28,926 bases of DNA from an uncultured archaeon. GTDB taxonomy: Archaea; Hadarchaeota; Hadarchaeia; Hadarchaeales; Hadarchaeaceae. Shown one piece after another: positions 1-28,926 of the stretch (its first letter is position 1; every line of letters begins with the position of its first letter). The DNA lies in NCBI GenBank assembly GCA_937921735.1, contig CAKZTQ010000017.1, forward strand, positions 1-28,926. Reading direction: 5' to 3'. A program made the position numbers and the translations under genes. The notes below the pieces were generated by a model, which saw nothing but the letters and a program-made list of their open reading frames with translations, did no database searches and was not told where the DNA came from.

Positions 1-283
1 TGTCGTCGACGCAGGTCAGCAGGTTGTCCTTGGGCACCTTCGCCACCGCCGCCAAGTTCGAGAAGCCGCTGGGTATGGTGATCTTGACACTGTTTATGGG
101 GTCGCCAGAGGTGTTCGTGACCTTGAGCGTGAAGACCTTGGAGATGTTCTGCATGACGAACTTGGGCGCGATCTCGATGCTGGGCACGTGGGTCGCAGCT
201 GTGGTCGACGCGGAGAGCATCGAAAGCATGGTGGTGATCATCAACGCGGCTACGATCGCTGGTAACAATTTCCTACTTTTCAT
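1..283 (-). CDS. Secreted/cell-surface protein (possibly S-layer-like), N-terminal part; runs off the window edge
   Basis: Not in the ORF track. Manual translation from ATG 283: MKSRKLLPAIVAALMITTMLSMLSASTTAATHVPSIEIAPKFVMQNISKVFTLKVTNTSGDPINSVKITIPSGF..., a basic+hydrophobic signal peptide followed by beta-strand-like sequence. SD GAGGTGA at 288-294; no stop before position 1. Confidence 0.8.
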   Translation of the reverse strand, partial: MKSRKLLPAIVAALMITTMLSMLSASTTAATHVPSIEIAPKFVMQNISKVFTLKVTNTSGDPINSVKITIPSGFSNLAAVAKVPKDNLLTCVDD

Positions 284-323
284 CCATTCACCTCATTTAA
301 TTGCGGGCTTACATATACCGCCT

Positions 324-334
324 CCCTATTTAAG
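324..334 (-). promoter_or_regulatory. Putative TATA box (TTAAATAG) for the secreted-protein gene
   Basis: TATA-like element about 45 nt upstream of ATG 283 on the minus strand. Confidence 0.45.
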
Positions 335-752
335 CATTGCGACCCTGAGAGGGGGAGATGACCAAAAGAGGTCTATAAAAGCTAATTTTTGCGAAAAAAG
401 ACCGTTAAAAGCTGAAAAGGACATCGACAAATGCCGTGTATATGTGTCTAACGGATCGACGCGCGTAGCCGTCGAAAGGCGAGTTTCCCAGACGGGCCCT
501 GCGTTCATGGAAGTTTGCTGTTTGCTGCAGTTATGCGGGAGATGGGGGCGGCCTATGCTTGGCGACATCCCAGGGCCGCCAAAAGTCCAGCTGCGACGAC
601 TTGACTATGGTTTCGCGGCGGTCTTGAAATCCTCTTCGGGTGGCGAAGGACGTGAAGTAAAACCTGATGACATCGGCCTCCACCGCGGTGTGACCAGCGA
701 TCGTTTTGGAGGGGAGCGGCACCAACCCCGAACTTTGGATTTAGGATTTGGC

Positions 753-766
753 AAAGGGTTATATAT
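753..766 (+). promoter_or_regulatory. Putative BRE/TATA promoter of the proteasome-exosome superoperon
   Basis: AAAGGG followed by TTATATAT about 55 nt upstream of the psmA ATG. Confidence 0.6.
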
Positions 767-818
767 GTTCCCGCTTTACGAATTATAGCATCACGATCAC
801 TGACGAGAGGGATGGAAA

Positions 819-1571
819 ATGGCTTTTGTGCCACCCGGTGCCGGATACGACAGGGCGATCACCGTGTTCAGCCCTGACGGCAAGCTTTTCCAGGTCCAAT
901 ACGCCCAGGAGGCGGTCAAGCGAGGCCTGACCGCCCTGGGCATCAAGGTCAACCAAGGCGTGGTCTTGGCTGCGGAGAAGAGGGTTCGGAGCAAGCTGGT
1001 GGAGGAAGTGTCCATCGAGAAGATCTTCCAGGTAGATGAGCACATAGGCGCCGCCGCCTCGGGACTTATCGCCGACGCGCGCATCCTCATCGACCACGCG
1101 CGCATAGAGGCGCAGATCAACCGCCTGCGCTACGACGAGCCCATAAGCGTGCAGTCTCTGGCCAAGCGCATAGGTGACATAAAGCAGCTCTACACCCAGC
1201 ACGGCGGCGTCAGGCCCTTCGGCGCGAGGCTCCTCATCGCGGGCGTCGACGCTGATGGCCCGCACCTCTTCGAGACCGACCCCAGCGGGGTCGTCGCCGC
1301 CTACAAGGCGCAGGCCATAGGCGGAGGGGCGACGACGGTCACCGAGCTCCTCGAGCGCAAGTACGACGAGACCATGAGCCTGGACGACGCCATCCTGCTA
1401 GCCCTCGAGGCCCTCCGAGGGGTCATCGAGGGGGAGCTAGAGCCCGATAAGGTGGAGATGGCGGTGGTCCCGACGAAGACGAAGAGGTTCGCGAAGCTCA
1501 CCACCGAGGAGATCGCGAAATACGTGAAGCAGCTCGGCTCCAAGTCCCCAGCCAAGCCCGCCGAGGAGTAG
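819..1571 (+). CDS. psmA: Proteasome subunit alpha
   Basis: N-terminal GYDRAITVFSPDGKLFQVQYA signature; GGVRPFG motif. Confidence 0.98.
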   Translation: MAFVPPGAGYDRAITVFSPDGKLFQVQYAQEAVKRGLTALGIKVNQGVVLAAEKRVRSKLVEEVSIEKIFQVDEHIGAAASGLIADARILIDHARIEAQINRLRYDEPISVQSLAKRIGDIKQLYTQHGGVRPFGARLLIAGVDADGPHLFETDPSGVVAAYKAQAIGGGATTVTELLERKYDETMSLDDAILLALEALRGVIEGELEPDKVEMAVVPTKTKRFAKLTTEEIAKYVKQLGSKSPAKPAEE

Positions 1572-1582
1572 CGGGGCCAATT

Positions 1583-2275
1583 ATGGTTAGGCTGGAGGAC
1601 GCGGTAATCGCGAGGCTATCCATACACGGCACTACCTTCGAGGTGCTCGTCGATCCCGACCTAGCCCTAGCCTTGAAGTCAGGGCAGGGCGTGGACGTGC
1701 GAAGCGCGCTGGCGATAGACAAGATCTTCAAGGACGCGCGAAAGGGCGAGAAGGCATCCGACGAGATGGTGCAAAAGTTGCTCGGCACGACCGACCCCTT
1801 CAAGGCGGCGGAGGAGATCATCAGGAGGGGAGAGATTCAAGTAACGACGGAGCAGCGCCGCAGGATGAGGGAGGAGAGGATGAGGCAAGTGGTCTCCCTC
1901 CTCTCCAGGCGGGCGATAAACCCGCAGACGGGCCTGCCCCACCCGCCGGCGAGGATAGAGGAGGCGCTCGAGAAAGCGGGCGTCCACGTCGACGAGTTCA
2001 AGGGCGCCGAGGAGCAGCTGCCGGCGATCGTCAAGGCGCTGCAGCCCATCCTGCCGCTGAAGTTCGAGGTGAGGAAGATAGCCGTCAAGATCCCCGCCAC
2101 CTACGTGGGCAGGGCTCAACGCGTGGTGAGGAGCTTCGGCACGGTGAGGCAGGAGCAGTGGCTAAACGACGGCTCTTGGGCGGTGATCATCGAGATCCCC
2201 GCGGGCGTGCAGGCGGAGTTCTTCGACAAGCTCAACGAGCTCACGAGGGGAGAGGCGCAGACGAAGGTGCTCTAG
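1583..2275 (+). CDS. sdo1: Ribosome maturation protein SBDS/Sdo1
   Basis: FEVLVDPD, IFKDARKG, INPQTGLPHPPARIE motifs; canonical position between psmA and rrp4. Confidence 0.96.
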   Translation: MVRLEDAVIARLSIHGTTFEVLVDPDLALALKSGQGVDVRSALAIDKIFKDARKGEKASDEMVQKLLGTTDPFKAAEEIIRRGEIQVTTEQRRRMREERMRQVVSLLSRRAINPQTGLPHPPARIEEALEKAGVHVDEFKGAEEQLPAIVKALQPILPLKFEVRKIAVKIPATYVGRAQRVVRSFGTVRQEQWLNDGSWAVIIEIPAGVQAEFFDKLNELTRGEAQTKVL

Positions 2276-2971
2276 GTGCTCCACGTCCAAAACCGCGAAC
2301 TGGTGGTGCCGGGCCAGCTGCTGGCGGAGGGGGGCTACGTGATACGCCAAGGCGCGTTCCGCGAGGGGAGCAGGATCTACTCATCGGTCGTGGGGCTTGC
2401 GGACCTCCACGGGCAGGAGATCAGGGTCATCCCCCTTCAGGGGCGATACATACCCAAGCGGGGGGATGTGGTGATAGGGGTGGTGATAGACACCCACTAC
2501 TCAGGCTGGATCCTGGACCTGAACTCGCCCTACGTGGGCAACCTCTTCGTGTCCGACCTCCTGCGCAGGAAAGTCGACCTCATGCGGGAGGACATAAGCA
2601 AGTATCTAGACGTCGGCGACGTGCTGGTGGCGCAGGTGAAGGACGTGGACGAGCTCATGCGGGTCCAGCTCGAGGCAGGCGAGCCGGGGCTGGGGAGGGT
2701 CGAAGGGGGGAAGCTAGTGGAGATCTCGCCCGCGAAGATCCCGAGGGTGATAGGGAGGAAGGGGTCGATGCTCAACACCCTCCAAAGCGTGAGCGGCTGC
2801 AGGCTCAAGGTCGGGCAGAACGGGAGGGTGATGATATGGGGGGACGACCAGCGAATGGTGAACGCCGTGGTCGAGGCTTTGCTCATGATCGAGCGGGAGG
2901 CGCACACCTCGGGCTTGACCGACAGGGTGCGCGCCATGCTTGAGAAGTTAAAATCGGAGGGAGGGGAGTAG
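2276..2971 (+). CDS. rrp4: Exosome RNA-binding subunit Rrp4 (S1+KH)
   Basis: LVVPGQ, YIPKRGDVVIG, KH motif PRVIGRKGSM, GQNGRVMI, IEREAHTSGLTD. Confidence 0.97.
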   Translation: MLHVQNRELVVPGQLLAEGGYVIRQGAFREGSRIYSSVVGLADLHGQEIRVIPLQGRYIPKRGDVVIGVVIDTHYSGWILDLNSPYVGNLFVSDLLRRKVDLMREDISKYLDVGDVLVAQVKDVDELMRVQLEAGEPGLGRVEGGKLVEISPAKIPRVIGRKGSMLNTLQSVSGCRLKVGQNGRVMIWGDDQRMVNAVVEALLMIEREAHTSGLTDRVRAMLEKLKSEGGE

Positions 2972-3700
2972 ATGGAAAAGCCGGAAAGGTTGATCGTCGA
3001 CGGCAAGCGGTTGGACGGCCGCGCGCCGGACGAGTTGCGCCCGTTGAGGATAAAGGCGGGGGTGCTGAAGAGGGCGGATGGCTCCGCCTACGTCGAGCTC
3101 GGTAGGAACAAGATATTGGCCGCCGTCTACGGGCCGAGGGAGATGCACCCCAGGCACCTCCAGCAGCCCGATACGGCCGTGTTGAGGTGCCGCTACAACA
3201 TGGCCCCGTTCTCGGTGGAGGAGAGGAAGAGGCCGGGCCCGGATAGGCGCTCCGTCGAGATATCGAAGGTGGCGAGGGAGGCGCTCGAGCCCGTGGTCTT
3301 CCTAGAGCTCTACCCGAGGGCGGCGATAGATGTGTTCATCGAGGTGCTCCAGGCGGACGCGGGCACGAGGACTACGGGCATCACCGCCGCCGCGGTGGCG
3401 CTCGCCGACGCGGGCATACCGATGCGGGACCTGGTGGCGGCGGTCGCCGTCGGCAAGGTGGACGGCACCATAGTGCTCGACCTCACGAGCGAGGAGGACC
3501 AGTGGGGGACTACGGACATGCCGGTGGCGATAATGCCGAGGAAAAAGCTTATAACCCTGCTGCAGATGGATGGTCACTTCACGGGTGAGGAGTTCAGGCA
3601 GGCCCTCTCCTTGGCGTTCAAGGGCTGCGAGCAGATCTACGAGGCTCAGAAGCAGGCCCTGAGGGAGAGGTATTCGGTGAAGCGTGAGGAGGGAGAATGA
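2972..3700 (+). CDS. rrp41: Exosome catalytic subunit Rrp41
   Basis: RNase PH fold: RLDGR..ELRP, ADGSAY, YGPRE, YNMAPFS, QADAGTR. Confidence 0.97.
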
Positions 3701-4464
3701 TGTACGAAATAGTGTCGACGGTCAAGCGCGACTACATCATCGATCTCGCGAGGCAGGGAAAGCGGGTGGACGGCCGCGCGCTCGACCAGTACCGCGAGAT
3801 ATCCGTGGAGAAGAACTTCGTCGAGCCGGCGCAGGGCTCGGCGCTCGTCAAGCTCGGCAACACCCAAGTGCTGGTGGGCGTGAAGCTGGAGCGGGTGGAG
3901 CCCTTCCCCGACGAGCCCTCCAGCGGCGTGCTCATCGTCAACGCCGAGCTCTTGCCCCTGGCGTCGCCCACCTTCGAGCCCGGGCCGCCGGACGAGAACG
4001 CCATAGAGCTCGCGAGGGTGGTCGACAGAGGGATCAGGGAGTCGAAGGCCATAGACCTCGAGAAGCTGGGGATCAAGCCAGGCGAGGAGGTTTGGGCGGT
4101 GTTCGTCGACATCCACGTGCTCGACCACGACGGCAACTTGATCGACGCCTCAGCGCTGGGTGCGATCGCCGCGCTCTGGAGCATGAAGCCACCCGACGTC
4201 GAGGATTGGAAGCTGCCGGAATTCCCCATCTCGAAGAAACCCGTCGCCGTGACCATCGCGAAGATAAACGAGAGGCTGATGGTCGACCCGTGCCTCGACG
4301 AGGAGAACGTGATGGAGGCCAGGGTGACGATCACGACCACGGAGGACGGCAGCATATGCGCGATGCAGAAGGGAGGGGTAGGCTGCTTCACGCCCGAGGA
4401 GCTGGAGGCCGCCTACGAGCTGGCCAGGGCGAAGGCCGAGGAGCTCAGGAAGTTCATCGGGTGA
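3697..4464 (+). CDS. rrp42: Exosome subunit Rrp42
   Basis: [46 protein letters not shown]; ATGA overlap with rrp41. Confidence 0.97.
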
Positions 4465-4468
4465 TCGC

Positions 4469-4747
4469 TTGGGTAGGACGAAGAAGGTCGGGCCGGCAGG
4501 CAGGTTTGGGCCGAGGTACGGCACCAAGGTGAGAAAGCTCGTCGCCGAGATCGAGCGCAAGCAAAGGCAGGCGCACAAGTGCCCCAGCTGCGGCGCGGTC
4601 AGGGTGAAGCGGGTGGGCACCGCGATCTGGCAGTGCAAGCGGTGCGGCGTGAGGTTCGCGAGCGGGGCGTACGTGCCCTCGCCCACCGCTGCGGCCCAAG
4701 CTGGGGCGCCGACCGAGGCGGAACGGGAGGGCGGTAAGGGTGTATAG
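4469..4747 (+). CDS. rpl37ae: 50S ribosomal protein L37Ae
   Basis: TKKVGPAGRFGPRYG, CPSC...WQCKRC zinc ribbon, GAY; TTG start. Confidence 0.96.
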   Translation: MGRTKKVGPAGRFGPRYGTKVRKLVAEIERKQRQAHKCPSCGAVRVKRVGTAIWQCKRCGVRFASGAYVPSPTAAAQAGAPTEAEREGGKGV

Positions 4748-4871
4748 GTGCAACGGCTGCGGCAGGACGTTCGGGAAGATGGAGCAGGGATCGGCGAAGT
4801 GTCCCTTCTGCGGCTCCCGCATCCTCCTCAAGGTCCGCTCAAGCGTCGTCCGCAAGGTTGCGGCGAGGTAG
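4740..4871 (+). CDS. rpoP: DNA-directed RNA polymerase subunit P (Rpo12)
   Basis: Below the ORF-track cutoff. Manual translation from GTG 4740: MYRCNGCGRTFGKMEQGSAKCPFCGSRILLKVRSSVVRKVAAR*; CxxC..CPxCGxRILxK signature and canonical position after rpl37ae. Confidence 0.93.
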   Translation: MYRCNGCGRTFGKMEQGSAKCPFCGSRILLKVRSSVVRKVAAR

Positions 4872-5438
4872 ATGTTGATAACCACCTCCAGGCGACCCAC
4901 CCACCGCGCGAGGTTGCTCGGGAGGGAGCTCGCTAGGGTTTTGCCCGGCGCGGAGTACGTGCCCCGGGGGCTTAAGACCGTGGAGAGGTTGGCGTCGATG
5001 GCTGGCTCGAGGGGGCACGACTTGGTCATGATAATAAACAGCGGCGTCGATCAGCCCCGGGAGCTCCGCTTCCTGCACGCGGGGCCGGGCTGGAGGTGGT
5101 CCCACGCGAACATCGAGCTCCGCGAGGTCGAGCTGCAAAGGGACTTGGGCAGGAAGGTTGAAGCAAAGGTTGGGGCCATCGCCTGGCGGGGCTCCGCGGA
5201 GGCCCAAGAGTTGGCCGGGCTTTTAAGCGCACTTTGGGGCCTGCCCTTGGTCGAGCCTTCGTCCCATCGCGGGGCCATCGCCCTCGTCGTGGGCGATGGG
5301 GAGCTCGAGCTACAGTTCAAGGAGTCTCCCACCTCGGGGCCGATCGGGCCGACGCTGCGCGTGGCGAGCTTCAAGGGGGAGGTAGCTTATGGTGAGGGCG
5401 AAGGGGGCAAGCGCGAGGGTCGAGCTCGTGTTCGATGA
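4872..5438 (+). CDS. Brix-domain (Imp4-like) ribosome biogenesis protein
   Basis: MLITTSRRP..R.R.L..EL......Y..RG.K Brix N-terminal motif; superoperon position. Confidence 0.88.
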   Translation: MLITTSRRPTHRARLLGRELARVLPGAEYVPRGLKTVERLASMAGSRGHDLVMIINSGVDQPRELRFLHAGPGWRWSHANIELREVELQRDLGRKVEAKVGAIAWRGSAEAQELAGLLSALWGLPLVEPSSHRGAIALVVGDGELELQFKESPTSGPIGPTLRVASFKGEVAYGEGEGGKREGRARVR

Positions 5439-5646
5439 CGAGGAAAAGGCGAAGGCCATTCATAGCTCCCTGAAGCTGGAGGAGCTGCCGGAGACGGCGA
5501 GGTGCAAGGTCGAGGTCGCGAGGAGGAAAAACGTTTTATTTATAGAAATAGATGCAAGGGATACTGCCGCCCTACGTGCGGCGTTGAACTCGTTCCTGCG
5601 TTGGACGATGGTCGCGCGGGATGCGATAGAGGCGGTGGGGAAATAG
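5389..5646 (+). CDS. pcc1: KEOPS complex subunit Pcc1
   Basis: I.A.D..ALRAALNSFLRW signature; between Brix and pfdB. Confidence 0.92.
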   Translation: MVRAKGASARVELVFDDEEKAKAIHSSLKLEELPETARCKVEVARRKNVLFIEIDARDTAALRAALNSFLRWTMVARDAIEAVGK

Positions 5647-6009
5647 ATGGAAGAACTTCCTCCGCAGCTGCGGCATCAACTGGCGCAGTACCAGCAGGCG
5701 CAGCAGCAGGCCCAGGCGCTGCTCGCGCAGAAGCAACAGCTGGAGCTAGCCCTCCGCGAGACCGAGCGCGCCCTCGCCGAGCTAGAGAAGCTGGAGGAGG
5801 GGGCGACCGTCTACAAGAGCGTCGGGGGGATCTTGATAAAGACGGGCAGGGCAGAGCTGGCGAAGGAGCTGACGGAGCGAAAGGAGACCCTCGACCTGAG
5901 GATCAAAACGATAGAGCGCCAGGAGGGGCGAATCCTCGAGCGCCTGCGGGAGATGCGGGAGAAGCTGCAGGAAGCGCTCAAGTCTAGGCAGCCGGTGGGG
6001 GCGGGATAA
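5647..6009 (+). CDS. pfdB: Prefoldin subunit beta
   Basis: LPPQL..QL..YQQ.QQQ coiled coil, VYKSVGGILIK hairpin. Confidence 0.96.
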   Translation: MEELPPQLRHQLAQYQQAQQQAQALLAQKQQLELALRETERALAELEKLEEGATVYKSVGGILIKTGRAELAKELTERKETLDLRIKTIERQEGRILERLREMREKLQEALKSRQPVGAG

Positions 6010-6024
6010 GACCTAGGAATTCCC

Positions 6025-7023
6025 ATGAGGGAGCTCGTCGATTTCCTGGCTGATGCAGCCAGGCGCGGCCTGCGGATCTTGGTGCTCTGCCACCACAACG
6101 CCGACCCGGACGCCGTCGGCAGCTCGCTAGCGCTTGCGGAGGCCCTCAATCGGCTGGGGGCCAGAGCCCTCGCTGGAACCTCGGAGGGCATCAGCCGGAC
6201 GGCGAAGGCGGTGCTGGACGCCGTCAAACGGGAGGTGGCGGTGGACCCCCCGCTCGACGCCGACGTCGTGGTGCTCGTGGACACCTCGAGCTTGGAGCAC
6301 CTGGGCAAGTTAGGCGAGGAGATAAGGAGGAAGGCGGGAGAGCTTGAGATGGTCGTCATCGATCACCACAGGCCCGTCGAGGAGATGCGGAGGATCGCGA
6401 AGCTTTACCACGTGCGCGAGGAGCTGGCCTCGCAGTCCGAGCTCACCCTGCAGCTCCTCCGCGAGCTGGGCGTGGAGCTCACGCCCGACATGGCATTCCT
6501 CCTCCTCGCGGGCATCGTGAGCGACACCGGGCAGTTCAGGCTGGCGAAGGGCGAGACGTTTGAGGCGGTGCACGCGCTGATTGGGGCAGGAGCGGACTAC
6601 CGGCGGGTGCTGGAGGCCCTCAAGCCGGAGGAAGACATGTCCAGGCGGGTCGCCCTCCTCAAGGCCGCGCAGAGGTCGGAGCTCCACCACCCCCACGAAA
6701 AGTTGGTCGTGTTCTCGGAGGTCGGCTCCTTCGAGGCGGACGCGGCCGCGATGTTCGTCAGGATAGGCGCGGACGTCGCGCTCGTGGGCTCCGAGGACAA
6801 GGGCAGGATAAGGATATGCGCTAGGGCCAGGGAGGAACTTTTGGAGACGACCAACCTCCACCTCGGGGACCTGATGTCGGAGCTGGCGAGGGACTTCAAG
6901 GGCTCGGGCGGAGGCCACGCCGGGGCGGCGAGCATGACCGGCGAGGGGAAGTTGGTCGAGGCCAAGAAGCGGGCGATGCAGATACTGCGGCGAATGCTCG
7001 AGCCCAAGTCGAGCGGTGGTTGA
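6025..7023 (+). CDS. DHH/DHHA1 family phosphoesterase (NrnA-like)
   Basis: HHNADPDAVGS, LVDT, IDHH, GIVSDTG, GGGHAGAA motifs. Confidence 0.92.
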   Translation: MRELVDFLADAARRGLRILVLCHHNADPDAVGSSLALAEALNRLGARALAGTSEGISRTAKAVLDAVKREVAVDPPLDADVVVLVDTSSLEHLGKLGEEIRRKAGELEMVVIDHHRPVEEMRRIAKLYHVREELASQSELTLQLLRELGVELTPDMAFLLLAGIVSDTGQFRLAKGETFEAVHALIGAGADYRRVLEALKPEEDMSRRVALLKAAQRSELHHPHEKLVVFSEVGSFEADAAAMFVRIGADVALVGSEDKGRIRICARAREELLETTNLHLGDLMSELARDFKGSGGGHAGAASMTGEGKLVEAKKRAMQILRRMLEPKSSGG

Positions 7024-7954
7024 GGTGGCCAACCTCCACCGCGAGCTGGCGGAGCTGGAGCGGAGCGGGTACCGCCTTGTGGGCAGGCACAAACATGCCG
7101 CCGTTAAGGTCTGCCACTGGACGAGGAAGAGCCTCCTCGATCGAGGAATTTGCTACAAGGAACAGTTCTACGGAAGGGAGCTAGGCGTGAGGAGCCACCG
7201 ATGCCTCCAGCTCACGCCCAGCCTCCCGTTCTGCGACCACAAATGCGTGTTCTGCTGGAGGAACGTGGACATAACTTATCCAAGCTGGATAGGCGACGTC
7301 GACGAACCAGGTGAGATCTTGGACGGCGCGATCTCGGCCCAACGGCAGCTCCTGAGCGGCTTCAAGGGGAACCCCAGGGTGAACATGCAAAAATGGCTGG
7401 AGGCCCAAGAGCCCAAGCACTGCGCGATATCTTTGGCGGGAGAGCCCACGATTTACCCCAAGATAAGCGAACTGATAGAGGAGTGCCATAGGCGAGGAAT
7501 GACCAGCTTCTTGGTCACGAACGGCCTGCACCCGGAGGTCTTGAGGGAATTGAAGGAACCGACGCAGCTCTACATCTCCGTCGTCGCCCCGGACGAGGGG
7601 ACCTACGAGGCGACCTGCAGGCCGCAGGTCAGAGATGGTTGGAGGAGGTTGAACGAGAGCTTGGAATTGATGAGCTCCTTCTCCTGTCGCAGGGTCATGC
7701 GCCTCACCCTAGTCAAGGGATTGAACCTGAAGGATGCGGAGGGCTACTCGAGGCTGATCGAGAAGGCCGAGCCTGACTTCGTCGAGGCCAAGGCCTACTT
7801 CGCGGTGGGGTTCTCGAGGTCGAGGCTGGGGCCCTCCTTCATGGCCTCCCATGCGGAGATAAAAGCCTTCGCCGAGGAGCTGGCTAGGTCCACAGGCTAC
7901 GGTATCATCGACGAATCTCCGGCCAGCCGGGTGGTGCTGTTAAAAGGGCATTGA
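7016..7954 (+). CDS. taw1: tRNA 4-demethylwyosine synthase (radical SAM, Tyw1/Taw1)
   Basis: HAAVKVCHW, CYKEQFYG..SHRCLQLTP, CDHKCVFCWR, HCAISLAGEPTIYP. Confidence 0.96.
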   Translation: MVEVANLHRELAELERSGYRLVGRHKHAAVKVCHWTRKSLLDRGICYKEQFYGRELGVRSHRCLQLTPSLPFCDHKCVFCWRNVDITYPSWIGDVDEPGEILDGAISAQRQLLSGFKGNPRVNMQKWLEAQEPKHCAISLAGEPTIYPKISELIEECHRRGMTSFLVTNGLHPEVLRELKEPTQLYISVVAPDEGTYEATCRPQVRDGWRRLNESLELMSSFSCRRVMRLTLVKGLNLKDAEGYSRLIEKAEPDFVEAKAYFAVGFSRSRLGPSFMASHAEIKAFAEELARSTGYGIIDESPASRVVLLKGH

Positions 7955-7960
7955 CAGCCC

Positions 7961-7983
7961 TTAAAAAAGGAAAAGGGGAAGAA
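7961..7983 (-). terminator. Oligo-T/pyrimidine tract, likely terminator of the 8004-9086 gene
   Basis: Minus strand reads TTCTTCCCCTTTTCCTTTTTTAA about 20 nt after the stop codon, between convergent genes. Confidence 0.5.
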
Positions 7984-8003
7984 GTGCCTTAGTTGCCCTT
8001 CGC

Positions 8004-9086
8004 CTAAGGCATCTTCTCCCTCCATCTCTGTCTCAAGTTCTCGAGGAATTGCTCGCGGTGCTGGAGCATGTTCTCCCAGATCCCCTCGCCCACCAACTCT
8101 TGCTTCATGTTCTCCCACTCATGCCTCCATTGGAGCCACTGCCCCCTGAATTTGGGTTCCCATTCGCTCGCGCGCTCGAGGATGATCTTAGCGTTGAGCA
8201 GGTGCATTCTCGCAGCCTGAATTAGCCCCAGCGCACTTCGGGCGTTGTTATCCTCGTACGCTGCCACGGCTTTGTCCCTGAGCTCGATCGCCACCTCGAC
8301 GAGCCGCTCGGCGGCGTGCCTACCTGGAGCATCTTCAGGTGCTCCCTCGAGCATCCCTTGAACCTCCGTAAGCAGAAGCTCGAATTGGTCGAGCGCGTTC
8401 TCGAAGCCCGCGGCCCAGTTCGGTGGCCTTATCTCGTTCATCTTGACCTCCACGTTTATCCTGAGGTCCGCGTCGACGAGCAGGTTGTCGACGTCCAAAT
8501 ACCCGAGCACTCGCTCACGGATCCTCGCGCGATGCCTCTCCGCGATCCTCTCCAGCCTCTCCATTATCAGCCTCAGGCGAGCCCTGATGTTCTCCCTTAG
8601 CTCAGGGGACACCTGCCAGCCCCTAATGCAGTTCTCGATCCCTGCGATCTCCTCCTCCACCTCATCCGAGACATCCGGTAGCTCCTCCCGGAGCCTCTCC
8701 GCGAACTCCTTGCAGAGCCTAAGCTGCACCAGCCCGATGCCGGGCATCTGCTCCTGCATCCACCGCACGACTTCCCGCTTAGCCTCGACGTCCCCCGGCG
8801 CGACCTCGCGCATCTTGGTCACGAACTCCTCGAGGATTTGCTTGTACTCCATGCCCTTTCCCCGCTCGACCAAGCCAGCGTATTCCCTCCAGCGTTCCCT
8901 CATCTGGGCCTCGGCGCCTACTCTCTTGATCCTCTCGCCCAGCCGCTCGAGCGCGTAGAGGGGGTGATCTGGGTCCACGTCGGCCGCGTCTACCGCCACC
9001 GGCGTGGCCACCGTCGCCCCTGCCACCGCGATTATTATCGCTGCCACCGCAACCGTCGCAACTCCTCCCTGACCCAACTTCCTCAT
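8004..9086 (-). CDS. Exported/membrane-anchored helical protein with DUF5667-like motif
   Basis: Hydrophobic N-terminus (VATVAVAAIIIAVAG), then VDPDHPLYALERLGE resembling the P(D/G)xPLYxLKRxxE motif; remainder charged and helical. ATG 9086 preferred over GTG 9095 because GGTGA serves as SD. Confidence 0.7.
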   Translation of the reverse strand: MRKLGQGGVATVAVAAIIIAVAGATVATPVAVDAADVDPDHPLYALERLGERIKRVGAEAQMRERWREYAGLVERGKGMEYKQILEEFVTKMREVAPGDVEAKREVVRWMQEQMPGIGLVQLRLCKEFAERLREELPDVSDEVEEEIAGIENCIRGWQVSPELRENIRARLRLIMERLERIAERHRARIRERVLGYLDVDNLLVDADLRINVEVKMNEIRPPNWAAGFENALDQFELLLTEVQGMLEGAPEDAPGRHAAERLVEVAIELRDKAVAAYEDNNARSALGLIQAARMHLLNAKIILERASEWEPKFRGQWLQWRHEWENMKQELVGEGIWENMLQHREQFLENLRQRWREKMP

Positions 9087-9368
9087 TTTCCTCACCTTTT
9101 TCTGGTTCGGGTTTAGCTCCCCGCGCCGCCCCTATCGCGCGCGCGGCTCATCGATTTCACCCAAACCTTTAAAAAAGCGAATACTTAAGGAATCTCCAAA
9201 AACCGTCTATTTTTCTTATTTTTAAACTCAATAAGCAAAAATTTTCCGAAAAATAATTTTTTAATCAATCCGATCCGTCCATAATCCTTTATTTTTCGTC
9301 TTTTCTTGGGTAACTGCTTTTTATTTTCTTACTCGAAATGCTTTTATCCGCCACCCGCCATCGGGCTT

Positions 9369-9806
9369 ATGATGACCCTTCGCGAGGCCTTGGGCATCAT
9401 CGCCTTGGTCGTGACGCTTCAGTTATGCTTAGGCCTTTTGATCTACGGCCCGCTCCGGCCCACGCCCGGCCTCGAGCTTTACTCGATCGCCGCCGCGGTG
9501 CTGGTGATGGCCGCCGTCTCCAGCATCATCGCCGTCGTGCTTTACGCGCTCTTCAGCCGCTACGCCTCGGAGCGCGCGATGAGGGTCGCGATGATGACCC
9601 TCACGGAAGACGAGAGGAGGGTGTTCGAGCTAATACTGCGCTCGGGAGGCGAGGTGAGGCAGGATGACCTCAGACGACAGCTGGACTTCTCCAAATCCAA
9701 GCTGAGCGCGCTCGTGAACAACCTCGAGCGAAAGGGCGCGATAGTGAAAATCCGCTACCACAAGACCAACCTGCTCAAGCCGAGCAAGGGGTTCATCGGG
9801 AGGTAG
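9369..9806 (+). CDS. Membrane-anchored winged-helix transcriptional regulator (COG2512-like)
   Basis: Two hydrophobic helices, then LTEDERRV..LI...GG.V.Q..L...L.FSKSKLS.LV..LE.KG.I.K wHTH; ATG 9369/9372 more plausible than TTG 9306 in the AT-rich spacer. Confidence 0.85.
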   Translation: MMTLREALGIIALVVTLQLCLGLLIYGPLRPTPGLELYSIAAAVLVMAAVSSIIAVVLYALFSRYASERAMRVAMMTLTEDERRVFELILRSGGEVRQDDLRRQLDFSKSKLSALVNNLERKGAIVKIRYHKTNLLKPSKGFIGR

Positions 9807-9862
9807 CTGGGTCCCGACCAACAGGTTTGAATACCTCTTAGCACAGACTGGAGGTTGAGGAT

Positions 9863-10489
9863 TTGATGAAGGAAATAGTGGAACGTATGCGCCGGTACTT
9901 CGACGCCCAAGAGGAGCTTCGCGAACGGGTACTCGAGAGCTCTCGGCAGATAGTGAGGCACTCGGCCAAAGCGATCGCGGCGATGCATCGAGGGGATATC
10001 TCGAGCGCGGAGGAAATGCTGAGGCACGCCCGCGCCGGCATCGCGAGCCTGGAGGAGGCCATCAAGGCCGAGCCTCACCTCGCCGAAAGCGGCACGATAT
10101 TAGCGGCCTATCAGGAATACTGCGAGGCGGCGGTGATGCGCGCGTTCCTCGAGCGGGGGGAGATACCCGAGCCCGAGGAGGTGGGGATCCCCTACAAGCC
10201 CTACTTGGCCGCCCTAGCCGACGTCGCCGGGGAGCTCAGGCGTCGAGCCCTCGATCTGATCAGGGCGAACGAGGTCCAAGCGGCCGAGCACGTGCTCGAG
10301 CTGATGGAGGGGATCCTCGAGCTGCTGATGGAGTTCGACTACCCGGACGCGGTGCTGCCGGGCATGAAACGAAGGCAGGACATGGTCAGGCGGATGGTGG
10401 AGAAGACGAGGGGGGACGTGACGACGGCGATCAGGCAGCAGAGGCTCGAAGATGCCCTCAGGCGCGCCGAGCGGGGGGGATTCGGGTGA
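9863..10489 (+). CDS. Translin family (archaeal C3PO-like) RNA-binding/endonuclease protein
   Basis: RE.....SR.I...S..AI..MHRG, QEYCEA, YL.ALADVAGELRR, KRRQD motifs. Confidence 0.9.
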   Translation: MMKEIVERMRRYFDAQEELRERVLESSRQIVRHSAKAIAAMHRGDISSAEEMLRHARAGIASLEEAIKAEPHLAESGTILAAYQEYCEAAVMRAFLERGEIPEPEEVGIPYKPYLAALADVAGELRRRALDLIRANEVQAAEHVLELMEGILELLMEFDYPDAVLPGMKRRQDMVRRMVEKTRGDVTTAIRQQRLEDALRRAERGGFG

Positions 10490-12066
10490 AGTTCGACGTC
10501 GGAAGGATCAAACGCATGGCGGAGGAGAACTACGAACGCGCATGGCTCGAGACCTCGGAGCTGATAGAGAGGAAGGGAAAATTCCTGGAGCTGGAGGATA
10601 AGCGCAGACCGCATCCGTTGTTCGACCTCATCTCCAAGATCAGGGAGGTGATGTTGGGGCTGGGCTTTTCCGAGGTCGTCGTGCCGACCATAATAGAGCG
10701 AGGCGAGGTGTTCTTGCAATACGGTCCCGAGGCGCCGGTGATACTCGACCGCGTGTTCTTCCTCGCCGGGTTGGATAGGCCGGACATCGGGCTGAGCAAG
10801 CGCCGCATCGAGCAGATCCAAAGTCTGATACCCGGCTTCGAGGACTTCGATCGGCTGCAGGACATCCTACGGCGCTACAAGCTGGGCAAGGTAGGGGCGG
10901 ATGAGCTCGTCGAGGTCATGGTCAGGGAGCTGGGGCTCAGGGAGGAGCAGGCCACCTCTCTTCTCTCGCTCTTCGAGGAGTTCAAGCAACTCAAGCCCAT
11001 ACCCACCAACCTGACGCTGAGGTCCCACCTCACCGCCGGCTGGTTCGCTGTCCTGCGGGAGATGCAACGCCGCGAGCCCCTACCCATCCAGCTCTTCTCC
11101 ATTGGCCCCAAGTTCAGGCGGGAGCAAAAGCTGGACGAGGCCCACCTCTACGACTCCTGGACCGCCTCCCTCGTGGTGATGGCCGAGAGGATGAGCTTGG
11201 AGGATGGCCAGGAGCTGGTGAGGAGGGTACTCGGAGAGCTGGGGTTCGAGGACGTGAAGATGGAGCTGAAGACCGCGACCTCGAAGTACTACGCGCCTCG
11301 GACCGAGTTCGAGGTCTTCCTGAAGCACCCGAGGACGGGGGAATTCCTGGAGGTGGGCGACGCGGGCTTCTACAGCCCGGTATCCCTGAGCAAGTACGAT
11401 ATCCCATATCCCGTGTTCAACTTCGGCTTGGGGCTGGAGCGCTTGCTCATGGTGAGGACGGGCGAGACGGACATCAGGGCATTGGTCTACCCCTATCTCT
11501 ACACGAGGGTCGCCTTCTCCGACGCAGATATCGCGGGCATGTTAAGGCTGGAGAAGGAGCCAAGGACGGAGGTCGGCAAGCAAATAGCTGTAGCGATCGT
11601 TAAGGTCGCCGAGGAGCATGCAAACGAGCCGAGCCCCTGCGAGTTCAAGGCCTTCGAGGGGGAGCTGCTCGGCAAGAGAGTCAGCGTGAGCGTGGTGGAG
11701 CCTGAGAGCGGGACCAAGCTCATAGGGCCAGCGGGCTTCAACGTCCTCTACGTCTACGACGGCAACATCATAGGCCTTCCGCCCAAGGGATGGGAGGAAG
11801 ACGAGTTTCTGAAGAAGGTCAAGGAGCATGGCACCTCCACCGGCATCAGATATATCGACGCCTTCGCCGCGCTGGCGGCGCACGAGATCGAGCGGGCGGT
11901 GGAGAGAGGAGAGCGAGAGGTCAGGATACGGGTGCGCGCCGCGAGGCTCCTGAGCGACATCAACCTAACCCTCGAGGAGGCCGCGCAGCGCTACGTGACC
12001 GACAACAGGAAGAAGATAGACGTCAGGGGACCGATATTCACGACGGTCGTGGCGAGGATATACTGA
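10486..12066 (+). CDS. sepS: O-phosphoserine--tRNA(Cys) ligase (SepRS)
   Basis: MKFD start, QYGPEAPVILDRVFFLAGLDRPDIG, TLRSHLTAGWF, FRREQ..D..HL, SKYYAP.T..EVF, NFGLGLERL, C-terminal KIDVRGPIF. Confidence 0.96.
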   Translation: MKFDVGRIKRMAEENYERAWLETSELIERKGKFLELEDKRRPHPLFDLISKIREVMLGLGFSEVVVPTIIERGEVFLQYGPEAPVILDRVFFLAGLDRPDIGLSKRRIEQIQSLIPGFEDFDRLQDILRRYKLGKVGADELVEVMVRELGLREEQATSLLSLFEEFKQLKPIPTNLTLRSHLTAGWFAVLREMQRREPLPIQLFSIGPKFRREQKLDEAHLYDSWTASLVVMAERMSLEDGQELVRRVLGELGFEDVKMELKTATSKYYAPRTEFEVFLKHPRTGEFLEVGDAGFYSPVSLSKYDIPYPVFNFGLGLERLLMVRTGETDIRALVYPYLYTRVAFSDADIAGMLRLEKEPRTEVGKQIAVAIVKVAEEHANEPSPCEFKAFEGELLGKRVSVSVVEPESGTKLIGPAGFNVLYVYDGNIIGLPPKGWEEDEFLKKVKEHGTSTGIRYIDAFAALAAHEIERAVERGEREVRIRVRAARLLSDINLTLEEAAQRYVTDNRKKIDVRGPIFTTVVARIY

Positions 12067-12067
12067 T

Positions 12068-12898
12068 TTAAAGCCCAAACAGCCCCCTCGTAGCCGCCAG
12101 CCCCCTGCGGGCGGTCTCGTTGGGTTTTTTAGGGTCCCATAGCTCGACCACCACCAAACCATCGTACTTCACCGCTCGCAACGCCTTGACGATCGGCTCG
12201 AAGTTTATCTCGCCCCTTCCCGGCGGGAGGTGGTCGTCCCATGTGCCCTTGTTATCGTGCAGGTGGACGTGGGCGAGGTAATCCCCGATCTCCCTGAGCT
12301 GGCGAGCCATGTTTTCCTCCGGAGCCCTTGCCCCCTGCCTTTTCTGGGCTAGGTAAGCGTGACCGACGTCGAAGGTGATGCCCAGCCCCTCGAAGTCCTG
12401 GGCCAAAACCTTGAGCTGGGAGGCATCGGAATATGGGTAGTGGGCGCCGTCGATGTTCTCCGGCGCGAGCTTGATGCCCCTCTCGCTCGCGTACCTCCAG
12501 CATTCCCCGATGAACTCCCTGTACCATCTCACGGCTCGGCTCAGCACCTCCCCTCGCTCCGGCACCGGACAACGCCCCGGATGGACCACTACCACATCAC
12601 CCTCTAGGACCTCGCACGCATCGATGCTCCGCTTGACTTGGGTCAGCGTGAGGTCCCTAAGGATGGGATAATGGCTTGCGGGGTTGAGGTCCCAAAGGGT
12701 CGCGTGGACCGAGACGCCCAGCCCGTGCGAAGCTATTAGCTCCCTGAGCTCGCGGAGGGCCTCTGGCTCGAAATCGGGTCCAAAGTGGGGTAGATCGTAG
12801 ATCACCTCGATGTAGTCGAAACCAAGCTCCGCCGTGGCCTTCGCAGCATCCTCGATGGTCGAATTCACGAACAACAGGCTCGACAGGCCTATCTTCAT
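12068..12898 (-). CDS. Sugar phosphate isomerase/epimerase family TIM-barrel metalloprotein (AP_endonuc_2 / COG1082-like)
   Basis: SVHA..DLNPAS, VVHPG, PEN, TFDVGHA, HVHLHDN.G..DDHLPPG.G.I.F motifs; SD GAGGTG. Confidence 0.88.
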   Translation of the reverse strand: MKIGLSSLLFVNSTIEDAAKATAELGFDYIEVIYDLPHFGPDFEPEALRELRELIASHGLGVSVHATLWDLNPASHYPILRDLTLTQVKRSIDACEVLEGDVVVVHPGRCPVPERGEVLSRAVRWYREFIGECWRYASERGIKLAPENIDGAHYPYSDASQLKVLAQDFEGLGITFDVGHAYLAQKRQGARAPEENMARQLREIGDYLAHVHLHDNKGTWDDHLPPGRGEINFEPIVKALRAVKYDGLVVVELWDPKKPNETARRGLAATRGLFGL

Positions 12899-12922
12899 CA
12901 ACGCACCTCTAGGTCGGCATCG

Positions 12923-13345
12923 CTACGGCTTGAGCACGTATGGGTTGAGCACCCGCTGCGAGACCAGCGACTCGTCGACGGCTCGCCTCATCTCAAAGCC
13001 TTGCAGGGCCTGCAGGACCACCTCGCAGAAGACCGTCACCACTCCCTCTATCAAGTGCCCGGAGACCGTCCTCGAGTCGTTCCCGCCAGCGATGTGCAGG
13101 TGAACCTTGGGCCTGCCGTCGACCTCGCTCACGTTTCCGTTGCCCACTACCTCAAGGTGTTCTCTGAACTCCTGCTGACAGCCCCGCCTGAAGATGAGGG
13201 CGCACTCCTTCAGCGCCCCTGCGACCGAGTGTATTATGCCGCTCGTTATGCCCTCCCTTGAACAGACCTCCTCCACTCGCTCGACTATCCTCTCGCCCTC
13301 GTCGAGGCGGATGACCAAGAAATTGCCTACCCTCCTGTACTCCAC
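12923..13345 (-). CDS. PPC/DUF296 domain protein
   Basis: IRLDEGE, GNGNV, VHLH, SGHL..G.V...CE motifs; GTG 13345 follows SD GGTGA (ORF extends to 13372). Confidence 0.88.
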   Translation of the reverse strand: MEYRRVGNFLVIRLDEGERIVERVEEVCSREGITSGIIHSVAGALKECALIFRRGCQQEFREHLEVVGNGNVSEVDGRPKVHLHIAGGNDSRTVSGHLIEGVVTVFCEVVLQALQGFEMRRAVDESLVSQRVLNPYVLKP

Positions 13346-13355
13346 GTCGATCACC

Positions 13356-14045
13356 TTACCACGATTGTGCACATGACTTAAAACGCTTGGACCTCATCTC
13401 ACGCGTCGCGAGCTGATGGGCGACCCTGAGCGGCTCTGGCAAGCGATGATCGCGCGCGGTGCCCAACGCGATCTCAATCGCCTTGCCCAGCGAAAGCTTG
13501 TGGCCGACGCTCACGTAGATCGGCCTCGAGCCAGGCAGCACCCTGAGCACCGCCCCTATCGTCTCCCCGCCGTCCTTAAGCAAGGTGTAGGCCCCCCTCC
13601 TCCGAGGGGGCTCCTCCGCGGTCCCGCACAGCCTGCCCTTGGCCACGCCAAGCGTCGGCTTGTCGAGCGTCACCCCTAGGTGGCACGCCAGCCCCGCGCG
13701 CCTCGGGTGAGCCCTACCGTGGGCGCCGACCATGTAAACGTCGGCGTCGATGCCCTCGATCGCCCTGAGCATCCCCTCAAGCTCCCTGAACGCGAGGAAG
13801 GTGGGGATGTACGGGAACTTCAGCTTGACGGCGACGACTTTTTGCTTTATCACCTCCAGGCTCTCGTAGTCCAACAGGACACAGGCGGCACAGGCCCGAT
13901 CGCCCTCGGCGAACGAGATATCGCAACCCGCTATCGTCTCTAACTTCTCCAACCTATCCTCCTCGATTACCTGTTCCGCCACCCGTCGTTGAACCCTCGC
14001 GAGCTCCTCAAGATCTAGCTTCGGGGGCTTGAGGATCGGAAGCAT
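13356..14045 (-). CDS. nfi: Endonuclease V homolog (DGxG motif altered to GAHG)
   Basis: AGCDISF, FPYIPTFLAFRE, HPRRAGLACHLG, GVAK, PIYVSVGH, RLPEPLRVAH. Confidence 0.92.
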   Translation of the reverse strand: MLPILKPPKLDLEELARVQRRVAEQVIEEDRLEKLETIAGCDISFAEGDRACAACVLLDYESLEVIKQKVVAVKLKFPYIPTFLAFRELEGMLRAIEGIDADVYMVGAHGRAHPRRAGLACHLGVTLDKPTLGVAKGRLCGTAEEPPRRRGAYTLLKDGGETIGAVLRVLPGSRPIYVSVGHKLSLGKAIEIALGTARDHRLPEPLRVAHQLATREMRSKRFKSCAQSW

Positions 14046-14093
14046 GCCCCTACCGCTTTCTGTATATATGGATCCCATCATAAGTTAGCTCGC

Positions 14094-14300
14094 ATGCGCG
14101 CGAAGGGCCCCAAGTGCCGGCTTTGTGGGAAGGCGATCCCCCTCATGAGCTACGACGCCGCCTACCTAAAGCTCGTGAGGCCGGGCGAGGCGAAAGCTAT
14201 CTTCATATGTTGGAAGTGCGCCGAGAAGAGGTTGGGAAACAAACTCGGGGAATTGACCGGTAGCTCGGCGGGGAGCGAGCGAGGTGTTGGCGATGGGTAA
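14094..14300 (+). CDS. Small C4 zinc-finger protein
   Basis: CRLC...CWKC; TATATAT 24 nt upstream (leaderless geometry); stop overlaps the start region of the next gene. Confidence 0.65.
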   Translation: MRAKGPKCRLCGKAIPLMSYDAAYLKLVRPGEAKAIFICWKCAEKRLGNKLGELTGSSAGSERGVGDG

Positions 14301-15372
14301 GGCCACGCCCGAGGACCACGCGCTCATGACGTTGGCGATAAAGCGGCGTGGTAAATTCGTGGACTTGGCGCACATTCAAGAAAAGCTCGCGCGCGACGCC
14401 GGCAGGGGGTTCTCCGAGGCGGAAACGCGGGAGCTCCTTAACTCCCTGATCGAAAGGGGTTTGGTCGAGGAGAAGGCCGGCGAGTATGCCATCACCGACG
14501 AGGGGCGAAAATATTTTGACCGCAGATGGAGGGAGGTCAGGGAGGAGCTCAACCAAGACTATCTAAAGGTCTACAGGGCCAAGCAGTACTACCCGCACGT
14601 CGCGGACGCCCTGCTGGAGTTCTGCAAGGATCGCTACGTCTCGGTCTTCAGGCTATTCACCGGGCGAGCTTGGCTGCAGAGAAAGCTCGGGCCGAGGTAC
14701 ATCACCATAAGGAGCGAGCGCGACATCCAGAGGTGGCTCGATGTCCACGGCATAGACTTCATCCCGTACATTCATCGCATCGGCGAGGACCGGCCGGATT
14801 GGCTCGTCATAGACTTCGACGCTGGAAGACGGGTCGAGATAGAGCAAACGAAGAAGGTGGTGAAGGAGGCCTACCAGGTGCTAAGCAGCCACGGCGTGGA
14901 GCCCGCGATCAAGTTCTCGGGCTCGAGGGGTTTTCAGATATGGGCGCAGTTTGAGCCCCACGAACTCCCCCGCGACTACAAGCCCAAGGAGCTCAAGGGG
15001 GGCAAGCGCGAGCGCAACATGTTCAGCTTCTACGCGGACATCGTGCGATTCGTCGAGGCGAGGATCGCGGAGGAGTTGCCGGGCCTGACCACGGCGGAGA
15101 CCGCGAGGAAGGAGGAGCGCACGGACAAAGTCCTGCTCGACGCTTCCATCATCAAGCCCATGGGCGATGTGCGGGCGCCCTACAGCATGCACTACAAGAC
15201 GGGGCTGATATCCATGCCCCTTGAGCTCGGGGAGCTGGCGCGCTTCGAGCCGGAGCAGGCGGATCCGGAGCTGGTGATCGAGCGTTACGACAAGAGGGGC
15301 AATGAGTTCTCGCTCGAACCCACGAGTGGCGAGGAGCTCTTCGAAGCCGTGGTCGAGTGGTGCAAGGGTTAA
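14293..15372 (+). CDS. Archaeo-eukaryotic primase-polymerase (LigD PolDom-like) with N-terminal winged-helix domain
   Basis: AEP motifs: PDWLVIDFD (DxD), KFSGSRGFQI, VLLD...RAPYS...TGL.SMPL; N-terminal LL.SL.ERGLV......Y.ITD.GR wHTH wing; SD GAGGTG before ATG 14293. Confidence 0.85.
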   Translation: MGKATPEDHALMTLAIKRRGKFVDLAHIQEKLARDAGRGFSEAETRELLNSLIERGLVEEKAGEYAITDEGRKYFDRRWREVREELNQDYLKVYRAKQYYPHVADALLEFCKDRYVSVFRLFTGRAWLQRKLGPRYITIRSERDIQRWLDVHGIDFIPYIHRIGEDRPDWLVIDFDAGRRVEIEQTKKVVKEAYQVLSSHGVEPAIKFSGSRGFQIWAQFEPHELPRDYKPKELKGGKRERNMFSFYADIVRFVEARIAEELPGLTTAETARKEERTDKVLLDASIIKPMGDVRAPYSMHYKTGLISMPLELGELARFEPEQADPELVIERYDKRGNEFSLEPTSGEELFEAVVEWCKG

Positions 15373-15576
15373 AATTCGGTGGACAGATCGCTTAAGTTGA
15401 GGTGGACATGCAACCTACGAAATGGGGATGTTATCTCCAAAATGCTCGAGGGCTGCTTATTGATGAATCTCAACACTAGCCCCGGAACCTCGACCATCTA
15501 CACGACAGTCATTTTGCCCTTTTGTCCGAAAAGGTTAGAAGGAGGGGGGAAGTGGATGTACACGGGAGGCTAAGAG

Positions 15577-16098
15577 ATGAGAGCCGACACGAGACCAAGC
15601 AAGGACGAGTACTATCTGGAGATCGCCAAGTCGGTCTCCCTGAGATCCCCATGCCTTCGGAGAAAATTTGGGTCCATTATAGTGAGGGAGGACACCATCG
15701 TGAGTTCTGGGTACAACGGTCCAGCGAGGGGGGTCATAAACTGCCTTGAGATCGGGTGCATCAAGGATCAACTTGATCTCCCCCATTACTCCGCCTACGA
15801 ATACTGCCCCGCCACCCACGCGGAGGAAAACGCGATAATAAATGCTGCGAGACACGGTGCCAGCGTCCTAGGGGGAACCCTTTACCTGTACGGGGTTGAT
15901 CCTCAAGGGCAGCCGGTAGAGGCCAGACCATGCGAGCGGTGCAGGAGGGTAATCATAAATGCTGGGATAAGGAGGGTGGTCATAAGGAAGGAGGACGGGA
16001 CCATCCTGAAGATAGATGTGGAGGAGTGGGTGAGGGAGGACACCGAGCTTTACAAGCGGAGGCTGGCGGAGGTGAGAGGAATTGAGGGCGAAGCTTAA
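15577..16098 (+). CDS. dCMP deaminase family protein
   Basis: RP..DEYYL.IA..V..RS.C.RR, SGYNG, HAEENAI, PCERC. Confidence 0.92.
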   Translation: MRADTRPSKDEYYLEIAKSVSLRSPCLRRKFGSIIVREDTIVSSGYNGPARGVINCLEIGCIKDQLDLPHYSAYEYCPATHAEENAIINAARHGASVLGGTLYLYGVDPQGQPVEARPCERCRRVIINAGIRRVVIRKEDGTILKIDVEEWVREDTELYKRRLAEVRGIEGEA

Positions 16099-16699
16099 GG
16101 TCGAGCTCATAGCCTACACACCTAATCCCGTCGAGGTCTGCGGAAAGGCTGCCGGAGTTTCATATGACAAGGAGGAGAAAGAGGACTATGGGACATTCAT
16201 CCGTAGGATCGTGGCATTCGGACATGAGAGCGTTTTAGAGCATGCAAGTTTTACCTTCAGGGTGGAGGGGATAAGCCGGGCGCTCAGCCACCAGTGGGTC
16301 AGGCACCGCATATGCTCCTTCACCCAGCGGAGCCAACGGAGGGTGGATGAAGGCAGGGGAAGGTACGTGCTCCCACCGCTTGATTACCTCAAGAATGGAG
16401 AGGAGCTGAAGCGGAAGATGGAGGAATTCATCCAGCAATCCTTTAAACTCTACGGCGAGCTGACGGCTGCAGGGGTGAGGAGAGAGGACGCCAGGTATAT
16501 CCTGACCAATGCAACCGAGACCAAGATGTACTGGACGGCGAATGTCCGGGAGCTGAGGCACTTCTTCAGGCTCAGGCTTCACAAGGAGTCCCAGTGGGAA
16601 ATAAGGCAAATGGCCAGGCAAATGTTCGATTTGGTCTACCAGATTGCTCCTCCTCTTTTCGAGGACCTAAAGCGGCTCAGGGAGACCGGAGAGCCCTAA
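16082..16699 (+). CDS. thyX: FAD-dependent thymidylate synthase
   Basis: GHESVLEH, RHRICSFTQRSQR (RHRx7S), EDARY, N.REL.HF..LR....QWEIR. Confidence 0.96.
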   Translation: MRAKLKVELIAYTPNPVEVCGKAAGVSYDKEEKEDYGTFIRRIVAFGHESVLEHASFTFRVEGISRALSHQWVRHRICSFTQRSQRRVDEGRGRYVLPPLDYLKNGEELKRKMEEFIQQSFKLYGELTAAGVRREDARYILTNATETKMYWTANVRELRHFFRLRLHKESQWEIRQMARQMFDLVYQIAPPLFEDLKRLRETGEP

Positions 16700-17167
16700 G
16701 TTCCAAGCATTCTGTTCTCCTTGGATACCTAGTGTGCACATACTCCAGAATTTTTGCAACATTTTTGCCGAAATCAAAAGCCCGCAAGGACATCCTTAAC
16801 TTGGGGGCGCTGCGCCCACGGTTGCCTGAGAACTTGCATCGCCTTCGATCGCCTCAAACTTGTTTTTTGACCGAGGTGCCTGGCATCGCCGAGACCTTGT
16901 TCCCGAGTGCTATAAAGCAAAAATGAAACGTGAAAAATAGCGGATGTACTCGCCAAACATCAAGGATTTCAGGGCCCCATTCACGGCCGCCCAAGACTAG
17001 AAGCGGAAGATGATATGCCGCACCTTAAAGCTCTGATCACAAAAAGATAAAATTGAGATACTTCGACATTGGTCAACCCTGATGTCGTTAAAAGCTTAAA
17101 AAAAGATAGTCGGTCACAGGTTAAGCTAACTCTTCAGATTGAAAAACAACGACCGATTGTCAGAATT

Positions 17168-17845
17168 TCAAGAGTAGCTAATAGCAATAGACCTGATGAT
17201 ATCGCTTACGTCCTCACAGAGATCGGCGATGTTTTCCATATTCTCAGCGATCTCTTTCATCAGCAGCGACTGTCCTATGTCCTTCACTTTCTTGTACCAT
17301 TTCAAAAGTCCTGGTATCAGCTTTTCTGCGCGCAAATCGTCGATCTTCTCCTCCATCTTTTCAACTTCATGCGAAAGAATTATTGCCGCCTTGGGGTCCT
17401 TCTTCAGGGAAATAAAGGTCTCGTGAGTCCTGATCGTGGCCTCCAAAACCGCCGTGGAATAAATCCTCATCGTTTTTTTAAGGTCGCTGGAAAGTTTTTT
17501 TGCATCAATGTATTTTAACTTTCTAGCGGCTGCCTTGGCGTTGGCAGCGATCTCATCGGCCGTCATAGTTAACCTGATTATTTCTTCCCGATTTATCGGA
17601 TGAAATATTCCCTTTGAAAGCTCCTCTAAAATGTTTCGCTTGATAACATCGGCATCGCGCTCACTTTTAAAAGCCTCTTGAAAGCCCTCGTCCCTTTTTT
17701 TCGCATTGAGATCACAAAACGCCTGAACCGCCTTATTCATGCCGGCGACCGTCTTAACTATCTTCTTTATATGCTCATCGCAGATCTCAAGGATTTTTCT
17801 TTCCCTTGACTCTCCCATCCATGTTAACGGGCCTTTTGCCATCAT
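17168..17845 (-). CDS. DUF47 / PhoU-like phosphate transport regulator
   Basis: Duplicated E..AD/E..ID helical repeats, F.PI.RE..I.L....D.IA, E.IAD.CEDVSD; overlaps the pit stop. Confidence 0.9.
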   Translation of the reverse strand: MMAKGPLTWMGESRERKILEICDEHIKKIVKTVAGMNKAVQAFCDLNAKKRDEGFQEAFKSERDADVIKRNILEELSKGIFHPINREEIIRLTMTADEIAANAKAAARKLKYIDAKKLSSDLKKTMRIYSTAVLEATIRTHETFISLKKDPKAAIILSHEVEKMEEKIDDLRAEKLIPGLLKWYKKVKDIGQSLLMKEIAENMENIADLCEDVSDIIRSIAISYS

Positions 17846-19050
17846 ATCCCCATTATTCTTCTAGTTAACGAGAACATCGACATACTAATTAAGATTACCA
17901 CAGGTATGGTCAAAATCCAAAAGGCTATTATCTTGGCGGTAACCCGTTTGCTCACCCCGGCTAATCCTCTCGAAGCCAAGCCGACTCCAATTATTGACCC
18001 CACAGTAGCATGCGTGGTTGATATTGGTACGCCAAACCCCAGAAAAAGTGAAGGTAAAACCGTGAAAAGAAAAACGATGATCGCATTCGCATACTCTGCG
18101 GCGGCTCCCTTCAGTATGTCCAGCCTAGTTACTTTGTAAGCAGTGACCGCCAAGACCTTATATCCCCATGTAAAGGCTCCGAGCGCTATCCCTACCGAAC
18201 CCAACACAGAAAGTAAAAACATCGTGGTGAATGTCGGGTTGCCAGTTATTATTTGGGTAGGCGTCACATAAACACCTGTGGCGTTTGCCATGTCATTAGC
18301 ACCGAAGGAGAAAGCGGAGAAACAAAGGCCTATTATCAAAAGAGCAGAAAGGAAATTGGATGTCCCAAACTCACCGTATTTGACTTTTAGGGTATACACT
18401 GAAATCGAAGATAAAACGACCGCAACTGGAAAAGCCATCAAAAAAACATTAAAAGACTTCAACTGTAGAATCCGATAAAAAATCGTGAACGACGTTGAGA
18501 AGGAGAGAATTAGTATTAATGTGTAAATTATTACCAGATTTGCCCTCTCTGTTCTCTTCCCTTTAAAAAAATATCTCAGGAGGAAGTATAATCCAGCCGC
18601 CGATATTGCCGCTAGAATTGGGGAGGTGATCAAACTCGCAATGACCACGTAGAGGTTATTCCATCTCAGCGGGGCCGATATTGCCAAGCCAAAACCAACC
18701 ACGCCGCCGATTATCGAGTGTGTGGTCGAAACGGGCAGACCCAGATAAGTACAGAGGGTTATCCAAAGCCCGGCTGAAAGAGAGGCGGAAAAACTTCCTG
18801 CTATCAAAGCCTCGACGCTCAAACTTTCCCTATCGACCAATCCGCGATCAATCGTCTTCATGACCATTGGGCCCAACGTGACGCCGCCCAAAGCTGCGAA
18901 AATGGCAAATAAAATCATAGCTTTTCTCATGCTCAGGACTCCGGCTCCTACGGCACAATCGGTGGGATTGGCGGCATCGTTGGCTCCCAAACACCAAGCG
19001 ATATAAAAAGACAAGGCCAACCCAACACCGTAGATTACCAGCTCCATCAT
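17842..19050 (-). CDS. pit: Inorganic phosphate transporter (PiT family)
   Basis: Two signatures GANDAAN and GANDMANA, PVSTTH/PISTTH, multiple TM helices; SD AGGAGG before ATG 19050. Confidence 0.95.
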   Translation of the reverse strand: MMELVIYGVGLALSFYIAWCLGANDAANPTDCAVGAGVLSMRKAMILFAIFAALGGVTLGPMVMKTIDRGLVDRESLSVEALIAGSFSASLSAGLWITLCTYLGLPVSTTHSIIGGVVGFGLAISAPLRWNNLYVVIASLITSPILAAISAAGLYFLLRYFFKGKRTERANLVIIYTLILILSFSTSFTIFYRILQLKSFNVFLMAFPVAVVLSSISVYTLKVKYGEFGTSNFLSALLIIGLCFSAFSFGANDMANATGVYVTPTQIITGNPTFTTMFLLSVLGSVGIALGAFTWGYKVLAVTAYKVTRLDILKGAAAEYANAIIVFLFTVLPSLFLGFGVPISTTHATVGSIIGVGLASRGLAGVSKRVTAKIIAFWILTIPVVILISMSMFSLTRRIMGI

Positions 19051-19238
19051 CTCGAACCTCCTGCTCAAAAGTTCCTTTTGAACATAAAAAATACTGACAG
19101 CATCACTGCTTCTATTCCCAACCTTTCAAAAAGACAGCCATAACCGCGCCGCCACAATTTTCTTTATTTCATCATCGGTAGCATTGGTAATAGTAGATTT
19201 TCCAACCTATTTGCCACCAAAAATGCCAATAATCCTCC

Positions 19239-19475
19239 TTACGATGAATGAAAACATGGGACGATGACCGTGAAGTAAATTGATTCGAGAGCAAAAATGG
19301 GAGCTACAATACTAACGTAACTATCAAAAAGACCGCCCAAGAAAACCAAAAGCTGCCCTTTTATGGCTGCGATAGATGGGTAAGAGTTTGCCACCAAAAC
19401 AGGGCCCTAAACCAAAAGCTATAGGGCCAACAGAAAGATGATGTAAATGATCTCGATGGTGCTCAGGCTGTCCAC
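19239..19475 (-). pseudogene. Possible decayed small membrane-protein gene
   Basis: Hydrophobic frame MDSLSTIEIIYIIFLLAL*LLV*GPVLVANSYPSIAAIKGQLLVFLGGLFDSYVSIVAPIFALESIYFTVIVPCFHSS* with two internal TAG. Confidence 0.25.
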
Positions 19476-19526
19476 GGACCCAATTAATCCCGTGGGGAAT
19501 TTAAAGGCCAAGCAGCGGTTGGTGGT

Positions 19527-20288
19527 ATGCAACTTTTCGACCCCCTGAAGCTGGCAGACGACATCGAGAGGATCGTGGTCAGGGGTGAGCTGAGGAAGTA
19601 CTATCGAGTCGCCAGACCCGGTAGGTGGTATGGGGGCATAGCCAGCGCCGACTGCTGCGGTTGCTGCTTGAAGTGTGTCTTTTGCTGGAGCGGGGCGCCC
19701 CGCGATAACCCTGACACCATAGGCAATTTTTATTCGCCGGAGCACATCTTCAACAAACTCGACGGTTGTGCGCGCAAGTTCGGCTACTCACAGCTCAGGG
19801 TGAGCGGGAACGAGCCTACGATAGGCAGAAGGCACCTGCTGAGGCTCCTGGAGCTCGTCGAGGGAACGGATTATTCCTTCATCTTGGAGACGAACGGCAT
19901 ACTCCTTGGCCACGATAGGGGATACGCTGAGGAACTCTCGAAATTCGAACGAGTACACGTCAGGGTCTCGATAAAGGGCACGAACGAGCGGGAGTTCTCG
20001 GACCTCACCGGCGCCCTACCCGAGGCGTTTGAGCTCCAGCTGAAAGCGCTGGGGAACTTGCTCGACGCCGGGGTCTCCTGTCACCCGGCGGTGATGCTCT
20101 CCTTCAGCCAGCCACGAGGGCTCGAACAGCTCAAGGAGAGACTGGGTGGGATCGACCCCAGCCTGCCGAGAAGCGTGGAGGAGGAGTACGTCTTCCTTTA
20201 CCCCCACGTCGTCGAGAGGCTCAAGCGCGCGGGCTTAAAGCCCAGGGTCTCTTATAGCCCCGACGGTATACCGGAGGAGCTGGTGTGA
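19527..20288 (+). CDS. Radical SAM protein (COG5014-like)
   Basis: WYGGIASADCCGCCLKCVFCW (CxxxCxxC), RVSGNEP, FILETNGILLG, RVSIKG. Confidence 0.9.
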   Translation: MQLFDPLKLADDIERIVVRGELRKYYRVARPGRWYGGIASADCCGCCLKCVFCWSGAPRDNPDTIGNFYSPEHIFNKLDGCARKFGYSQLRVSGNEPTIGRRHLLRLLELVEGTDYSFILETNGILLGHDRGYAEELSKFERVHVRVSIKGTNEREFSDLTGALPEAFELQLKALGNLLDAGVSCHPAVMLSFSQPRGLEQLKERLGGIDPSLPRSVEEEYVFLYPHVVERLKRAGLKPRVSYSPDGIPEELV

Positions 20289-20626
20289 GGATAGATTCCT
20301 ACGAGTTCGGCCGCATAGTGATCGATGGTCGAACCTATACCTCGGACGTCATCATTTTCCCCGATCGGGTCAAGGGCAACTGGTGGCGCAGGGAGGGCCA
20401 CAAGCTACACGTCGACGACCTAGAGGAGGTCCTCGCGGCGAGGCCTGAAGTGCTCGTGGTGGGCAAGGGTTATTCCGGGATGATGGAGGTGCCGCGCGAG
20501 ACCGCTGAGTACGTCAAAACTAAGGGGATCGAGCTCGTGGCGGAGGACACGCATAAGGCGGTTGAGGTCTACAACAGGCTCGCGAGATCGAGGAAGGTGG
20601 CCGCTGCCCTCCACCTCACCTGCTAG
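20285..20626 (+). CDS. Mth938-like (DUF498) protein
   Basis: IDSYEFG.IVIDG..Y.SD, WWRREGH, PEVLVVG.G..G, C-terminal LHLTC. Confidence 0.92.
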   Translation: MRIDSYEFGRIVIDGRTYTSDVIIFPDRVKGNWWRREGHKLHVDDLEEVLAARPEVLVVGKGYSGMMEVPRETAEYVKTKGIELVAEDTHKAVEVYNRLARSRKVAAALHLTC

Positions 20627-22022
20627 ACGTCAGCTGCACGGGGACGCCTTCCTCGGGGAGCACCGCGCTCGGGACCTCTCGCTTGAAGGTGGAATAGCCC
20701 TTGGTGTGCACCGGGATCACCAGCTTCGGAGCCACTTCCTCGATTAGCCTGAGGACCTCATCGCCGGAGAGGTGGCCCGAAGCATGGAGGTGGCGGTAGC
20801 GCAAGCGGAAGTGCTCCAGCCAGCTCCTGAACCTTTTGAAGTCTATGGCTTGCTCCTCGGTGATGGGCTCGCTGGTGGCGTGGATGTAGATCCCCCGCTC
20901 GGGCTTGAGGTCAACGAGGTTCTGCACGCTGTAGTAGTCCATGTAGATGATGAGCTCGTCCATGTGCTCCCTGATCCAGTCGTGCCGCCTGCTGTTCTCA
21001 AGCGAGAGGAGATCCCTCTCCCACTTGTAGTACTCCCTCTCGTCGTAGCTCCCGAGCTCCTTTGGCTCGATGTATATCAGGAGGTCCTCGAGCTTCAAAC
21101 CCACGACGTCGCCTAGCTCCCTCACGTAGTAGGCGAGCTTCGTCGGCACCACCAAAGTACGCTCGGCCAACGATGCGACCTCGAACATGGTGCGAAGCCT
21201 GTCGAAGTCGCGGGGCGAGAAGTCCACGAAGACCGGCTCGTCCCTCGCGGCCTTGACCTCCTCCAGCGCCTTTCGCCTTACCTCCTCCTCGCTCTCCAGC
21301 TTGGGCTGCGGGGTCACCTCGCCGACGTTCGTGCCTTCGATGATCAAAACATCGACGTCCTCCTCGCGCAACCTTCGGATGAACTCGATCGAGAGCTTCC
21401 TACGCGGCCCGTGTAATCGCATGTCCCCGGTGTAGGCTACGGTGCCCTCGCTCGCGTGGATCAAATAGCCGCACGCGCCGAAGGTGGAGTGGTCCACCTC
21501 GAGCGCCTCGAGCTCTAGCTCCGCCTCCTCCGGTCGAGCGAAGGGCCGCTCGAACTCCTCCCACCTGTTGGAGGGTACGTACTCGCCGAACGGTCTAAGC
21601 TTGCCGCTGAGGAACTCGCTCTCGAAGCCTCCCCTCGAGCTCTCCTGGTAGACCTCCAGTATCCTGCGGGCGGTGGTGAGGCAGTGGATGGGGATGCGTG
21701 GATCCAGAAGTGGAATGCAACCCGCGTGGTCCATGTGGGGATGGCTCAGCAGCACGCCGTCGATGGTCGGCTCAACCTGCTGCACGCCCGCGGGCTTCAA
21801 GAGGTCCTCCCTGTAGAGGCCTTGAAGCCTGGGCACCAGCCCGAGCTCGAGGTAGTCCCTGAGGCCAGCGGAGCTCCTGGGCTGGAGGAACTCCGCGAAG
21901 TATTTGTTGACCCTCTCGAAGCTCAGGCCGAAGTCCAAGAGAAACCTCAAGTCCCCGTCCTCGAGCAAGATCTTGTTGCCCCCGATCTCGTCGCGGCCGC
22001 CGTAGAGAGTTATGCTCGTCAA
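20616..22022 (-). CDS. MBL-fold (RNase J-like, beta-CASP-type) metallo-hydrolase
   Basis: GG.DEIGGNKIL, LDFG, SHPHMDH, VDHS, YTGD.R.HG, IEGT, HASGH, PVHT; TTG 22022 after SD-like GAGGGTG (ORF extends to 22127). Confidence 0.9.
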   Translation of the reverse strand: MTSITLYGGRDEIGGNKILLEDGDLRFLLDFGLSFERVNKYFAEFLQPRSSAGLRDYLELGLVPRLQGLYREDLLKPAGVQQVEPTIDGVLLSHPHMDHAGCIPLLDPRIPIHCLTTARRILEVYQESSRGGFESEFLSGKLRPFGEYVPSNRWEEFERPFARPEEAELELEALEVDHSTFGACGYLIHASEGTVAYTGDMRLHGPRRKLSIEFIRRLREEDVDVLIIEGTNVGEVTPQPKLESEEEVRRKALEEVKAARDEPVFVDFSPRDFDRLRTMFEVASLAERTLVVPTKLAYYVRELGDVVGLKLEDLLIYIEPKELGSYDEREYYKWERDLLSLENSRRHDWIREHMDELIIYMDYYSVQNLVDLKPERGIYIHATSEPITEEQAIDFKRFRSWLEHFRLRYRHLHASGHLSGDEVLRLIEEVAPKLVIPVHTKGYSTFKREVPSAVLPEEGVPVQLTSSR

Positions 22023-22075
22023 GCGCACCCTCGTAAAGCGATCGCCGGCCGCGAAAATAAACCTGCCCTTCGTTC

Positions 22076-22089
22076 TCCCCTTATAAACC
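22076..22089. promoter_or_regulatory. TATA box (TTATAAA) between divergent genes
   Basis: About 26 nt upstream of ATG 22114 (leaderless geometry); also reads as a TATA on the minus strand towards the MBL gene. Confidence 0.55.
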
Positions 22090-22113
22090 GCCCCTCGCCA
22101 ATGGGGTGGCGGG

Positions 22114-22443
22114 ATGATGGGGAACATCCATTACCAAACGCTGGAAGCGGTCGAGCCCGAGGAGCTCGAGATCCTTAGGCGATTGAAGGAGGACTACAAC
22201 AGCGGGTGCAGGTCCAGCAGGGAGCGCATCAAGCTTTGGCGGAAGGGCGACATTTTGATCTGCATGGAGCCCCCGGAGGCCAGATGGGGCTTCAGCTGGG
22301 CTGGAGACGGCGGCAAGGGGCGCGTGCTCGAGGCGCTGCTGAGGATGTCGGCTGCCACCCCTAGGCTGACCTGGGTGATCTTCGACGAGGACCGGCGCGC
22401 TGAGATCGCGATTCGGGGCGGTAGGCCGGTCAGCGTGGCTTAA
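22114..22443 (+). CDS. Hypothetical protein (109 aa)
   Basis: Host-like codon usage, TATA at leaderless distance, fills the gap before the Cas2-like gene; no family recognised. Confidence 0.7.
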   Translation: MMGNIHYQTLEAVEPEELEILRRLKEDYNSGCRSSRERIKLWRKGDILICMEPPEARWGFSWAGDGGKGRVLEALLRMSAATPRLTWVIFDEDRRAEIAIRGGRPVSVA

Positions 22444-22455
22444 GCGGGGACATCG

Positions 22456-22701
22456 ATGGCTTACCTGCTCATTTACGATCTAGACGGCAGGAGCCGAGCG
22501 AGACGGAGGCTTTTCAGGTATCTGAAAAGAAACGCCGAGCTTGTACAGCACTCGGTGTGGAGGTTCAGCGATCTCACCGCGCTGCGGCGGGCTGCGGGGT
22601 TGGTGATGACCGCACGTGGCAAGGTCTTGGCCTTCTCGGAGGACGACCGCATCCTTCTCGCGCCGACGGAAGTGAAGCGATTTTTGTCGAGCCTTAAATA
22701 G
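22456..22701 (+). CDS. Orphan Cas2/VapD-like ferredoxin-fold protein
   Basis: 81 aa; YLLIYDL (Asp8), R.RRRL.RYLK helix and VQHSVW match the Cas2 YDI...R..K..K.L...VQ.SVF pattern; no cas1 or array in the window. Confidence 0.75.
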   Translation: MAYLLIYDLDGRSRARRRLFRYLKRNAELVQHSVWRFSDLTALRRAAGLVMTARGKVLAFSEDDRILLAPTEVKRFLSSLK

Positions 22702-22708
22702 GGTGATA

Positions 22709-22923
22709 TGTCCTATTTAGGACACGAGCAACGCGATTACAGCTGATGTCCTATTTGGGTCATTCGCCATGGTGAGACTTGACCCTCCGATTACGGAACT
22801 AACTCAGGCATCCAAAAAGACCGAAATCATTTGGTTCAAAAACGGCGAAATATGTATCTTGCCGCAAAAATACTTCGCGACTGAGGTGATGTCTCAAATA
22901 GGACATGTGTCCTAAATAGGACA
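22709..22923. repeat. Four 16-bp imperfect palindromic boxes in inverted pairs around an AT-rich core
   Basis: TGTCCTATTTAGGACA 22709-22724; TGTCCTATTTGGGTCA 22747-22762; TGTCTCAAATAGGACA 22890-22905; TGTCCTAAATAGGACA 22908-22923 (exact reverse complement of the first). Confidence 0.9.
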
Positions 22924-22970
22924 AAGCGAAGAACGAACCTAAAATTTGGCGGGTGTGGACTTTGAACGCG

Positions 22971-24374
22971 ATGCCCATGGAGATCGCCGAGTACGCCGTC
23001 GAACTCGCGATGAGGCTCGGCGCACGCTACGCCGACGTCAGGCTAGAACGCTCTAGCGCGGAAGACATCGTCGTCAAGGACGGAGCCGTCGAGAGCGTGA
23101 GGTTCGGGAAAGAAAGTGGCTTGGGCATCCGAGTCCTCGCTGGCGCTTGGGGTTTTGCGTCCACCAACGAGTTGACGAAATCAGCCGTCGGGGATGCCGT
23201 TAGGGCGGCCATGGGCATGGCGAGGGCGACGAGAGATCATGGGGAGGTAAAGCTCGCGGAGATCGAGGCCTGCGAGGCCCGCTCACGGGCCGTCGGGAAG
23301 AGGGACCCATTCGAGGTTGAGTTGGGCGAGAAGATCGAACTCTGCTTGGAGGCGGATGAAAGGGCCCGCGCGGTTGAGCACGTGAAGCGAACCTCGACCG
23401 CGATCTCCTGCGAGCGCGTCGAGAAGGTCCTCGTGAGCAGCGAGGGCGCGAGGATAGAATCCGAGAGCGTGCGCACGTACGCCGAGGTCTTCGCGCTTGC
23501 CAAGCGAGGAGAGGTAACGGAGTACGTGGACGACCTCGCCGGCGGCACGGGGGGCTTCGAGATAGTGGAGGGGTTCGACATGCCCGCTCGAGCCGAGGAG
23601 GTGGGCAGGCGGGCGTCGACGCTAGCGGGGGCGAGGACCTTGCCGCGGCAGAAGTTGCCCGTGGTGCTCGACCAAGACTTCGTCGCCCTGCTCGTCCACG
23701 AGATAATCGGCCACCCGAGCGAGGCCGACCGGGTGCTCGGGAGGGAGGCGGCGTGGGCGGGCAAGGCGTGGTGGGCCGGAAAGCTAGGCGAGAGAGTGGG
23801 CTCGAGGCAACTCAACGCGGTCGACGACCCACGGGTTGAGGGGGCACTTGGATACTTCGAGTACGACGACGAGGGTACCCCGGCCAAGCGGAAACAATTG
23901 ATACGCAACGGGGTGCTGCTCGAACACATGCACAGCAGGGAGACCGCCGCCGCGTTTGGGGTGGAGCCCAACGGCGGCATGCGCGCCCAGAGCTTCAGGT
24001 ACCTCCCCCTCATCCGCATGAGCAACACCTTCATCGAGCCGGGTGACTTCAAGCGCGAGGAGCTGTTTGAAATCCCTCGAGGGGTGTACTTAAAGGGGGC
24101 CAAGATCCCGAGCATAGATTCAAGGCGCTACGATTTCCAAATAAGCGCTAAGGAGGCCTTCCTCATCGAACGCGGCGAGCTGGTGGGACCCTTCCGCGAC
24201 GCCTCGCTGGTCGGGGTGGCGCCGGAGTTCTTTCGGAGCATCGACGCGGTGGCGGATGACCTCGAGATGAGGCCGATACCGAATTGCGGCAAGGGCGATC
24301 CCATGCAGACCTTGCACGTGGGCAACGGCGGGCCCCACCTGCGGGGCAGGGGGTTGATAGCGGGGGCGAGATGA
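22971..24374 (+). CDS. tldD: TldD family metalloprotease
   Basis: YADVR, G.GIRVL.GAWGFAST, HEIIGHPSEADR, YDDEG, RMSNTFIEPG, CGKG.P.Q. Confidence 0.94.
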   Translation: MPMEIAEYAVELAMRLGARYADVRLERSSAEDIVVKDGAVESVRFGKESGLGIRVLAGAWGFASTNELTKSAVGDAVRAAMGMARATRDHGEVKLAEIEACEARSRAVGKRDPFEVELGEKIELCLEADERARAVEHVKRTSTAISCERVEKVLVSSEGARIESESVRTYAEVFALAKRGEVTEYVDDLAGGTGGFEIVEGFDMPARAEEVGRRASTLAGARTLPRQKLPVVLDQDFVALLVHEIIGHPSEADRVLGREAAWAGKAWWAGKLGERVGSRQLNAVDDPRVEGALGYFEYDDEGTPAKRKQLIRNGVLLEHMHSRETAAAFGVEPNGGMRAQSFRYLPLIRMSNTFIEPGDFKREELFEIPRGVYLKGAKIPSIDSRRYDFQISAKEAFLIERGELVGPFRDASLVGVAPEFFRSIDAVADDLEMRPIPNCGKGDPMQTLHVGNGGPHLRGRGLIAGAR

Positions 24375-25726
24375 TGCTCGAGGTAGCGCGCAAGGCGGTG
24401 GAGCTCGCCGAAAAGCAAGGCGCAAAGGAGGCCGAGGCCTTCGTCGCCGAGAGCTCGGTGACGACGGTGAGGATGGCTTCCGGTAGGGTAGTTGAGGTAA
24501 AGCGGACGCGCGAGAGCGGCATAGGCCTTCGCGCGGCGATCGGGCAAAGGGTAGGATTTGCCTCCGCCAACGAGCTCACGCGAGAGGTGGTGGAACGAGC
24601 GGTCTCGATCGCCCGCGCGAGGCCGCCCGACCCCAACTTCCCGGGCTTCGCGCCGCCGGCGAGGCCAAAAAGGGTCAAGGGTATCTACGACAAGGCGCTG
24701 GCCTCCATGCCGTACGAGCGAGCGACATCGATGGCTGAGCTCATGCTCGAGTCCGCCCTCGGCTACGATAAGCGCATCGCCGAGGCGTCGGGCGCGCTCA
24801 CCGCCATCGTGGAGTACTGCGCGATCGCGAACACGAACGGGCTAGCCGTCGTGGACAGGGCCACGAGGATCGTGGGGCACCTCACTGCGGAAGCTCGAGA
24901 TTCGAGGCGATCGGAGGGCGCCGCCTGGCTGGGTGCGACGGGGCTGAAGGCGCTGAGGATCGAGGAGATCGGCAGACGCGCCGCGGAGCTGGCGGTGAAC
25001 TCCCTAAAGCCCTTGAAGACCCCTCCGGGCAGCTACGACGTCATACTCGAACCTCCCGCAGCGGCCGATCTGTTCTACCACATGCTGGCCTACGCCGTCA
25101 ACGGACAGGAGGTCCACGATCGGATATCCTATCTCTCCGACCGCATGGGCGAGACCGTCGCGGCCGAGGAGCTGAGCATCTGCGACTGGGGGAACATGCC
25201 GGGGGGGCTTTGCTCGAGGAAGGTCGATGACGAAGGGGTGCCGGCCCAAAGAACGCCCCTAATCGAGCGCGGTAGGCTGGTGGGCTTCGTGTACGACTTA
25301 TACTATGCCGCTAAGGCCAAGGGCAAGAGCACGGGTAACGGACTTCGCGTCTCGGATCTGCCAGCGCGCTGCCATGCCGTCGAGCCAAGTCCGCACGCAA
25401 CGAACTTGGTAATCTCGCCGGGCGATTTCGAGCGCGAGGAGCTGATCGCGGACACCAGACGAGGGCTCCTGCTCTCGCGCATCTGGTACACGTACCCCAT
25501 GGCCCCTCAGCTCGGGGACTTCTCGACGACCTCCAGGTGCGGCTTCTTGGTGCGCGATGGCGAGATCGCGGGGGCCATAGAGCAGGTGCGCATCCACGAA
25601 AACATGCCCCGCTTGCTCAAGGCCATCTCGGGCATAGCTGAAGACCAAGAGCAGGTGATGCCGTGGGGGGCCTCCGCCTCGGTATGCTCGCCCAGCCTTC
25701 GCTTCAGCAACGTCCGCGTGGGGTGA
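24371..25726 (+). CDS. pmbA: TldE/PmbA family protein
   Basis: AEAF, GIGLR....RVGFASAN, DDEGVP, LIERG.L, STGNG, NL.I.PG, GDFS; lacks HExxxH; ATGA overlap with tldD. Confidence 0.92.
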   Translation: MMLEVARKAVELAEKQGAKEAEAFVAESSVTTVRMASGRVVEVKRTRESGIGLRAAIGQRVGFASANELTREVVERAVSIARARPPDPNFPGFAPPARPKRVKGIYDKALASMPYERATSMAELMLESALGYDKRIAEASGALTAIVEYCAIANTNGLAVVDRATRIVGHLTAEARDSRRSEGAAWLGATGLKALRIEEIGRRAAELAVNSLKPLKTPPGSYDVILEPPAAADLFYHMLAYAVNGQEVHDRISYLSDRMGETVAAEELSICDWGNMPGGLCSRKVDDEGVPAQRTPLIERGRLVGFVYDLYYAAKAKGKSTGNGLRVSDLPARCHAVEPSPHATNLVISPGDFEREELIADTRRGLLLSRIWYTYPMAPQLGDFSTTSRCGFLVRDGEIAGAIEQVRIHENMPRLLKAISGIAEDQEQVMPWGASASVCSPSLRFSNVRVG

Positions 25727-25747
25727 CGAGGCGACGCGGGTGTGCCC

Positions 25748-26956
25748 TCACGCGCCGAACTTTCTGCCCTTGCCCATGAGGTCCACGATGATCGGCAAGA
25801 GATCCTTGCCGCGGATCCGCCCCAAGCCGCCCCTCGCGCAGGAGCGCTCATCGAACCTCCGAACGTCGTCGGTCCTAACGCCGGGCCCGGCGATGAGCAC
25901 GGGCACGGGGTCGCCGGTGTGTTCCCTGACGCTGACCGGTGTGGTGTGGTCCACGGCTATCGCGATGAGGTCGGCCGCCTCGAGGAGTTCGCCCAACGTT
26001 CGATCGACGCGCTCGATCAGCTGCACCTTGGCGGACGCATTTCCATCGTGGCTGGCCTCGTCAAAGCCCTTGACGTGCAGCAGTACTAAATCGTTGCGCT
26101 CCAGAGCTCGAAGGGTGGCATCTCGTTTGGCGTCCAAATCGGTGTTCAAGCCCCCCGTGGCGCCGGGAACGTCGAGCACCTCCATACCCGCAAGCCTGCA
26201 GACGCCCTTCACGAGCGCGGCCGCGGCCACGCACGCGCCCTTAACGCCGAACCTCTGGTCCATAGGCTGGAGCTCGGGCACCATCCCCGCACCCCTGAAC
26301 AGGAGATAGTTGGCCGGAGGCAATCCCCTGCGCCTGCGCTCCTCGTTCAGCGGGTGGGCCTCCAGCACCTCATGTGCCTTCCTCGAGAACTCGTTAAGCA
26401 GCCTCGCGGTCCTCGCCGCGCCGCGCGACAGCGGCTTGACCTGCATCGCCCTGACGCCCACTTGATGGGGATCCGAGTCCGTGACCTCGTGCGAAAGGCC
26501 CTTGCCGCGCAGCACCAACGCCCCCCTGTGCCCGACGGTGCTCTTGAAGATAACTTGCACCCCACGCAATTTTATGCCCCTAAGGGCCTCCGCCAACCGA
26601 TCCGCCTCCTGGATCCGCCCAGCCCTTCTGTCCCTCACCACTAGGTCTTCATCCACCGTCGCGAAGTTTGCCCTCAGCGCGATGTCCCCCGGCTTCAGCT
26701 CGATGCCTGCACCTGCCGCCTCAAAGGGTCCCCGCCCGGTGTAGACCTCGTATGGATCGTAGCCGAGCAGCGCCAAGTGAGCGGTGTCGCTGCCTGGCGG
26801 TACTCCGGGCGCGATCGTGTCCATGAGCCCACATACCCCTCGCCTCGCGAGCTCGTCCATGTTGGGTTTCTCCGCCGCCTCGAGGGGCGTGCGGCCGCCC
26901 AGCTCGGCCACCGGACGGTCGGCCATACCGTCGCAGATCAGCAGAAGGACCTTCAA
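25748..26956 (-). CDS. apgM: 2,3-bisphosphoglycerate-independent phosphoglycerate mutase (archaeal type)
   Basis: ICDGMADRP, TPLEAA..PNMD, PGSDTAHL, YTGRGPFEA.G, HVKGFDEASHDG, DHTTP...H.GDPVP; TTG 26956 likely start. Confidence 0.95.
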   Translation of the reverse strand: MKVLLLICDGMADRPVAELGGRTPLEAAEKPNMDELARRGVCGLMDTIAPGVPPGSDTAHLALLGYDPYEVYTGRGPFEAAGAGIELKPGDIALRANFATVDEDLVVRDRRAGRIQEADRLAEALRGIKLRGVQVIFKSTVGHRGALVLRGKGLSHEVTDSDPHQVGVRAMQVKPLSRGAARTARLLNEFSRKAHEVLEAHPLNEERRRRGLPPANYLLFRGAGMVPELQPMDQRFGVKGACVAAAALVKGVCRLAGMEVLDVPGATGGLNTDLDAKRDATLRALERNDLVLLHVKGFDEASHDGNASAKVQLIERVDRTLGELLEAADLIAIAVDHTTPVSVREHTGDPVPVLIAGPGVRTDDVRRFDERSCARGGLGRIRGKDLLPIIVDLMGKGRKFGA

Positions 26957-27049
26957 GCATCGCCCCAGCGTAGATATCGTCCGCCCAAAAAAAGGCTTGC
27001 GGTGGTTTTCAGGCGAAGAAACATAAGAGAGGAAAGACATGGTTTAATT

Positions 27050-27142
27050 GGGCCCGTGGCCTAGCCAGGATAGGGCGACGGCCTTCGGTGCTGAGGCGGG
27101 GAAAGCCGTAGGTCGGGGGTTCGAATCCCCCCGGGCCCGCCA
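27050..27142 (+). tRNA. tRNA-Arg(TCG) with a 15-nt intron at 37/38 (27089-27103); CCA encoded
   Basis: Acceptor GGGCCCG/CGGGCCC, anticodon stem ACGGC/GCCGT, TCG at 27085-27087, GTTCGAATC T-loop, bulge-helix-bulge can be drawn. Confidence 0.93.
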
Positions 27143-27246
27143 CTGGTTTATTCGTACTCAGGTTTCCCGATTTCTAGATACCGAGATGCTACTCAAGAAA
27201 GGCCATCGCCCAATCAAACTAATTTATCCGGCGACGATTAGGTATT

Positions 27247-27321
27247 GGGCCGGTGGTCCAGTCAGGACAGGACGCAGGCCTCCGGAGCCTGAGATCGCGG
27301 GTTCGAATCCCGCCCGGCCCG
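27247..27321 (+). tRNA. tRNA-Arg(CCG), no intron, CCA not encoded
   Basis: Acceptor GGGCCGG/CCGGCCC, anticodon stem CAGGC/GCCTG, CCG at 27282-27284, GTTCGAATC T-loop. Confidence 0.95.
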
Positions 27322-27376
27322 TACGCTCGAGCTCGAAAAGTTAAAGGCAGACGCCCAAGCTATGAACGAGGTTCAC

Positions 27377-27985
27377 ATGGCGCTAGCTTCGGTCGACCCC
27401 AACAAGGGGATCGGGAAAGAGCTCGAGCGGAGGGTCTCCTCCTGCCAACTTTGTACCTTCGTGGACAAGCCCTTCCTCCTCCACCGCGTGTACTCCTGGC
27501 TCCCGCGAAGGGTGAAGGTATTGGCGATAGGAGAGTCACCGCCGCCGGGCGAGAAGGTGGGCTCCCTCTACTGCTTGGAGGTCTTCGACAGGCTTAGGCT
27601 GTCCCTCAAGCTTGTCCTCGGCGTGGAGGGGGAAAGGGAGGTGCTCGAGACCCTAAGGCGCTCCTCCACCTTCCTCACCGCCGCCGTCAAGTGCCGTCCC
27701 CCGGACAGGAAAAGCATAGAGAGCATGAGGAGGAACTGCCTTCCCCTGCTCAAGGGCGAGCTGGAAGACCTTCGTCCCCATAGAGTGGTGGCGATGGGCA
27801 GGTACGCCTCCGCCTCCCTCTGCGAGCTCTTGGGCCTGGACCCCCCGCGTGATCAAAGAGAAATAGCGAAGATCGAGGTCGATGGGAGGGAAATCTTCTT
27901 CACGCCTCACCCAAACTACCTATTTAGGTTCGGAAGGGGCCTAGCGGGGGAGATGAGGAAAATCCTGCTGGGCCGCCGCGCCTAG
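27377..27985 (+). CDS. Uracil-DNA glycosylase superfamily protein (Fe-S, family 4/5-like)
   Basis: CQLC, IGESPP, TAAVKCRPP, C..LL..EL..LRP..VVAMG..A, PHP; SD GAGGT favours ATG 27377 (alternative 27362). Confidence 0.85.
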   Translation: MALASVDPNKGIGKELERRVSSCQLCTFVDKPFLLHRVYSWLPRRVKVLAIGESPPPGEKVGSLYCLEVFDRLRLSLKLVLGVEGEREVLETLRRSSTFLTAAVKCRPPDRKSIESMRRNCLPLLKGELEDLRPHRVVAMGRYASASLCELLGLDPPRDQREIAKIEVDGREIFFTPHPNYLFRFGRGLAGEMRKILLGRRA

Positions 27986-27999
27986 CCCATCTTTGAACC

Positions 28000-28410
28000 T
28001 CAGCGGGCGGTGAACTTCTTCCAGCTCTCCTTCGCCACCTCTACACCGACCACGACCAACACTATGCCCACCAACGTCAGCAGGATCGCCTGCGCGGCCT
28101 CGCGAACGTTGCCCGCGATCAACGCGCCGCTCGCCACCAGACAAAGGATGCCCACGCAGAAAAAGCCCGCGTTCGTCAAAAGTTTTCCCGGCCAGACCCT
28201 AGCGGCACCGACGAAGATCAACAGCGCCCCCGCCGCGAGCAGCCCCATGCTCGGCGCGAGATTTTTCACCTCCATCGCCGACGCAACGCCCAAGTGGATG
28301 ATGAGGGCACCTACGATGCATAGGACCGCGCCTAGCACTATGCCGGCGAAGTGTTTTGGGGCCTCCGGCCTCTCCGCCGCGGGCGGTAGGTAAGGCAACT
28401 CATCCGACAT
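28000..28410 (-). CDS. Hypothetical membrane protein (about 4 TM helices)
   Basis: Four hydrophobic segments; start overlaps the 3' end of the upstream gene. Confidence 0.75.
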   Translation of the reverse strand: MSDELPYLPPAAERPEAPKHFAGIVLGAVLCIVGALIIHLGVASAMEVKNLAPSMGLLAAGALLIFVGAARVWPGKLLTNAGFFCVGILCLVASGALIAGNVREAAQAILLTLVGIVLVVVGVEVAKESWKKFTAR

Positions 28411-28819
28411 AGCTGGGCCTTTCCTTCTCGGGCTTCTGCGGCGGAGGCATGCTCGGCAAGGGAATCGGCGGGGGGATGTTCAGCGTGCGCGAGAGGAAGG
28501 TCGCCTCGATGAGGGAAGCGTTGGTTATTGTTTGGATGAGCACGGGAGGGGGAGGCCTTTGCTTCTGATAGTCCTCTTGGATCCGCTCCAGCTCCGCCTT
28601 GTCGCCGGACAGGATGGCATGGCCCTTGAGGTTGATCTGGGCGATCGAAGGCGTGTAGCCTATGTTCACGACGAACGGCACGTCGAGCACGTCGTCCTTT
28701 CGCTCGACGCCGACGACGTTGATGTTCGTCGAGATATGTACCCCGGGTGGAATGGGCTTGTCGTGCTCCCAAAACTTCTCCGCCGAGATGTAGTTTATCC
28801 TCACGCTCACGTTGATCAA
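28400..28819 (-). CDS. Conserved archaeal hypothetical protein (possibly SecB-like fold)
   Basis: Alternating beta strands, I.LKG, then a helix and C-terminal LNIPPPIPLP; TATA-like element (TATAAAAA on minus) just upstream. Confidence 0.75.
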   Translation of the reverse strand: MINVSVRINYISAEKFWEHDKPIPPGVHISTNINVVGVERKDDVLDVPFVVNIGYTPSIAQINLKGHAILSGDKAELERIQEDYQKQRPPPPVLIQTITNASLIEATFLSRTLNIPPPIPLPSMPPPQKPEKERPSYVG

Positions 28820-28911
28820 GCCTGAACCCTTTTTATACTCGACGCCGGGCTTAATAAGCTTGGTCGATGCCGCGAAACCTTAAAGACGTGGCGGCGGGAG
28901 TAATTAAGCGA

Positions 28912-28926
28912 GCCGGGGTGGCGGAG
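28912..28926 (+). tRNA. Probable 5' end of a tRNA, truncated by the window (identity unknown; Cys-like)
   Basis: GCCGGGG-TG-GCGG-AG fits acceptor/U8/D-arm start; AAACCTTAAAG TATA-like element about 30 nt upstream. Confidence 0.5.

Follow-up and report, generated by a model that had tools for sequence, protein, structure and literature searches.

A 215-bp element made of four 16-bp palindromic boxes lies directly behind the gene for an 81-aa Cas2-like protein in the genome of an uncultured Hadesarchaeal archaeon. We give slightly better than even chances to the interpretation that this element is the operator array of an autoregulated DNA-binding protein derived from Cas2 and encoded immediately upstream. 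Among the relatives, gene and boxes occur together, co-vary type by type, keep a fixed geometry and are jointly present or absent. A sequence-only reading made beforehand had proposed sites for a dimeric DNA-binding protein tied to the Cas2-like gene, and this proposal is strongly supported by co-occurrence and co-variation. The gene and its private sites seem to form an undescribed system, in Hadesarchaea, in which a CRISPR-type fold has turned into a sequence-specific DNA binder. In the literature listings and abstracts consulted, we found no earlier account of such repeats or of a Cas2-like protein that binds DNA site-specifically. The whole comparison is built on metagenome-assembled genomes.

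The four-box element and its neighbours

The window (the whole stretch of 28,926 nucleotides that was analysed) comes from a 1.06-Mb Hadesarchaeal genome, G000, which is 83% complete. The four palindromic boxes are present exactly where the sequence-only reading had placed them (Table 1), and their consensus is TGTCCTAWWTAGGACA (type T1). Matches to T1 in the window number exactly four (up to 3 mismatches), with a shuffled mean of 0.07 and none of 100 shuffles reaching four. Other details of the earlier description also held: the 17-nt arms at the outer ends, 22709-22725 and 22907-22923, pair with 100% complementarity, box 1 starts 7 nt past the stop codon of the Cas2-like gene (22699-22701), and boxes 1 and 2 run opposite to boxes 3 and 4, an inversion that is real because the centres are ATTT in the former and AAAT in the latter. 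The stretch between the two pairs, described as about 125 bp of AT-rich DNA, is indeed AT-richer than the contig; relatives do not conserve it as a feature, their arrays being spaced otherwise.

Table 1. Features of the element and its surroundings in the window (positions of the whole stretch)
Feature	Position	Strand	Remarks
p109	22114-22443	+	109-aa partner gene, directly upstream of the Cas2-like gene
Cas2-like gene	22456-22701	+	81 aa, proposed box binder; Arg-rich helix alpha1 at residues 14-26
Decayed fifth box	22687-22702	+	AGCCTTAAATAGGGTG; spans last codons and stop of the Cas2-like gene
Box 1	22709-22724		TGTCCTATTTAGGACA, perfect, centre ATTT
Box 2	22747-22762		TGTCCTATTTGGGTCA, 2 mismatches, centre ATTT
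Spacer	22763-22889		127 bp, GC 0.449 vs 0.600 for the contig; no function assigned
Box 3	22890-22905		TGTCTCAAATAGGACA, 2 mismatches, centre AAAT; hybrid half-site form recurring in relatives
Box 4	22908-22923		TGTCCTAAATAGGACA, perfect, centre AAAT
TATA-like element	22938-22947	+	CCTAAAATTT; 14 nt past box 4; assigned by eye
tldD-family metallopeptidase	22953-24374	+	PmbA_TldD domains 1-3, E down to 6e-52

The boxes are pseudo-palindromes only: the centre is invariably AA or TT, and degenerate copies invariably lose the same half (TGTCnnAAATAGGACA). The decayed fifth box, which surfaced in a repeat search of the window (one direct and one inverted repeat), keeps 10 of the 16 consensus positions. 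At its position relatives have an intact box that encodes the C-terminus and the stop (TGT CCT AAA TAG). Rfam searches of the element and its surroundings came back empty, both at the gathering threshold and at E up to 1. The predicted RNA fold of the whole element is strong (z -6.4), because inverted boxes give such a long fold by construction.

As had been noted from the sequence, the window holds no second copy of the 215-bp unit and no target-site duplication, the repeat search having found no flanking direct repeat. The suggestion that the unit might have the ends of a MITE or an integrase element is not borne out on the same grounds, since only the 16-bp boxes recur. A search for empty-site alleles, proposed as a check, found none in a relative with ~91% identity: its contigs span the whole stretch without joints, the same array is present, and the spacers show small indels.

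The neighbours of the Cas2-like gene in the window are p109, an MBL/beta-CASP hydrolase and TldD. No Pfam family was found for p109. Its AF2 model (pLDDT 92.7) has a ferredoxin/ACT-like fold, for which searches returned only generic ferredoxin, ACT or dimeric alpha+beta matches (top Z 8.3), and an Atlas lead to a CDI immunity family is weak (0.82). A p109 homologue adjoins the Cas2-like gene at 15 of the 19 class-1 loci; the predicted complex of the two proteins scored 0.02. On the other side, the TATA-like element stands ~24-33 nt before an in-frame ATG at 22971 and is the probable tldD promoter. The idea of a looping operator for tldD stands in part: boxes 3 and 4 do lie just upstream of this TATA, but the array follows the Cas2-like gene regardless of the gene downstream, and the 2+2 layout is unique. 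A tldD gene follows the array in G000 only; relatives have Ldh_2 or a convergent Trm5 there.

Boxes and Cas2-like genes across the phylum

The family was sought in 66 genomes of the phylum; 38 places were found, 3 without a locus were left out, and 35 were examined. Palindromes of 16 bp with the form TGWC-N8-GWCA lie within 500/600 bp of 28 of the 35 Cas2-like homologues, or 28 of 33 once two weak matches inside long ORFs are dropped. Absence of the boxes beside orthologous genes, which the sequence-only reading had considered fatal to its proposal, is thus not what was found. It had been equally wary of an ordinary operator dispersed before many unrelated genes. Dispersal is real, at five loci in G000, but it does not replace the link to the gene, and both coexist.

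The family occurs in 27 of the 66 genomes and is absent from 39; its distribution is patchy and includes pseudogenes, an observation that weighs against the operator reading. In four genomes without the gene (G009, G010, G022 and G025) TGWC-N8-GWCA palindromes are at control level, and in a fifth, G018, there are 31 against 12 in the control.

At least ten box types were distinguished. Their inner bases vary by lineage and by paralogue, and each type is particular to its gene; beyond T1 they are TGTCTTATTTACGACA, TGTCTTAGGTAAGACA, TGTCAAACGTTTGACA, TGTCTCAWWTGAGACA, TGTCACACCTGTGACA, TGTCCCATATGGGACA, TGACAYACGTRTGTCA, TGACAAAGGTTTGTCA and TGACAYAGCTRTGTCA. Up to three paralogous systems are found per genome. 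G000 has one paralogue with T1 boxes (contig C17) and another with TGACAYACGTRTGTCA boxes (contig C32), and these two motifs are the top two over-represented 16-mer palindromes of the genome; within G003 and G023, too, each paralogue has its own type. The third over-represented palindrome of G000, CGTTAAGCGCTTAACA, was discarded as part of an unrelated ~130-bp repeat. The C32 paralogue looks defective (ATG changed to ACG, plus a frameshift), yet ~25 of its boxes persist, which is not what the operator reading would lead one to expect.

The identity of one residue follows the box. All 20 members with TGTC boxes have R, K or Q at residue 17, which comes next after the invariant R16 in the basic helix, and all 6 with TGA[CT] boxes have L there, so that residue 17 matches box position 3 in 26 of 26. 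The clade with TGTCACAC is nested within the residue-17 L clade (support 92/93). In G007, protein and sites have decayed together, in line with the operator reading: conserved arginines are lost (R21H, R25C and others), and all boxes are degenerate.

A single genome, G052, is especially informative. Its p109 is 89.7-92.5% identical to that of its congeners, whereas its Cas2-like protein shows 72.6% identity to that of G013 and 56.6-59.3% to those of the congeners. The boxes dispersed in G052 belong to the G013 type (10 sites vs 1-2 in the congeners), and the genome retains no T1 box with fewer than 2 mismatches. Orthologous spacers carry the resident box type, G052 included. Judged by these identities, G052 is a natural swap of the Cas2-like type beside an unchanged neighbour gene; p109, being unchanged in a genome whose boxes are of another type, is on the same comparison not the specificity determinant.

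These data bear on the alternative that some other regulator owns the boxes and that the Cas2-like gene is merely the most constant member of its regulon. The Cas2-like protein lacks a recognised DNA-binding domain, and boxes away from the gene precede promoters in the manner of ordinary operators, as this alternative would have it. However, a separate hidden regulator would be needed for each of the ten or more box types, every one co-inherited with one paralogue; G052 changed only the cassette from box to box, yet its boxes changed along genome-wide; residue 17 tracks box position 3 without exception; and boxes are at control level in four of the five family-free genomes checked. We therefore regard a separate owner of the boxes as decidedly unlikely.

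The location of the boxes at the gene is also regular. At class-1 loci a box stands at -25 to -28 from the ATG in 13 of 19 cases, 10 bp before the start and immediately 5' of a GGTGAT Shine-Dalgarno-like motif; at four or five class-2 loci the box covers the ATG itself (CGT ATG TCA). A box in the start region of its own gene, as found at these loci, is one feature expected of an autoregulated transcription factor. At the other end, the stop codon lies within the 3' box; the array comes next, whatever lies downstream (in G014 and G012 the home arrays lie between convergent genes). The upstream box of the window's Cas2-like gene has decayed to a half-site.

Over the whole genome, with the home array included, T1 boxes of G000 number 13 (up to 2 mismatches) at five intergenic loci, with none in the reversed-pattern control. 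These loci adjoin aIF5B, an XPD-like helicase with NfeD, a KTI12-like kinase, UbiX and tldD. The targets are functionally unrelated and not conserved in G000, an observation that tells against an operator role. Dispersed boxes precede TATA-like elements and do not fall inside leaders, a placement in favour of operators, and the succession of box and TATA recurs on contigs C15, C16, C19 and C32. Boxes are absent from the Ldh_2 and Trm5 spacers of G000. Among relatives the targets are partly conserved: five genomes of two genera have a T1 box 37-80 bp before Ldh_2, and boxes occur at a radical-SAM/GcvH spacer in five genomes of three genera.

At least nine box arrays exist in G000, of two kinds. 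Dense arrays hold up to 8 boxes, many of them perfect copies, which is unusual for a regulon and in that respect speaks against operators. Certain arrays, such as the one at C16:14411-14583 in G000, sit between convergent genes; no promoter is expected there, which counts against the operator reading. Arrays are one-directional in 18 of 19 cases, a uniformity that a symmetric dimer would leave unexplained and that is a further difficulty for operators. The inverted 2+2 layout is hence unique to G000: the only mixed array is the window's, beside the gene.

The gene's geometry admits another explanation, namely that the boxes act as hairpins (6-bp stem, 4-nt loop) in their own transcript, where the protein would bind or cut them and so autoregulate translation or stability. 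Cas2 and VapD are ribonucleases, and they are the closest solved relatives of the family. The position of the class-2 box over the start codon, of the class-1 box just 5' of GGTGAT and of the 3' box over the stop would suit such control, as would the uniform strand orientation of arrays; the array would fall in the 3' UTR. On the other hand, dispersed boxes upstream of TATA lie outside the neighbour's mRNA (the C15, C16, C19, C32 and Ldh_2 loci), their orientation relative to the downstream gene differs between aIF5B and the Ldh_2 and tldD loci, and in frequent variants such as TGTCTCAAATAGGACA two stem pairs are lost with no compensating change. Control at the RNA level is accordingly very improbable in our view.

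Polarity of the arrays invites a different speculation, in which the boxes serve chromosome mechanics as polar fork barriers, as a centromere or as an iteron-type origin with its own initiator, the 2+2 element being a fork trap or an unwinding region. A non-essential, lineage-restricted gene for a small dimeric binder, next to the sites that it binds, is reminiscent of rtp and TerI/TerII in Bacillus subtilis, 16-bp palindromes spaced ~38-43 bp behind the gene recall sopC of plasmid F, and the enclosed 127 bp are AT-richer; the 18 polar arrays and the mixed one beside the gene also fit. Much stands in the way, however. The 1.06 Mb of G000 contain at least nine arrays, of two kinds, and a genome has up to three paralogous systems; since 39 of the 66 genomes lack the system, it is neither origin nor centromere of the chromosome; neighbours of the ParA or Orc1 kind were not seen; two boxes at G004:C33 are in opposite orientation 1.5 kb apart; the home arrays of nine relatives are not inverted; and GC skew, on contigs that are short, follows the gene strand with no turning point. 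We give this group of functions the slightest chance of those considered.

The earlier suggestions of an origin-like or a centromere-like locus fare no better. For the former, at least nine arrays of two kinds share ~1 Mb, 39 genomes do without the system, and no orc1/cdc6 adjoins. For the latter, no NTPase partner was seen (no Walker-type ATPase adjoins the Cas2-like gene at the loci examined), several paralogous systems share a genome, and the distribution is patchy. Comparison with GC skew, also proposed, was uninformative: around the five T1 loci the skew tracks the gene strand. An Orc1/Cdc6 origin in the 83% complete G000 was sought and rejected, with no Cdc6_C match and partial TIGR02928 matches elsewhere only; boxes are also missing from the spacer that precedes the best Orc1-like N-terminal fragment, which lies where contig C31 ends.

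In relatives the gene with its boxes behaves as a box-bounded cassette. In G003 a 340-bp unit is present in two copies with 98.8% identity, bounded exactly by the outer boxes and with no visible target duplication, and in genus g7 the module is found at either of two array-bearing loci, PrimPol-Ldh_2 or Trm5. Such behaviour raises the possibility of a selfish, REP/RAYT-like cassette of gene plus sites. In that case the protein would work on its own palindromes as a nuclease or recombination factor, a very small mobile cassette would have the boxes as its ends, and solo boxes would owe their spread or conversion around the chromosome to the protein's activity and would not be kept for regulation. 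The gene is flanked by its own palindromes, whose family-specific types are extragenic and absent where the gene is absent; the same logic linked REPs to RAYTs. The G003 duplicate, the box-to-box exchange beside an unchanged p109 in G052, the two alternative loci in g7, the patchy distribution with pseudogenes, the many perfect box copies, the arrays between convergent genes and a nearly invariant Asp8 of the Cas2 catalytic type all agree with mobility.

Against this, there is no unit of the MITE type, as nothing larger than the 16-18 bp box repeats and the spacers between the boxes of an array are unrelated; no target duplication and no transposase, integrase or HUH domain was found; Asp8 is Asn in G012:C40 despite an intact array; and the ~91%-identical relative offers the same array with small indels and no empty site. 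Moreover, arrays occupy the same orthologous spacers across species, and across genera at Ldh_2, and selection at those loci therefore fits better than random spread. We consider a selfish cassette unlikely. An equally low probability is given to a related proposal, in which a Cas2 homologue alone, independently of Cas1, would recognise short palindromic repeats, travel with them box-bounded and seed, convert and maintain arrays of its repeat along the chromosome.

A wHTH-PrimPol gene adjoins or is near many class-1 loci. A functional module with PrimPol was rejected, as PrimPol is a near-universal single-copy gene (60-80% conserved, in 51 of 66 genomes, family-free ones included); the linkage is read as old synteny.

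The Cas2-like protein and how it may read the boxes

By profile and by its ferredoxin-like fold, the 81-aa protein belongs to the Cas2 superfamily. The window's protein matches PF09827 with E 5.4e-5 and 23.7 bits, 0.1 under the curated cut-off of 23.8; a match (E up to 0.01) is found in 18 of 20 family members, and 3 of 20 match PaaX_M (best E 1.9e-4). Among PDB profile matches of the family, SSO8090 and SSO1404, both archaeal Cas2 proteins, rank highest (E 4e-4 to 5e-4), and solved archaeal Cas2 proteins match the family profile at E 4e-4 to 9e-4. The AF2 model (pLDDT 87.2) has the topology b1-a1-b2-b3-a2-b4-a3. Cas2 and VapD are its best Foldseek matches, with probability 0.97-0.99 though E is about 8e-3, and in a wider search (VIA-wide) Cas2 entries reach Z 5.5-6.2 amid many generic ferredoxin folds. 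Entries of Cas1-Cas2 complexes are among the fold matches. Asp8, at the end of b1, is the catalytic-type residue of Cas2; its one noted replacement, at G012:C40, leaves the array intact.

The family is a small separate clade (107 representatives out of 1.84 billion, E up to 1e-3), and a search with the class-1 alignment among 185,579 species genomes found the class-1 branch in Hadesarchaeal MAGs only (12 of 12 loci). A role as functional Cas2 of CRISPR adaptation was rejected, neither cas1 nor a CRISPR array being adjacent. The window's neighbourhood has no cas genes, the repeats are 16 bp long and irregularly spaced (2-143 bp), the sole Cas1 match of G000 is on contig C7, and many genomes that bear the family, such as G004, G006, G008, G014 and G026, have no Cas1 match.

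Pfam detects no known DNA-binding motif (HTH, RHH) in the family. This, together with fold searches that besides Cas2 and VapD return generic ferredoxin-like folds, is a point against the operator reading. To our knowledge, no Cas2-fold protein reads DNA sequence.

Under the operator reading, physical binding, dimer formation, the role of helix alpha1 as reading head and the effect on transcription are all predictions. The protein would probably form a dimer, as Cas2 does, and bind each 16-bp pseudo-palindrome as double-stranded DNA. The two Arg-rich alpha1 helices would read the two half-sites, one helical turn apart, with family-conserved residues contacting the outer TGTC/GACA bases and lineage-specific residues the inner eight. 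In relatives, where the gene is bracketed by its own boxes, the start-side box when bound would block initiation of transcription or translation. Boxes also lie a few tens of bp upstream of the TATA boxes of other genes; since these are only a handful, the protein would be a small accessory regulator. In the window, where the upstream operator has decayed, the Cas2-like gene is probably co-transcribed with p109, and boxes 3 and 4 would probably modulate the tldD-pmbA promoter.

Similarity to known systems and significance

With Cas2 and VapD the family shares the PF09827 profile, a length of ~80 aa, the b1-a1-b2-b3-a2-b4 topology, the Asp ending b1 and a QxSVW motif in b2. Canonical Cas2 dimers lie along duplex DNA in Cas1-Cas2 complexes. 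The family differs in having no cas1 or CRISPR array beside it, and we know of no link between Cas2 and sequence-specific 16-bp palindromes.

A small dimeric autoregulator or centromere-binding protein beside an array of short repeats that it binds is also found in omega of pSM19035, ParR/parC, ParG, SopB/sopC and SegB. Such proteins have ~70-120 aa, an operator at their own promoter and the same repeats before few other promoters, and their specificity co-varies with the sites. They have RHH or HTH folds and cooperate with a ParA- or ParM-type NTPase on plasmids or chromosomes. The present protein instead has a Cas2-like fold, no NTPase gene was seen next to its own, one small chromosome accommodates several paralogous systems, and one box contains a stop codon. 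Archaeal SegB is an example of such a system (PMC8682754).

REP/RAYT systems resemble the present one in that palindromes of the gene's own flank it, with one palindrome family per gene family, and in extragenic dispersal, often in clusters and absent where the gene is absent. The Cas2-like gene is likewise flanked by family-specific palindromes dispersed extragenically. RAYTs belong to the HUH/Y1 transposases, have ~150 aa or more and work on single-strand hairpins. In contrast, Pfam finds only Cas2 and the Cas2-like PaaX_M in the family and no HUH/Y1 (IS200/IS605-like) transposase; the protein is an 81-aa Cas2 homologue, the 16-bp palindromes lack compensatory stem changes within a genome, and arrays stand in conserved orthologous spacers.

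Repressors of the PaaX type (PF20803) are a precedent for a Cas2-like fold within a transcription regulator, and PaaX (8a39) is among the fold matches (Z 5.5). PaaX reads DNA by an N-terminal winged helix, its Cas2-like part not being the DNA-reading head; the 81-aa protein, unlike PaaX, is the Cas2-like domain alone. RTP/Ter of B. subtilis also combines a small dimeric protein, an inverted site pair beside the gene and further polar intergenic sites. RTP is a non-essential, narrowly distributed winged-helix protein whose Ter sites are single or paired; here, by contrast, arrays have up to 8 boxes.

Genome pipelines annotate these genes as CRISPR-associated Cas2, a name that probably misstates what they do. 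Should binding of the boxes by the 81-aa protein prove true, the Cas2 fold would be a new minimal module for sequence-specific DNA reading, gained in an uncultured archaeal phylum in which almost no regulation is understood. The family would then offer a natural specificity panel, with at least ten protein/box pairs, one candidate residue and one swap that rewired a genome, directly usable for binding assays and for studies of how regulators and sites change together. It would also bear on CRISPR evolution, as a Cas2 relative tied to palindromic repeats without Cas1. Should propagation of the boxes be the true explanation, the system would in effect parallel REP/RAYT in archaea, with another kind of enzyme at its core, and be a living analogue of how a Cas2-like protein and palindromes may have been associated before CRISPR adaptation modules.

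Boxes in the window and in the host genome

The sequence-only reading had described four 16-bp boxes behind the gene for an 81-aa Cas2-like protein, and their positions were borne out exactly. Boxes 1 and 4 match TGTCCTAWWTAGGACA (box type T1) perfectly, boxes 2 and 3 with two mismatches each, and the 17-nt inverted outer arms are 100% complementary. Box 1 starts 7 nt past the stop codon of the gene. The enclosed stretch, a 127-bp spacer between the box pairs, is indeed AT-richer (GC 0.449 vs 0.600 for the contig). The element is the single site of its kind in the window: at ≤3 mismatches only these four matches are found, while shuffled windows gave a mean of 0.07 and reached four in 0 of 100 cases.

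The box is not, however, confined to the element. In G000, the genome that includes the window as contig C17 (1.06 Mb, 60 contigs, 83% complete), T1 boxes occur at five intergenic loci, with 13 copies at ≤2 mismatches and 0 for the reversed control. At C15, C16, C17 and C19 the gene-nearest box lies ~15-35 bp upstream of a putative TATA-like element. A second paralogue of the Cas2-like gene, on C32, is preceded by one box and followed by seven, of a type also arrayed at C4, C16:14411-14583 and C45; T1 and this type are the two commonest near-palindromic 16-mers of the whole genome. The C32 paralogue looks defective: the ATG inside the expected box has become ACG, and a frameshift puts the C-terminal GGKALILEK... 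out of frame. Boxes of its type (TGACAYACGTRTGTCA), about 25 of them, remain at C4, C16, C32 and C45. Unrelated to the boxes, a ~130-bp repeat that contains a palindrome adjoins genes of mobile-element-like look at four sites.

Coordinates of features and distribution of box types (window positions unless a contig or locus is named; Cnn, contig)
Feature	Location	Remark
Box 1	22709-22724
Box 2	22747-22762
Box 3	22890-22905
Box 4	22908-22923
Decayed fifth box	22687-22702	overlaps Cas2-like stop codon; matches consensus at 10/16 positions
Cas2-like gene	22456-22701 (+)	81 aa
p109	22114-22443 (+)	109 aa
p109/MBL start overlap	22114-22127	14 nt
tldD	22953-24374 (+)
PrimPol gene	14293-15369 (+)	359 aa; winged helix + LigD-type primase-polymerase
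First tRNA gene	27050-27139 (+)	90 nt; may contain an intron
Second tRNA gene	27247-27321 (+)
T1 locus	C17	the window's element
T1 locus	C16:6945-7328	between MJ1316-domain and KTI12-like P-loop genes
T1 locus	C15:17202-17244	between ndk and aIF5B
T1 locus	C11:117144-117251	between NfeD and XPD-like helicase
T1 locus	C19:11787-11819	between UbiX and 430-aa ORF
C32 paralogue	G000:C32:2783-3281	locus L031 1446-1944; outside window
~130-bp repeat, palindrome CGTTAAGCGCTTAACA	G000:C9:2844, 18033, 22767; C12:2549	outside window
Translated-box tail, example	L061 1730-1775 (G047)	and homologues P0003-P0027
Adjacent box types	G026:C54:3026-3057; C51:772-823	TGTCTTACCTAAGACA beside TGTCTCATATGAGACA
TGTCCTAWWTAGGACA (T1)	G000 and several genera	box type
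TGTCTTATTTACGACA	G006	box type
TGTCTTAGGTAAGACA	G003	box type
TGTCAAACGTTTGACA	G013, G052	box type
TGTCTCAWWTGAGACA	G026, G040	box type
TGTCACACCTGTGACA	G012:C39; G003:C44 and C10	box type
TGTCCCATATGGGACA	G023:C16	box type
TGACAYACGTRTGTCA	G000:C32; G004:C24	box type
TGATACACGTGTKTCA	G016:C4	box type
TGACAAAGGTTTGTCA	G023:C2	box type
TGACAYAGCTRTGTCA	G013:C18; G011:C9	box type

The box is a pseudo-palindrome with AA or TT at its centre, and the half lost from degenerate copies is always the same one. Control by RNA hairpins is, in our estimate, very unlikely. When three boxes with other centres are set aside, all AAAT/ATTT-centred boxes are co-oriented in 18 of 19 T1 arrays. The window array is the sole mixed one; hence, its inverted 2+2 layout and AT-richer 127 bp are peculiar to G000 and are no defining feature of the system. 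The origin-like locus that had been proposed is not supported, given the number of arrays, the paralogous systems, the patchy distribution and the absence of a neighbouring initiator gene, and roles as polar terminator, centromere or origin are the least likely of those considered.

The Cas2-like family and its neighbourhood

The 81-aa protein is homologous to Cas2. Its score falls 0.1 bit below the cut-off of the Cas2 family PF09827 (E 5.4e-5), which 18 of 20 relatives match, and the profile of its own family recovers two archaeal Cas2 proteins of solved structure, SSO8090 and SSO1404 (E 4e-4 to 5e-4). Its AF2 model (pLDDT 87.2) has Cas2 topology; the top Foldseek matches are Cas2 and VapD, with probability 0.97-0.99 but E only ~8e-3, and a wide structural search placed Cas2 amid many generic ferredoxin folds. 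No Cas1 link to the family was found. As a precedent for a Cas2-like fold within a regulator, the central domain of PaaX (PF20803), matched by 3 of 20 members, comes nearest. PaaX itself reads DNA by a winged helix.

A profile search detected the family in 27 of 66 genomes of the phylum, in 1-3 copies, some interrupted by stops. It is small, with 107 representatives at E ≤1e-3 (58 at ≤1e-10) among 1.84 billion; its members are annotated as Cas2 or hypothetical proteins. Among 185,579 species genomes, loci of class 1, a branch of the family, were found 12 times, all in Hadesarchaeal MAGs. In the parts of the literature that were available, no description of such a Cas2-like gene and box system was found. 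Close homologues of the Cas2-like protein and of p109 are named Hadesarchaea or Hadarchaeum. One record of the clade (L120, identical in contig to G004:C15) carries the title Hodarchaeaceae, the name of an Asgard family, at odds with the genome size and with relatives labelled Hadesarchaea/Hadarchaeota; this is probably a labelling slip.

Motif and gene co-occur at most of the family places examined in the phylum. Boxes were sought at 35 of 38 family places (the other three had no locus), and TGWC-N8-GWCA palindromes flank 28 of the 35 within 500 bp upstream or 600 bp downstream; the seven exceptions include two weak matches within long ORFs and one contig end. The inner eight bases vary by lineage and paralogue. 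Among genomes without the family, G009, G010, G022 and G025 had the outer pattern at control level (27 vs 27, 30 vs 40, 31 vs 28 and 9 vs 17) and no repeated palindromes; G018 had 31 vs 12. Two box types lie directly adjacent at two sites in G026, and target spacers may be common to different paralogues.

Upstream of the Cas2-like gene lies p109, which gave a confident ferredoxin/ACT-like model, matched nothing specific in fold searches and matched no known family. Its predicted start overlaps that of a divergent 503-aa MBL/beta-CASP gene, one of the two probably being called too far upstream. On the 3' side of the element, tldD is followed by a second TldD/PmbA gene. The window also carries two tRNA genes and a conserved core PrimPol, single-copy and 60-80% identical in 51 of 66 genomes. 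It often adjoins the p109-Cas2-like module in relatives; we read this linkage as long-standing synteny with a core gene and not as a functional module.

Correspondence between protein and box type

Box placement around the gene follows a set pattern. In class 1, 13 of 19 loci carry an upstream box whose first base is at -25 to -28 relative to the ATG; this box ends 10 nt short of the start codon, with a GGTGAT motif after it. In class 2 the start codon lies inside the box (CGT ATG TCA). In the window, where the Cas2-like gene begins 12 nt after p109, the upstream box is reduced to a half-site. The 3' box supplies the end of the coding sequence with its stop codon (TGT CCT AAA TAG in T1, TCA AAC GTT TGA in the G013 type, CAC CTG TGA in the TGTCACAC type), so C-terminal residues vary with box type. 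In many members the ORF enters its own array, and the tail (...VSNRT...RPK) is the translated first boxes.

At its start the basic helix has an invariant arginine, R16, and the residue that follows matches the box type: 20/20 members whose boxes are of the TGTC type have R, K or Q at position 17, and 6/6 with TGA[CT]-type boxes have L. As members of the TGTCACAC clade (R or Q) branch within the L clade (support 92/93), this match exceeds shared ancestry alone; independent switches are few, two or three.

G052 offers a natural swap. Its p109 is 89.7-92.5% identical to those of its congeners G047, G050 and G051, while its Cas2-like protein shares 72.6% identity with the G013 protein, from another genus, and only 56.6-59.3% with those of the congeners. 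G013-type boxes number 10 at six loci in G052 and 1-2 in the congeners; T1 boxes number 4-9 in the congeners, and G052 has none closer than 2 mismatches. In the orthologous spacer beside Trm5, G050 has five boxes of the T1 type where G052 has three of the G013 type, and a second orthologous spacer differs likewise. Hence, box type goes with the Cas2-like gene, and with neither p109 nor the locus. In G007 the conserved arginines are gone (R21H, R25C, R44L, R49C) and the flanking boxes are degenerate; no consensus box is left in this genome (94% complete). That the Cas2-like protein, and not another factor, acts on the boxes is quite likely when all such readings are taken together, and an unseen regulator reading them seems quite unlikely.

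Regulator or cassette

Several observations favour a function tied to particular loci. Five genomes (G004, G047, G048, G050 and G051) have a T1 box upstream of Ldh_2, at a distance of 37-80 bp; boxes occur by the radical-SAM/GcvH spacer in G008, G012, G048, G050 and G051; and the ndk-aIF5B spacer is boxed in both genomes of the genus of G000. Contigs of a ~91%-identical relative preserve the order of genes and the length of the array apart from small indels, and contain no empty-site allele of the array. Other observations speak against a plain regulon: box-neighbour genes are functionally unrelated, the Ldh_2 and Trm5 spacers of G000 itself lack a box, convergent gene pairs enclose some of the arrays (G000:C16:14411-14583; home arrays of G014 and G012), perfect copies are numerous and arrays reach eight boxes, the distribution of the family is patchy with pseudogenes among its members, and the boxes of the C32 paralogue persist although it looks defective.

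A selfish cassette resembling REP palindromes and their RAYT transposases is an alternative that we consider rather unlikely. In its favour, G003 has a 340-bp unit twice (98.8% identity), limited by the outer boxes; the replacement in G052 runs box-to-box; and in genus g7 two loci alternate as the home of the p109-Cas2-like module, the PrimPol-Ldh_2 interval and a site next to Trm5, with boxes alone at whichever lacks the module.

All these conclusions come from metagenome-assembled genomes and sequence inference. The 81-aa protein binding the boxes and acting as an autoregulated regulator is the reading that we favour, with modest confidence. The Cas2-like protein would then be a sequence-specific double-strand DNA binder controlling its own gene, a small accessory regulator that in the window would work through boxes 3 and 4 on the tldD promoter.
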